A stretch of 63,704 nt of DNA, the filler included, from Mycoplasmatota bacterium (GTDB taxonomy: Bacteria > Bacillota_I > Bacilli_A > RF39 > UBA660), in assembly GCA_012727915.1 (NCBI GenBank). It is 12 parts of 12 records of this genome, joined end to end, with 100 filler letters (N's around TTAATTAATTAA, not from the genome) between each part and the next. Parts side by side here need not be neighbours in the genome. Positions count along the whole stretch, not along the records: positions 57,236 to 63,704 come from JAAYGD010000031.1; 11 more parts are not named here. One strand, given 5' to 3'. This document shows positions 1 to 63,704 of the stretch, in pieces. Made by a program: the position numbers and the translations under genes. A model generated the notes under the pieces. It did no database searches. It had not been told where the DNA came from and was given only the letters and a program-made list of their open reading frames with translations. The first letter of the stretch is position 1, and each line of letters begins with the position of its first letter.

Positions 1-59
1 TCGAACCCCGGACCTACCGGTTATGAGCCGGGCGCTCTAACCAGCTGAGCTAAAGGCCC
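1..59 (-). tRNA. tRNA with CAT anticodon, probably tRNA-Ile2 (lysidine type); 3' end cut by window edge
   Basis: Reverse complement GGGCCTTTAGCTCAGCTGGTTAGAGCGCCCGGCTCATAACCGGTAGGTCCGGGGTTCGA; body resembles Firmicutes Ile2(CAU) more than Met. Confidence 0.85.
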
Positions 60-76
60 CAGTAAATTATGTTTAC

Positions 77-153
<77 letters not shown>

Positions 154-232
154 ATTTAAGCCTTTTTTTTGGGATTGACTATTTCATTTTATATTAATTT
201 AATAAAAAAAGCAACACCAAAATAAAGAATTT

Positions 233-1984
233 TTATTTTTTACGTTTATTTAATTCGTTATATAAAACATTAATCATAAAAGGCATGCTATAAACTATCG
301 GTAATACATATCTAAAGTAACTATTTACTGGGCCTACTATACACGCTAAAAATATAGTAAATGCTGGTAACAATAACAATAATAATTCCTTTTTCTTATT
401 TACAATATACATCATTGCCATTATAAATAATACCCATATATTAAATCCAATATTAACAGTTAATCCTATTATAGGAAGACTAGAATAATAGTTTCCTATT
501 CCTCTAAAGACTTCTCTAACAGGATCTAAAGAATTAAAATGATAGTCTAAACCTTTTTCTTGTAATTCTTTATTCATCTTTGTATATAAATACCAATTTG
601 TAGTATTAGGATAAAAATATCCATATGTAGTATTAAAAGTAGCATTTAAATAAGTAATTGGATGTTTAGATAAATATTTATACCAAACACTAAAGAAATT
701 ACTTAAATCTTCATTTGTATAGTTTTTATTAAACTTATTTTTAACTGGATCCACTATACTTGGTTTATATCTATCCTTTAATGTATCAAACTCTAATATT
801 TTATCAATAACTAATTTATCTTCATCACTAATCTTTTCTGGATGATATTTTGATAATCTTGCTATTTGTTGAAAAGGTATAGATAATACTTCTCTTATAG
901 ATGTATTTGGAACATTATAATAAGGTAATATTACTTTATTAAAAGAATAATAAAAAGAAGTTACAAATAGAAAAGATATTAAAATACCCAACATTTTTTT
1001 CTTTAATAATAATAAAAATGGCAAACTAAGTAATATAGTATAGAATCCATTATTTCTAAATAGCACAATTAAAATAGATATTAAAGTTAATATGATTATA
1101 TCTTTAGTTGAACTAGATTTTTTTATAAAGTCATATATTCTTACAACATATAATAATATTAAAGCTGAGAATATTACATCTTTTACTCCAGTTATCGCAT
1201 AGTTAGGAAATACTGGAATAAAAGCAATAGAAAGAAGAGAAAAATATATAATTTTCTTATTAAAATTATTTTTATACATATAAGATATTGTGTACGCAAA
1301 TATACCTATTACTATTGTTACTTGTACTAAAGTATATAAAAATAAACCAAAATTATCATTACCAATAATATGTCCAAATTTAAATAATCCCCCCAATAAT
1401 AAAGTATGAATTACAGGGTTAAAATTAGTAATATTTGTATAATTTTCAGGTAATACAACACTATCCAAATACCAAGTAGGTATTCCCATTACTTCTTGAA
1501 TTTGATATCCACCATCAGGATTTAATATTACTGGATAATATACTATTATATAAGGCAAATAACATATAAATAAAAATATAAATGTTGATTTAAAAGGATG
1601 TTCTTTAATATAATTAGTTAATTTATTTTTAGGAAATATATCTTTAACTTTATTATTTAAAAACAAATCATAAACATAGTTAAGCATTATATTGAAAAAT
1701 ATTGTATATCCAAATAAACTTACTAAAGCAATAATCCAATTATCAGATAAATATACAAAGCTTTCAGTCATTTTAAAACTATTACCAATAATCATAAATA
1801 TAGAAAAAACAATAGATAAAGATAAAACCCAACCATTTATTCTAATTTTATCAATATTTTTATTATAAAAATATAATAGCGATATTCCAATTATAGTTGA
1901 AACAATAATATTAAAACCAAGATCACTAGATAATGCAAATGAACTTAGTAACGCTAATATAATTATTAATATGTTCTTTTTCAT
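233..1984 (-). CDS. Polytopic membrane protein, DUF6020-like, probable GT-C glycosyltransferase
   Basis: Many TM segments, motifs NPD, HTLLLG, KD, FRNNG, SIPFQQ, FRY; last gene of a GT2/DUF2304/GtrA operon. Confidence 0.7.
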   Translation of the reverse strand: MKKNILIIILALLSSFALSSDLGFNIIVSTIIGISLLYFYNKNIDKIRINGWVLSLSIVFSIFMIIGNSFKMTESFVYLSDNWIIALVSLFGYTIFFNIMLNYVYDLFLNNKVKDIFPKNKLTNYIKEHPFKSTFIFLFICYLPYIIVYYPVILNPDGGYQIQEVMGIPTWYLDSVVLPENYTNITNFNPVIHTLLLGGLFKFGHIIGNDNFGLFLYTLVQVTIVIGIFAYTISYMYKNNFNKKIIYFSLLSIAFIPVFPNYAITGVKDVIFSALILLYVVRIYDFIKKSSSTKDIIILTLISILIVLFRNNGFYTILLSLPFLLLLKKKMLGILISFLFVTSFYYSFNKVILPYYNVPNTSIREVLSIPFQQIARLSKYHPEKISDEDKLVIDKILEFDTLKDRYKPSIVDPVKNKFNKNYTNEDLSNFFSVWYKYLSKHPITYLNATFNTTYGYFYPNTTNWYLYTKMNKELQEKGLDYHFNSLDPVREVFRGIGNYYSSLPIIGLTVNIGFNIWVLFIMAMMYIVNKKKELLLLLLPAFTIFLACIVGPVNSYFRYVLPIVYSMPFMINVLYNELNKRKK

Positions 1985-1985
1985 A

Positions 1986-2396
1986 TTACTCCTTGTTTTT
2001 AAATATATATTTTCTTTGAATAAAATAATTAATTATGAATATTATTATATCTACTACTATTTTAATTATAGAAGTATCAATATTAGTTAATTTATATATT
2101 ATATATACAGATAATGTAGATATGCCTAATTGTATTATTACTAAAGCATAGTACTTATAAAGAGTATTTTGTTTATTTTTAGCTCCAAATACTACATCTC
2201 TATTAATTAAATAATTAACAAAAGAACTTATTACTCTCGCTAAAAAAGCTCCAATAAATATAGAAGTATCCCCTATACTATTTATCATAACTAATCTAAA
2301 TATATAAAATAATATTTGATCTAATGCAAAACAAAAACCTGCAGAAAGAGTATATTTAATAAAAATATTATATTTATTTGTTATTTCTTTTAACAT
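1986..2396 (-). CDS. GtrA-family lipid-sugar flippase
   Basis: 136 aa, 4 TM, ARVISSFVNYLINR and NYFIQRKYIF motifs. Confidence 0.85.
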   Translation of the reverse strand: MLKEITNKYNIFIKYTLSAGFCFALDQILFYIFRLVMINSIGDTSIFIGAFLARVISSFVNYLINRDVVFGAKNKQNTLYKYYALVIIQLGISTLSVYIIYKLTNIDTSIIKIVVDIIIFIINYFIQRKYIFKNKE

Positions 2397-2739
2397 TCAA
2401 TTCCTCTATTCTCTTTTTTAAAATTCCAATTTCTTGAGCCAAACTATTAATCTTATTTTTTTGTTTTGATAAATATATTGTAGTAAATAAAGAAATACCA
2501 ATTAATATCAAAAATCCAAAGAAAAACAACATATTTGATACAATCTCTATTCCCAAATAATTAGATATATTAACTAATAAATTATTAGAAAAAGTAACTA
2601 TAATCATAATCAATAAAAAGAAAAACCAAGGTAAAGAATCTCTAACTGATAAACTTTTATTAAATACTGAATATAATAATATGTTTGAAAATATTACATA
2701 TACAAATATTAAAAAAATTAATAATTCAACAGAAATCAT
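2374..2739 (-). CDS. DUF2304-family membrane protein
   Basis: 3 TM, LGIE..SN motif, C-terminal LAQEIGIL; typical partner of DPM1-like GT2. Confidence 0.8.
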   Translation of the reverse strand: MISVELLIFLIFVYVIFSNILLYSVFNKSLSVRDSLPWFFFLLIMIIVTFSNNLLVNISNYLGIEIVSNMLFFFGFLILIGISLFTTIYLSKQKNKINSLAQEIGILKKRIEELNVKRNNK

Positions 2740-3446
2740 CTTTTACCTCCATATATTATACTCGTAAATAAAATTGCTAATGGTACTTTTATTCCAAAAT
2801 ATAAATATTTGAATGAATTAATAGAGCTAATACCATGTTTTCTTTCATGCATATTAACTGGAATTTCCGAAATATTATATTTTAATTTTGCAACCATAGT
2901 ATTCGTTTCAGATTCAGGATAATCATGAGGATAATATTCACTAAATAATTTAATAATATTTTTATTAGCGCCCCTAAATCCACTTGTAGGATCAGTTATA
3001 GTTTTTCCAGTTAGTATTTTTATTAATAATGATAAAAACATTATTGCTAATCTCCTAGATTTAGTAGATTTAAATCTACTTATATCATTAATAAATCTAG
3101 AACCAATTACTAAATCATTTCCTTTATTTAATTCATCAATCAATAATTCTAAATAATTTGAATCATGTTGAGTATCTCCATCAAATTGTATTGCAATATC
3201 ATAATCATTATTTAAAGCATATTTATAACCCGTTTGTACTGCTCCACCAATACCTAAATTAAATGGTAAATCAATAAAATTTATATTATTTTCAATACAA
3301 ACTTGTTTTGTTAAATCTTTAGATCCATCATTTATGACAATATAATCAAGATTGATTCCTTTAATCTTGATTTTTATAATTTCATTAACAGTATTTAAAA
3401 TATTAAATTCTTCATTATATGCAGGAATAATAATCAATGCTTTCAT
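2736..3446 (-). CDS. GT2 glycosyltransferase, DPM1-like (polyprenyl-phosphate sugar synthase)
   Basis: IIPAYNEE, INDGSKD, NLGIGGA, QFDGD.QH, GSRF, DPTSGFR. Confidence 0.92.
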   Translation of the reverse strand: MKALIIIPAYNEEFNILNTVNEIIKIKIKGINLDYIVINDGSKDLTKQVCIENNINFIDLPFNLGIGGAVQTGYKYALNNDYDIAIQFDGDTQHDSNYLELLIDELNKGNDLVIGSRFINDISRFKSTKSRRLAIMFLSLLIKILTGKTITDPTSGFRGANKNIIKLFSEYYPHDYPESETNTMVAKLKYNISEIPVNMHERKHGISSINSFKYLYFGIKVPLAILFTSIIYGGKR

Positions 3447-3489
3447 AAAAATCTCCTATGTAAAATAATACCATAATATATGAGTTTAT

Positions 3490-4242
3490 TCAACTATAGG
3501 TTTTCTTTATTTTCTTAGTTATTGTATTAAATTTCTTCCTATCTATAAAATATAAAATAATTAATATTAACGCTAAAAATATTAATCTTAATAAAATAGG
3601 ATCTTTTTTATATTTAGCAATCAATATAATATCTTTATCTATGATGGTTTTAAAATCAAAAGCATTATCATCTACATACCATCCCAAAAAACTTTCTTCA
3701 TCAATTTTTAATGGTTCTACATTAGTACCTTCTATTACTTCAAACACTTCTTTTTTATCTTCATATATAAAAGTTACCTTATAAATGTTTCCCCATATTC
3801 CAATTCTTTCTTCTTTAGCTATATTTTCCTTTTCTTCTAATATATCCAGATATTTATAATCCCCATAAACATACTCAATCTTTGCATATCCATTCTCAAC
3901 TAATTCTTCCTGTATCAATTTATTATCTACAAATAACCATACTAATTCTCTATTATATTTATCTGTTTTTGTACTATTTTCATCATATTCTATTTCTAAC
4001 TTTGTAGCGCTTTTCAATAAATTACAAGTATATTCACTAGCGGTCTTTCCTAATATTCCTCCATCTTTTGTAGGATGAAGTGTCTCAGGAGTATCAATTG
4101 CTAAAAATCTATATTTATAAGATATATCTCCTACTTTTAACCACGCAGTATCTCCATCTACACATCTATCAAAAGATACTTCTTCTAAAGCATTAACATT
4201 AATAAATATAAATAATAAGAATATAAATAATAACTTCTTCAT
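3490..4242 (-). CDS. Membrane-anchored thermonuclease (SNase) with a C-terminal InlB-B/Flg_new-like repeat
   Basis: Signal peptide, VDGDT, RFLAIDTPE, DKYNR, GIWG, then FLGWY...FDF repeat and C-terminal TM. Confidence 0.88.
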   Translation of the reverse strand: MKKLLFIFLLFIFINVNALEEVSFDRCVDGDTAWLKVGDISYKYRFLAIDTPETLHPTKDGGILGKTASEYTCNLLKSATKLEIEYDENSTKTDKYNRELVWLFVDNKLIQEELVENGYAKIEYVYGDYKYLDILEEKENIAKEERIGIWGNIYKVTFIYEDKKEVFEVIEGTNVEPLKIDEESFLGWYVDDNAFDFKTIIDKDIILIAKYKKDPILLRLIFLALILIILYFIDRKKFNTITKKIKKTYS

Positions 4243-4245
4243 AAA

Positions 4246-5097
4246 TCACCTAAATAAAGTCATAAATGATTTGGGGACCTCTGACTTAAATATATGTTTT
4301 TTATCATTAATCTTGATTTCCAATTGATAAGCATGTAAGCACATTCTCTTCAAAGGATTAACCTTAGATCCATACTTTTTATCCCCCAATATTATATGGT
4401 TAATATCCTTCATATGTACCCTTATTTGATTTTTTCTTCCAGTATATATTTTAATATCTAATAGACTATATTTATCATTATACTTTAATCTTTTATACTC
4501 AGTTTTTGCTCTTTTTCCTGTTTTATCAGAATATACATAATGTTCATCATTTTCATTTAATAAAGATTCAATAACATCTTTTTCCTTTTCTACTTTACCT
4601 TCAACTATTCCAATATACTTTCTAGTTACAATATTCTCCCAATTAGCTTGCAAAAAATTTTTAGTAATTTCATTTTTTGCTAATAACAAAACTCCAGAAG
4701 TATCTTTATCTAATCTATGAACAACAAATACTTTATTATTTTTATTTATACCTTTTAAATATTCCATTACTAATTTATAAGCAGTATTAAGATTATCGGA
4801 CTCACTAGCAATACTTAACATTCCATAAGGTTTATCAATTACAATTATATCCTTATCTTCATATATAATTACTAAATCTTTATTTTTATTTTTAGATTCA
4901 CTAATATCTATTACATCATCTTTTTTTAATAACTTATCATATTTAGTTACTACTCTATTATTAACCCTTATATTTCCATATTTTAAATATACCTTTAAAT
5001 CTTTTCTTGACTTATCAGTATTATTAATTAAATACTCTAACAAATATGACTCTTCATTTACTTTTATTTTCATACATACCTCTATATCATTATACAT
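4246..5097 (-). CDS. RluA/RluD-family pseudouridine synthase
   Basis: HRLDKDTSG, TGRKNQIRVH, GDKKYG, LHA. Confidence 0.93.
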   Translation of the reverse strand: MYNDIEVCMKIKVNEESYLLEYLINNTDKSRKDLKVYLKYGNIRVNNRVVTKYDKLLKKDDVIDISESKNKNKDLVIIYEDKDIIVIDKPYGMLSIASESDNLNTAYKLVMEYLKGINKNNKVFVVHRLDKDTSGVLLLAKNEITKNFLQANWENIVTRKYIGIVEGKVEKEKDVIESLLNENDEHYVYSDKTGKRAKTEYKRLKYNDKYSLLDIKIYTGRKNQIRVHMKDINHIILGDKKYGSKVNPLKRMCLHAYQLEIKINDKKHIFKSEVPKSFMTLFR

Positions 5098-5116
5098 TAA
5101 AAAAATAAGATTTCTC

Positions 5117-5440
5117 TTATTTTTTAGTACTCTTCTTTTTATTTAAGAAATATAAAGCTGTACCAACCACTATTACATTAGCAATAGAGTAATATAACGA
5201 TTTTAATTCATAATGTTCACTATCATCATAATAATACATACTATCACATCCGCAATCTTTTCCTTCTTCTTCAACACATTGCATTTTACAAGTTTCAATT
5301 TTATCTTCGATTGAAGGTTCATCAACTAATAGATTAATTCCATTATTAAGAGTAAATACTATTGCTCCTAAAAACCAAACCAATAAAACTCCATTTAAAA
5401 TCTTTAAAATTAATTCTTTTTCTTTACTAAACAAAATCAT
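5117..5440 (-). CDS. Small two-TM hypothetical protein with a Cys-containing loop
   Basis: GGAGGTG RBS; TM-loop(CKMQC, CGC)-TM-Lys tail. Confidence 0.7.
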   Translation of the reverse strand: MILFSKEKELILKILNGVLLVWFLGAIVFTLNNGINLLVDEPSIEDKIETCKMQCVEEEGKDCGCDSMYYYDDSEHYELKSLYYSIANVIVVGTALYFLNKKKSTKK

Positions 5441-5508
5441 ATTTCACCTCCTATCATAAATAATATTATACCATAAAAAAAGATAGTAAACTATCTTTAT
5501 AATCACAC

Positions 5509-5584
5509 TGGTGTCCCCTGAGGGCTTCGAACCCACGACCCACAGATTAAGAGTCTGTTGCTCTACCTACTGAGCTAAGGAGAC
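5509..5584 (-). tRNA. tRNA-Lys(CTT)
   Basis: GTCTCCTTAGCTCAG...CAGACTCTTAATCTG...TTCGAAG...GACACCA. Confidence 0.95.
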
Positions 5585-5636
5585 AATTAGTACGTTTTTC
5601 ATTTTATCACAATAAAAAACGTTTGTGAATAGATTA

Positions 5637-6167
5637 TTATCTAATTAATGTTTTTCCTTTGCCTTGAAATAATTTTTCGATTTCTTCTCTAACTTCATCG
5701 GTTATTTCTCTATAAACAACTCCACAGTTTTGTAAAGTAATCTTAGATGCTTTTATGCTATCAGTATATGCATATTTATCGTTGTTATATATAACTTCTT
5801 TTATTCCAACTTGAACGATTTCTTTTGCGCAATCATGACAAGGAAAATGTGATACATATATCTTAGCATCTTGAAATATATTATTATCACCTCTGTAATT
5901 TAAAATGGCATTTCTTTCAGCATGCACAACATATGGATATTTTTTTTCTAACTCTTCACCTTCTCTAGCCCAAGGGAAATCCGAATCATCCCAACCATTA
6001 GGTGTACCATTATATCCAATAGAAATAATTCTATTATTTCTATCCACTATACAAGCTCCAACTTGTGTATTTGGATCTTTAGATCTTTCTGAAAACAAAT
6101 ATGTTGTTGCCATAAATACAGCATCCCAAGAAATTACATTTTTTCTTTGTAAATTATATTTACCCAT
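5637..6167 (-). CDS. dCMP deaminase
   Basis: RSKDPNTQVGA, GYNG, HAE, PCHDC zinc-deaminase motifs. Confidence 0.93.
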   Translation of the reverse strand: MGKYNLQRKNVISWDAVFMATTYLFSERSKDPNTQVGACIVDRNNRIISIGYNGTPNGWDDSDFPWAREGEELEKKYPYVVHAERNAILNYRGDNNIFQDAKIYVSHFPCHDCAKEIVQVGIKEVIYNNDKYAYTDSIKASKITLQNCGVVYREITDEVREEIEKLFQGKGKTLIR

Positions 6168-6227
6168 AAACCCTCCAAAGTTATTATATCATAAAAAAAT
6201 CAACCAAAGGTTGATTTAATATACAAA

Positions 6228-6304
6228 TGGTGGAGAATGAGGGATTCGAACCCTTGACCCCCTGCGTGCAAGGCAGGTGCTCTAGCCAGCTGAGCTAATT
6301 CCCC
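6228..6304 (-). tRNA. tRNA-Ala(TGC)
   Basis: GGGGAATTAGCTCAG...CTTGCAC...TTCGAATCC...CTCCACCA; downstream hairpin and T-run at about 6195-6217. Confidence 0.97.
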
Positions 6305-6345
6305 AGGCAAAGAGATTATAACATAGTTGATTTTTAAAAGTCAAC

Positions 6346-7269
6346 TTATGTTATATCTTTTTTTATCATTCTTCTATATGATAAATAAAATAATCCAAAT
6401 GAAAATATTAAATAACTTCCAACTAAGATTGGAATGTTATAAATATCATTCTTCTTTAAAGATATATAACTTTCGTTTTCTAAATCGGGATCATAATCAG
6501 AATTAACATATCTTCCAGTATACATAGCAATAGTTTGATCATATAATTCATTTGATTCATTACCTTGCTCTATTAAAGACATATATATATTTCCAAATTG
6601 TGAATTAATATCAATATAATATAATTTACTAGAAAAATAATTATTTCTATTTAAAGTTATTTGTCTTAATATAGGTAAAACTCCAAATATTCCAAGTACC
6701 AATAAAACTGTAATTATTATTGAAGGAACTTTCTTTCTAAATAATGATGATAAGAATGACATTATAGACGAAAATATTAATATCATAAACATTCCAAATA
6801 TAATAAAATTAGGAAATAGCTTTAAAAGACCTATAAATACATCCTTATCCAAATTGTTAAATAATAAGAATATTGTAACCGATACTACTAAAGATGATAT
6901 AAAATAAAATAAAGATCCAATTAATAAACCAATAATTTTACCAAATACTATGGAAGATCTTGATACTGGTTTTGCAACTAATATTTTCATTGTACCTTCA
7001 TATTCTTCAGTTGCGAATATATCTAATCCAAATATCATCATCATAATTATTACTGCTATACCACCTAAATACATAAATACAAATAATGAATAAACTGTCT
7101 TAATAGATTCTATTTGAGAAGGAATAGTTACTAATAAACTATTATCTTCTTTACTACCCATATACATTAATATTGTTATTAAAATAAGTATTATAAAGTA
7201 AATAGAAATAATAATAGGTTTAAACATATTTCTCAAAGTTTTTTCAAAAATAGCTCTCATACTATTCAC
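6346..7269 (-). CDS. ABC-2 type transporter permease
   Basis: EEYEGTMKILVAKPVSR..IVFGK motif, about 6 TM, ends KKDIT. Confidence 0.88.
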   Translation of the reverse strand: MNSMRAIFEKTLRNMFKPIIISIYFIILILITILMYMGSKEDNSLLVTIPSQIESIKTVYSLFVFMYLGGIAVIIMMMIFGLDIFATEEYEGTMKILVAKPVSRSSIVFGKIIGLLIGSLFYFISSLVVSVTIFLLFNNLDKDVFIGLLKLFPNFIIFGMFMILIFSSIMSFLSSLFRKKVPSIIITVLLVLGIFGVLPILRQITLNRNNYFSSKLYYIDINSQFGNIYMSLIEQGNESNELYDQTIAMYTGRYVNSDYDPDLENESYISLKKNDIYNIPILVGSYLIFSFGLFYLSYRRMIKKDIT

Positions 7270-8001
7270 CTACTTTTCCAGTTAATATTTTAGAATATAC
7301 TTCATCTAAAGATACTGAAGCATCTTTTAAAGTAATAATGTCTATATTATTTTCATATGCAATTTTAATTAATTCTTTTTTAACTTCATGTAGATTATTA
7401 GTTGATATTGTTAATTTGCCATTATCTTCTTTTATATCAGAAATATTAATTCTATTTATCTTATCTATAATCATTTGATTATTAGATGTTTCAATAATTA
7501 ATAAATCATTATGCAATAACTTCTTAGCGTCATCTAAAGGCCCAAAAAACATTAATGAACCTGCATTAATCATTATTACATCTGTAATTATTAATTCCAA
7601 TTCAGTTAATACATGAGAACTTATTATTAAAGTAATATTTTTCTCTTTAACTAATCTTTTTAAAGAATTTATTATTTCAAATCTTGATGTTGGATCTAAA
7701 TTAGCTGTTGGTTCATCTAACATTAATATTTTAGGATCATGAATCATAGCTTGCGCTAATCCAATTTTCTTTTTCATACCAGTACTAAAATTAGATACTT
7801 TTTTATACACAGAATCCTTTAGATTCATAAATTCTATTAATTCCATTGATTTTTTTAAAGCTAATTCATAAGACAATCCACCAAGTTCTCCCATATATAT
7901 TAAATAATCCATACAATTCATATCAGTATAAAATGAAGGGAACTCTGGAGAATATCCAAGCATTTTTTTAGCGTCTATTGAACCTATTTTATATCCACCA
8001 A
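7262..8001 (-). CDS. ABC transporter ATP-binding protein, 5'-truncated at contig edge
   Basis: FSTGMKKK signature, MLDEP, SSH; frame stays open to the spacer (GGYKIGSIDAKKMLGY). Confidence 0.9.
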
Positions 8002-8101
8002 NNNNNNNNNNNNNNNNNNNNNNNNNNNNNNNNNNNNNNNNNNNNTTAATTAATTAANNNNNNNNNNNNNNNNNNNNNNNNNNNNNNNNNNNNNNNNNNN
8101 N
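8002..8101. other. Artificial contig-joining spacer, first of 11
   Basis: N44-TTAATTAATTAA-N44, also at 18312-18411, 20700-20799, 22944-23043, 35112-35211, 37362-37461, 45153-45252, 48267-48366, 51138-51237, 54766-54865, 57136-57235. Confidence 0.99.
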
Positions 8102-8179
8102 ACACCAACACCAACACCAACACCAACACCGACGCCAACCGCAACGCCGACACCACCACCGACACCACCAGCAACACCA
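8102..8179 (+). repeat. ACACCA-type hexamer repeat encoding a (TP)n linker
   Basis: ACACCAACACCAACACCA... degenerating to CCG/ACG variants. Confidence 0.95.
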
Positions 8180-8839
8180 AATCAATCATATCAAGATAAT
8201 AAATCTGCTTATTATTATGATCCAAAGGAATATGATCGAACAAAATCCGTTTTTATTGGAAGTAAGGAATTTAACGAATTAAGTGACCAAGAAAAATTTG
8301 AATTAGATCAAAAATACAGAGAAGCTATTGAAGAAGGCAAAGAAATTGATGGAATAAAAGGTGGAATGTTAGGGGGGGTAAAGTTTTTTATGCAAAACAA
8401 TGTTAATATACCTTTTAAGGCATCTGGAGAAAGCAACATATATAATGAAGGATTAGACACTAATATAGTAATGGATAAAAATGCACCAGATAGTGTTGAG
8501 TGGCTTCAAATGATATATCATGATGTTACTGGAGAAAAAAAAGTTGATTTTAGAATGAGAGATTCAAGTTCTCTAAGTGGTGGTTTTGTATCAAAAGCAA
8601 ATTTGTCGAATGAGATAAATAATGTTAGTGTTGGAGATATATTTTTTAATGAACCAAAAAGTTCTGATGGAATGGGACACATAAAATATGTTGTAGGAAA
8701 AGAAGGGGATGATTTTTTGGTAGCAGAACTTCAAAGAGGAAGCAACAGTGCTAATCCGGAATTTATAGGTTTAAATGTTTCTAAATTATCAAAAGAAGAA
8801 GCGTTGAAACTTGATGGTTATACCATAATTAGTAACTAA
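8102..8839 (+). CDS. 5'-truncated protein: Pro/Thr linker plus NlpC/P60-like domain apparently lacking the catalytic Cys
   Basis: Frame open from the contig start (TPTPTPTPTPTPTATPTPPPTPPATPNQSYQ...) and in frame with the 8366 ORF; motifs NIPF, APDSVEWLQMIY, VGDIFF, GHIKYVVG, LVAE. Confidence 0.7.
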   Translation, partial: TPTPTPTPTPTPTATPTPPPTPPATPNQSYQDNKSAYYYDPKEYDRTKSVFIGSKEFNELSDQEKFELDQKYREAIEEGKEIDGIKGGMLGGVKFFMQNNVNIPFKASGESNIYNEGLDTNIVMDKNAPDSVEWLQMIYHDVTGEKKVDFRMRDSSSLSGGFVSKANLSNEINNVSVGDIFFNEPKSSDGMGHIKYVVGKEGDDFLVAELQRGSNSANPEFIGLNVSKLSKEEALKLDGYTIISN

Positions 8840-8846
8840 ATTGATT

Positions 8847-8870
8847 AAAAAGAACGAAAGTTCTTTTTTT
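8847..8870 (+). terminator. Intrinsic terminator
   Basis: AAAAAGAAC-GAAA-GTTCTTTTTTT just after the stop at 8839. Confidence 0.8.
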
Positions 8871-8873
8871 GTA

Positions 8874-8901
8874 TTGACAAATGATTTTATATAACTATAA
8901 T
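8874..8901 (+). promoter_or_regulatory. Sigma-A type promoter
   Basis: TTGACA-16 nt-TATAAT upstream of 8935. Confidence 0.7.
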
Positions 8902-8934
8902 AAGAAGCATTATTAATTGTTCAGGGGGTAAATA

Positions 8935-9693
8935 ATGAAGAAATTAATTTTAGGTTTTGTTGCTCTATTTGCATTTGGATTATCAGTATTAGCAGCTGAT
9001 AATGATAATGAAATAATCGAATTGAAAGAGATTAAAATATCTAATTATGAAGTAGCGCCTTTTGATGGTAAATTAGAAATTAATTATGAATTGGTTCCTA
9101 ATGATGTTGAAAACAAAAATATTGTTTGGACTATATCAGGATTAAAACAAGGTTTGATAGTAGAATTTGAAGGTGAAAGTAAAACTAATGAAGCTGTAGG
9201 AACTATAGTTTTAATAGTAAAGAATGATAATGAAGATATATCTACTGTTAAATTAAACGCTAAATCTGGAGATATTTCTAAAAGTGTTTCTATAAAAGTT
9301 GAAAATGAAACAACAACTGAAGATAGATATAAAAAAGATGTAGTTGAAGATATAGAAAAGTTAATTGAAGATGCTAAGAATATTGATGAAAAAAATGAAG
9401 AAGCAATAGAAAAAGCAATCAAGAATATTGATATAATGCTAAAGAATGAAGATGTAAAAAATACTGTTGATAAAGATTTATTAGAAGATTATGATGGAAT
9501 AAAAGAAAAATTTGATACATATAAAGAAGAAGACAATAAGGATTATGCTAAAACAGTTATTATAGTAGGATTAGTATTAGCGTTCTTATTTGGAATATAT
9601 ATGATATTCAAAGATAATAATAAACCAGTAAAAAAAGAAGTTAAGAAAGAAGTAAAAAAGCAAGACACAAAACCAAAAAGTAAAAAGAAATAA
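8935..9693 (+). CDS. Surface protein: signal peptide, Ig-like domain, C-terminal TM and Lys-rich tail
   Basis: Signal ending VLA; P.DVENKNIVW Big_2-like motif; TM followed by KKEVKKEVKK. Confidence 0.75.
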   Translation: MKKLILGFVALFAFGLSVLAADNDNEIIELKEIKISNYEVAPFDGKLEINYELVPNDVENKNIVWTISGLKQGLIVEFEGESKTNEAVGTIVLIVKNDNEDISTVKLNAKSGDISKSVSIKVENETTTEDRYKKDVVEDIEKLIEDAKNIDEKNEEAIEKAIKNIDIMLKNEDVKNTVDKDLLEDYDGIKEKFDTYKEEDNKDYAKTVIIVGLVLAFLFGIYMIFKDNNKPVKKEVKKEVKKQDTKPKSKKK

Positions 9694-9763
9694 TTAATAT
9701 TAGTATAGATTAAATCTATACTTTTTTATTTATAATATGATAAAATGTTATTAGGTGTAATAT

Positions 9764-10252
9764 ATGAAAAAGAAAATTGATTTTACAAAGAAAGATTTAT
9801 TATTATTATTAATATTATCAGTTACAATATTTTTTTGTAATTATTTTCTAAGTTGGCATTCTGTATATAAAGAATATAATTTAAATGTTTCTATATTATC
9901 TGATTATTTAGTGGAAGTTTCAAATAATGAGTTTGATTCATATATAACAGAAAATCCAAATTCATTTGTATATCTTGGAGTTGTAGATGATTTAGAAACA
10001 AGAAGCTTTGAAAAAGAATTTAAAGCTACTATTAATAGATATTTTTTAAATGATAAAGTAATTTATATCAATATAAAAGATATAGATATTAATGAATTAT
10101 TAAAACCCTATAATGATATTAAACAAATAGAGAAAACACCTGTTATCATATATTTTGAAGAAGGAAAAGTATTAGACTTTATAAATACAAGTAATCATTC
10201 TATGAAGAGTGATGCTATTATTAGATTTTTTAAACATTATGGAGATATATGA
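9764..10252 (+). CDS. Membrane-anchored thioredoxin-fold protein without CxxC (DUF6568-like)
   Basis: N-terminal TM, FVYLG, IYIN, TPVIIYFEEGK. Confidence 0.6.
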   Translation: MKKKIDFTKKDLLLLLILSVTIFFCNYFLSWHSVYKEYNLNVSILSDYLVEVSNNEFDSYITENPNSFVYLGVVDDLETRSFEKEFKATINRYFLNDKVIYINIKDIDINELLKPYNDIKQIEKTPVIIYFEEGKVLDFINTSNHSMKSDAIIRFFKHYGDI

Positions 10253-10752
10253 TTAATATAGTATTATATGAACCAGAGATACCTCAAAATACAGGTAATA
10301 TTATGAGAACTTGTGTTGCAACTAATTCTGTATTACATTTAATAAGACCATTAGGCTTTAATATTAATGATAAGACTTTAAAAAGAAGTGCAGTTAATTA
10401 TACTGATAAATTAGTTTTTCATATATATGATGATTATGAAGATTTTAAATCAAAAAATAAAGGAGAATATTATTTTTTTACAAGATATGGTAATAAAACT
10501 CATTCATCTATTAATTATAAAGATAAAGAAAATATATATTTAATATTTGGTAAAGAATCAACAGGTATTCCTAAAGAGATATTAAAAGATAATATTAATA
10601 ATTGTATAAGAATACCAATGAGTGATAACGTTAGAGCAATTAATTTATCTAATAGTGTTGCGATAGGGATTTATGAAGTACTAAGACAAATTGATTATGA
10701 AGGATTGTATTTTGAAGAACCTCACAAAGGGAAAGATTATTTAATAAAATAA
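10249..10752 (+). CDS. trmL: tRNA (cytidine/uridine-34 2'-O)-methyltransferase
   Basis: IVLYEPEIPQNTGNI, FGKESTG, RIPM, NLSNSVA SpoU motifs. Confidence 0.95.
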   Translation: MINIVLYEPEIPQNTGNIMRTCVATNSVLHLIRPLGFNINDKTLKRSAVNYTDKLVFHIYDDYEDFKSKNKGEYYFFTRYGNKTHSSINYKDKENIYLIFGKESTGIPKEILKDNINNCIRIPMSDNVRAINLSNSVAIGIYEVLRQIDYEGLYFEEPHKGKDYLIK

Positions 10753-10811
10753 TATTTTTATTTTTTAAAAAGATATGATATAATTTATTTATACTATGTG
10801 GAGGTTTAAAT

Positions 10812-12392
10812 ATGTATAAAAAAATATTAAAAACGTTTATATTTACTTTAATAATGTTCATAGGAATTACTTTGGTTAATGCAGATCCAGCTTGTGAACC
10901 AATAGAAAACAATAATAATGCAGATAATAGAGTATTAACTTGTGATATGGATAAAGATACATCAACATCTTTTCAATATCCAAAAGGAGTAGGAGTTCAA
11001 GTTACATCTTTTGAAAACCCTTATTGTGTGGTAACTTGTAAAGAAAACATTGCTTTTTCTTTTGATAATGCTAAAGTATTATCAGCGGGTATGGGATTTA
11101 CTTATCCTTTATATTTATCAGCACAAAGACAATGTATGTCAGAATATAAAAATGTTGAAGATTACGATGAATTACTAAGAAAATTAATAGATGCTTATAT
11201 GGTTTTGGTGGGACAAAAATATTTTGGTGGTTCAAGAGCAGATTATAATTATGATGGTTTTTCAAATAGAAACGATTATTTATCAGTTAATGATGATAAA
11301 AATATATTAAAAGATATTGAAGGCAATTTAGTGTTTAATCCAGCTTTAGATATATCAAATGATGTTAACATTGGAAGACTTAAGAATACTATTAATAATA
11401 TGTCTAGTTTTAAAGAAGAATGTAATTCTTGGCCTTTAGAAACTAATGTTGGTACTGAATATTCTTTAAATCCTGATGTTAGTTTAAATGTAACAACTTC
11501 AAAAGGAAATGTAACAGAAGTATATAATTATATTAATAATTCTAGTACAAGAACTCATACTTATAATAATACGGGTTATAATTTATGCAAATTAAATGAA
11601 ACAATAGAAAGTGGAATATCTTTATATGATTGTAAGCCTGATACTTCATATGATGGTTGGAGTGAAACATCAAATATTAGAGGAAGATTTACAATACCTC
11701 CAAAGAAGATGGAATTATATACTGGTAAAATAGAAGTGTTAAAAGATTCTGATAGTGATTTTGTTAATTGGTGTAAGGCAGGAGAAAAGTTCTTTGTGTC
11801 ACCAACAGAAATTACTAGACCGGCAGAAAGCAATAAAGCTGATAAAGGATATCCTTTAGTATTATCAGTAAGAAATATTGGAAATAATATTGAACCTTTA
11901 TCTCCAAAGAATATGACATTAACTGTTAATTGTTACTATCAAGTAATAAATACTTTATCTTTATCAGAAACTGATCCTTGGTTTATAGAAAACAACTCTG
12001 ATTGGGGAATAAACGGTAGAACATCAACAATAAATGCAATAATATATAGACCAATAGATTTAAATGATCCTTTCCCTAATAGAGATCCAAGAATAAATTG
12101 GGATGGAACAATTACTGAAAAAATAAATGGTTCTGAAGTAGTTAGAACTTTAGAAGAAAAATTTATAACTAGTACAGCAGATACAATAAGAAATAGAACA
12201 ATGTATACAATAGATTTAAATGCTTCGTCTATTAAAAATGTTAAAAGTTATAATAGAGAACATCCATATATAGATTGGAGATTGACTCCTTCTGAAAAGA
12301 GTTTATTTATAAATAATAATACTCGAATAATAAAAAGAGGAGAGACATATTCAGATAATAATGATCCAACATATAAAAGGGGGGAGAATTAA
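10812..12392 (+). CDS. Secreted Cys-containing hypothetical protein
   Basis: GGAGG RBS, signal ending VNA, spaced Cys pairs, C-terminal YRPIDLNDPFPNR..RINW motif. Confidence 0.8.
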   Translation: MYKKILKTFIFTLIMFIGITLVNADPACEPIENNNNADNRVLTCDMDKDTSTSFQYPKGVGVQVTSFENPYCVVTCKENIAFSFDNAKVLSAGMGFTYPLYLSAQRQCMSEYKNVEDYDELLRKLIDAYMVLVGQKYFGGSRADYNYDGFSNRNDYLSVNDDKNILKDIEGNLVFNPALDISNDVNIGRLKNTINNMSSFKEECNSWPLETNVGTEYSLNPDVSLNVTTSKGNVTEVYNYINNSSTRTHTYNNTGYNLCKLNETIESGISLYDCKPDTSYDGWSETSNIRGRFTIPPKKMELYTGKIEVLKDSDSDFVNWCKAGEKFFVSPTEITRPAESNKADKGYPLVLSVRNIGNNIEPLSPKNMTLTVNCYYQVINTLSLSETDPWFIENNSDWGINGRTSTINAIIYRPIDLNDPFPNRDPRINWDGTITEKINGSEVVRTLEEKFITSTADTIRNRTMYTIDLNASSIKNVKSYNREHPYIDWRLTPSEKSLFINNNTRIIKRGETYSDNNDPTYKRGEN

Positions 12393-12395
12393 TAT

Positions 12396-15300
12396 ATGAG
12401 AGAATCTATGTGGGGAATATTTATTATTGTAATTGGTGCTGTAGGCATTATAGCAATAAACTTATTCCAAAGATTAACAGTAACAGATGCAAATACATAT
12501 GTGTTAATGAAAGAATCAACTAAAGCAGCAATGTATGACTCGATTGATATTGCTTATTTTAGAAATACTGGAAACGTTAAAATTATAGAAGAAAAATTTG
12601 TAGAAAATTTTACTAGAAGATTCGCAGAATCAGCTGTTATTAATACAAATTATAAAATAGTAGTACATGATATAGTAGAGTATCCTCCAAAGGTTAGTTT
12701 AAGTATATTGACAGATCTTGATGATATGAAGAATAATGAATATAAGGTTTTACAAACAATAGATTCAATATTTGAAACTGTATATTCAAGAGCTGAGTTT
12801 TATGATAGATTTGGAGTTCATTCTGAAGAATGGTTTCCAGGAAGTCAAATATGGGATGGCACACCTATTGATCCTGTTGAAGAAAATTTTTGTAAAAATG
12901 CAAAAACTGATATTGATGAATGTATATCTGGAGATTTACAATTTTTAAGATGGGAAGAATTAGAAAGAACAGTTCTTCAAATTTGTGATACTGAATTAGG
13001 TAAGTTAGGACCTAAAGATAGAGATGCATTTTATCAAGAATGTATATGTGGAAAATGGTCTGAAGAAAAATTTAAAACAATTAATAGTGGAAGACCTAGA
13101 ATAAAAGATAGTGTTGCAACATATACATGGCATTTTACAGAAGAAGGTCCAGTTAATGATATAGATGAAACTGTTACAGACAAAATAATTGGAGCAGTAT
13201 GTTTAAGAGATTTAAAAATATTAAAAAAAGATGATTTACCAAGAACTAACTTGGGAGGTATTGAATGTGGCCCTGATGGTGTAGTTGTAATGGTTGGTCA
13301 GTCTATAAAATTATATCCAAGATATATTCCAAATAACGCTGTAAATAGAAATTTAAATTGGCAAAAAGTAAGTGGAGCAAGTCATCTTAACTTAATACCG
13401 CTTAGTCAATTATATTTCCCTTATCCTCAAAAAGATACTATTACAGTTTTGGGAGTTTCTAAAGGGAATACTGTAGTAAGCGCAGTACCAGTAGATAATC
13501 CTTCTGGTATTAAAGAGGCAACCTGTTTAGTGAAAGTTTTGGATAAACCGGATTTTTCTTGTCCACCTTCAAAACAAATACTTGTTGGTTCGACTTTTTG
13601 GCCAACAATAATTAAGGGAAAAGACTTTCCTGTAGATTATACATTAACATATGATGTTTTTAATAGGACATTGGCTTCATATGATTCTTCAACAGATTTA
13701 ATAACTGGATTAAATCCAGGAAGTACAAATTATATAGCCACTGTAACAATTGATGGAAAATCTTATTCTGAACTTTGTCCATTTGAAGTAACAGAAATAA
13801 TACCGGCCACAGCTAAAGCTAGCCCTACTTGCCATCCGTATACAATTATTATAGACACAATTCAAAATTCTGAATCGGCATCTTTTCTAAATCCTAGCAA
13901 AAAATCAGTATCGAATTATTCATTATTTAATACTGCTTATTTAAATATTAATTCAAGTACAGGTCTTATGACAGTTAAAAACAGACCGCAAAGTGATAGA
14001 TATTTAAGCTTTAGAGTAACGTTTAATGATAGTACATATTTGGATTGTCCAGTGATGTTGGCGGGGACAGTCCCTCCACCAACTGGCGAATGTACTGTTG
14101 GAGAGTTAATACCATTATGGGATCAATCATACATTGATGTAAAATCAGTGTGTTTAATTACAAAAGAACATAATTTTATACTTGCACAACTTCAAGCTTC
14201 TAATTCAGTAATGCATTTACCTATAAAAGAGTGTGGAAGAACAGGAACTATAAGTGGTTGCAAAGGATCTTGGCATACAACTACCTATTCATATACTGGA
14301 GAAGCAAATCTATTTTTTATAAATTATAATGTAAGATTCAATCCGATATATTCTTATTCAGATTGGCCAAAAGCAACACTACCATGTTCAGGAGTTCATA
14401 CCCAAGGTAATATTGATTTGGTTTCAAAATATTCTGCCCCTCGATCAGTACTTTTTAGCAAAACAACCGCATATAATCAAAATTATTTTTGTCAGATGTT
14501 TCCTATTATCGGAGATCCAAATGCATACTTTCTTGCTGATTATAGCTTTCCTACTGAAATAGTACCCGGTCTTGAAGGATCAGATAGAATTGTATATCAT
14601 GTTATGGGCGGACCTGAAGCTAAAATGCCCACTACAAGTTGTAAAAAAATAACTGGGCTTGGTAGTCTAGAAAAAAAAGATATATGGACTTGGAAATATG
14701 TTGCGCCGGAGCCTTATCCCGCAGGAGGTGGTAGCTTTACTTTTGAGTGTTCAACTAAAGAAGACCCATTATTGACAAAGACAGGCACAATAAAATTAAA
14801 TAACATAGATTGTGGATTGTATTCTCTTGAAGTAACTCCGGATCAAGTTTGGGCTTTGCCTTCTAAACAAAGTGGAACAGCAAAATTGGTAGTAGATGAT
14901 AATCCAAAATTAGATGTTGAAAACGAATTTGTTTCAATATGGTCTACTTCGGGTTTAGTAACAATAGATGGCAATAGTAATACGGCTACTTCAAGGAATA
15001 TAGATGCAAGTGGAGCAGGAAGTGGATATGCAACAATTTATGGGCAAAGACAGGCCTATGGAGCGTGTGCTAAATCACCTATCCTAAAATATAGTTTATA
15101 TGCATGCAAAACAGCAGAATATTTTTGCCCTGAAGTTTTATATTCACATTTAGATGGGAATATATGCTATTCTTCGGATATAGAAGAAGCCATATGTGAT
15201 TCTGGAAAAGGGGGGACACAAATTTTGTATAATAACAATTGTTATAATAAAACGAGTTTACCGGTTGCAACAAAAAGCGATCGATATTGTAAAGTGGGTA

Positions 15301-15917
15301 CTAAAGTTTGTTTTGATGGAGATTGCAATGAAGAAATATGTATATATGATGGAATAGCTAGATCAACTGGAAAATGCGATACATACTCTGAAAGTTTTAG
15401 TAGTGGATCATGTACAAACTCGGGTTCATACGGAGATGCAACTTATAAAACATGTAGATACGCATATAGACAAAAAGCGATATCAAGTTCTGGCACAAAT
15501 ACAAGCAATTATGTTTATAGCAGTTCTAAAGAAGCAATGGCTGCATGCAAATTGAACGTTAAAATTGGATATGCTTGTGAAGATACACCGACAAGAACAT
15601 ACACGTATACTTGTACAAGTTCTACAACTAGCGATTGTCCGGCCACTCATCCTTGGGTAACTAGCACTACGTGTTATAAAACAACAGAATTAACAGATGG
15701 CACGTATTCTTGCTCCTCTGGAACTTTAGTAGCAACTAACAGATGTGTAACATCGAGTTCTTCAACAGCTGTTCCTAAATTATGCCCTGATCCTGCTGAA
15801 TATGTTAAAATAAATGAAACCGATACATTTTGTGTGCATTTATATGATACCGAATTAGCACATTTAACTTGCCCTGGATATGGTTCATCATCGAGCGGAG
15901 GTGGATTAACCAAATAG
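12396..15917 (+). CDS. Large surface protein: DUF5411-like N-terminal domain, Ig-like repeats, Cys-rich C-terminal repeats
   Basis: N-terminal TM then KESTKAAMYDSID...EKFVENFTRRFAES...PPKVS; Big_2-like VMVGQSIKL..P.NAVNRNLNW; repeated C-x(7-15)-C units. Confidence 0.75.
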   Translation: MRESMWGIFIIVIGAVGIIAINLFQRLTVTDANTYVLMKESTKAAMYDSIDIAYFRNTGNVKIIEEKFVENFTRRFAESAVINTNYKIVVHDIVEYPPKVSLSILTDLDDMKNNEYKVLQTIDSIFETVYSRAEFYDRFGVHSEEWFPGSQIWDGTPIDPVEENFCKNAKTDIDECISGDLQFLRWEELERTVLQICDTELGKLGPKDRDAFYQECICGKWSEEKFKTINSGRPRIKDSVATYTWHFTEEGPVNDIDETVTDKIIGAVCLRDLKILKKDDLPRTNLGGIECGPDGVVVMVGQSIKLYPRYIPNNAVNRNLNWQKVSGASHLNLIPLSQLYFPYPQKDTITVLGVSKGNTVVSAVPVDNPSGIKEATCLVKVLDKPDFSCPPSKQILVGSTFWPTIIKGKDFPVDYTLTYDVFNRTLASYDSSTDLITGLNPGSTNYIATVTIDGKSYSELCPFEVTEIIPATAKASPTCHPYTIIIDTIQNSESASFLNPSKKSVSNYSLFNTAYLNINSSTGLMTVKNRPQSDRYLSFRVTFNDSTYLDCPVMLAGTVPPPTGECTVGELIPLWDQSYIDVKSVCLITKEHNFILAQLQASNSVMHLPIKECGRTGTISGCKGSWHTTTYSYTGEANLFFINYNVRFNPIYSYSDWPKATLPCSGVHTQGNIDLVSKYSAPRSVLFSKTTAYNQNYFCQMFPIIGDPNAYFLADYSFPTEIVPGLEGSDRIVYHVMGGPEAKMPTTSCKKITGLGSLEKKDIWTWKYVAPEPYPAGGGSFTFECSTKEDPLLTKTGTIKLNNIDCGLYSLEVTPDQVWALPSKQSGTAKLVVDDNPKLDVENEFVSIWSTSGLVTIDGNSNTATSRNIDASGAGSGYATIYGQRQAYGACAKSPILKYSLYACKTAEYFCPEVLYSHLDGNICYSSDIEEAICDSGKGGTQILYNNNCYNKTSLPVATKSDRYCKVGTKVCFDGDCNEEICIYDGIARSTGKCDTYSESFSSGSCTNSGSYGDATYKTCRYAYRQKAISSSGTNTSNYVYSSSKEAMAACKLNVKIGYACEDTPTRTYTYTCTSSTTSDCPATHPWVTSTTCYKTTELTDGTYSCSSGTLVATNRCVTSSSSTAVPKLCPDPAEYVKINETDTFCVHLYDTELAHLTCPGYGSSSSGGGLTK

Positions 15918-15951
15918 TATATTATAATTATAATATAGCATATGATATTTA

Positions 15952-15980
15952 TTGACAATAAATATATGATAAACTATAAT
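15952..15980 (+). promoter_or_regulatory. Sigma-A type promoter
   Basis: TTGACA-17 nt-TATAAT before the G-rich RBS of 16004. Confidence 0.8.
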
Positions 15981-16003
15981 AATGTTTAAGTTGTGGGGGG
16001 ATT

Positions 16004-17344
16004 ATGAAAATAAACAAAAAAATTTCTTATATTTTATCTGGAATATTAGCTTTATCCGGAGTTAATATTCCTTCTTCTATTGCAGAATCAAATACTAAAG
16101 AGATTAATCAAATAGATGAGAAATATGTTGTTGCTTCTTATCCAAATGTTTTAAATTTGTCCTCAGATAAAATAGATAGATTAACTGAAGGCTCATTTAA
16201 TCCGACTATCGATAAATTAGAAGGAATATTATGGATTTGTTTAAAAACAAATGATAAAAAAACTTTATTGTTAGCTGATTATCATCAAATATTTTATGAT
16301 TCTACAGAAGGCCCTTTAGTTCAAGGTGTAAATAACGATTCGCTTGAAAATAATGAAAAATATTTTCTAGATAAAAAACAAACTCTAGAAGATATGAGTA
16401 GATACTTATCTTTGACTAAGTTTCAAGATTATATATTAGTTAATGGATATGTAATTTTAGATTTATTTAACCCAAGAAATTTGATAGGCATATATGATAA
16501 TGAAAAATTTTATCATAATAGAAATTTTTTTGATAAAAATGAAGAAATTGAACTTGTTTTTTTTACTGGTGATATAAATGAACTTGCAAATCTTATTTCA
16601 ATTGATTTAAGTAAATATAATTTGCCGGAAAGAATTAAAAAAAATATGGAAGACGGCAGTACAAAAATAAGTTTAAAAGATGTATATGATTTATATATGG
16701 CAATAGTTCCCTATGAATACTTACCTACACTAACACAAAGAAAATTTAACATTAATCCTACTGTACCAATATTTAAGGATGAAATATTAGAAAAAAACAT
16801 TAATGAAAAAATAGAAGAATTAGGATATAATATTTTGCCCACCAAATCTGGAGAAACTAACTTTTTATTTTATTATTTGGATTTTAAAACTTTGTATTAT
16901 CTTGATTTTTATACTAGGGAAAAAATAGCAAAGTATGGTAATACTGATTTTAACAAAGAATATTTGAAAAAACTAGATGTTAGTGATGATTTTTATAAAG
17001 AAGATTCTAATGGCATATTTAATTATTTAAAAATAATTTCTAACGACTTTGCATTTTTTGTAGATGAATACTTGCCTGGTTTGGATTATTTGTTCACTCT
17101 TTCTTTTACTTATGGAGATTTTGTGGATTTCTATCAAAAGATACCTTTGGATCAACAGATAGATTATAGCTTTTATGATTTTAGTAAATCGCCTATTATT
17201 GATCAGTATGAAGAATTGCCTAAACCTGCTAGTTGTATTCCATATATTGATTATGAAAATAATACATTGTATGCAATTCCAAAAACAGGTAGAGATAATG
17301 AAATAATTAAACAATTAGTTATTAAAAATAAAGAGAACTCATAA
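16004..17344 (+). CDS. Hypothetical exported protein
   Basis: 446-aa ORF with own promoter, RBS and N-terminal hydrophobic segment; no family recognised. Confidence 0.75.
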   Translation: MKINKKISYILSGILALSGVNIPSSIAESNTKEINQIDEKYVVASYPNVLNLSSDKIDRLTEGSFNPTIDKLEGILWICLKTNDKKTLLLADYHQIFYDSTEGPLVQGVNNDSLENNEKYFLDKKQTLEDMSRYLSLTKFQDYILVNGYVILDLFNPRNLIGIYDNEKFYHNRNFFDKNEEIELVFFTGDINELANLISIDLSKYNLPERIKKNMEDGSTKISLKDVYDLYMAIVPYEYLPTLTQRKFNINPTVPIFKDEILEKNINEKIEELGYNILPTKSGETNFLFYYLDFKTLYYLDFYTREKIAKYGNTDFNKEYLKKLDVSDDFYKEDSNGIFNYLKIISNDFAFFVDEYLPGLDYLFTLSFTYGDFVDFYQKIPLDQQIDYSFYDFSKSPIIDQYEELPKPASCIPYIDYENNTLYAIPKTGRDNEIIKQLVIKNKENS

Positions 17345-17393
17345 TATTGACTTTATGAGTTTTTTCATATAATATTGTTATTATAGAAAGAGG

Positions 17394-18194
17394 TTGATTA
17401 TGATTAAAAAAACAATGTTAATTTTGATATTATTAATGCCTTTAGTTGTATTTGGTGAAGAAATAATAGAATTTAGAAAAGACAATTATTATATAGAAGA
17501 TGCTTATTATGAAATTGCTTATTTGATTGATAATAAATTTGAAGTTGAGGAAAATTATAAAACTAGATTAATATATGGTGATACTTCTCAAACATATTTT
17601 TTTGAAAAAACTATTGATAATTCGTTTTCATTTAATTATAAAGGTTTGGATTACAAATACAATGTGGAACACAAAATTAATAATATTGAGGGAGATTCGC
17701 TTTACAGTATATATCAATCTAACAAAGATAGTCTTAGATATGTATTTGGAGAAAAATATTCTTTATTAAAGGAAATCGAATATTTTAAAATAAAATATAC
17801 AATGGATAATTTTGCATTAAAAAATAATATGTATGCTTATAAAATTGGAAATGATTTTTATGAAATAAAGAAATTGACTTTCAAAATAATCGCGCCTTTT
17901 GCTACTGAAGGTAAAGAAATATTATTTAGTTTAGACGGAAAAAATTTTAGTAAAGAAATAGATGGATTATCAGTTAAACTTGAAGGTAGCGCTAAGATTA
18001 ATGGAGAATATAATAAGACATTAAACAAAGGGGAAGAAATTTATTTTTTAATGTATGATTCAAATGAAGTAATATTCGAAGTTGAAAAGGAAAAAACAAA
18101 TAATAATAATTTATATTTAATAATTGGTGGCGTTGTAGTTCTTGTTGGATTATCTGCATTTCTAATAGTTAAAAAAGTAAAGGATAAAAAATAA
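17394..18194 (+). CDS. Exported beta-rich protein with C-terminal TM anchor (DUF2207-like)
   Basis: Signal ending VFG, C-terminal TM and Lys tail; terminator hairpin at about 18200-18230. Confidence 0.6.
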   Translation: MIMIKKTMLILILLMPLVVFGEEIIEFRKDNYYIEDAYYEIAYLIDNKFEVEENYKTRLIYGDTSQTYFFEKTIDNSFSFNYKGLDYKYNVEHKINNIEGDSLYSIYQSNKDSLRYVFGEKYSLLKEIEYFKIKYTMDNFALKNNMYAYKIGNDFYEIKKLTFKIIAPFATEGKEILFSLDGKNFSKEIDGLSVKLEGSAKINGEYNKTLNKGEEIYFLMYDSNEVIFEVEKEKTNNNNLYLIIGGVVVLVGLSAFLIVKKVKDKK

Positions 18195-18411
18195 TAATTA
18201 AGAATCAATATTAATTGATTCTTTTATTTTTATCAATAAGTGTAAAAAGATATGGAAAGTTTTATATATTTATGATAATATTATTACATAATAGTATAGA
18301 AGGAGAATAAANNNNNNNNNNNNNNNNNNNNNNNNNNNNNNNNNNNNNNNNNNNNTTAATTAATTAANNNNNNNNNNNNNNNNNNNNNNNNNNNNNNNNN
18401 NNNNNNNNNNN

Positions 18412-19088
18412 TAAATGAATATTATTCTGTATATAATTATCAAATAGATGGAAGAAAGATATTAAATGATTTAATTAATAGCAATAAAAATGTTATTATT
18501 GTAGGAGGTACTGGTTTATACATTTCAGCGCTCTTATACGATTATAAGTTTAATAAAGAATCCATAAACAATAATTATGATGATTTAACTAATGAAGAAA
18601 TATATAATAAAATAATGGAAATAGACCCTAATACAAAAACACACATAAATAATAGACAAAGATTAGTTAGGGAACTAAATAGATTATTAAATAAAAATTC
18701 GAGTAATCAAGGTAGTAAATTATTATATGATACAATCTTTATTGGTCTAACTACTAGTAGAGAAAACTTATATAATATAATTGATAAAAGAGTAGACAAA
18801 ATGATAGAAGCAGGGTTATTAGATGAAGTTAAACAATTACATTCATCTAATATAAGAAATAGATCTATAATGACAGCAATCGGATACAAAGAATTGTATC
18901 AATATTTCGATGGAATTATATCATTAGAAGAATCTATAGACTTAATTAAAAAGAATACTAGACATTATGCTAAAAGACAATATACTTGGTTTAAAAATAA
19001 AATGAATATAACTTGGTTTAATGTTGATTTTGATAAATTTGATAATACTATTAATGAAGTAAATAAATATATAGAGGAGAACAGATGA
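18412..19088 (+). CDS. miaA: tRNA dimethylallyltransferase, C-terminal part (gene split by assembly)
   Basis: Open from contig start: NEYYSVYNYQ...IIVGGTGLY...NRQRLVR...AIGYKE...TRHYAKRQYTWF. Confidence 0.93.
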
Positions 19089-20167
19089 AAAGAAAGTTAA
19101 AAACACCAGTAAAAATATTATTAGGAATATTATTATTAATTTTTGTAATAATAATATCATTTATATTTATATATAATTTAAATTTATCTAGTGTAAGTGA
19201 CAAACTTAACAATGAAATTGTTGAGTTCAAGATAGAAAAAGGAGATTCTATAGATGAAATAATTAATGGTTTGAAAGATAATAAAATTATAAAAAATATA
19301 TCTTTTACTAAATTATATATTAAATTAAACAATATAAATAATCTTCAAGCTGGAACTTATGAATTGGATAATTCAGATAATACATCTAAAATCATAGATA
19401 AATTAAATAAAGGTTTAGTTGTTAATAAAGATGAAATTAAAATTACATTTCAAGAAGGAAAAACAATTAGAGGAATTGCTAAAATAATTGAAAATAATAC
19501 TAACAATAAAGAAGAAGATGTATTTAATTTATTAAAAGATAATACATATATTGATTCTTTAATTAAAGATTATTGGTTTATAACTGAATATGTTAAAAAT
19601 GAAGAGTTATTGTATCCTTTAGAAGGATATTTAGCAATGAATACATACATATATAAAGATAAAGACGTTACAGTAAAAGAAATATTTAAAAAAATGTTGG
19701 ATTATATGGATATAATATTATCAAAATATAAAACACAAATAGAAACTTCAGAGTTTTCAATTCATGAGATATTAACTTTTTCAAGTATTGTACAATCAGA
19801 AGGATTAAATTTTGATACTATGAGTACTATAGCGGGTGTGTTTTATAATAGATTAGAAGAGAATATGCCATTTGAAAGTTGCGCAACAAATTGTTATCCA
19901 AGGAGTATAGAACCATGCACTCCAAATAAAGTTGATTTCGATTATGATAGCCCTTACAATACATATTTATCATCATTATCAGGAAAACTTCCAATTGGAC
20001 CAATATCTTCTTTTGGAGAGGACGCAATTAAAGCAACATTAACTCCTAATGATAATGAATATTTATTCTTTTTAGCAGATAAGAATGGAAAAACATATTT
20101 TAATAAAACAAATAGAGAACACGTAAACACAATATCTGAATTAGAAAGTAAAGGATTGTGGTTCTAA
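19085..20167 (+). CDS. mltG: Endolytic transglycosylase MltG (YceG family)
   Basis: N-terminal TM, LQAGTYEL, EGYL..NTY, SIVQSE with catalytic Glu, VFYNRL, SPYNTY, LPIGPI, YLFF. Confidence 0.92.
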   Translation: MKRKLKTPVKILLGILLLIFVIIISFIFIYNLNLSSVSDKLNNEIVEFKIEKGDSIDEIINGLKDNKIIKNISFTKLYIKLNNINNLQAGTYELDNSDNTSKIIDKLNKGLVVNKDEIKITFQEGKTIRGIAKIIENNTNNKEEDVFNLLKDNTYIDSLIKDYWFITEYVKNEELLYPLEGYLAMNTYIYKDKDVTVKEIFKKMLDYMDIILSKYKTQIETSEFSIHEILTFSSIVQSEGLNFDTMSTIAGVFYNRLEENMPFESCATNCYPRSIEPCTPNKVDFDYDSPYNTYLSSLSGKLPIGPISSFGEDAIKATLTPNDNEYLFFLADKNGKTYFNKTNREHVNTISELESKGLWF

Positions 20168-20385
20168 TGAAGAACGAAAAGTTGTTTCTAATGAGATTAA
20201 ATAAGGGATATACTCATAAAAGAATGGGTGAATTATTAAATATTAGTAAATCATATTATTGTCAATTAGAAAATGGTAAAAGAACTTTATCATATAAAAT
20301 GGCTTATGATATATCTAAAATATTAGAAACTAAACCCGATGATATATTTTATGAAGTCTATAATAACACTGTTAACCAAAAATAG
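20167..20385 (+). CDS. XRE-family helix-turn-helix protein
   Basis: ISKSYYCQLENGKR; ATG at 20167 overlaps the mltG stop. Confidence 0.85.
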   Translation: MKNEKLFLMRLNKGYTHKRMGELLNISKSYYCQLENGKRTLSYKMAYDISKILETKPDDIFYEVYNNTVNQK

Positions 20386-20414
20386 TTGACAGTGTTTTTT
20401 TATAATGATATAAT
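20386..20414 (+). promoter_or_regulatory. rpsP promoter overlapping the upstream terminator hairpin
   Basis: TTGACA-17-TATAAT with extended TG; AACACTGTTAAC/GTTGACAGTGTT stem then T-run. Confidence 0.75.
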
Positions 20415-20436
20415 TTCTATAAGAAAAGGAGGAAAA

Positions 20437-20699
20437 ATGGCAGTTAAAATAAGATTAACAAGAGCAGGTGCTAAGAAAAAACCATTTTATCGTATTGTAG
20501 CAGTAGATTCAAGAGAAAAAAGAGATGGAAAGTATATAGAATTATTAGGTACTTTTAATCCTTTAGTTAGTCCAGAATTAGTAAAATTAGATACTGAAAA
20601 TATTGTTAAATGGTTAAACAATGGAGCATTACCAACTGATACAGTTAGAGTAATATTAAGTAAAGCTGGTATATTAAAGAAATTACATGAAGAAAAGAA
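20437..20699 (+). CDS. rpsP: 30S ribosomal protein S16, 3' end cut at contig edge
   Basis: [21 protein letters not shown]...[18 protein letters not shown]. Confidence 0.98.
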
Positions 20700-20799
20700 N
20701 NNNNNNNNNNNNNNNNNNNNNNNNNNNNNNNNNNNNNNNNNNNTTAATTAATTAANNNNNNNNNNNNNNNNNNNNNNNNNNNNNNNNNNNNNNNNNNNN

Positions 20800-21654
20800 A
20801 ATAACGGACCCTCCAATATACCAGTTTGATATACCCTGTGCTTTCATAACCCCAAACATACTAGTTTTTTGAATTGTTAATACATAAATAAAAATTCCTA
20901 AAACAAAAGCTGTTATTATTATTAAAAATACTATCATTACTGAAAAGGTTAAAACTTGAGCATTGTATCCCGGCAAAGTTGAAATATATTCATCTGTTGT
21001 ATACGATATTAAATCTAAAGACATATCTTTGCTTTCACCTTTTATTATAATTGCACTAAATAAATCAGGTGTATTAGCAGTACCGTAACGATATTTTTGC
21101 CAAGTGTCTAAACTCATAAATATTACTGGTGCCGTCTGATAGGTAGTTTTTGAAGAAAATCCAATAATTTCGTATTGATCTTTACTTCCTGTAATTCCAA
21201 ATATATCTCCAATTTTATATCCTTCTTTTTTTAATTCTTCATCAACAATAACTTGATTCCCTTGTAATTTTAAATCCCTTAATTCTGAAGGTTTTATAAA
21301 ACTATCATCTTCAATTCCTAAAAAATATACATCTACTCTAGAATCTAAAACATTATCTGAGGATGGATTATTTATAACTGCTGGAAATAACGCTAATTTT
21401 GCCTTTATTCCATTTGTTTCAACGGAATCAAAATGCTCTTGATTCATGTATGACATCATCATGCTATCGTTTGAATCAACTGTTAAAATAACTTGATCTG
21501 ATTCCCATTTCTTTATTGCGTTGGTATAAGATGATGCAAGACCATTTGCAAGTGATGTTAAAAAAAATACTAAATAACTAATAAGTATTACAACCGCAAT
21601 AATTAGAGCAAATTTTGCTTTAGAATATTTCAATTCTTTAAATGCTAAAAACAT
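20800..21654 (-). CDS. FtsX/HrtB-like ABC permease, 3'-truncated
   Basis: MFLAFKELKYSK, LANGL, IFIYVLTIQK, FGVMKAQG. Confidence 0.88.
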
Positions 21655-21665
21655 AAATTCCCCCC

Positions 21666-22154
21666 TTATTCATTTCTTTCTTTTAACAATTTTTCAATAT
21701 CCTCAGATATTTTCATAGGTTTAACACGAGGTGAATATCTTTTTATTACTTTTCCATTTTTATCTACTAAAAATTTAGTAAAATTCCACTTAATTTTTTT
21801 ATTTAAAAATCCCTTTTGATGCCTTTTTAAATATGTATATAATATAGATTCATCATCACCGTTAACATTTACTTTCTCAAACCTTGGAAATTTTGTATCA
21901 TATTTTTCCAAACAAAAATCATTGATATCTTCAATTGAACCTGGAGCATCTTTTCCAAATTGATTACAAGGAAAATCTAATATTTCAAACCCTTTTTTAT
22001 TAAATTTTTCATATAGTTTTTGTAGCTCTTCATATTGGGGTGTAAAAAAACATTCGGTAGCAGTATTAACAATTAAAAGAACTTTTCCTTTATAACGAGA
22101 TAATAAAACCACATTGTTATTAATATCTTCAACTCTAATTTGATACAAACTCAT
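21666..22154 (-). CDS. Glutathione-peroxidase-family peroxidase (Cys type)
   Basis: IVNTATEC, FPCNQF, KWNFTKFL. Confidence 0.95.
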   Translation of the reverse strand: MSLYQIRVEDINNNVVLLSRYKGKVLLIVNTATECFFTPQYEELQKLYEKFNKKGFEILDFPCNQFGKDAPGSIEDINDFCLEKYDTKFPRFEKVNVNGDDESILYTYLKRHQKGFLNKKIKWNFTKFLVDKNGKVIKRYSPRVKPMKISEDIEKLLKERNE

Positions 22155-22172
22155 ATTTACCTCCTTTATAAG

Positions 22173-22733
22173 TTATTTTTTTACTTTGAGTAATTTATTA
22201 AATAATTTGGCAGTTGCTTCAGAATCTCCAAGAGCACTATGTCTCTTTCCTTCTTCAAAATCAATACCAAAATACTCGAAAGCTTTATCCGAACTTGAAA
22301 TGTCTTCTTTAAAAGCACCTTTATAATATAGATATTTTAATATTGATGATGTATCAACACTTCTGTGTCCAAATCTTTCGTCATAATTTACATTATTTCT
22401 TCTAAAAAGCTCCCTTAAAAAGGCAATATCAAAGCTTACATTGTGACCCGCTAATATTACTTTTTCAACTCCAAAATGTTCTTTACAATATTCATTTACT
22501 TTATTTATAGCTTCTACTTCACTACAACCATTTTCTCTTAATAAGTTTAGATCAATTTTATTAATATCCATTGCTCTTTTACATACTTTGTAATCTGGTA
22601 AGCTTATTAGTATTTCTGTTCCGTTTACTATTTCTCCATTCTCCCAATATACCAACCCAATAGTTAATAGACTATCATTCATTTCGTCAAGTCCACCAGT
22701 TTCAACATCTAAAAACATTAATTTTTTTTCCAT
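22173..22733 (-). CDS. DEDDh 3'-5' exonuclease
   Basis: DVETGG, GHNVSFD, HSALGD. Confidence 0.9.
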   Translation of the reverse strand: MEKKLMFLDVETGGLDEMNDSLLTIGLVYWENGEIVNGTEILISLPDYKVCKRAMDINKIDLNLLRENGCSEVEAINKVNEYCKEHFGVEKVILAGHNVSFDIAFLRELFRRNNVNYDERFGHRSVDTSSILKYLYYKGAFKEDISSSDKAFEYFGIDFEEGKRHSALGDSEATAKLFNKLLKVKK

Positions 22734-22786
22734 TTTTCCCCCAATATATATTTTATATATAATTTATTTATTTTTATTTAATATAA

Positions 22787-22943
22787 TTAAAACATGATTT
22801 TTATTTTATTTCCAGTTTTTTTATTTAACTCATTAATATCAATATTAATACTTGTATCCAATATTATGTTGCTTTCTTTAATCGTAGTTCCATATACAAT
22901 TCTAGAAACATTAGACCACCAAATTGATCCAAAACACATAAAA
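22787..22943 (-). CDS. 3' fragment of a nucleoside/guanine deaminase-family gene (not in the ORF track)
   Basis: Reads FMCFGSIWWSNVSRIVYGTTIKE...KIMF*, matching the (PC)xMC..AI.W....IVYG pattern. Confidence 0.7.
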
Positions 22944-23043
22944 NNNNNNNNNNNNNNNNNNNNNNNNNNNNNNNNNNNNNNNNNNNNTTAATTAATTAAN
23001 NNNNNNNNNNNNNNNNNNNNNNNNNNNNNNNNNNNNNNNNNNN

Positions 23044-23275
23044 TAAGAACATTAGATCAAAAGGTTTAGTATCATCAATATTAGATGAAATACCAGGTAT
23101 AGGAGAAAAAACAAAAAAAGAAATATTAACAAAATATAAAGATATAGGTATTTTAAAAGAACTTACTCTAGAAGAATTAAATAAAAACTTTAATAAAAAT
23201 ATTGCAATTAATATTTATGAATATTTTAAAAATAACAATTAAAAGTTATTTTTTTTTAATTGACTAAAATCAATT
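23044..23275 (+). repeat. Second, slightly divergent copy of the uvrC 3' end and downstream DNA
   Basis: Matches 63338-63570 with 4 substitutions and a 1-nt indel. Confidence 0.95.
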
Positions 23276-23316
23276 GTTGTGTATAATAATGTCTAGTTAT
23301 TAATTGGGGGCTATAA

Positions 23317-23409
23317 ATGGTTATTACTAGTATGTCTGAAGAAGAACTAAGAATATCTAAAATAGAAAATATTGATATTGATAAATATGTAAAAACAAAA
23401 AAATTATAA
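23317..23409 (+). CDS. 30-aa ORF with own promoter, RBS and terminator; possible gene remnant
   Basis: TTGACT-16-TATAAT (23260-23287), GGGGG RBS, MVITSMSEEELRISKIENIDIDKYVKTKKL*, hairpin and T-run after the stop. Confidence 0.5.
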   Translation: MVITSMSEEELRISKIENIDIDKYVKTKKL

Positions 23410-23461
23410 AAATACTAATGATTTAGTGTTTTTTTTATGGTACAATTAATTTATTAATGGA

Positions 23462-25129
23462 GTGATTATAATGAATAATAAAGATTTAGCTAATTTAATT
23501 TTTCCGAATATTAATAAGACAATTATGGATTATGAAAATATTTATCCAAAAAGAAATTTACCTGAAGGTTCTATTGTAACAAGATATGCTCCTAGTCCAA
23601 CTGGTTTTATACATATTGGAGCACTACTTGCAAGTTTTATTGCTAGTTCTTTTTCAAAACAAACTAATGGGGTAGTAATATTAAGAATAGAAGATACTGA
23701 TACAAAAAGAACTATGGATAATGGTATAGAGATTATCATTAATGGTTTGAGAGAATATGGTGTAATATTTGATGAAGGACCAATATCAGAAAATGAAGAA
23801 ATAGGAAGTTATGGTCCATATATTCAAAGTAATAGAAAAGAAATATATCATGCTTTTGTTAAATATTTACTAGAAGAAGGTAAAGCATATCCTTGTTTTT
23901 GTTCTGAGGAAGAATTGGAAACTACTAGAAATATGCAAACTCAAGCTAGAGAAAGAATTGGATATTATGGAAAATGGGCAAAATGTAGAAATAATAGTAT
24001 TGAGGAATCATATAATAGAATAAAAAATAATGAACCTTTTGTTATTAGATTTAAATCACCTGGTGATTTTAATAAGATAATTACATATACTGATGTAATT
24101 AAAGGTAATATTGAAATGCCTGAAAATGATTTAGATATTGTAATTATGAAATCTGATGGTTTACCAACATATCATTTTGCACATCTAGTTGATGATCATT
24201 TAATGAGAACTACACATGTTATTAGAGCGGATGAATGGGTACCATCAGTACCAATTCATATTCAATTATTTGAAGCATTTAATTTTGAAAAGCCATATTT
24301 TTGTCATATATCTCCTTTATTAAAAAATGATGAAGGTAGTATTAGAAAATTAAGTAAAAGAAAAGATCCTGAATGTGCGATGAGTTTTTATCATGAATTA
24401 GGAGTTCCTAATGAATCGGTATTATTATATTTAGCAACTATAGCTAATAGTGATTTTGAAGAATGGTACTTAAAGAATAAAGATAAAAATATTTCTGATT
24501 TTACATTTACTTTTGATAAGATAGGAAAAAGTGGAGCTTTATTTGATATAGAAAAGTTAAAAAATATTTCTAAAGAATTTATTTCTACTTTAAAAGCTAA
24601 TGATTTATATGATAGAGTATCAGATTATCTATTAAAATATGACAATGAATTTTATCAGATATTTACTAAAGATAAAGACTATTCAATAAAAATTTTAAAT
24701 ATTCAAAGAGAGGTTGAAAAACCAAGAAAAGATTTAACTCACTATGGTGGAGTTAAAAATGAATATATATATATGTATGATGAATTGTATGATAAATTAG
24801 AAAAGCATTATATATATCCATATATTACAGATAAAGAAGAAGTTAAATGTATATTAAAGGTATATATAGATAAGTATTATGATCAAAATGATAATCAAGA
24901 AGATTGGTTTAATAAAATAAAAGATTTAAGTCAAGAATTTGGATATGCAAGAGAAGTTAAAGATTTTAAAAATAATCAATCTATGTATAAGGGTCATGTT
25001 GGAGATGTTTCTACAATACTTAGAATTGCGCTTACTTCTAGAGATAAAACAATTGATTTATATAGTATAATGCAATTATTAGGTAAAAACAGAATAGAAG
25101 ATAGATATAATAAAATAATAGATGAATAA
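23462..25129 (+). CDS. gltX: Glutamate--tRNA ligase
   Basis: RYAPSPTGFIHIG, LRIEDTD, PTYHFAH, KLSKR; start could be ATG at 23471. Confidence 0.95.
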   Translation: MIIMNNKDLANLIFPNINKTIMDYENIYPKRNLPEGSIVTRYAPSPTGFIHIGALLASFIASSFSKQTNGVVILRIEDTDTKRTMDNGIEIIINGLREYGVIFDEGPISENEEIGSYGPYIQSNRKEIYHAFVKYLLEEGKAYPCFCSEEELETTRNMQTQARERIGYYGKWAKCRNNSIEESYNRIKNNEPFVIRFKSPGDFNKIITYTDVIKGNIEMPENDLDIVIMKSDGLPTYHFAHLVDDHLMRTTHVIRADEWVPSVPIHIQLFEAFNFEKPYFCHISPLLKNDEGSIRKLSKRKDPECAMSFYHELGVPNESVLLYLATIANSDFEEWYLKNKDKNISDFTFTFDKIGKSGALFDIEKLKNISKEFISTLKANDLYDRVSDYLLKYDNEFYQIFTKDKDYSIKILNIQREVEKPRKDLTHYGGVKNEYIYMYDELYDKLEKHYIYPYITDKEEVKCILKVYIDKYYDQNDNQEDWFNKIKDLSQEFGYAREVKDFKNNQSMYKGHVGDVSTILRIALTSRDKTIDLYSIMQLLGKNRIEDRYNKIIDE

Positions 25130-25141
25130 TATCTATTATTT

Positions 25142-25217
25142 GGTCCGTTGGTGAAGAGGTTAACACGTCACCCTCTCAAGGTGATATACATGGGTTCGAG
25201 CCCCATACGGATCACCA
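25142..25217 (+). tRNA. tRNA-Glu(CTC)
   Basis: GGTCCGTTGGTGAAG...TCACC-CTCTCAA-GGTGA...TTCGAG...GATCACCA. Confidence 0.93.
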
Positions 25218-25236
25218 TTTTTATTTGGGAGGTTTT

Positions 25237-25725
25237 ATGGTTAGAGCTTATTTGGCAGGTCCAGATATTGTAAGAAAAAACGCATTGGAATATTTTAATA
25301 TGCAAAAAGAAATATGTTTGAAATATGGAATAACACCTTTACATCCGATAGATAATCCTCAAGCTTCAAATGCTAATACAATATATGAATCGGATATTAA
25401 GATGTTAGAAAGTGCAGATATAGTTATTGCAAATTTTAATCCTTATGCTGGAATGTTAGTAGATGATGGAACTGCATTTGAATGTGGTTATGCCAAAGCT
25501 TTAAATAAAAGAATATATGGTTATTTAAGTGATGATAGATATTATGAATTAAAGGTGTTAAATAGCCCCAATTTCGATGAATTTCAAGTTAAAGGTATTA
25601 AGCAGTATGTTAATTTAATGTTAGAACAAAGTGCTTATAAAGTGGTTATAGGAACATTTGAAGATTGTGTTAAAGAAGTATCAAAAGATTATAATTTGAA
25701 TTTCAATATATTAACTAAGACTTAA
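25237..25725 (+). CDS. Nucleoside 2-deoxyribosyltransferase-family protein
   Basis: YLAGP, D...ADIVIAN, DDGTAFECGYA; GGAGG RBS before ATG 25237. Confidence 0.88.
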   Translation: MVRAYLAGPDIVRKNALEYFNMQKEICLKYGITPLHPIDNPQASNANTIYESDIKMLESADIVIANFNPYAGMLVDDGTAFECGYAKALNKRIYGYLSDDRYYELKVLNSPNFDEFQVKGIKQYVNLMLEQSAYKVVIGTFEDCVKEVSKDYNLNFNILTKT

Positions 25726-25774
25726 TAAAGTCTTTTTTTATGATATAATTTTTTTATTGAAGGAAGAAATTAAT

Positions 25775-26941
25775 ATGATAAAAATCAATAAGAATTTATT
25801 AAATGTACAACAAGTTGATAATTTTGAAGAAGTATCAAAAAGAGTAAATGAATATAAGATAAATAATCCAAATAATAAATTATTAAATTTAGGTGTAGGA
25901 GATGTTTCTAAACCAATTATAAAAGAAGTAATTGATGAAATGAATAAAGCCATAAATGAATTAGGAAATATAGATACTTTTAAAGGTTATGGTTATTTTT
26001 ATGGACATAGTTTTTTAAAGAAAAAAATAATTGATGAATATAAATGTTTTACTGAAGAAGAAATATATATATCAGATGGTGCTAAGACTGATACTACTAA
26101 TATCTTAGAATTATTTGATAAAGATTCTTTAGCGTGTTTATTTAATCCATCTTATCCTGTATATAGAGATGCATTAGATATTATGGGTATTAAATATGAA
26201 TATATAGATGCTAATGAATTTAATGATTTTAGACCATTACCAAATAAAAAATATGATATTGTTTATATATGTTCACCAAGCAATCCCTTGGGGATAGCAT
26301 ATGATAAAGATTATCTAACTAAATGGGTTAAATATGCTTTAAAAAACAATTGCATTATCTTATATGATAATGTATATGATTCATTTATTAGATCATCCAA
26401 TGTACCAAAAACCATTTATGAAATTGAAGGATCAAAAAAAATAGCAATTGAATTTAGATCCTATTCGAAAAAAGCATCATTTACTGGAGTAAGATGTTCT
26501 TATTATATTATTCCTAATGAATTAATAATAAAAGATGTTAACAAATATTGGAAAAAAAGAGTAATGACTAAGTTTAATGGTTCTGATTATATTGCGCAAA
26601 GAGGAGCTTTAGCAACTTACTCTGATAAATCTATTATAAAAATAAATAAAAATATTGATGATTATTTAACAAATGCTAGATATATAAAAGAAGAGTTAGA
26701 AAAATTAAATTATAAAGTTTATGGTGGATTTGATTCTCCTTATTTATGGATAAAAAACAAAAATAATATGTCTTCTTGGAATTTTTTTGATTTATTCTTA
26801 AACGAATTGAATATAATTGTAATTCCTGGTATTGTATTTGGTACAAATGGAGATAATTATTTTAGAGTATCAGCATTAGCAAATAAATCAGTTATATATG
26901 AAGCTATAGAAAGGATTAAATCTTATGAAAAAGAAAATTAA
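25775..26941 (+). CDS. dapL: LL-diaminopimelate aminotransferase-like PLP enzyme
   Basis: LGVGDV, FKGYG, SDGAKTD, CSPSNP, IYEI.G, SYSKKASFTGVR, PG..FG..G..YFRVS. Confidence 0.8.
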   Translation: MIKINKNLLNVQQVDNFEEVSKRVNEYKINNPNNKLLNLGVGDVSKPIIKEVIDEMNKAINELGNIDTFKGYGYFYGHSFLKKKIIDEYKCFTEEEIYISDGAKTDTTNILELFDKDSLACLFNPSYPVYRDALDIMGIKYEYIDANEFNDFRPLPNKKYDIVYICSPSNPLGIAYDKDYLTKWVKYALKNNCIILYDNVYDSFIRSSNVPKTIYEIEGSKKIAIEFRSYSKKASFTGVRCSYYIIPNELIIKDVNKYWKKRVMTKFNGSDYIAQRGALATYSDKSIIKINKNIDDYLTNARYIKEELEKLNYKVYGGFDSPYLWIKNKNNMSSWNFFDLFLNELNIIVIPGIVFGTNGDNYFRVSALANKSVIYEAIERIKSYEKEN

Positions 26942-28079
26942 TTTAATAATATTTATATCTTTTATTTTAGGAATATTATTTGGATTATTATTACCTTCAT
27001 TTATGGATAATATTTCATTTATAGGCTCTTTATATATAAATATATTAAAGTTTTTAATTGTGCCCATATTATTTTTATCTATTTCTTTATCAATATATAA
27101 AAACTCAAAAAATAAAAATAAAAATTTAATAAAAATAATATTACTATTTATATTAATGTTTATTTCAACTTTTCTTATAGTATCTTTATTATTATTAATT
27201 ATTAATCCAAATTTAAATATTAGCTTTGATAATATTAATTATGAAGGGGAACTAGCTAAAGTAACATTTATTAGTTTTATTGAAAATATTTTCCCATCAA
27301 ATCCTTTAGATATAATTTCAAAAATTAATGTATTTGCAATTATAATAATATCTGCAATATTTGGTTTTTCAGCTTCAAAAGTAAAAAATGGTAATAAGGT
27401 TATGGATATAATAGATTCATTAAATAATATATTAAATAAGATTATCGAGTATGTAATGTATTTAACTCCATTAGGTGTCTTTTCATTGATTGGTTCATCA
27501 ATTTCTAATTATGGATTTGATATAATAAAAAGTACACTTATTTATATATTCTTAGCATATATATTTTCAATATTGATAGTAATATTAATGATTATTATAT
27601 TATCAAAAAAAATTAAACCTATTGAATATATAAAAAAAATAATAAAAGTATGGTTAGTATCTTTATCAACTTGTTCTTCAGTTGCAACATTACCTTATAC
27701 TTTAAAATTGTGTAAAGAAGATTTAAACTTAAATAAAGAAACAACTGATATTGTAGTACCTCTTGGAACTACTTTAAATAAAGTAGGGGGAGCAATTTCT
27801 TTTGCTATTCTTTCTATTTTTACTATTCAACTATATGGAATAGAATTAAATATATCTTTATATTTATCTATGATATTGGTATCTTTAATATTAAATATGG
27901 CTGCTGTTGGTATTCCAAGTGGGGGAATAGTACTTGGGGCAACTTATTTATCAATGTTGGGAATACCATTAAATTTTATTGGTATTTATAGTGGTATTTA
28001 TAGAATATTAGATATGGCTTATACAACATTAAATGTTACTGGCAATATTAATGCTACAATTTTTTTAAATAAAAAATAA
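26925..28079 (+). CDS. Dicarboxylate/amino acid:cation symporter (DAACS)
   Basis: STCSSVATLP, PLGTTLN, GIPSGG, RILDMAYTTLNVTG. Confidence 0.92.
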   Translation: MKKKINLIIFISFILGILFGLLLPSFMDNISFIGSLYINILKFLIVPILFLSISLSIYKNSKNKNKNLIKIILLFILMFISTFLIVSLLLLIINPNLNISFDNINYEGELAKVTFISFIENIFPSNPLDIISKINVFAIIIISAIFGFSASKVKNGNKVMDIIDSLNNILNKIIEYVMYLTPLGVFSLIGSSISNYGFDIIKSTLIYIFLAYIFSILIVILMIIILSKKIKPIEYIKKIIKVWLVSLSTCSSVATLPYTLKLCKEDLNLNKETTDIVVPLGTTLNKVGGAISFAILSIFTIQLYGIELNISLYLSMILVSLILNMAAVGIPSGGIVLGATYLSMLGIPLNFIGIYSGIYRILDMAYTTLNVTGNINATIFLNKK

Positions 28080-28160
28080 TTATTTAGTTGCTTTTATTAA
28101 TATTATGTGTATAATTAATTTTATGCAGTTAAATATTACCTAAGATTTAATAGGAGGACT

Positions 28161-30170
28161 ATGCTAGTCTTAGATGAAAAAGAACTTAATCTAGAAAGAA
28201 AAAAATTAGAGAATGTCTCAAAAGAAGTTAAAAAGACTATATCAACTATGAGTGATAGAGTTCTTAAACAAAAAGAAAAAATAAAAGATTTTCAAGATTA
28301 TAAATGGGACAATTCAAAAGGAATGGATGTTCAAGAACTCGCTGTTATTAGAACATCAAGTGATATGGAAGCAAATATCTTGCTCAGAGAGCAAAGATAT
28401 TTTTTAAGTCTATTTAAATATCAAAATAATCCATATTTTGGTTCAATAATATTTAATGAAAAAAATGGAACTAAACATGATGTATATATAGGAATGGCTC
28501 ATTTAGTAAATGAAAAAACATTAGATAACATTATATATGATTGGAGAAGCCCTATATGTAGTCTATTTTATGATTATGAAGTTGGAGAAGCTTCATATGA
28601 AGCACCCATTGGAAAAATAGAAGGTAATTTAAAAAGAAAAAGACAATACACAATTAAAGATTTAAAATTAATTAGAATGTTTGATAATTCTATAAATATT
28701 AGTGATGATATTTTACAAGATGTATTAGAAAAAGAATCATCTGAAAAGATGGAGAATATTGTAAATACTATACAAAAAGAACAAAACTTTATTATTAGAG
28801 GAAATGAAAAAAGAAATTTAATAATTCAAGGGGTAGCGGGTTCCGGAAAAACTTCGGTGGCACTTCATAGAATAGCGTTTCTTTTATATAAAATAGAAAA
28901 CTTGAATTCAAAAAATATAATTATTTTTTCACCTAATAATGTTTTTTCAGAATATATTTCAAATGTATTACCAGAATTAGGAGAAGAAAATACATTGCAA
29001 ACTACATTTAATGATTACTTATATACTGTAATTACTGAATATAAAAAAATAGAGTCATTTGTAGATTTTATTGATAGATATTATACATATAAAGAATCTA
29101 ACCTAGAATTAGTAAGATATAAACAAAGCGATAGAATAATAAATGATATTACTGATTATATTAAAAATTATACTAAGAATGCTTCATTTAATAATTCAAT
29201 TATTGAAAACGATGAGTATTATTATTCAAAGGAAGATTTAGATGATATATTACATAATAAATATGGAACTTTACCACTTTTTAATAGAATAAAAGAAATG
29301 GCTACAAAGTTTGCAGAACAAAATTATAAAGGTAAAAAGCATAGAATGAACGTATATATTAGACTTTTAAATGAATCATCTAATTTTAAAAAACCTTATA
29401 AGGAAATATATTATAATTTTTATAAGAGTAAATACTGTAATATTTCTTTAAATGAAAAAGAAATTTCTAACTTTGTTAATAGAAGTAAAATTAATTACGA
29501 AGATGCATTATTATTTTCATATATGAAAGGTTTATTGAATGGATTTCATTATGAACCAAACATATTGCAAGTAGTAATTGATGAAGCTCAAGATTATAAT
29601 AAATTACAATATATAATAATTTCAAAAATATTTAAAAAAGCTAATTTTACAATATTAGGAGATATAAATCAAACAATTAATCCATATTATAAATACTCTA
29701 ATTTAAATGTATTAGAAGATATATTTAAAGGAAATTATATAGAATTAAATAAATCTTATAGATCTAGTACTGAAATAATTGAATACACTAATAATTTATT
29801 AAACTTACAAAATATTAGCGCTATAAGAAAAAAAGATAATAATCCAATACTTATAAAAAATAAATATAGTTTAAATGATGATATAAAAATATTACTTAAT
29901 AAATACAAATCTATTGCAGTAATTACTAAAGATGAATTTGATTCTGAATATGTTTATGATTTATTAAAAAAAGAATTTGAAATTACATTAATTAATAATA
30001 AGTCTGAAACTTTTTCAAAGAAATTAGTAGTTATTCCATCATATATGGCAAAAGGACTTGAATTTGATTCAGTAATTATATTTGGAAAAAATAAATATAA
30101 AGAGGATGAGAAAAATCTTCTTTATGTAGCGTGTACTAGAGCCCAACATGAATTAATTGTATATGAGTAG
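28161..30170 (+). CDS. helD: HelD-like SF1 ATPase (RNA polymerase recycling factor family)
   Basis: PYFG, DWRSPI, IVNTIQKEQ, GVAGSGKT..ALHR, VLPELGE, DEAQD, KGLEFD, YVACTRA. Confidence 0.85.
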   Translation: MLVLDEKELNLERKKLENVSKEVKKTISTMSDRVLKQKEKIKDFQDYKWDNSKGMDVQELAVIRTSSDMEANILLREQRYFLSLFKYQNNPYFGSIIFNEKNGTKHDVYIGMAHLVNEKTLDNIIYDWRSPICSLFYDYEVGEASYEAPIGKIEGNLKRKRQYTIKDLKLIRMFDNSINISDDILQDVLEKESSEKMENIVNTIQKEQNFIIRGNEKRNLIIQGVAGSGKTSVALHRIAFLLYKIENLNSKNIIIFSPNNVFSEYISNVLPELGEENTLQTTFNDYLYTVITEYKKIESFVDFIDRYYTYKESNLELVRYKQSDRIINDITDYIKNYTKNASFNNSIIENDEYYYSKEDLDDILHNKYGTLPLFNRIKEMATKFAEQNYKGKKHRMNVYIRLLNESSNFKKPYKEIYYNFYKSKYCNISLNEKEISNFVNRSKINYEDALLFSYMKGLLNGFHYEPNILQVVIDEAQDYNKLQYIIISKIFKKANFTILGDINQTINPYYKYSNLNVLEDIFKGNYIELNKSYRSSTEIIEYTNNLLNLQNISAIRKKDNNPILIKNKYSLNDDIKILLNKYKSIAVITKDEFDSEYVYDLLKKEFEITLINNKSETFSKKLVVIPSYMAKGLEFDSVIIFGKNKYKEDEKNLLYVACTRAQHELIVYE

Positions 30171-30238
30171 TAAAAACTTGACAAATTACTAAAAATATGT
30201 AAAATAGATGACAACATATTTAAAAAGGGGGAAAAAAT

Positions 30239-30793
30239 ATGAAAGATAAACATTCTATTTCTAAAGATTTATATTTAATTGGAACAATTAGTTCTATTTT
30301 AGGGTACGCAACTACTGTTGAAGAAAAGAAAGAAAACTTCTTAAGATGTAAACATTATTTGGGTAATGATATGATTTTAAGTACAAGTGTTAATATTTAT
30401 ACAAATGAATATATTAATTCAACAGGAACTAACAATAATGAATCATATGATCCCGAATTAGAAACTGGAAAATCTGAAAAGCCATTTGATAAAAATGTAT
30501 ATTCAATTAACTTGAATTTAAATACTAAAGGGAAAAATACAAGAATATATATTGAGAATCATTCTAAAGAAGATACATTTAATAAAGTATTGAGTGATAA
30601 TTCTACTTTTGAAGAAAAATTTAATTTTATAAACAATCTATTAGATAATAAATCAAAAGTAAGAATATTTCCATCTAACAAAGAATATAATTTATCTGAG
30701 TTAGAAAAAGATAATATTCATGAAAAATCAAATGATATGTTAGAATGGTTAAAATTTAGAGCTAAATTAGAAAAAGATAATAAGAGTAGATAA
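30239..30793 (+). CDS. Hypothetical protein
   Basis: 184-aa ORF with TTGACA..TAAAAT promoter at 30178-30205 and GGGGG RBS. Confidence 0.7.
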   Translation: MKDKHSISKDLYLIGTISSILGYATTVEEKKENFLRCKHYLGNDMILSTSVNIYTNEYINSTGTNNNESYDPELETGKSEKPFDKNVYSINLNLNTKGKNTRIYIENHSKEDTFNKVLSDNSTFEEKFNFINNLLDNKSKVRIFPSNKEYNLSELEKDNIHEKSNDMLEWLKFRAKLEKDNKSR

Positions 30794-30839
30794 AAAATTC
30801 TATTCTTTTTATTTATGATATAATTTAATTGGTGATATT

Positions 30840-32585
30840 ATGAATAGTTTTATTTATTTGCAACAAGAAAAGATAAAAGAAATAATTATTAATTTAGGCT
30901 ACGAAGTTAATAATGTTTTACTATATAAATCTTCAAAACCAGAACTTGGTCAATTTCAATATAATGGTGTTATGGAGATTGCAAAAAAATATAAACTTAA
31001 TCCAATAGAAATTGCAAATAAAATAATATTGGAATTAAATAAATCAAATGATTACCATAATGTTAATATAGCGGGTCCAGGTTTTATTAATATAACTTTT
31101 AATGATAGTATTTTAATAGATTATATGAATATAATTAATAAAGATATCAATATTAATAAAAGCAAATTATTAAATAAAAAGTTATTAATTGATTATGGTG
31201 GTGCTAATGTAGCAAAAGCTTTACATGTAGGGCATTTAAGAAGTGCTATTATAGGTGAAGCACTTAAAAGATTAAGCATAGAATTGGGCTGTAAATCATA
31301 TAGTGATGTTCATCTTGGAGACTGGGGAAGACCTATGGGATTAGTTCTTCTTGAGATAAAAAAAAGATATACAAATTTAAATTATTTTGATGAAAATTAT
31401 AATGGGAAATATGAAGATTGTCCTATTTCTAATGATGATTTGGAAGAAATTTATCCTCTAGCTTCTATTAAATCTAAAGAAGATCCATCTTATATGGAAG
31501 AAGCAAGAATTATTACTTCTTATATTCAAGAAAAAAGAAAAGGATACTATGATTTATGGAAAAAAGTTGTAGAAATATCAAGTAATGATATAAAAAAAAT
31601 ATATGAAAGATTAAATGTATATTTTGATTTTTGGAATGGTGAAAGTAATTCAGATAAATATGTTAATGATTTAATTGATTATTTAAATATAAATAATTAT
31701 TCTAAAGAAAGTGATGGAGCAATAATAATAGATGTATCTAAGGAAGATGATAATGCTCCTATGCCTCCTCTTTTATTAGTTAAATCAAATAATGCTGTAT
31801 CTTATGAAACAACTGATTTAGCAATGATATATGGATATATGAAAGAACTAAAACCTGATGAAATGTGGTATATTACTGATCAAAGACAATCTTTACATTT
31901 TGAACAAGTATTTAGAGCTGCTTATAAATCAAAAATAGTTTCTGAAGATAAAGTATTAGAATTTATTGGTTTTGGTACTATGAATGGAAAAGATGGAAAA
32001 CCATTTAAAACTAGAGATGGTGGAACTATGAAACTACTTGACTTAATAGATATGGTAAAAGAAGAAACATATAAAAATATAGGTTCTAATATACCTGAAG
32101 AAGAAAAAAATTATGTTGCAGAAAAAGTTGCAATAGCATCTTTAAAATATGCTGATTTTTTATCTAATAGGTCATCTGATTACATTTTTGACCCAGTTAA
32201 ATTTACTGATTTAAATGGAAAGACTGGAGCTTATATTTTGTATTCTACTATTAGAATGAAATCATTATTAAATAAAGCTAAAGAATCAAATATTGATTTT
32301 AATAATATTAGTGTACTTTCTGAAATAGATAGAAATATTGTATTAAAATTATTAGAAGTACCAAAAGTATTAGAAGTAGCGTATAATTCAAAATCATTAA
32401 ATTCTATTGCGGATTTCTTATATGAAATATCTAATCTATATAATAATTTATATTCTAATAATAGAATATTAACTGAAGAAAATGACGTTATTAAAGAATC
32501 TAGATTAGTATTAACAGAAATAGTATATAAAACATCTAAAAAATTAATAGATATATTAGGAATAGAAATTCCTAATAAAATATAA
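30840..32585 (+). CDS. argS: Arginine--tRNA ligase
   Basis: AGPGFINI, HVGH, GDWG, KPFKTRDG, DALR-type C-terminal domain. Confidence 0.96.
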   Translation: MNSFIYLQQEKIKEIIINLGYEVNNVLLYKSSKPELGQFQYNGVMEIAKKYKLNPIEIANKIILELNKSNDYHNVNIAGPGFINITFNDSILIDYMNIINKDININKSKLLNKKLLIDYGGANVAKALHVGHLRSAIIGEALKRLSIELGCKSYSDVHLGDWGRPMGLVLLEIKKRYTNLNYFDENYNGKYEDCPISNDDLEEIYPLASIKSKEDPSYMEEARIITSYIQEKRKGYYDLWKKVVEISSNDIKKIYERLNVYFDFWNGESNSDKYVNDLIDYLNINNYSKESDGAIIIDVSKEDDNAPMPPLLLVKSNNAVSYETTDLAMIYGYMKELKPDEMWYITDQRQSLHFEQVFRAAYKSKIVSEDKVLEFIGFGTMNGKDGKPFKTRDGGTMKLLDLIDMVKEETYKNIGSNIPEEEKNYVAEKVAIASLKYADFLSNRSSDYIFDPVKFTDLNGKTGAYILYSTIRMKSLLNKAKESNIDFNNISVLSEIDRNIVLKLLEVPKVLEVAYNSKSLNSIADFLYEISNLYNNLYSNNRILTEENDVIKESRLVLTEIVYKTSKKLIDILGIEIPNKI

Positions 32586-32595
32586 GGATTATATA

Positions 32596-33135
32596 ATGTA
32601 TGAAAAATATTTTAAAAGATTATTTGATATAGTAATATCTATTATATTAATAATTGTTTTATTACCAATAATGTTTTTAACCGCTATAGTTTTACTTATA
32701 AATCTTGGATTACCCATAAGTTATGAAATTAAATCTAGAGAAGGAAAAAACAAAAAAATATTTATAATGTATAAGTTAAGAACTAGAAAAGAATATAAAC
32801 ATAAGTCTTCTAATGAGGCAACGTATACAAAGATATCTTATATGGTTGATAAATTAAGATTAAATGAATTGCCTCAATTATTTAATGTATTAAAAGGAGA
32901 TATGTCATTAGTGGGACCTAGACCTTTTATACCTGGAGATACTTTACCAATAGGAGAAATTAGTTATAAAAGATATTTAGTAAGACCAGGTTTAACTGGG
33001 TTAGCGCAAATTAATTCGCCTAGAACTATATCTCATAAAAAGAAATTAGAATATGATATTATTTATTATGATAATTTATCTTTTAAAAATGATTTAAAAA
33101 TAATATTAAAAACATTTAAAGTAATATTAAAATAG
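32596..33135 (+). CDS. Priming sugar-phosphate transferase (Bac_transf family)
   Basis: KRLFDI, ELPQLFNVLKGDMSLVGPRP, RPGLTGLAQI. Confidence 0.92.
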   Translation: MYEKYFKRLFDIVISIILIIVLLPIMFLTAIVLLINLGLPISYEIKSREGKNKKIFIMYKLRTRKEYKHKSSNEATYTKISYMVDKLRLNELPQLFNVLKGDMSLVGPRPFIPGDTLPIGEISYKRYLVRPGLTGLAQINSPRTISHKKKLEYDIIYYDNLSFKNDLKIILKTFKVILK

Positions 33136-33255
33136 AACTATTTAGTTCTATTTTTTATATCTTTAACAATATTTATATTAAAATTATTATAACATTTTAC
33201 TATTTGTAAATAAATATAATAGAATTTTTATGTTATAATTTATAAAGGTGATGTT

Positions 33256-34959
33256 ATGAGTGTTATAAAGATAATGGATGAAATATTATCTAATAAGATA
33301 GCAGCAGGAGAAGTTGTAGAAAGATGTGTTTCTGTTGTAAAAGAGTTAGTTGAAAATTCTATAGATGCTAGTAGTAAAAAGATTAAAATTGAATTAAAAG
33401 AATCGGGAATTAAAGAAATTAAAGTAACTGATGATGGAACTGGAATGGATAGGGAAGACGCTATTAATGCGTTTGGAAGACATGCTACTAGTAAATTATT
33501 AAATGAAGATGATTTATTTAGAATAGATACTTTAGGTTTTAGAGGTGAAGCATTACCATCAATAGCTTCAGTTTCTGAAGTAATATTAAAAACTAGTACT
33601 GGAGATATAGGTACTGAAGTTACTATTAAAGGTGGTAAACTTATTAATGAGTCAAAAACTGATTCTAGAAAAGGGACTATAATTACAGTAAAAAATATAT
33701 TTTATAATACACCAGCTAGATTGAAACACTTAAAGAGTATATATGCTGAATTAGCGGTTATTACTGATTATGTAGATAAAATGGCTTTGGCTAATCCTTC
33801 AATATCTTTTTCTTTATATAATGATTCTAAGTTATTATTTAATACTGATGGATCTAATGATTTGTTAAAAGTAATAAATGAAGTATATGGATTAAATGTA
33901 TCTAAAAAAATGATTAAAATTGAAGCATCAGATGATGAATATGATATAGAAGGATATATTTCATATCCTGAAGTAACCAAATCAAATAGAAATCATATTA
34001 CTACTTTTGTAAATGGTAGATTAGTAAAAAATTATGAATTAATTAAAGCTATTAATGATAGTTATCATACTTATAAACCTGAAGATAAATATCCTATAGT
34101 TGTATTAAATATAAAAGTTGATTTTAGTTTGGTAGATGTTAATATTCATCCAACAAAACAAGACATTAAATTTGGTAAGATAGAAGAGTTAAAATCTCTA
34201 TTATCTATTTCAATAAAAAAAGCCTTAAATAAGACTCTTTTAATACCAGAGGTAAATACTAAGGTTGAAGATAAAACTATTGAATATGAGGATATAAAGC
34301 TGTCTTTAGAGGATATTTCAGTTAATGAAACTCACAATGAAGAATCTAAAGAAGTATTAATTACTAACAATAAGATGGATATTCCTATGATATATCCAAT
34401 AGGACTAGCAAAAGGTACATATATTATTGCGCAAAACGAATTAGGAATTTACTTAATTGATCAACATGCTGCGAATGAAAGAATAAATTATGAGTATTAT
34501 TTGAAAAAAGTACCATCAAATAAAGATGTACAAAATATGATAATACCTATAACTATAGAACTAACAAAAAAAGAATATATAATTGTAAAAGAAAATATTA
34601 ATATATTAGAAGATTTAGGTTTTGAAGTAGAAGAATTTGGAGAAAATTCATTAATATTTAGAAGTCATCCAGTTTGGTTAAAACAAGATTATGAAGAAGA
34701 ATCAATTAAAAGATTATTAGATCTAATTGTATTAATAGAAAAAGATTTTAACAAAGAAAAATTTATGGAAAATATTGCGATAACTATGAGTTGTAAACTA
34801 AGTATAAAAGCTAATGAAAATATAAGTTTAGATGAAATGGAATTATTAATAAAAAAATTAAGAGCATGTGATAATCCATATACTTGTCCTCATGGAAGAC
34901 CAACTATTATATCTTTTACTAACTATGAATTAGAAAAGTTGTTTAAGAGGGTAATGTAA
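33256..34959 (+). CDS. mutL: DNA mismatch repair endonuclease MutL
   Basis: [38 protein letters not shown]. Confidence 0.98.
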
Positions 34960-35111
34960 TGATTTTAGTAATTACTGGACCTACTGGAGTAGGTAAGACT
35001 AAATTGAGTTTGGAATTAGCAAGAAAATACAATGCAGAAATTATAAATGCTGATAGTATGCAAATATATAAAGGATTAAATATAGGAACTGCAAAAGTAG
35101 AAGATAATCCA
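34959..35111 (+). CDS. miaA: tRNA dimethylallyltransferase, N-terminal part
   Basis: [24 protein letters not shown]; follows mutL. Confidence 0.95.
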
Positions 35112-35211
35112 NNNNNNNNNNNNNNNNNNNNNNNNNNNNNNNNNNNNNNNNNNNNTTAATTAATTAANNNNNNNNNNNNNNNNNNNNNNNNNNNNNNNNN
35201 NNNNNNNNNNN

Positions 35212-36324
35212 ACTGGTAAAACAGCTGCTTTTGGTTTACCAATTATTGATATGTTAATTAGAGAAAAAAAACTAGATAAAAAAACTAGAGTTTTAATCGT
35301 ATCTCCAACTAGAGAACTTGCTATTCAAATAAGAGATAATATTTTAGATTATTCTCAAGGTACTGATCTTCGTTGTGGAGTTGTCTTAGGTGGAGTAAAT
35401 CAAAGTTCTCAAAAAACAGTATTACAAAGAGGTGTTGATATATTAGTTGCTACTCCTGGAAGATTAGTAGATTTAATTAATCAAAGAATAGCAAATATAA
35501 GTAATGTTGAAATACTAGTATTAGATGAAGCTGATACAATGTTGGATATGGGTTTTATTAGAGATATAAAATTTATTATTGGAAAAACATTAAAAGAAAG
35601 ACAAACACTATTATTTTCCGCAACCATTAATAATGAAGTTAAAGAATTAAGTAAGCAATTTATGAAAGATCCAATTATTATTAAAACAAAAACAGATGAA
35701 GTAACCGCTAATAACATAGAACAAGAATTATATTATGTTGATAGTACTAATAAAGTTAATTTATTATTAGAATTACTATCTACTAAAGAAGAAAAAACTA
35801 CTTTAATATTTACTAGAACTAAACATGGCGCAAATAAATTAGCTGAGAGGTTATCAGAATTTAATCTTAAAACAAGTGTTATTCATGGTAATAAAACACA
35901 ATCTAATAGAGTTAAAGCTTTAAATGATTTTAAAACAGGAAAAACTAAAATAATGATAGCAACAGATATAGCAGCTAGAGGAATAGATATAGTAGATTTA
36001 GGATTAGTTATAAATTATGACATACCTGAAAAAAATGAAATATATATTCATAGAATTGGTAGAACTGCTCGTGCTGGTAAAGAAGGAAAAGCAATTACTC
36101 TTTGTACAAGTGCAGATTTAAATAATATAAAAGATATAGAAAAATTAATTAATCATAAAATTAAAGTAATGAATCATAAATATACAATGGTTTTAAAAGA
36201 AGTTAAACCTCAACAAAAACATCATAATGATACTAAAAAGAAATATCCTAACAATAAACCAAATAACAGTAGCAATTTAAATAAAAAACCTAATAATAAA
36301 AAATATTATAAAGGAAGTAAATGA
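35212..36324 (+). CDS. DEAD-box RNA helicase, 5'-truncated
   Basis: TGKTAAF at contig start, PTRELA, TPGR, DEAD, SAT, ARGID, HRIGRTAR. Confidence 0.95.
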   Translation, partial: TGKTAAFGLPIIDMLIREKKLDKKTRVLIVSPTRELAIQIRDNILDYSQGTDLRCGVVLGGVNQSSQKTVLQRGVDILVATPGRLVDLINQRIANISNVEILVLDEADTMLDMGFIRDIKFIIGKTLKERQTLLFSATINNEVKELSKQFMKDPIIIKTKTDEVTANNIEQELYYVDSTNKVNLLLELLSTKEEKTTLIFTRTKHGANKLAERLSEFNLKTSVIHGNKTQSNRVKALNDFKTGKTKIMIATDIAARGIDIVDLGLVINYDIPEKNEIYIHRIGRTARAGKEGKAITLCTSADLNNIKDIEKLINHKIKVMNHKYTMVLKEVKPQQKHHNDTKKKYPNNKPNNSSNLNKKPNNKKYYKGSK

Positions 36325-36335
36325 TTACTTCCTTT
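36310..36335. terminator. Probable bidirectional terminator between convergent genes
   Basis: AAAGGAAGTAA-ATGA-TTACTTCCTTT. Confidence 0.75.
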
Positions 36336-37211
36336 TTATTTATTGTTATACCAAGGTTTTATTATATGCTCATGAATATTCATATTACCAGAACCAATAC
36401 CCATATTATGATTAATTTTATTGTTTCCATGAAAATCGGATCCCCCACTCATAAATAGATTATGTTTACTACAATAATCTAATAAGAACTTAGTTTGTTC
36501 TTCTGTAAAAGTTGTATAATAACACTCTATTCCATCAAACTCATAATTATTTATAATGTTATCTAATTCATTTACTATTGTTGGAGAATACGCAAATGTA
36601 TGCGCTAAAAAACATAATCCTCCTGATTTATGAACAATATCTATAGCTTTATCTAAACTGGGAAATAAAGAAGATTCATCTACATATAAAGGACTCTTTG
36701 GATTAAATGCTTCATTTCTAGTAAAACCACTTTTACTATCAATAGAACTTTTTTCTAAAAAGAATTTATAATTTTCTGGATATCTTTTTATTTCTTTTAC
36801 TAAATAAGATCTACATGATTCTTTTTTAGGATTAAATACTATATTTTCTTCATTAAATATAACACCTATTTCTTTATATCTTTTTTTTATAAGTTCAAAT
36901 TCTTTTAATTGTTTTTGTTCTGAAATCAATACATTTTGTTTCAATAATTCTTTCATAGTAGGGATATCAAAATCATATCCTAATACTTCAATTACTTCTC
37001 CATTATATGTAGTAGTAATCTCACAACCATTTATTATTTCTCCTTTAAATAAATTACTAACATTAATTTCTTTTAATTCATCATAAGTATCAACTACATC
37101 ATGATCAGTAATAGATATATATTTTAAAGAAAGTTTATTAGCTTCTTCTAATACTTCTTTAACAGTAAAACTGCCATCAGAATAATTTGTATGAATATGT
37201 AAGTCTATCAT
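36336..37211 (-). CDS. PHP-domain phosphoesterase (YciV/TrpH family)
   Basis: DLHIHT..SDG, ITDHD, LAH, GGSDFHG. Confidence 0.9.
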   Translation of the reverse strand: MIDLHIHTNYSDGSFTVKEVLEEANKLSLKYISITDHDVVDTYDELKEINVSNLFKGEIINGCEITTTYNGEVIEVLGYDFDIPTMKELLKQNVLISEQKQLKEFELIKKRYKEIGVIFNEENIVFNPKKESCRSYLVKEIKRYPENYKFFLEKSSIDSKSGFTRNEAFNPKSPLYVDESSLFPSLDKAIDIVHKSGGLCFLAHTFAYSPTIVNELDNIINNYEFDGIECYYTTFTEEQTKFLLDYCSKHNLFMSGGSDFHGNNKINHNMGIGSGNMNIHEHIIKPWYNNK

Positions 37212-37266
37212 TTATATCACCATATAAATTATATCACACATAAAAACAATAATTTTTTAAAAAGTA

Positions 37267-37294
37267 TTGACATAAAAAATATGTTGTGTATAAT
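37267..37294 (+). promoter_or_regulatory. Sigma-A type promoter for a gene beyond the contig end
   Basis: TTGACA-16-TATAAT with extended TG. Confidence 0.7.
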
Positions 37295-37461
37295 TAATTC
37301 TTAGGATATCCGAACATGTTTAGTTCAAACTCAGTCAGATTGTATTATTTTTTATTACTGANNNNNNNNNNNNNNNNNNNNNNNNNNNNNNNNNNNNNNN
37401 NNNNNTTAATTAATTAANNNNNNNNNNNNNNNNNNNNNNNNNNNNNNNNNNNNNNNNNNNN

Positions 37462-39171
37462 AAAGTAATAAATAGAGAACTTAAAAATGTAGTTGGGGAA
37501 TTATACTTTGATAATAATGAATATAAAATTAAAATTGATACTGACAAAATAAGATTAAATATTATTGTTGATAAAGAAAATAGAAATAATGCTATGCCAG
37601 GACATATAGTGTTAGTTGAGCCCTTTAAACAAATAGAAGGTAATAGATATGAAGGTAAAATAATTAAGATATTAGGGCATAAAAACGATCCTGGAATGGA
37701 TATATTACAAATAGTATATGAACATAATATAAATGAAATATTTCCTAAAGAGGTAATAGAAGAAGTAAATAATATTAAGGATGAAGTATTAGAAAAAGAT
37801 TATAAGAATAGAAAAGATTTAAGAAATGATGAAATATTTACTATTGATGGAGATGACGCCAAAGATTTTGATGATGCTGTATCAATAAAAATTCTTGATA
37901 ATGGTAATTATAAATTGGGAGTTCATATCGCGGATGTAAGTAATTATGTTAAACCAGATTCAAAATTAAATGAAGAAGCATTTAATAGAGGTAATAGTGT
38001 TTATTTAATAGATAGAGTAATTCCTATGTTGCCGCATAAATTATCTAATGGTATTTGTTCATTAAATGAGGGCGTAGATAGATTAACTATTACATGTGAT
38101 ATGGAAATTGATACTAAAGGAAAAATAATTAATTATGATATATATGAAAGTGTAATTAATTCTAAAAAAAGAATGACTTATAAAGAAGTAAATAGAATAT
38201 TGGAAAATAATGAATTCATAAGTGGATATGAGAGTTTTATTGATTCTCTTAATAAGATGTTTGAATTATCAAAAATTATTAGAAAATCAAAAATTCAAAA
38301 AGGTTATATTGATTTTGATATAGATGAGCCATATATTGAAGTTGATGAAGCTGGAAAACCAATAGAAATAAAAGTTAGAGATAGAGGTGTTGGAGAAAAG
38401 TTAATAGAAGATTTTATGATTATAACTAACGAAACGATTGCGAGTTATGTATTTTGGTTAAAATATCCATTTATTTATAGAGTACATGGTATTCCAAAAG
38501 AAGAAAAGATAGAAAACTTCCTTTCATTAATTAGAAGTTTAGGACACACCATAAAAGGTAGTACTAAAAACATTACTCCTAAATTTATTCAACAAGTATT
38601 AGATTCATTAAAAGAGAGTGATGATTTTGAAATAATATCTTCTCTAGGGTTAAGATCTATGCAAAAAGCAGTATATAGTCCAGAAAACATTGGACATTTT
38701 GGATTAGCTAGTGAAATATATACTCATTTTACCAGCCCAATTAGAAGATATTCTGATTTGGATATTCATTCTTTATTAAAAGGATATTTAAAAAATAATT
38801 TTGAAAATAAAATGGGTAATTTAAGTATTATTTGTGAACATATATCTACAAAAGAAAGAGATGCTATTGAATGCGAAAGAGATGTAAATGATATGAAGAT
38901 GGCAGAATATATGATGAATCATATTGGAGAAGAATATGAAGGAATGATTTCTGGATTAATTCCATCAGGGATTTTTGTTAGGCTTCCTAATTTAATAGAA
39001 GGTTTTGTTCATGTTAGTGAATTAGGAGAAGATTATTTTGTACTTAATGAAGCTACTCAAATGTTTATTGGTAAAGATAAAGGAAAAAAATATAAATTGG
39101 GAGACAAGTTAAAAGTTAAGGTAGCAAATGCTTCAAAAGAAGAAAGAACCATTGATTTTGATTTAATATAG
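37462..39171 (+). CDS. rnr: Ribonuclease R, 5'-truncated
   Basis: TIDGDDAKDFDDA, HIADV, HFTSPIRRY, C-terminal S1; precedes smpB-ssrA. Confidence 0.96.
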   Translation, partial: KVINRELKNVVGELYFDNNEYKIKIDTDKIRLNIIVDKENRNNAMPGHIVLVEPFKQIEGNRYEGKIIKILGHKNDPGMDILQIVYEHNINEIFPKEVIEEVNNIKDEVLEKDYKNRKDLRNDEIFTIDGDDAKDFDDAVSIKILDNGNYKLGVHIADVSNYVKPDSKLNEEAFNRGNSVYLIDRVIPMLPHKLSNGICSLNEGVDRLTITCDMEIDTKGKIINYDIYESVINSKKRMTYKEVNRILENNEFISGYESFIDSLNKMFELSKIIRKSKIQKGYIDFDIDEPYIEVDEAGKPIEIKVRDRGVGEKLIEDFMIITNETIASYVFWLKYPFIYRVHGIPKEEKIENFLSLIRSLGHTIKGSTKNITPKFIQQVLDSLKESDDFEIISSLGLRSMQKAVYSPENIGHFGLASEIYTHFTSPIRRYSDLDIHSLLKGYLKNNFENKMGNLSIICEHISTKERDAIECERDVNDMKMAEYMMNHIGEEYEGMISGLIPSGIFVRLPNLIEGFVHVSELGEDYFVLNEATQMFIGKDKGKKYKLGDKLKVKVANASKEERTIDFDLI

Positions 39172-39223
39172 AAGCAATAAAGAGTATAATAAATATATGT
39201 TTTAAATAAAGTTGGTGATTAAA

Positions 39224-39652
39224 ATGGAAATTGAAAATAGAAAAGCAAGATTTGATTATTTTATTAGTGATACTTATGAATCAGGTATTGTATTAAAAGG
39301 AACTGAAATTAAATCTATAAGAGAAGGAAAATGTAATTTGAAAGATAGCTACGTAGTAATAAGAAATAATGAAGCTTATCTTTTAAATGCACATATTTCT
39401 GCTTATGAAAAAGGTAACATATTTAATCACGAAGAAACAAGAACAAGAAAATTATTGTTAAATAAAATGGAAATTTTAAAATTAAGTTCAAAAATTAATG
39501 TTGAAGGATATACTCTTATTCCTTTAAAATTATATTTTAAAAATGGAAGAGCTAAACTATTGATTGGGGTAGCTAAAGGAAAAAAAGAATTTGACAAGAG
39601 AGAAACAATAAAGGAAAGAGATGTTGAAAGAGAAATGAGAAAAAACAATTAA
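39224..39652 (+). CDS. smpB: SsrA-binding protein
   Basis: [29 protein letters not shown]. Confidence 0.97.
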
Positions 39653-39691
39653 ATATTGTTTTTTTATTATTTATGATATAATGTCTTACAC

Positions 39692-40033
39692 GGGGCCGTC
39701 TTGGTTTCGACGGGATTGCTGATAATAAAATTGCAAGTCGTAAGGTATGCGTCAAATCCAAAACATTAAATAACTGGAAACAGAAATACAAATCTAGCAT
39801 TCGCTTAATAAGCAGCTAGGCCTTTATCTTCTATTTTCTTATGATGGATTATAAGGGTTCAATAAAATAAGATATATTAATCTATCTTCTAAGTAGGTTA
39901 AAGAATTAATATTAGAATCGTTACTATCATTTTGTTGAATTATAGTAGTAATTAAATAAAAATTCAAATAAGCTTGTAGTAATTTTATTAAAATCATTTT
40001 CGGACATGGGTTCAATTCCCATCGGCTCCACCA
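39692..40033 (+). ncRNA. ssrA: tmRNA; tag reading frame (A)GNRNTNLAFA** at 39776-39811
   Basis: 5' GGGGCCGTCTTGGTTTCGACGGG, 3' GACATGGGTTCAATTCCCATCGGCTCCACCA, ATAACT resume context, extended -10 upstream, directly after smpB. Confidence 0.96.
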
Positions 40034-40055
40034 TTTATAATAAAAAGAGGAATTT

Positions 40056-40544
40056 ATGAAACAGTTTCAAAAACTATATGAAGAAAATATAATATTAGAT
40101 AATATATTTGATTTACTTTATAATAATAAAGATAAAGAAATTATTGAAAAAAACATTTTAGAGTTATTAGTGGAATTAGGAGAATTAGCTAATGAAACTA
40201 GATGTTTTAAATATTGGTCAGATAAAGAACCTAGTAAAAAAGAAGTGATAATGGATGAATATGCAGACTGTTTAATAATGGTTTTGCATTTTTGTAATAT
40301 GGCTAACATTAAATTAGATGATAAATTTGAAATTGTATATGAAAAAAATATCGTAAAACAATTTAAAGATTTATATAAATTAGTATCTAAATTAAATAGT
40401 GAATTTGATGTTAATGTTATCAAATTAATATTGTCTAATCTAATTAATTTGGGAAAACTATTAGGATTTACTGATGAAGATATAATTGAAGGTTCTATTA
40501 AAAAAATTAATAGAAATAAAGAAAGATTTAATACAGGATTTTAA
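40056..40544 (+). CDS. Dimeric all-alpha dUTPase (dUTPase_2 family)
   Basis: VELGELANETRCFKYWS, EYAD. Confidence 0.88.
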   Translation: MKQFQKLYEENIILDNIFDLLYNNKDKEIIEKNILELLVELGELANETRCFKYWSDKEPSKKEVIMDEYADCLIMVLHFCNMANIKLDDKFEIVYEKNIVKQFKDLYKLVSKLNSEFDVNVIKLILSNLINLGKLLGFTDEDIIEGSIKKINRNKERFNTGF

Positions 40545-40615
40545 AAACTCATATAGAGTTTTTTTATTAGAGGGAAATAATTAATAATGATTAATATAAT
40601 AACAGAGGAGATTAT

Positions 40616-42433
40616 ATGGAAACATTACTAATTAATTCAATATTTAAATCATATGATAGAGAAGTATTAAATAATATTAATTGTAAGTTTTTTAAAGGAG
40701 AAATCGTATCTATTCTTGGAGAAAGTGGGTGTGGAAAAAGTACATTATTAAATATTATTGGAGGATTAGATAAAGATTATAAGGGGGAAGTATTATTTGA
40801 AGGTAATAATATAAAAGATAATACTGATCTTTTTAGAAGAAAAAATGTTGGATTTGTTTTTCAAAATTGTAATTTAATTCCTTACTTAAATATAATGGAC
40901 AATGTCGCACTACCTTTATCATTTTATAATGAAAGTTTTTCTTTAAGAAGAAAAAAAGCATTTAATATTTTAAAGAAGTTAGGATTGGAAAATCATTTAT
41001 ATAAAAAACCAAATGAAATATCTGGAGGTCAAAAACAAAAAGTAGCGATCGCTAGAGCCTTAATAAATAATCCTAAAATATTAATTTGTGATGAACCTAC
41101 GGGATCATTAGATTCTGAAAGTACTAAGGAAATATTAAACATATTTATAGATATTGCTAAAATGGGTAAAATTATTATTATTGCAACTCATTCTAATGTT
41201 GTATCTAGTATTAGTCATAGAATTATTAGGTTAAAAGATGGGAATATAGAAAACGAAGAAATATTAAGTGATTTTATTGAGTATTACGAAGAAAAGCCAG
41301 TAATTAGAAAAAGTAAAAAAATATCATTATTATCGAATATATTGTTATCAATAAACAATCTTAAATCAAAAAAGTTAAGAACCATTTTAATATCAATAGG
41401 TACTTCTATTGGATTAATAGGTTTAACTGTGATGCTATCTTTAAGTAATAGTGTAAAAAAATATATAAATGATATTATAGGAGAGGTTAATTCAAATAAT
41501 ATAGTAGATATTTATAATGAAAAACAAGATAATGTCAATGTTTCAAAACCTTTTAGTGGTATGCAAATAGATAAAATAAAAGAAAATAAACTAATAAATA
41601 ATATATCTTTTGGTTATTATAATAAAGATAAGTTTTCATTATTATATAAAGAAAATAATTATAATTTTGATACTTTAAAAACATATTCATCACAAATGAA
41701 TAAAAATCTTTTAGTTTATGGAAATTTTCCTAAATCTAATCAAGTATTGGTTAATAATAATTTTATAAACAAAATAAAAGATAATATAATAGGTAATAAT
41801 ATAGTTTTTGAAAGCAATACATATACTGTATCTGGTGTATATGAAGATGGAATGGCAGAAGATATTATATACTTTATCTATGAAGATATTGATAATATGT
41901 ATAATATAAAACCTAACATATTATATTTGGAAACTAGTAATTCTAATAAATTAAAAAAAGAAATTGTAGAAGAAGGATATTATTTATCATATTTGGAAGA
42001 TTCTTTAATAATTTTTAATGATGCTTTTGATTTGTTTAAATATATATTAACTTTTATATCTGTACTTTCATTAATAATATCTGTTATTATGATTATGGTT
42101 ACATTATATATAAGCGTTTTAGAGAGAACAAAAGAAATAGGTATTTTAAGAGCAATTGGTTGGAGTATAAAGGAAGTAAAAAAATTATTTATATTTGAAG
42201 GAATTACTTATGGGATAATATCATCATTTATATCCATTGTTATTTCGTTTTTTCTTTTGTTAATTGGGGATAAATTACTTTATAATTATTTTGATTTAAG
42301 AACAAATAGTATTAATATTAATTATTTTATATATATATTTATAATTAGTATGTTTATGGGTTTAATATCTAGTTATTTACCATCCAAAAAAACATCAAAA
42401 ATAAATATAATAGATTCTTTGAGATATGAATAA
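40616..42433 (+). CDS. MacB-like fused ABC ATPase/permease
   Basis: GESGCGKS, SGGQKQ, DEPTGSLD, ERTKEIGILRAIG, ends LRYE. Confidence 0.92.
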   Translation: METLLINSIFKSYDREVLNNINCKFFKGEIVSILGESGCGKSTLLNIIGGLDKDYKGEVLFEGNNIKDNTDLFRRKNVGFVFQNCNLIPYLNIMDNVALPLSFYNESFSLRRKKAFNILKKLGLENHLYKKPNEISGGQKQKVAIARALINNPKILICDEPTGSLDSESTKEILNIFIDIAKMGKIIIIATHSNVVSSISHRIIRLKDGNIENEEILSDFIEYYEEKPVIRKSKKISLLSNILLSINNLKSKKLRTILISIGTSIGLIGLTVMLSLSNSVKKYINDIIGEVNSNNIVDIYNEKQDNVNVSKPFSGMQIDKIKENKLINNISFGYYNKDKFSLLYKENNYNFDTLKTYSSQMNKNLLVYGNFPKSNQVLVNNNFINKIKDNIIGNNIVFESNTYTVSGVYEDGMAEDIIYFIYEDIDNMYNIKPNILYLETSNSNKLKKEIVEEGYYLSYLEDSLIIFNDAFDLFKYILTFISVLSLIISVIMIMVTLYISVLERTKEIGILRAIGWSIKEVKKLFIFEGITYGIISSFISIVISFFLLLIGDKLLYNYFDLRTNSININYFIYIFIISMFMGLISSYLPSKKTSKINIIDSLRYE

Positions 42434-42454
42434 AGTTTGTTATAATTATATAGA

Positions 42455-44586
42455 TTGGAGTACATAATGAATGATATTATTATTGAACAAATGAGAATTG
42501 CTTTGGGAATTTCAACAAATCAGATAGAAACTGTTTTGAAATTGTTAGAAGATGGAAACACTATACCTTTTATAGCAAGGTATAGAAAAGAAATGACTAG
42601 GAATTTGGATGAAGAGCAAATAAAAAGTATAAATGAGGTTTATGAATACCAAGTTAATTTGATGAATAAAAAAGAAAATATAATTAAGTTAATAGATGAA
42701 AAAGGTATGCTTACTGAAGAAATAAAACAAAATATTTTGAATTGTCAAAAATTAGTAGAAGTAGAAGATATATATAGGCCTTATAAAGAGAAGAAAAACA
42801 CTAAGGCTTCAGAAGCTATTAAAAAGGATTAGAACCTTTAGCAAAATATATAATGACTTTTCCTAAGGAAATAGGTAATTTAAATAATTATTTAAATGAA
42901 AACATTAAAAGTGAAATAGACGCTATTCAAGGTGCTAAAGATATTATTGCAGAATGGATTAGTGATAATTCTATATATAGAAAATGGATTAGAAGTTATA
43001 TTTATTCTAACGGTTTAATTTCTTCAAAAAAGAAAAAAGATTCAAAAGATGAGGAAAGAGTATATGAAATGTATTATGATTATAAGGAATCTTTGAAGAC
43101 AATAAAACCTCATCGAATATTAGCGGTTAATAGAGGAGAAAAAGAAAAAGTTTTAAATATAAAAATTGATGTTGAAGATGATAAAATATTAGAATATTTA
43201 TATAAAGAAAATATAAAAATTGAAGGTTTAATTTCTTCAAAATATGTAAAAGAAGCAATTGATGATGGATATAAAAGATTGATATTTCCTAGTATTGAAA
43301 GAGAAATAAGAAGTGAATTAACTGATGAAGCAAATGAACAAGCAATAAAAATATTTTCCAATAATTTAGAAAACTTATTGCTTCAACCACCAATGAAAGA
43401 AAAAGTTGTATTAGGATTAGATCCTGCTTTTAGAACTGGTTGTAAACTCGCAGTTATAGATAAAACCGGAAAATTTTTAGAAAAAAGTGTCATTTATCCA
43501 CATGAACCCATTAATGATATTGAAAAATCAACTGAAGAGTTAAATAGATTGGTAGATAAGTATAAAGTTGATATTATTTCTATAGGTAATGGTACTGCTT
43601 CTAGAGAATCAGAAAAATTTGTTTCAAATTATATTCAAGATCATAAAAAGGATACAAAATATATAATAGTAAATGAAGCTGGAGCTTCAGTATACTCTGC
43701 TAGTAAACTTGCAATAGATGAGTTTCCCAATTTACATGTTGAAGAAAGAAGCGCAATAAGTATAGCGAGAAGATTACAAGATCCTCTCTCTGAACTTGTT
43801 AAAGTAGAACCAAAAAGTATTGGTGTTGGTCAATATCAACACGATGTACCACAAAATAGATTAAATGATTCTTTAGATTTTGTTGTAAGTAAAGCTGTAA
43901 ATTTAGTGGGAGTTAATATTAATACTGCTAGCCAATCTTTGTTAAAATATGTATCAGGATTAAATAAAAAAAATATTGAAAATATTATAGAATATAGAAA
44001 TAAAAAAGGTAAAATAGAGTCTAGGAAAGAATTAGAAAGAATACTTAATGATAAGATATATCAACAATCTATTGGATTTATGAGAATAATGGATGGTACA
44101 AATCCTTTAGATAAAACAAGTATTCATCCTGAAAGTTACTCTATGGTAACAGAGTTATTAAGCAAATTAGAATTACAAAAAGAAGACTTGGGATCATCTA
44201 TTTTAAAAGAAAAACTAGATAAAATTAATAGAAATGAATATAAAATCGATGAATATACCTTTAATGATATTATTTCTTCTTTAAAACAACCATTAAGGGA
44301 TTTAAGAGATGATTTTAAAACACCAATATTAAAAAGTAATATTTTAACTATTCAAGATTTAACTTTAGGTATGAAACTACAAGGAACAGTTAGAAACGTT
44401 GTAGATTTTGGTTTATTTATAGATATTGGTTTAAAAAATGATGGTTTAGCGCACATTTCAAAATTAAGTAATAAATATATTAAACATCCAAGTGATTTAT
44501 TTAATGTTGGAGATATCGTTGATTGTTATGTAGATGAAATTTATTTGGATAAAAATAAAGTAAGTTTATCACTAATAGAAAAATAA
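42455..44586 (+). pseudogene. tex: Tex (YhgF) RNA-binding transcription accessory protein with a 1-nt frameshift near 42821-42825
   Basis: TIPFIARYRKE in ORF 42455-42832; GLDPAFRTGCK, IGNGTASRE, IGVGQYQHD and S1 in ORF 42853-44586; one extra A restores KKGLEPLAK. Confidence 0.85.
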
Positions 44587-44599
44587 TTTTTTTCTATTT

Positions 44600-44673
44600 G
44601 CCGGATTAGTTTAATGGTAAAACGAGTGAATCGTAATCATTTGATGCGAGTTCGATTCTTGCATCCGGCACCA
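44600..44673 (+). tRNA. tRNA-Thr(CGT)
   Basis: GCCGGAT...AGTGA-ATCGTAA-TCATT...TTCGATT...ATCCGGCACCA. Confidence 0.9.
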
Positions 44674-44852
44674 CTTAAATGAAGATATTAAAAAAAGTAT
44701 AATTTCATTTTTATTTAATACAATAATGTTATTATATTTGTGAAAGCTTTGGTTTCAAATCTTTTCACTTTAAAGATAATTAATTTTAATATTAGAAAAT
44801 ACACATATAAACAAAAAAATGATATAATTAAAATAATAATAAAGAGGTGTTT

Positions 44853-45152
44853 ATGAATAATGTAGAAGTAGATTTAAGTAAAATGTTAAGTTTAGAAAAC
44901 GAATTAATTGCCTTAAAAGACAAGTTTTTAAACAAGATAAATGAAATAAATGCAAATATAGATTCAATTGATAGTAATTGGGATGGAAAAAAATCAAATG
45001 AAACTTTAAAGAGTATAGAGGATATAAAAAAAGAATATAATGATTTGATATTAGTATTTCAAGAAAAAATAGATGCATTAACTAAAGCAAGAACAACTTA
45101 TGAAAATGAAACAAATAAAGGAGTTGAATCTACAGCAACAACAAGTCCGACG
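44853..45152 (+). CDS. WXG100-domain protein with C-terminal extension, 3'-truncated
   Basis: GAGGTG RBS; helix-SNWDG-helix of about 90 aa, then STATTSPT at the contig end. Confidence 0.8.
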
Positions 45153-45252
45153 NNNNNNNNNNNNNNNNNNNNNNNNNNNNNNNNNNNNNNNNNNNNTTAA
45201 TTAATTAANNNNNNNNNNNNNNNNNNNNNNNNNNNNNNNNNNNNNNNNNNNN

Positions 45253-45697
45253 AAAAGAAAAAGTAAATGTTTATTTATTTGGAACTGATACATGTCGTCA
45301 TTGTGCAGATGCTAAAGAATATTTTGGGGATTTAATAGAAACTCATGAAGAATATTTTAATTTTATATATTTAGAAGTATCCAAAAATCAAGATAACGCT
45401 TCATTAATGACAGATGTTTCTGATGAATTAAGTATAAATGTAACAGCAGTTCCATATATTGTAATAGGAAAATATTCTACAGTTGGATTTGAAGATTCCA
45501 AAAAAGAAGAATTAAAAAATAAAATTGAAGAATTATATGAATCTAATGATTATGAAGATATAGTAGATAAAATAATAAAAGATAAAAAATATGATGTTAC
45601 TTCTACTGATAGTAATAGTGGAATGGTAACAATGGTATTAATTTTGGTTGTTATTGTATCTTTATTTGTATTTTTTATTAAACCTAATAAAAAGTAA
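45253..45697 (+). CDS. Membrane-anchored thioredoxin/glutaredoxin-like protein, 5'-truncated
   Basis: Open from contig start: VYLFGTDTCRHCADA (CxxC), VPYIVIG, C-terminal TM. Confidence 0.85.
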
Positions 45698-45754
45698 ATA
45701 AAACAAGAAGAAATTCTTGTTTTTTTGTGATATAATTTTCAGTGGAGGATTTAA

Positions 45755-46465
45755 ATGTTAAAGATTAATAACTTATCTAAAATCTATGGAAACAATAATA
45801 AGAAGGCAGTAGATAATCTGTCTTTAGAAGTAAAACCTGGAGAAATATATGGATTTATTGGTCATAATGGAGCGGGTAAAACTACTACTATTAAATCTAT
45901 AGTAGGTATTATTGATTTTGATGGAGATATTATTATCGATGGATTATCACTTAAAGAAAATCCTATTGAATGTAAAAAGAAAATTGCATATATCCCAGAT
46001 AGCCCTGATATTTATGATGCTTTAACTGGAATCCAATATTTAAATTTTATTGGAGATATTTTTGAAATACCTCTTAAAGAAAGACAAGAATTGATAAACA
46101 AATATTCAGAAATATTTAAATTAAAAGATAATTTGGTAGATTTAATTTCTACTTATTCTCATGGTATGAAACAAAAATTAGTAATAATATCAGCATTAAT
46201 TCATAAACCCAAATTATTAATATTAGATGAACCTTTTGTTGGTTTGGATCCAAAAGCAGCATTTACATTAAAATCAATTATGAAAGATATGTGTAGTGAA
46301 GGAACATCAGTTTTCTTTTCATCACATGTATTAGAAGTAGTAGAAAAACTATGTGATAGAGTAGGAATAATTAAAGAAGGTAAATTAGTATTAGAAGGTA
46401 AAACATCTAAGATTATTGGTCATAAGAGTTTAGAGTCCTTATTCTTGGAGTTAAACAATGAATAA
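45755..46465 (+). CDS. ABC transporter ATP-binding protein
   Basis: GHNGAGKTT, YSHGMKQK, LDEP, SSH. Confidence 0.95.
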   Translation: MLKINNLSKIYGNNNKKAVDNLSLEVKPGEIYGFIGHNGAGKTTTIKSIVGIIDFDGDIIIDGLSLKENPIECKKKIAYIPDSPDIYDALTGIQYLNFIGDIFEIPLKERQELINKYSEIFKLKDNLVDLISTYSHGMKQKLVIISALIHKPKLLILDEPFVGLDPKAAFTLKSIMKDMCSEGTSVFFSSHVLEVVEKLCDRVGIIKEGKLVLEGKTSKIIGHKSLESLFLELNNE

Positions 46466-48050
46466 GTCATTACAAATATTAAAGGTAAGTTTATATAATA
46501 TTTTTGGTATTAATAAGTTTTTAAAGAAAAGTATAATCTTAAAAACAGGTATTATATTATTAATTTTCTATGGAATAATATCAATAATGTTTTCAATGGG
46601 TTTTTCTTCGTATATGCTTGCAGATAGTTTTGAAATAAATATGATGCCTTTATTTTTATCAATATTTATAAGTTTTGCTTCATTATTAGTATTTATTTCT
46701 ACTATGAGAACTTCTAAAAACAATTTATATGATTCAAAAGATAATGATTTACTATTATCATTACCATTAAAATTAAAAGAAATAATAACCGCTAAGATAT
46801 TAGATATTTATATAATTAGTTTTATATTATCATTAATTATTTTAATACCTACTTTTGTTGTATTTTGTATTAAAGTTCCGGTAAATATAACATTTATATT
46901 ATTATATATAATATCAATATTTATAATACCTATTATTCCAACTATAATTGGATCATTTTTTGGTTATTTAATAGCAAGATTTATTCCCAAATCTAATAAG
47001 AAAAATATTGTTGAAATAATATTATCTTTTTTCTTATTTTTTATAATAATGTTTTTTCAATTTAATATAAGTAATACGTTAAAAACCATAGTTTCAAATA
47101 GTAATATAATAGATAATATTATGAAATATATTTCTTATCCAACATACTTATTAAGAGAAGCTTTATTCAATAATAATATATTATATTTTATACTATATAT
47201 AGTAATTAATATTTCTTTAATATACATATTTATAATGATTATAAAGAGAAGCTATTTAAAATTGATATATAGATCAAATGAGAATTCTATTAATAAAAAT
47301 AGAAGTCATAAAGAATTAAAGTCATCTTCTATAACAAAAGCTTTAATAATAAAAGAAAAAAGAAAGTTTATATCTTCTCCTATATATTTAATTAACTCAT
47401 CATTTGGAATAGTGATGTTATTTGTAGCATCTTTAGCATCTCTATTCTATTCTAAAGAAGAAATATTAAAATTAATTGGATCTACAATTAATCTTTCGTC
47501 AGCTCATTTAATACTAGTATTTATATTATTTGTAGTAGGTATGACAAATATTACAGCATCTTCAATTTCTATTGAAGGATCTAAATTCTGGATATTAAAA
47601 AGTCTACCTGTTAAAGAAAAAGATATTATTTATTCCAAAATATTATTTTCAATTATGGTTGTGATACCAATATCAATACTATCTATAATTATATTATCAT
47701 TATCTTTTAATGTTAATTTTATAGATACTTTAATATTAATATTATTTGTATCTATATACGCAATAGTAATATCTAAATTTGGAATGATTATAAATTTAAG
47801 ATTTCCTAAAATGGACGCAATAAATGATCAAGTAGTTGTTAAACAAAGTTTAAGTTCTCTTATTACTATAATGGGTCCAATGTTATTATTTATTATATTA
47901 ATATCGGTATCTCAATTCATAGAAGGCTTTAATAATTTATCTTTTTCAACAATATCATTTTATTTAATAATATTTATGTTTATATCAAATTTAATACTAA
48001 ATAAATTATTAAATACATATGGAGTAAAAAGAATTAAATCTATAATATAA
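46458..48050 (+). CDS. ABC-2 type multi-TM permease
   Basis: DNDLLLSLP, SIEGSKFWILKSLP; overlaps the ATPase stop. Confidence 0.88.
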   Translation: MNKSLQILKVSLYNIFGINKFLKKSIILKTGIILLIFYGIISIMFSMGFSSYMLADSFEINMMPLFLSIFISFASLLVFISTMRTSKNNLYDSKDNDLLLSLPLKLKEIITAKILDIYIISFILSLIILIPTFVVFCIKVPVNITFILLYIISIFIIPIIPTIIGSFFGYLIARFIPKSNKKNIVEIILSFFLFFIIMFFQFNISNTLKTIVSNSNIIDNIMKYISYPTYLLREALFNNNILYFILYIVINISLIYIFIMIIKRSYLKLIYRSNENSINKNRSHKELKSSSITKALIIKEKRKFISSPIYLINSSFGIVMLFVASLASLFYSKEEILKLIGSTINLSSAHLILVFILFVVGMTNITASSISIEGSKFWILKSLPVKEKDIIYSKILFSIMVVIPISILSIIILSLSFNVNFIDTLILILFVSIYAIVISKFGMIINLRFPKMDAINDQVVVKQSLSSLITIMGPMLLFIILISVSQFIEGFNNLSFSTISFYLIIFMFISNLILNKLLNTYGVKRIKSII

Positions 48051-48094
48051 AATTATTGATTTAAGTTTTGAATTGTGCTATTATTATCTTGCGC

Positions 48095-48171
48095 CGGGAA
48101 ATAGCACAACTTGGTAGTGCACTACGCTTGGGACGTAGGGGTTGCAGGTTCAAATCCTGTTTTCCCGACCA
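48095..48171 (+). tRNA. tRNA-Pro(TGG), integration target
   Basis: CGGGAAA...CTACG-CTTGGGA-CGTAG...TTCAAATCCTGTTTTCCCGACCA. Confidence 0.96.
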
Positions 48172-48266
48172 GAGAAGAACAAACCCTTATTTTATAAGGG
48201 TTTTTTGATGCCTTAAAAAAACACCCCTTAATTACCCCTTAAAAACTTTTGCAATAAACAATAATA
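48155..48266 (+). mobile_element. tRNA-proximal end (att core plus arm-type repeats) of an integrated island
   Basis: Core TCCTGTTTTCCCGACCA repeated at 54109-54125; CACCCCTTAAT-TACCCCTTAAA at 48222-48243. Confidence 0.8.
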
Positions 48267-48395
48267 NNNNNNNNNNNNNNNNNNNNNNNNNNNNNNNNNN
48301 NNNNNNNNNNTTAATTAATTAANNNNNNNNNNNNNNNNNNNNNNNNNNNNNNNNNNNNNNNNNNNNAAGTAAAATAATATTAATGGAGGTATTTT

Positions 48396-48848
48396 GTGAA
48401 TAAATTTAAAATTAATAGACAAGTAAGTAAAAAAACATTTTTAATTATGATATTTTTTTCATTATTTCTATTACTATTGTTTAGTAGTTTCTCAATTTCA
48501 ACATTAATTAAAACTAAAAATTATGTTGCATTAAATTCAACTATTATTGATGTTGGATATAAGTTAGATACATCATCATCTTCAGAAGGAAGTCAATCTA
48601 TTAATTACATTATAGTAGAATATGAATATAAGAATATCAACTATTCAAGTCAACAAAGAGTATTTTTTCGATTTAACAAAAACATTGGTGACAATATAAA
48701 AATACATGTTAATCCCTTAAAACCAAATGAATTAAGAGATAATTATAATTTAATATTAAGCACATTTATAAGTATTATATTTTTTATAACTCACATCTTT
48801 ATGATTAAAGCTTATATCATTAAAAGTAAAAAGAATACTAATAAATAA
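48396..48848 (+). CDS. Two-TM membrane protein, DUF3592-like
   Basis: TM, VEYEY, IGDNIKIHVNPLKP, TM; GGAGG RBS. Confidence 0.65.
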   Translation: MNKFKINRQVSKKTFLIMIFFSLFLLLLFSSFSISTLIKTKNYVALNSTIIDVGYKLDTSSSSEGSQSINYIIVEYEYKNINYSSQQRVFFRFNKNIGDNIKIHVNPLKPNELRDNYNLILSTFISIIFFITHIFMIKAYIIKSKKNTNK

Positions 48849-48860
48849 ATATTTTAATAT

Positions 48861-49118
48861 TTATTTTTTTATCTTTTTTATTAGTAAATAAATAACAAAT
48901 AATATAAGGCCTATAACAAAAGACTCAATAAATAATCTTAAGTAATTAATGTCATATATAAACATATCACAACAACCTCTATCTTGAGTTAAGTATCCAT
49001 ATAAAGAAATATATCCATTAAGATGTACTCCTGTGATTCCTCCTGTAATAAATACTGGTATAAATAAAATGTTTTTTATTATAATTATTAAACACATTAT
49101 AGTTTTATATTTTCTCAT
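48861..49118 (-). CDS. Small membrane hypothetical protein
   Basis: AGGAG RBS, two hydrophobic segments. Confidence 0.55.
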   Translation of the reverse strand: MRKYKTIMCLIIIIKNILFIPVFITGGITGVHLNGYISLYGYLTQDRGCCDMFIYDINYLRLFIESFVIGLILFVIYLLIKKIKK

Positions 49119-49165
49119 TTTTAATCTCCTATATTAATTATACAATAAGAATTAAGAAGTAACTA

Positions 49166-49648
49166 TTAATACAATACTTTACAACCATATTCTTCTAATA
49201 ATTCATTGACATCCATTAAATTATAAATACCTTCTATAAAGCAAAATCTTATTATTAAATCAAAATAATTATTCTTAGGTAAGAAGTAAGAAGAACTACC
49301 TAAGAGTTTTTCTATTTCTTCTTCATTAAGTTCTAATGATAATCCAAGTAATATTATAGTTTCTTTACTAGGATGATAATTAGAATCAGATCTTATTTTA
49401 GAAAATAGTCTTCTATCTATATTTACTTTATTATATACATCACTATCTTTTAATCCTTTTTTATCTATATATTCAAATAATAACTTTTGAAATATATTTC
49501 CATATTTATTATCTTCAATATATGTATTAATAGTTTTATAAGAAGTTCTTATTGATGGATATTCATCAAGAGCTGCATCATTATAATCTAACCATCCTGC
49601 TTCTAGTAATAAATTAATTTCTATGTATTTTTTTAATTTTTCATTCAT
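49166..49648 (-). CDS. XRE-like HTH protein of the family usually found beside vWA or macro-domain genes
   Basis: FQKLLFEYIDKKG..DSDVY..NIDRRLFSKIR...YHPSK...LEL...D.IIRFC. Confidence 0.75.
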   Translation of the reverse strand: MNEKLKKYIEINLLLEAGWLDYNDAALDEYPSIRTSYKTINTYIEDNKYGNIFQKLLFEYIDKKGLKDSDVYNKVNIDRRLFSKIRSDSNYHPSKETIILLGLSLELNEEEIEKLLGSSSYFLPKNNYFDLIIRFCFIEGIYNLMDVNELLEEYGCKVLY

Positions 49649-49722
49649 ATTATTTGTCTCCTTTTAAGTGACCAAAATATTTCATAATAATGATAGCATT
49701 AAATTAGAAAGAAGGAAAGATT

Positions 49723-50331
49723 ATGAAGAATATTGAAATGGACATTGTATTTATACTTGATAGGAGTGGATCTATGAGTGGAATTGAATCTGATACTATA
49801 GGAGGTTATAATAGTTATATTAATAATCAAAAGGATAAGAATGTATTAGTAACTACTGTATTATTTGATGATCAGTATGAAATGATTAATAATAGAAAAC
49901 ATATATCAGAAGTAAATAAATTAACTAATAAAGAATACTATGTAAGAGGATCTACTGCATTATTAAATGCGATAGGTAACACTATTAAATTTATGGATAA
50001 AAGTATTAATAAGAAGGTTATATTTATTATTACTACAGATGGTTATGAAAATGCATCAAGAGAATATAATAAGGAACAAATTAAAGAATTAATTAAAGGA
50101 CATAGTAAGTGGGAATTTATATATGTAGGCGCTAATATTGATTCTTATGAAGAAGGAAGAAAATTAGGTATTAAAAATCAAAATATATCTAATTATAAGA
50201 AGGATAAAATAGGAGTAAGTAAATTATATGATTCAATTGAAAGAGCTAGTAATATGATGTATAATGAAAGTAGTATAAAGGATAACTGGAAAGATGAATT
50301 AGAAGATTATATAAAAGAGAATAAGGAGTAA
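49723..50331 (+). CDS. von Willebrand factor A (vWA) domain protein
   Basis: MIDAS motif DRSGSM, TALLNAIG, ITTDGYENAS, W.FIYVGAN. Confidence 0.92.
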   Translation: MKNIEMDIVFILDRSGSMSGIESDTIGGYNSYINNQKDKNVLVTTVLFDDQYEMINNRKHISEVNKLTNKEYYVRGSTALLNAIGNTIKFMDKSINKKVIFIITTDGYENASREYNKEQIKELIKGHSKWEFIYVGANIDSYEEGRKLGIKNQNISNYKKDKIGVSKLYDSIERASNMMYNESSIKDNWKDELEDYIKENKE

Positions 50332-50334
50332 AAT

Positions 50335-50718
50335 ATGAAAGAAGAAGATTATAAATAGTATTTAATTGGAGATAATGAAGATGACTATTTTAACACTTTA
50401 TTTAGAGTAGGTAATAATGAATATCAAAAATATACATATAATTATGGAAGAGAAGATTCTGGACATTGGGAAGATGATAATGATCTTAAAGATATATTTT
50501 TAAATAATAAATCAAATATAAAAAGTATTACTTATAAAGAAATGCAATCTAAACAAATGATAATTGATGATGATGCTTATGAAGAATTTCATACACATTC
50601 TTATGAAAAGGTAGATGAGAATGGAAATACTCATGTTGATTATATTTATTATGATTATAGAATTCAATATGACATTGATAAAGATGGTAATATAACTAAT
50701 GTAATTAAAAGTGAATAA
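50335..50718 (+). pseudogene. 128-codon acidic ORF interrupted by an in-frame TAG at codon 8
   Basis: AAGGAG RBS, MKEEDYK*YLIGDNEDDYFNTLFRVG...NVIKSE*; no other internal stop. Confidence 0.7.
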
Positions 50719-50744
50719 ATAATTGTGATATAATTTAGTTAGAG

Positions 50745-51137
50745 GTGAAATTAATGGAAGATAATATTTTTACATGGGTTCCAATTTATAACAAAATAGC
50801 AAATAAAGTATTGGAATTTAAAAACAATAGATCAGAATTATTAAGAATAATGTATGAAATACTTGAAGAGATTGGTAAATTTAGTGAAAGCGACGAGAAA
50901 AATTGCAACTTGGATAAAATTAATGGTGTTAGAGGTAAATACACTGATTTTGATCCTTTCTCATTTATGAATAGGCTTGATATTTATGCAAACGAAACTA
51001 GAAAAGAATTTATTAGAAAATTTCAAGAAAAAACCAATATGCCTATTGAAATACCTTCTGATTTTGCTGGTATTCCAAGTGTTAATCCACAAAATAGTTG
51101 TTTTTTATGTTTCACTGATGATAGAGAAGCAAACGAT
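50745..51137 (+). CDS. N-terminal part of a probable McrB-like AAA+ GTPase (type IV restriction), 3'-truncated
   Basis: FTWVPIY..IA.K...K.NR.EL, DFDPFSF, P.DF.GIP..N recall N-termini of McrB-family proteins; GTPase domain not in window. Confidence 0.6.
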
Positions 51138-51237
51138 NNNNNNNNNNNNNNNNNNNNNNNNNNNNNNNNNNNNNNNNNNNNTTAATTAATTAANNNNNNN
51201 NNNNNNNNNNNNNNNNNNNNNNNNNNNNNNNNNNNNN

Positions 51238-51517
51238 TGCAGGGTATAGTGAAATAGATATCAGTTGGGGATCAGGTAGAGAAGATAATAAATCTATAGT
51301 AGATTTAAAAAAAGAATTAGAAGATATTCAAGTATTAAATAATAATTTAGAATCATCTGTTTCAGTTTATAAGAATGAAACAAGAAAAATAAAATCAGAT
51401 ATAGAACATTTAATGAAGAAGATTGAAATAGAAAAAGATAAAATATATAGTGAAGTAATACTAGAAGAATTAAGTAAGATTGATAAAAAAATAGAATCAA
51501 TTTTAGAAGAAAATTAA
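51238..51517 (+). CDS. 3' end of a coiled-coil protein (not in the ORF track)
   Basis: Open frame AGYSEIDISWGSGREDNKSIVDLKKELEDIQ...IESILEEN*. Confidence 0.65.
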
Positions 51518-51606
51518 TTGAAATTGTGCTACAAAAAAGAAAAAGATAGTTAATAAAATTAAATATTTATAGCACAATCTAGTATAAAATAGTTAAATAA
51601 ATGTAC

Positions 51607-51697
51607 AGACAAAAGTCATACAAATAATAGAAATCATTTAAAAACAAGGAAAAAAATGTGTAGACAAAAGTAAGACAAAATAATGTTTGTCGCACCA
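51607..51697 (+). repeat. Two phased pairs of A(G/T)ACAAA repeats followed by CGCACCA
   Basis: AGACAAAAGTC-ATACAAA at 51607 and AGACAAAAGTA-AGACAAAA at 51662. Confidence 0.65.
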
Positions 51698-51897
51698 ATT
51701 ATAATTAAAGGAAACCATATGAAATAAGGCTAAAACTTGCTACTAGCAAGTTGTTGTAGTACACGCTTATCCTGTTCTAAAATAATGAAATGTATGTGCT
51801 AAAAATTTAGATAAATCGAAGCAAAAAGTTATCTAAAAAATTACTACAATTTGTGACCAAAAATGTTATAATAATAATAATAGGAAGGGGTGTAGTA

Positions 51898-52890
51898 ATG
51901 AAAAAGTACAAAATAGCGAGTCTGTTTTCGGGAATCGGCGGAATAGATTTAGGGTTTTTAAAAGCTGGCGCTGATTCAATTTGGGCAAATGAAATAGATC
52001 CATATTGTGCTGTTACATTTAATGCAAATCACCCTAATATTAATTTAGTTGTCGATGACATATGTAATATAAAAGGAAAAGATATACCCGCAATCGATAT
52101 ACTTACAGGAGGATTTCCTTGTCAACCTTTTTCAATAGCAGGTTATAGAAAAGGGTTTGAAGACGAAAGAGGAAATATGTTCTTTCAAATTATGAGAATA
52201 GTTAATGAATTAGAAGAAAATAATAATAAACCACGAATAATATTCTTAGAAAATGTAAAAAACTTAAAAACACATGACAAAGGTAATACTTTTGTAGTTA
52301 TTAAGAGAGTGCTAGAAGAACATGGCTATATTGTTGAAGAAAAGATAATGAATACAAGCGAGTACGGAAATTTACCTCAAAATAGAGAAAGAATATTTAT
52401 TTTAGGATTTTTGAATGCAAAAGATCAAAAAAACTTTGAATGGCCAAACAAAATAAATCTGACGACATCTATTGAAGATGTTGTTGACTGGAATGCAAAA
52501 GTCAAATCAAAATATATTTATGAAAATGATAAAAAGTGCTATCCATTATTAAAGGAAAATATTAATGAAACAAAAACAATATATCAATATAGGAGAGTCT
52601 ATGTTAGGGCAAATAAAAGCGGAGTATGTCCAACATTAACTGCAAATATGGGAATGGGAGGACACAACGTTCCTTTGATACTTAATAATGATGGAAAAAT
52701 AAGAAAGTTATTACCAATAGAATGTTTAAGGTTGCAAGGTTTTCCTAGAAATTTTATTGTTCCAAGCGAGTTAAGTGATTCAAGAATTTATAAGCAAGTA
52801 GGGAATGCAGTTTCTGTAAGTGTCATTAAAAGAGTTGCCGAAAAAATAATTGAAGCAATGAGGAAGACGGATAAAAATGCAGATTATTAA
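51898..52890 (+). CDS. DNA cytosine-C5 methyltransferase of a type II R-M system
   Basis: FSGIGG, GFPCQPFS, ENVKNL, QNRERIF, TRD CPTLTANMG.GGHNVP, GNAV. Confidence 0.96.
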   Translation: MKKYKIASLFSGIGGIDLGFLKAGADSIWANEIDPYCAVTFNANHPNINLVVDDICNIKGKDIPAIDILTGGFPCQPFSIAGYRKGFEDERGNMFFQIMRIVNELEENNNKPRIIFLENVKNLKTHDKGNTFVVIKRVLEEHGYIVEEKIMNTSEYGNLPQNRERIFILGFLNAKDQKNFEWPNKINLTTSIEDVVDWNAKVKSKYIYENDKKCYPLLKENINETKTIYQYRRVYVRANKSGVCPTLTANMGMGGHNVPLILNNDGKIRKLLPIECLRLQGFPRNFIVPSELSDSRIYKQVGNAVSVSVIKRVAEKIIEAMRKTDKNADY

Positions 52891-53977
52891 ATACGAAAAA
52901 GATCTATTAAAAAAATATTTTGAAGATTTACAGGTTGTAGGAATGATATCTGTTCTGTTTTCAGATAGTTCTACTCCTATGTTATATTATAGAGTTCCAG
53001 AAAACTTATACTGTAATGCTTTGGGTGCAGAAAATTTAGCTAGGTCTGATGTACCCGCTGATGCGAAAATCGGAGAAATTGGTGTAGGGATAAAAACTTT
53101 TTTGGAAGGAAATAAAAAAACTTATCAAAAAATTGAAGAATTTAATAATCAACATTCTTTATATGAAAAGTTGGAACCCCTCGAAAAAATAAAAAAAATA
53201 TCACAACTTAGAAATTTAAGATTAGAATTTACAATGAACACATATAAAATAAAAGAAATGATATTTCATTGTATAGTTCGTAATAAAAGCGGTTTTCATT
53301 TTTATGAAGAATCAATGGATTTCATTGATATTAATAAAATAAAAATACAAAAGGTTAATAGAAGTACTATTGATTTTACCGATGGAAAACACAATTATAA
53401 ATTTAATATTACTAAAAGCACATTATATAAGCAGTTTATAATAAAAAATTATTTTGCTAGTATTGATGTGCTAATAGCTAACAATCCACTGGCATTAATA
53501 CAAAGACCTGAAATTGAGTCGTTAATTACATTTAGCGAAAAGGAATCTATAATTTTGCCTCTTTATTCAATAAAAAATGATGAAAAAATAATTCCTGAAA
53601 AAAGCGGTCTTAATTTATGGAATGCAGGAGGAAGAAGTAGAGACCCGAACGAAGTCTATATTCCTTTTCCGTCAAAATTACGAAAAGAATTTAGTGATTT
53701 TTTTCCTAAAAGAGACCAATGTTTTGAAGTTAATTTACCTAGTGGTAGAGTTATATCAATGAAAGTATGTCAGGATGATGGCAAAGCTATTATGTCTAAT
53801 CCAAACAAAGATCTAGGAATATGGATTTTAAGGGAAGTTCTGAATTTAGAAGAAAACGAATTGTTGACTTACGAAATGCTTTTAGAGTTAGGTATTGATA
53901 GTGTTGAATTTGAAAAAATCGACGATAAATATAAACTTAATTTTAAAACAAGTGAACAAGAAGAGGATAGTGAGTAG
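52877..53977 (+). CDS. Restriction endonuclease with NgoFVII-family-like C-terminal domain
   Basis: ADAK...GIKTF putative PD-(D/E)xK centre; KSGLNLWNAGGR.RDPNEVYIP, CQDDGKAIMSNPNK.LG.W; overlaps the MTase. Confidence 0.82.
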   Translation: MQIIKYEKDLLKKYFEDLQVVGMISVLFSDSSTPMLYYRVPENLYCNALGAENLARSDVPADAKIGEIGVGIKTFLEGNKKTYQKIEEFNNQHSLYEKLEPLEKIKKISQLRNLRLEFTMNTYKIKEMIFHCIVRNKSGFHFYEESMDFIDINKIKIQKVNRSTIDFTDGKHNYKFNITKSTLYKQFIIKNYFASIDVLIANNPLALIQRPEIESLITFSEKESIILPLYSIKNDEKIIPEKSGLNLWNAGGRSRDPNEVYIPFPSKLRKEFSDFFPKRDQCFEVNLPSGRVISMKVCQDDGKAIMSNPNKDLGIWILREVLNLEENELLTYEMLLELGIDSVEFEKIDDKYKLNFKTSEQEEDSE

Positions 53978-53983
53978 TAATTT

Positions 53984-54125
53984 CACCCCTTAAATCCCCC
54001 TTAAAACTTCCGAAAACAGTCGAAATTGACAGTTTTAAGAAGAAGCATAAAGTCGTTTAGGCCTTATATTATAAGGGATTAGACTTTTATAGAATCTCAA
54101 TCTAGCCCTCCTGTTTTCCCGACCA
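53984..54125 (+). mobile_element. Distal att end of the tRNA-Pro island
   Basis: CACCCCTTAAA-TCCCCCTTAAA at 53984-54005, CCTTATATTATAAGG at 54062-54076, 17-bp copy of the tRNA-Pro 3' end at 54109-54125. Confidence 0.85.
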
Positions 54126-54227
54126 ATTGAAAACTCACTCCAAATTCTTGGAGTAAAACATAAAAAAAACCGTGGAAATAAAGGGAAAAACACGGTTTTT
54201 GTTTTGCTAAAAAGAAGGAATGAAAAA

Positions 54228-54521
54228 ATGGAATATTTAAGTAAAAAATTAGTTAGAAGCGAAGAGTTAGAAAGTAAGATCAGATTTATATGTAGTTATA
54301 GTAATTCCAAATATGAAATCATAGAGGGGCATATACTAGATATTTTAAAAACAAATATAAGTTTTATCGAACCTCATAGAATAGTAATTACAATTAAGAG
54401 CAAGAAGTTATTAGTAATCTATTATGATAAAGATAATATGTTTTTATATGATAGAAGAAATCCAATTAATATTAAAAAATTAGATGCCTTGTTGAAACAT
54501 ATTAAGAGCGAGGTATTATAA
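54228..54521 (+). CDS. Small hypothetical protein
   Basis: AAGGA RBS; stop overlaps the next start (TAATG). Confidence 0.7.
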   Translation: MEYLSKKLVRSEELESKIRFICSYSNSKYEIIEGHILDILKTNISFIEPHRIVITIKSKKLLVIYYDKDNMFLYDRRNPINIKKLDALLKHIKSEVL

Positions 54522-54765
54522 TGGCAAAGAAAAAATTAGGAATGGCGAGTATTGAAGTAAACAAAAAGTTTAAGGATGCCAATGAAGCATTTAAATATGC
54601 AAAGAGATTAAATTCATTTATTAGATATACTTGTAGAAATAATGGTAATAAAGGTTGGATGGCTCAATCTTTAATTGTTGTAAGCAATACAAAGAAAGAC
54701 ATAAACCGATTAAAGTATGATATTAGTGGCAAAAGGGGAAGACCAAGGAAAAAGGTTAGATATAA
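54521..54765 (+). CDS. Basic protein with AT-hook-like KRGRPRKK motif, 3'-truncated
   Basis: GAGGT RBS; GKRGRPRKK just before the contig end. Confidence 0.65.
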
Positions 54766-54865
54766 NNNNNNNNNNNNNNNNNNNNNNNNNNNNNNNNNNN
54801 NNNNNNNNNTTAATTAATTAANNNNNNNNNNNNNNNNNNNNNNNNNNNNNNNNNNNNNNNNNNNN

Positions 54866-56693
54866 AGAAAAATCTATATTAAATATTATTGACAAGTATT
54901 CTATTTCTAAAGAAGATTTCTATAATAATAAAGATAACTATTTTAATCAAATTGTTAACACTGCACCAAATTTAAATGTTGTTTTGTTCTTACTTACGAA
55001 TTTAACTCCAAAAAATCTTAGAAAATATCTACTTAATGAAATAAATAAAACTGATAATAGTAAGTTTATTTTGGTTGTTTTAAAATACTTGGAATATTTA
55101 GCAAAATCTGAAAATACCACATTAAAAGTATTATTAGAAGAAGAAAAATATGAAGATTTAATAAAAAACTCATTAATAAATTTTAAAAAATCGATACTTA
55201 ATCTTTATATTATAAGTAAAAAAGAAAACAACGAATTAAATGATTCAATAAATAAACTATTGTTTTTGGAAGACACTAGTGTTTTAGGAGTTGATAAAAT
55301 TACTTCTATAATGTTAGAAGACATATTATCTAAGATGGGTAAACAAGATAATGTCGGTTTAAATTTTGTTTTAGATATTAATAATGCCGATAAATTAAGA
55401 GTATATATAGAAAAATTTTTGAATAATATGGTCTATTTAAAAAGCGTTAGCAATTCAATGAATATCGAATCGAAAGAATCTTCCTCTAATGATATTTCCA
55501 ATCATATAAATAAAGAGAAGGAATCGGACTCAAAAAACGATTTGATTACTCAAAATATTTTAATGATGGATAATATTGATTCAATTTTAAACATATTAAT
55601 ATCATTTGACTCTAAAGATTTGCAATATTATTTAAAACAACTAGAATTTTATAAAGAAAACAATTCATTTATACTATATATTTATAAATTTTTAGAACAT
55701 CTAGCAAAATCAGAAAATACTTTGTTAATTAATTTAATAAGCGATGATAAATACCTAGAATTAATAAAAAACTCATTAACAGATTTTAAAAAATCAATAA
55801 ATAGTTTAAATATATTGATTCAAAAAGATAACGCAATTATTAATGAGGAAATAAATAAGCTCTTTTTTGTGGAAAACCCCAAAACTTATGGAGTTGATAA
55901 AATTACTATTGAAGTTATTAAAGAATTATTATCAAATTCTACAAATACAGGAAGTTCTGATTTAAATAACTTGTTAGATTATAAAAATGCTGAAGTACTA
56001 AAAAAATTATTAACAAAAGTTGTTGAAGGCATTACAACCAAAACAATGTTTGTAACTAAAAAAGCCAAAGTTACTGATTCATCAAATACTAGAGTTGATT
56101 CTATAAAACAGATATTAAATAGCTCAAGTAATCATGATGATATATTAACAAATAAAATAAAAAAATATATAGGTTTTATGATAAAGGATTCGGGAATTAG
56201 TTATGACGAGTATGTAAATAGTAACGAATTCAATAGTTTTATTAGCATAAATTTTGAAAATTCAAATTTAATTGCGCTTATATATAGTTTGTTGGAAAAA
56301 GAATTGGATTATTCTTTTAACATTGACTTGAAAATAAATGATCTGTTTATTACAAAAAATAATATAGACAGCGAAACTAATAACTCCATCAATATAATTA
56401 TCAACAAGATAATCAATGAAAATAATATCCTATTTGTTTTAGAATTATTAGTTAATTTAAAAAACGAAACATATAAAGATGTGTTAAAACAAGTTATAAT
56501 CAATAAAGAAAAAATTCAATTTGACAGAATATATAATTATATTGATGAGTATTTAAAGAGACCAAAACAAATCACAATGGAAGAATATATTGAAACAAAT
56601 CACAATGAAAGAGCTATAATGTTTTTCTTGTTAAAATTATTGATAATGTTGTTATTAGTAATATTATTATCAAAAAAAGAAGAGGTGTTATAG
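54866..56693 (+). CDS. Large helical-repeat hypothetical protein, 5'-truncated
   Basis: Frame open from contig start; two clear repeats LE.LAKSENT...KY..LIKNSL..FKKSI...INKL.F.E....GVDKIT about 200 aa apart. Confidence 0.8.
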
Positions 56694-57008
56694 ATGAATA
56701 GTAATTTAAAAGTTAATTTTACAGAAATAGAAAAAAGCATTCAAAATATTAACAATAGTTTAGTAGAAGTTAATACTTTAGTTAACGATTTGAACAAAGC
56801 AATTTTAAGTATAGACGAAGGTTGGAATGACAAGCTATATAAATCTTCAGAAAACTTTAAAACATCTTTAAAAGAAAAGGTTGTTGACAAAATAGTGGCA
56901 AATAATTTATTGCTCACATCTTTAATTGAAGAGGTTCAAGCTGCAATGATTATTTATATAGAAAACGAAACTAAATGGCAAAACTTAATAAACAATACAA
57001 ATTTATAG
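56694..57008 (+). CDS. WXG100-like protein with degenerate WND motif
   Basis: 104 aa, two amphipathic helices with central Trp (SIDEGWND), C-terminal YIENE (YxxxE); GAGGTG RBS. Confidence 0.7.
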   Translation: MNSNLKVNFTEIEKSIQNINNSLVEVNTLVNDLNKAILSIDEGWNDKLYKSSENFKTSLKEKVVDKIVANNLLLTSLIEEVQAAMIIYIENETKWQNLINNTNL

Positions 57009-57018
57009 GGAGGAAATT

Positions 57019-57135
57019 ATGCAATATAAAAATTATAATATAGATTTGTATTGTTCAGCATTAAATGAAGACATCGGAAAAATAAATGTATTATATAATA
57101 ATTTAGAATCCACCTATGGAGAAATAATAAACAAT
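57019..57135 (+). CDS. Start of a helical protein directly after the WXG100-like gene, truncated
   Basis: GGGAGG RBS, MQYKNYNIDLYCSALNEDIGKINVLYNNLESTYGEIINN. Confidence 0.6.
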
Positions 57136-57334
57136 NNNNNNNNNNNNNNNNNNNNNNNNNNNNNNNNNNNNNNNNNNNNTTAATTAATTAANNNNNNNNN
57201 NNNNNNNNNNNNNNNNNNNNNNNNNNNNNNNNNNNAACAAGATTAAAACCATAATAAAACATGTAAACACATGTTTTTTTTATTGAATAAAATAATGTAT
57301 AGTGTTACTATCAATATATATAATAGAGGATAGT

Positions 57335-60300
57335 ATGAATGTAGAAATTGATTTTTTTAATAAATTAATACAAGAATCAAGTAATATAGATAATTTACTA
57401 TCTGTTTCTTTAAATGATATAGATGATGTTATATATAGAGATTTAGATAGTAGAGTATCAAATGTATCTATTAATGAAGATCTTTATAGTATAAAATCAG
57501 ATATAAAAAAATTAAAAGATAATACAAGCGATATAAAAAGTAATAATCAATATTCATATAATATATGGATTGATAATATAAATGAAATACCTACTGAAAT
57601 AAATATGTTAACAGATAAAGATGGAGTACCGTGGATATTAAAAAACTTAAAAGTTTCTGAAAATGAAGAAGCTGGAATAAGCTATAATGCAATGGTTGAA
57701 AATACTCTAAAAGATTTACAAGATAGAATAAAAGAAATTGATAAAACATTAGATGAAGAATACTCTTTTGATAAGGAATATAAAATAGGAGATTTTACAA
57801 AATTATATGGGTTATTAGGAATATATAATTCTATGAGTGATCCGGCAAATATGTATTATATAAATCCATCAGAAGATGGTAGTGCAAATGTAATGGGTTT
57901 CCAAAATGTTGAAAATATATATGGTGTACTTACTAGTCTTCTAATTAACTTGGAAACTTTAAAGAATTTTGATAAGGATTCTGAATTTTATCAATCAGAA
58001 ATGATGAGATTAAAAAGTTTGACAGGAACAACAGATATAGATTCGCTAATTACAACAGTAAAAGGTTTTTTAACTGAAATATCACCAATATATGAAGCAC
58101 ATAATAAATTGAATGGAGAAAGAGCACAAATATTGTCAATATTATATGACAAAAAAATATATGATATGGTAAGTCCATTTGAAACGGTAGTAAATAACGA
58201 TGATTTTGAAAACTATTCAAAAGAAATAATATTTAAGGATAATTATATATGGTTATTAGATAAAGATTTAGAAGTATATAATAAATTACCAGACAATATA
58301 AAAGAAATGTATCCACTAGAAGAAGGAAACTATGTAAGTGCATTTTTATTTAATTTTATTAATTATGAAACAACAGAAGGAATACAAGTGAATCCATTCT
58401 TTTTAAAGGATGAATATATATCGACTAGATTTCAAGATTTAAAATATTTAAATGAAGAACAAAAGAAAATATTTTATTATCAATATAGAAAAAATGGAGT
58501 TGAAAGTGCAAATGATTATTTAGTTGCGCTAGAAGACTATATAAATAGGGCAAAGGGATATGAATCATACGAAAATTATAGAAATTATATGATTTCAGAT
58601 GCTGCGGGAGTGCAAAAGTTTTTCGTATCATTTGGAAAAGGTTTAGAAGATGGATTTGAAGGATCAATAGAAGGATTTATAAATGCATTTTATTCAGATG
58701 GAATAAAATCAGTTAATCAATATGAACAAATGTATATATTAAATTTTTTAGCAACAGAGTATACAGAAGAAGGATTAAAGGCACAAGAAGAACTATTAAA
58801 TCAAGGAAAAATAAGTGATGAAGAATACAATAATTATAAAGAAATTTATATAAAAGTAAACGAATCAAACGAAACACAAGGAATAAGAAAAATACTATAT
58901 AAAGGGTCATATCAAGTAGGAACTGGAATAGGATATATGGCACCAGCAATAGCATTAAATTTATCAGTACCAGGATTAGGAACAGGATATTTATTTTTAT
59001 CACAATTTGGAAGCAAAATAGAACAATCAAATCAAACATATGGAGAATTAACTATAAATGCATATGCAAATTCATTTTTATCAGCATTAGCATTAACAGC
59101 ATTAGAAAGGTTAGGAGGATTACCAGGGTTTGCAGATGAAAGTGCAGGAATATTAAAAAGATTGTTTAACGAAGGTTGGACAGAGTTTGTACAACAATAT
59201 GTAGATAGAGGATTTGAATCAGTACATTATAAAACAAAGTATGATATAGAAGATGTAACTTTAGAGGCATTAGAATCAGCAATATTTGGATTTATAACAG
59301 CGGGTGTATTAGATATAGGACCAAAAGCAATAACTGGAACAGCTATGGTATTAAATGTAATGGGTCAAGAAGTACAATTAAATTTTCAACAAATGTTAAA
59401 GTTATATGATGCATATAAAATACCCGATATAAATTTAAGAAAAGAAGCACTTATTAATTTGGCTAGTCCTTTGGGAATTGTAAATGATGGTGGTATATTT
59501 AATGATTTTTTAAAACACTTAAATAGACAAGAAATGGAAACATATAAATCAATTAATAATTTAATTTTAGATACAAATTTGGAAAATATTCGCTTATCTG
59601 ATCTTGAAACTGTTATGAAGAGATTTTCTGCTAAAGAACTTGCATTATTAATTAAATTGAATCCTAATAATGTAAATAGAATTATAAAATTAGGAAGTGT
59701 TGAATCTCTTGCAACATTGCTATTAGATGGAACTATTGATTATGAAAAAAATAAGTATCTTTATCAAAAAAGATTTAGAACAATGAACAATGTAGAGTTT
59801 TTAAAATTTTTAGAGCTAAGCATGAAGGGAGACTTTGGAGTTGATCAAGGAGTAATAAGACGCAAAAATATTTTCTTTTTTAAGAATTTAAGAAATAAAT
59901 CTAAAGTTATTAAATTAATAGATTTAAAAGGTTATGAAGATTATTTATTAAATGTCGAACAATTAAGTAGAGATAAAGCAACTTCAATTATAAAAAGTAT
60001 AGTAGCAGAAGAAGTTTTTTATAATCAAGAATTAGAGTATCTTATTGATTATTTAACATATAAAAAAATTGATTTAAAAAAATATGATAAAATAATAAAT
60101 AATTTTGAAAGAATAAAAAAAGTCGAATTTACTTTTGTAGAAGAAAAGTTAATTAATATGGGTTTTAATTCTATTGAAGCACACAAAATATTAAACTCAA
60201 TGGATACTGTAATGGGGCTATGTTCTTATGCGAATATTGCTAATGCAATAATTTTGCATTTTAAAAATGATATCGAAGGATTTAAGGCTAACTTTGGTTA

Positions 60301-61036
60301 TGATATGATAAAAACATATAATCAAAATACATATAAATTAAATAGTGTGGAATTAATGTTGGATATGTTTTTATTTTTCAATAGTGATATTTGTGGCCAA
60401 ACTTTATCAAGTGGTAATCCAATTTTTTCTTTAAAAGATTCTAAACCAAAAATTATTGATTTATTATCCGAAAAAAACATTAAGGGATTAAGCTTTTCTA
60501 GTGGTACTATTGATACAGATTTAATAAATGCTTTTTTTGGATACCATAATAGTTTATTGAAAATTAATTGTACTCCATTTTTTCCTTCTACCTCTTTAAA
60601 AAACCTACATAATACTTTTAATTTATTTGATTCTGTCACTATTGCTGATAGATTAAAAAAATTTCAGGAAGCAGGTTATTTGTTATCTTTAGGAATTATA
60701 AGACGTAAAGAGCTTCCGATAAATTTTAATAGAACTGAAGGATCAAAATTCTTATCGACGTCAGAATGGGAAGAGAATGATGCGCATGCTGTACATGTTA
60801 TAGGTATAGAGCCTGATAAATTAGATGTATCTTCTTGGGGGAAAGAGTTACTTGTTCTTTTATCTGAATTATCTTTTGAAGAAAGAAATGAATATATTGG
60901 TCCAAATGGTGATATAATAAAAACGGGACCATTTGGCAAGATTAACGGATTTACAATTCCAAGTGATTATAGATTGCATAGAATTGTTCCTAGAAATGCA
61001 AATATGAATTTGTTATGGATGGATGAAATATTATGA
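57335..61036 (+). CDS. Putative polymorphic toxin: helical N-terminus, Gly-rich hydrophobic region, C-terminal papain-like domain
   Basis: GAGGA RBS before ATG 57335; GLCSYANIANAI, HAVHVIG, DVSSWG; ATGA overlap with next gene. Confidence 0.7.
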   Translation: MNVEIDFFNKLIQESSNIDNLLSVSLNDIDDVIYRDLDSRVSNVSINEDLYSIKSDIKKLKDNTSDIKSNNQYSYNIWIDNINEIPTEINMLTDKDGVPWILKNLKVSENEEAGISYNAMVENTLKDLQDRIKEIDKTLDEEYSFDKEYKIGDFTKLYGLLGIYNSMSDPANMYYINPSEDGSANVMGFQNVENIYGVLTSLLINLETLKNFDKDSEFYQSEMMRLKSLTGTTDIDSLITTVKGFLTEISPIYEAHNKLNGERAQILSILYDKKIYDMVSPFETVVNNDDFENYSKEIIFKDNYIWLLDKDLEVYNKLPDNIKEMYPLEEGNYVSAFLFNFINYETTEGIQVNPFFLKDEYISTRFQDLKYLNEEQKKIFYYQYRKNGVESANDYLVALEDYINRAKGYESYENYRNYMISDAAGVQKFFVSFGKGLEDGFEGSIEGFINAFYSDGIKSVNQYEQMYILNFLATEYTEEGLKAQEELLNQGKISDEEYNNYKEIYIKVNESNETQGIRKILYKGSYQVGTGIGYMAPAIALNLSVPGLGTGYLFLSQFGSKIEQSNQTYGELTINAYANSFLSALALTALERLGGLPGFADESAGILKRLFNEGWTEFVQQYVDRGFESVHYKTKYDIEDVTLEALESAIFGFITAGVLDIGPKAITGTAMVLNVMGQEVQLNFQQMLKLYDAYKIPDINLRKEALINLASPLGIVNDGGIFNDFLKHLNRQEMETYKSINNLILDTNLENIRLSDLETVMKRFSAKELALLIKLNPNNVNRIIKLGSVESLATLLLDGTIDYEKNKYLYQKRFRTMNNVEFLKFLELSMKGDFGVDQGVIRRKNIFFFKNLRNKSKVIKLIDLKGYEDYLLNVEQLSRDKATSIIKSIVAEEVFYNQELEYLIDYLTYKKIDLKKYDKIINNFERIKKVEFTFVEEKLINMGFNSIEAHKILNSMDTVMGLCSYANIANAIILHFKNDIEGFKANFGYDMIKTYNQNTYKLNSVELMLDMFLFFNSDICGQTLSSGNPIFSLKDSKPKIIDLLSEKNIKGLSFSSGTIDTDLINAFFGYHNSLLKINCTPFFPSTSLKNLHNTFNLFDSVTIADRLKKFQEAGYLLSLGIIRRKELPINFNRTEGSKFLSTSEWEENDAHAVHVIGIEPDKLDVSSWGKELLVLLSELSFEERNEYIGPNGDIIKTGPFGKINGFTIPSDYRLHRIVPRNANMNLLWMDEIL

Positions 61037-61734
61037 AAAAAGAAATAATAATAAATGCAAATAATTTAAATACGAGATTACCTAATAGTTTTGGTGATTA
61101 TTTTAATAGTTTATCTTCTTCAGGTAAAGAAGATTATATTATTATGTATAAGGCTTGTACAAACTTGTTAATTAAATATTTAAAATATAGCTTTAATCTT
61201 GATGAATATGAAAAAAGTATGATGGATAATAAAATTAAACCTATTGAAGAAACAGAAATGGATATATATCAATATTTATCCAGCAATGAATTAAAATATT
61301 TTTATATCCGAAATAATTTAAATATTGAATTATTAGATAATAATGATAAAGAATTATTGCTTAGTATAAAAGATGGTTCAATATCAAATGAAAAAAATAG
61401 TGTTTTTATTGAGAATAATTATGAAAGATTAATAAAAAATCAAATAAATGATGAGAGTCATACTATTTTGGGCCCTAATTCTTCAAATTATATTGTTCCT
61501 GTAAACACATTAGTACTTGGATTTAGATATGATGAATATATCAAAAGACCAAATCAAACAGATGAAGAATGGTCCAAAGAGAGAGAAAAAATAGAAGGAA
61601 ATAATGAGTTATTATTTTATTACATGAAAAAAACTTTTGAAAATACTATTCATAAACCTATCGAAATAATTAAATATGACGAATTTAGTGTTAATAAAAA
61701 AGATGAAATAGAAGATAAAGTTAATTCAAAGTAA
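61033..61734 (+). CDS. Putative immunity protein
   Basis: Soluble acidic 233 aa, 4-bp overlap with the toxin-like gene; KYFYIRNN and LVLGFRYD motifs. Confidence 0.55.
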   Translation: MKKEIIINANNLNTRLPNSFGDYFNSLSSSGKEDYIIMYKACTNLLIKYLKYSFNLDEYEKSMMDNKIKPIEETEMDIYQYLSSNELKYFYIRNNLNIELLDNNDKELLLSIKDGSISNEKNSVFIENNYERLIKNQINDESHTILGPNSSNYIVPVNTLVLGFRYDEYIKRPNQTDEEWSKEREKIEGNNELLFYYMKKTFENTIHKPIEIIKYDEFSVNKKDEIEDKVNSK

Positions 61735-61775
61735 TTGATATATGCTTTATCTTTTTTAATGTATAATACAAATAG

Positions 61776-63536
61776 GTGATTCAAATGATTAAAGATAAAT
61801 TAAAACTATTAACTGATAAACCCGGTTGTTATCTAATGAAAGATATAAATAATATTGTTATATATGTTGGAAAAGCTAAGAATTTAAAAAAAAGAGTTAA
61901 ATCATATTTTAATTTAAAACATATTGGGAAAACCGCCCTATTAGTAAGTAATATATATGATTTTGAATTTATTGTAACTGATTCTGAATTAGAAGCTCTT
62001 TTGTTAGAAATTAATTTAATTAAAAAATATGAACCCAAGTATAATATATTGCTTAGAGATGATAAGTCATATCCTTATATAGAAATTACTAATGAAAGGA
62101 TTCCTAGATTAATTATAGTAAGACCTAAAAATAAAAAGAAAAGAGGAAAATTATTTGGGCCATATCCAAATGTATATGCTGCCCGAAAAACAGTGGAAAT
62201 ATTAAATAGATTATATCCCATAAGAAAATGTGTTACTATGCCTAAAAAGGTTTGTTTATACTATCATATAGAAGAATGTTTAGGTTATTGTGAATATAAC
62301 ATTAATAAAGAATTAATAGAAGATATGTTAGATCGAATTATTAAGTTTTTAAATGGTAATCATTCTATAGTAACTAAAAAAATTAAGGAAGAAATGAATA
62401 AAGCATCTTTAAGTTTAAATTATGAAAAAGCAAAAGAAATGAAAGATTATTTAGAATATATTAATGTTACTTTAAAAAACCAACATATAGATTTTAAAGA
62501 TAATATTGATAGAGATATATTTGGATATTACTCAATAAATAATTATTTATCTATAAAAGTTTTATCTATTAGAAATGGTAATTTAGTGGAAACTAATTCT
62601 AAGATATATGAAATGATAGATTCATTAGAAGAAGAATTAGTGTATTATATTTCAATGTTTTATAAAGATAATATAAAGCCTAAAGAAATATTAATACCAA
62701 GTATTGTTAATTCTAAATTAATAGAAGAATATACTAATATTAAGACTGTAATACCTATAAAAGGTAAAAAGAAACAATTATTAGATATGGCAATTAATAA
62801 TGCTAAGATATCTTTAGAACAAGAGATAGAATTAGTTAAAGGAAAAGAAGATTCTATTGTAGAAGCATTAAATGAATTAAGAAATATATTAGGTATAGAT
62901 AATATAAATAGAATAGAGGCATTTGATAATTCTCATTTATTTGGAAGTTATTCAGTTAGTGGGATGGTAGTATTTACTTTAGGAAAACCAGATAAAAAAG
63001 AATATAGAAAGTATAAAATTGAAAGTAATTATAGAGATGATTATAATATAATGAAAGAAGTTATTTATAGAAGGTATTATAGGGTCTTAATGGATAATTT
63101 AGAGAAACCTAATCTAATTATAGTAGATGGAGGAAAAGCTCAAATAAGCGCCTCTAAAGAGGTAATAGAGAGTCTTAATTTAAATATTCCAATATTAGGT
63201 TTAATTAAAGATGATAAACATAAAACTAATAGTTTACTATATAATAATAAAATTATAACTACTGAAAAAAATTCAAATCTTTTCCATTTGTTAGAAAGAA
63301 TACAAGATGAAGTACACAATTTTACAATAAGTTATCATAAGAACATTAGATCAAAAGGTTTAGTATCATCAATATTAGATGAAATACCAGGTATAGGAGA
63401 AAAAACAAAAAAAGAAATATTAACAAAATATAAAGATATAGGTATTTTAAAAGAACTTACAATAGAAGAATTAACTAAAAACTTTAATAAAAATATTGCA
63501 TTTAATATTTATGAATATTTTAAAAATAACAATTAA
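61776..63536 (+). CDS. uvrC: Excinuclease ABC subunit C
   Basis: PGCYLM...YVGKAKNL..RV.SYF, IEAFDNSH, VDGGKAQ, QDEVH, HhH IPGIG. Confidence 0.97.
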   Translation: MIQMIKDKLKLLTDKPGCYLMKDINNIVIYVGKAKNLKKRVKSYFNLKHIGKTALLVSNIYDFEFIVTDSELEALLLEINLIKKYEPKYNILLRDDKSYPYIEITNERIPRLIIVRPKNKKKRGKLFGPYPNVYAARKTVEILNRLYPIRKCVTMPKKVCLYYHIEECLGYCEYNINKELIEDMLDRIIKFLNGNHSIVTKKIKEEMNKASLSLNYEKAKEMKDYLEYINVTLKNQHIDFKDNIDRDIFGYYSINNYLSIKVLSIRNGNLVETNSKIYEMIDSLEEELVYYISMFYKDNIKPKEILIPSIVNSKLIEEYTNIKTVIPIKGKKKQLLDMAINNAKISLEQEIELVKGKEDSIVEALNELRNILGIDNINRIEAFDNSHLFGSYSVSGMVVFTLGKPDKKEYRKYKIESNYRDDYNIMKEVIYRRYYRVLMDNLEKPNLIIVDGGKAQISASKEVIESLNLNIPILGLIKDDKHKTNSLLYNNKIITTEKNSNLFHLLERIQDEVHNFTISYHKNIRSKGLVSSILDEIPGIGEKTKKEILTKYKDIGILKELTIEELTKNFNKNIAFNIYEYFKNNN

Positions 63537-63704
63537 AAGTTATTTTTTTTTATATTGACTAAAATCAATTTGGCAAAATTCATATGGAACTCATATAAAA
63601 AATGATGAAACCAGAGAATTATTAGAATTACCAAAAAAAGCTATCTTAATTGGTTTTCCAAGTCAAATGGGAATTACTGATGATTTAAATGAATCTCTTA
63701 TGAA

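Follow-up and report, generated by a model that had tools for sequence, protein, structure and literature searches.

Which function is encoded by the two overlapping genes that lie beside uvrC in this genome of uncultured Bacilli? An earlier note had read them as a polymorphic toxin with a papain-like C-terminal domain and its immunity gene. We consider it probable that they form an antibacterial cassette, consisting of a type VII-linked polymorphic cysteine-enzyme toxin and its cognate immunity protein.

Two coupled genes at a variable site

The window, i.e. the whole stretch of 63,704 nucleotides that was analysed, consists of 12 contigs joined via linkers, and the two genes lie on contig C12 (57236-63704). 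The features are as follows.

57136..57235, no strand: artificial contig linker, N44-TTAATTAATTAA-N44; the left-hand sequence is no true neighbour
57236..57362, + strand: repeated element at the cassette head, made up of hairpin, leader and first codons; contigs C14 and C30 each end in an identical copy of 127 nt
57335..61036, + strand: predicted polymorphic toxin of 1233 aa, 74% identical to P0001 over the full length
57335..57673, + strand: N-terminal ~113 aa, common to paralogues with a different C-terminus; presumed export or trafficking region
58427..59374, + strand: central scaffold, residues ~365-680, with Gly/Ala-rich helices of moderate hydrophobicity; presumably serves for translocation
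59834..59851, + strand: conserved [YF]G-x-[DN]-Q-G motif, F834-G839 with Gln838, 5' of the catalytic Cys; based on homologue counts
60122..61033, + strand: papain-like Cys-His domain, residues ~930-1233, with Cys963 (60221), His1151 (60785) and S1166-S-W-G (60830-60841)
61033..61734, + strand: partner gene for a soluble acidic protein of 233 aa, the predicted cognate immunity protein, of an unnamed family; based on co-occurrence and its place as first downstream gene
61776..63536, + strand: uvrC, which borders the variable site on its 3' side; based on Pfam UvrC domains and genus comparison

The toxin ORF runs from the ATG at 57335 to the stop at 61036 with no internal stops, and AGAGGA at 57325-57330 is its ribosome-binding site. 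Its length agrees with the ~1230 aa proposed earlier, and the codons of Cys963 (TGT) and His1151 (CAT) are found where they had been placed; Ser1166 is encoded at 60830 and Trp1168 at 60836. The partner gene indeed overlaps the toxin stop by ATGA, and its product is acidic (pI 5.0; 40 D/E vs 31 K/R) with a maximum hydropathy of 0.78. For the hydrophobic block that had been described in the toxin, the Gly/Ala-rich motifs are present (starting at residues 529 and 613), but the hydrophobicity is modest, with best 19-residue Kyte-Doolittle means of 1.27, 1.26 and 1.57.

The location beside uvrC was also borne out, and the genus comparison places the variable site between aspS and uvrC. A contig of run X7 links position 61758 to the cassette-head element, and in genome G040 toxin genes are preceded by copies related to this element. 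The N-terminal coding DNA is 96% identical to contig C14 across 121 nt, and residues 1-113 are 68% identical to the toxin of locus L143. A scan of the locus for promoters and terminators gave nothing above shuffles.

A papain-like domain with an unusual third residue

Homologues were collected with an HMM search, which was used instead of a word-based search with a full-length size filter that returned 1 protein only. The top 150 proteins (273-7686 aa) contain 167 domains, and in 131 of these proteins the domain lies no more than 30 aa from the C-terminal end. The family as a whole comprises 1464 clusters, at least 1129 of them at E<=1e-10. Cys and His are invariant in all 167 homologous domains, and thus the motifs are not due to chance. 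The family consensus is GxCxY...GH...SSWG. In the alignment column of the papain Asn, 142 of the 167 domains have Ser and 14 have Asp; this protein carries Ser1166, as the earlier note had observed, and not the canonical Asp/Asn as third triad residue. No Gln was found six residues N-terminal of the catalytic Cys. The [YF]G-x-[DN]-Q-G motif occurs in 138/164 domains compared to 7/610 background windows. This motif had not been part of the earlier note.

Pfam, NCBIfam and PHROGs hold no family for the toxin domain or the partner, in line with the claim that neither is a named family. Peptidase_C39_2 (PF13529) does not match this protein at the curated cutoff and matches 3/86 family members at E<=0.01 (best 8.7e-05). 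The domain was found in 0/388 other scored genomes of a phylum sample, and a genome scan seeded with P0052 gave 0/38 candidates.

The structure of the C-terminal ~300 aa was predicted from an alignment (pLDDT 82); a single-sequence fold (pLDDT 33) was discarded. In this model, Cys34 opens a helix (H33-46), His222 lies in the start region of a strand (E221-230), and the next strand (E233-238) is followed by W239, with S-S-W-G closing it. A catalytic Cys at the helix N-terminus, His at the strand start and the W-G strand next is the layout of the papain superfamily. Structural comparisons are led by enzymes of this superfamily: the top matches are IdeS/Mac-1, xylellain (C1) and PeiR (Z 7.7-7.8), Foldseek ranks IdeC/IdeS and staphopain first, and the top Atlas match is 'C39-like' (0.93). 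Among the best 50 VIA rows, 46 are papain-superfamily enzymes, judged by their titles. The superposition covers model residues ~27-282, with both Cys and His within the span. The resemblance is weak (best Z 7.8), with no match at Z 8 or Foldseek E 0.001 in the structural comparisons, none in a viral fold library at E<=0.001, and nothing meaningful in PDB sequence searches. Compared to IdeS/Mac-1, xylellain and PeiR, identity is 10-14% and rmsd 3.4-5.0; these are stand-alone secreted enzymes that are not known to have immunity genes. The model thus supports the papain-like fold that had been proposed for the C-terminal domain.

The two genes could also be a toxin-immunity pair whose domain is not a simple protease but a deamidase, an acyltransferase/transglutaminase or a peptidoglycan isopeptidase, where the chemistry alone would differ. 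Consistent with this are the non-canonical third catalytic residue, the extra conserved G-x-D-Q-G motif and structural neighbours that are non-proteases or act on the cell wall (PeiR, Z 7.7; phytochelatin synthase Alr0975, Z 6.6; CtaG; AziU); furthermore, Zhang 2012 states that papain-fold toxins may transglutaminate (PMC3482391). However, the partner is soluble and without a hydrophobic stretch, which points to a target in the cytoplasm rather than in the cell wall, and the nearest characterised antibacterial papain-fold toxins are proteases (PMC12136450; 10.64898/2026.05.07.723447). We therefore regard a chemistry other than proteolysis as unlikely, albeit plausible.

Exchange of C-termini and co-inheritance of the partner

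At the aspS-uvrC site, the scaffold is combined with different C-termini and different small genes in paralogues and in genomes of the same genus. C-terminus and small gene are swapped on one scaffold in G000, G040 and G082, and the scaffold recurs with a different C-terminus in the C14 paralogue, the L143 toxin and two toxins of L141. For instance, a paralogue has a metallopeptidase-like domain in the C-terminal slot, followed by a different partner. Residues 1-929 are matched in 48/150 top homologues, chiefly within the central scaffold, which is the best conserved part compared to P0001 (86-91%) and is also found in toxins with other C-termini. Tandem cassettes occur at five loci (L057, L058, L059, L132 and L134). 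At L126, an ADP-ribosyltransferase forms the C-terminus, and the next two genes are, in this order, an ADP-ribosylglycohydrolase-like gene and the partner. Multi-warhead proteins reach about 7,700 aa, and strings of immunity-like genes follow these giants. An orphan partner gene is present in G220, and a decayed copy lies at G040:C8:7432. The locus and its relatives hence display a shared scaffold, a coupled domain-specific small gene downstream, tandem cassettes and orphan immunity genes, which is the polymorphic toxin-immunity layout that had been suggested.

Co-occurrence of the two genes, which the earlier note had proposed to check, was frequent. At the 22 loci that are independent of the partner model, the partner is present in 21, being the first downstream gene in 19 of them and the second in the other 2; one locus lacks it. 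The domain is present in 26/27 genomes bearing the partner, and the partner was not found in 7/33 domain-bearing genomes, including G354 with a near-complete domain. In six short forms (255-420 aa), the partner is upstream of the domain. Certain short stand-alone forms have no partner. The identities of domain and partner correlate (Spearman 0.30, 26 pairs, 0/2000 permutations as strong); this correlation and the co-inheritance fit any two-gene cassette. An Atlas search with the partner, on a poor model, gave leads <0.9 with TM <0.3.

Might the domain mainly serve autoprocessing, as a peptidase by which parts of a large secreted protein are matured or released, with the partner as chaperone or inhibitor? 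The domain is internal in 32/167 cases, giant proteins have up to 5-6 copies, and Asp at the third position is commoner in internal (10/32) than in terminal copies (4/135). Autoprocessing has been proposed for internal copies of Tox-PL1 (PMC3482391) and is described for StbD (10.64898/2026.05.07.723447). Against this, the domain is the last and sole recognisable catalytic domain here and in most homologues, and it fills the slot of the paralogue's metallopeptidase-like domain; we thus consider autoprocessing as the main role improbable. The protein could also be a secreted or surface peptidase without an antagonistic role, by which a possibly dependent bacterium scavenges nutrients or attaches to a host cell, with the partner as co-inherited regulator. 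This would suit the reduced genome (0.87 Mb at 93.8% completeness) and the short forms that lack a partner, but is improbable given the C-terminal exchange, the tandem cassettes, the orphan and decayed partner genes and the ADP-ribosyltransferase co-domains followed by hydrolase-like genes.

Probable type VII secretion and comparison to known toxins

The earlier note had linked export to WXG100 proteins in the window. C12 does not include the WXG100-like genes at 56694 and 44847, which are located on other contigs. Since the window consists of joined contigs, the apparent adjacency of a WXG100 gene to the toxin was rejected as a contig-joining artefact. The link to type VII export itself was retained on other grounds. 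The genome encodes EssC (TIGR03928, contig C75, score 1010 vs cutoff 778), and the genes found next to homologues include essC, DUF4176, a yukD-like gene and genes of WXG100 type. Within the flank examined, essC is present at 9/22 homologue loci and DUF4176 alone at 2 more, and no type VII marker was found at 11/22. Contig C30 carries a WXG100 gene above the Pfam cutoff, and assembly overlap and synteny in G040 indicate that it belongs to the toxin locus. A type VIIb substrate is expected to come with an EssC apparatus in its genome and with helper genes close by, and both were found here. No LXG or WXG100 signature was found in the toxin with Pfam and NCBIfam, and a low-power comparison of the N-terminus to a WXG100 profile gave no match (probability 1%).

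For the toxin-immunity cassette, we infer the following course of secretion, entry, catalysis and immunity. The shared N-terminal and central scaffold would be exported, most likely via the type VII (EssC) system of the genome and helped by WXG100-like proteins encoded elsewhere at the locus, and would bring the papain-fold enzyme at its C-terminus into a competing bacterium's cytoplasm. There, His1151 would activate Cys963 to attack an amide bond, most likely resulting in cleavage of an essential protein. Inside the producer, the translationally coupled partner would bind and neutralise the domain.

Such pairs are known from Gram-negative bacteria. Cpe1-Cpi1 is a papain-like cysteine protease effector of an E. 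coli T6SS with its immunity protein (PMC12136450) and StbD-StbI is a CDI C39 toxin pair of Citrobacter rodentium (10.64898/2026.05.07.723447; PDB 8SSK/8SSM); both toxins cleave GyrB/ParE. As in these pairs, the locus encodes a delivery scaffold that ends in a papain-fold Cys-His enzyme, with a small gene, here the predicted immunity gene, next to it, and the model superposes on 8ssk/8ssm with Z 5.9 and rmsd 3.3 over about 120 residues. However, identity is 9-10%, the domain has about 260-300 aa compared to about 140, Ser stands for Asp/Asn, and the context is Gram-positive type VII instead of T6SS/CDI. The best reading is that the domain may work like Cpe1 and StbD but belongs to a different family.

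Tox-PL1, Tox-PL2, Tox-PL3 and Tox-PLC39 are described as predicted papain-fold polymorphic toxin domains in C-terminal or internal position, with type VII (WXG) export and Imm35 predicted for Tox-PL1 (PMC3482391). Their signatures (NC-H-DxQ, C-NxxH-DN and C-H-D) differ from GxCxY...GH...SSWG, neither the Tox-PL1 nor the Tox-PL2 signature was found here, and Pfam lists a Tox-PL family for 0/86 members. LXG type VIIb modules combine Lap helpers, DUF4176, toxin and immunity genes (PMC13492133, PMC12478183). Our homologues resemble them in the adjoining type VII genes and in the order of toxin then partner, whereas Pfam and NCBIfam detected no LXG domain in this toxin.

Papain-fold antibacterial toxins have only recently been characterised, namely in Gram-negative T6SS/CDI systems; the two T7SSb reviews that were searched mention no peptidase toxin. 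New here are two unnamed families, that of the partner and that of an enzyme whose catalytic site is unusual, with ties to type VII secretion in uncultured Bacilli. We tentatively propose, as a possibility, a large, lineage-restricted family of type VII Cys-His toxins without Asp/Asn, in which the upstream motif may contribute its Gln to complete the active site, together with a new immunity fold, a non-LXG scaffold and an undescribed mobile multi-warhead arsenal in genome-reduced Bacilli. Such a family would add warheads of protease type to Gram-positive type VIIb secretion, for which our literature search found no characterised example. Should the domain prove toxic, its substrate might offer a new antibacterial target, and the partner might be a new inhibitor of cysteine enzymes. 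The toxin family is carried by genomes of roughly 1 Mb, which suggests a heavy investment in interbacterial conflict.

The C-terminal domain and its family

Re-reading the sequence confirmed what the earlier note had described here: the 1233-aa open reading frame of the predicted toxin (57335-61036), its motifs, the codon positions, and the ATGA overlap with the 233-aa partner gene (61033-61734). The note had proposed structure prediction of the C-terminal region as a check. An AlphaFold2 model of the domain (86-sequence alignment, pLDDT 82, pTM 0.82) places Cys, His and S-S-W-G as in the papain type. With VIA-align, the best matches are papain-like, namely IdeS (Z 7.8, rmsd 5.0, 179 aligned), xylellain (Z 7.8, rmsd 3.8, 160 aligned) and PeiR (Z 7.7, rmsd 3.4, 139 aligned), and none of 48,161 chains reached Z 8. 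Among the best 50 rows, we take 46 to be papain-superfamily, two to be unclear and two not to belong. Foldseek agrees with the papain-like matches, none at E<=0.001.

The curated family databases searched assign no family to the domain, consistent with the earlier failure to recognise a named one. Within the order, taken to be RF39, the domain was found in 18 of 401 genomes with a single-sequence query and in 33 with a 23-row profile, and in none of 388 other scored genomes of a phylum-wide sample. Most related records from a species-level scan carry uncultured Bacilli or Tenericutes in their titles; a few named ones are labelled Clostridia, Bacteroidaceae or Muribaculaceae, possibly by mis-binning. 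Clustered at 50% identity, the matches of the profile number 1464, of which 1129 have E<=1e-10; the best 150 of the 1464 were used for detailed statistics. Among these 150 proteins, the last domain ends <=30 aa from the C-terminus in 131, and giant homologues have as many as 5-6 domain copies. In their 167 full domains, the columns of Gly961, Cys963, Asp1010 and His1151 are invariant and W-G is kept in 98-99%. The serine noted earlier at the position of papain's Asn is typical (Ser in 142 and Asp in 14 of the 167), with Asp more frequent in internal copies (10/32) than in terminal ones (4/135). N-terminal of the Cys, and beyond the modelled segment, a [YF]G-x-[DN]-Q motif occurs in 138 of 164 domains compared to 7 of 610 background windows; it may provide the oxyanion-hole Gln or a processing site.

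Separately, giants of 5,600-7,700 aa (loci L144, L145 and L126; proteins P0002-P0004) contain multiple copies of the papain fold along with HExxH motifs and ADP-ribosyltransferase domains, and strings of immunity-like genes come after them.

The partner gene and the predicted function

The partner profile (19 rows) matches 27 of the 401 genomes, 26 of which also contain the domain; as it was built from genes adjoining the domain, this is circular for 16 genomes. Among the 11 partner-positive genomes outside training, the domain was found in 10. Conversely, the partner was undetected in 7 of 33 domain-bearing genomes. The species-level scan gave 29 loci, of which 22 were kept for the partner test because seven overlapped the training loci. 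The expectation that partner homologues always follow the domain holds in large part: the partner is the first gene downstream in 19 of the 22 loci and the second in two, but is absent in one, and six short domain proteins (L018, L046, L049, L050, L051, L104) have it upstream. At L134, it directly follows one of three copies only. At loci with other warheads, further immunity-like genes are added to the downstream string. For instance, at L126 an ADP-ribosyltransferase C-terminus is followed by an ADP-ribosylglycohydrolase-matching gene and then the partner, and a giant with an ADP-ribosyltransferase domain in genome G147 has hydrolase and partner genes downstream. Pairwise identities of domain and partner are correlated over 26 pairs (rho 0.30, reached in 0 of 2000 permutations), as would also be expected from co-inheritance alone. 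In several essC-linked loci, a Ser/Thr kinase-like gene comes after the partner (L063:10330, L068:9459, L121:8549).

From sequence, it is well supported that toxin and partner are a real, intact, new family pair in a known kind of system, with a predicted function. The full model, an antibacterial toxin-immunity pair whose domain would act on a cytoplasmic target in a rival bacterium, seems quite probable, and protease chemistry is likelier than deamidase or acyltransferase chemistry. The pair would work in the manner of Cpe1-Cpi1 (PMC12136450) and StbD-StbI (10.64898/2026.05.07.723447; structure entries 8SSK/8SSM confirmed), but this domain lies outside their C39-type families. Nor is it a member of Tox-PL1/2 as presented in the main part of PMC3482391, whose supplementary lists could include its family. 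In open-library literature with few subscription papers, we found no prior account of RF39 with type VII secretion or EssC, or of a papain protease toxin with T7SS. A term search of the available text of two T7SSb reviews (PMC13492133, PMC10765036) returned no peptidase toxin, and the accessible part of PMC11217815 does not mention RF39.

A variable cassette site between aspS and uvrC

The source genome, G000, comprises 872,930 nt in 76 contigs (25% GC, completeness 93.8%). The stretch is present in 20 runs from 11 studies (digesters, landfill, wastewater, bioreactors and terrestrial samples), and the four of these runs that were aligned to it cover 29-30 of its 30 bins. The linkers between its 12 contigs carry stop codons. 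As the toxin gene starts 99 nt inside contig C12, the gene at 56694, whose WXG100-like Pfam match (E 0.0011) stays below the cutoff, sits across a contig join and is not a true neighbour.

The first 127 nt of C12, the head element (57236-57362), are also the last 127 nt of contigs C14 and C30. C30 ends, in order, with relA, dtd, a WXG100 protein (above the Pfam cutoff) and a 138-aa gene. Toxin A, a 5'-cut paralogue longer than 1209 aa, lies on C14 together with a 137-aa gene and with hisS and aspS; relA, dtd, hisS and aspS are identities presumed from sequence. The likely order is relA-dtd-WXG-138aa-(toxin A, partner A)-hisS-aspS-(this toxin, partner)-uvrC, in which we infer the C30-C14 join. 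Toxin A and this toxin are nearly identical across residues 65-105, with 28% identity when the comparison covers 65-716; the C-terminal domain of toxin A is metallopeptidase-like and weakly matches the ATLF family (E 0.0015).

Related toxins around hisS-aspS and uvrC
Toxin A: L072:3-4056 (G000, C14) and L143:27-4317; HExxH C-terminus, 137-138-aa partner
Toxins of genome G082: L141:3662-7785 and 12584-16811; C-terminal domains and small partners without Pfam match

In G040, a genome of the same genus, aspS is directly followed by the orthologue (74% identical) and its partner, after which the contig closes with the head element. Toxin A, located upstream of hisS in G000, lies with its partner immediately upstream of uvrC in G040, on a separate contig. 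The two G082 toxins share the central block (31% over residues 252-666), differ in their C-termini and small genes, and are located on both sides of hisS-aspS. In genome G382, a single 681-aa gene at the site has no match to these toxin or partner proteins. The aspS-uvrC region is a variable cassette site. One contig of sequencing run X7 leads from position 61758 straight into the head element (its short side being 47 letters only), which suggests a strain carrying one more cassette.

G082 (L141) also has a zeta-toxin-like gene upstream of uvrC. A third scaffold paralogue (609+ aa, L074:1727-4610), cut by the end of contig C15 of G000, comes after three small helical genes. Elsewhere in the window, contigs C12 (at its end) and C5 (at its start) are linked by a 233-nt overlap (98% identical, 63338-63570 and 23044-23275), 51853-53977 encodes a C5 DNA methylase and an NgoFVII-like restriction endonuclease as a pair, and the Tex gene (42455-44586) appears as two ORFs of 125 and 577 aa.

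Export

The suggested export with the WXG100 proteins of the window stands in part: the 56694 gene is no neighbour, but G000 encodes EssC on contig C75, and homologues often have type VII genes beside them. With flanks of up to 7 kb, the 22 loci contain essC in nine cases, DUF4176 in two more and neither in 11; DUF4176 proteins are described as chaperones of type VIIb toxins in the accessible part of PMC12478183. Pfam, NCBIfam and profile comparison detected no LXG/WXG100 domain in this toxin, so that type VII export, reasonably likely, is drawn from context.

An ORF of ~1,380 aa continues from C75 and has the 569-aa ORF at 54866-57008 (with L075) as its 3' part. It is preceded by essC and by small helical genes, at the true type VII locus of G000.
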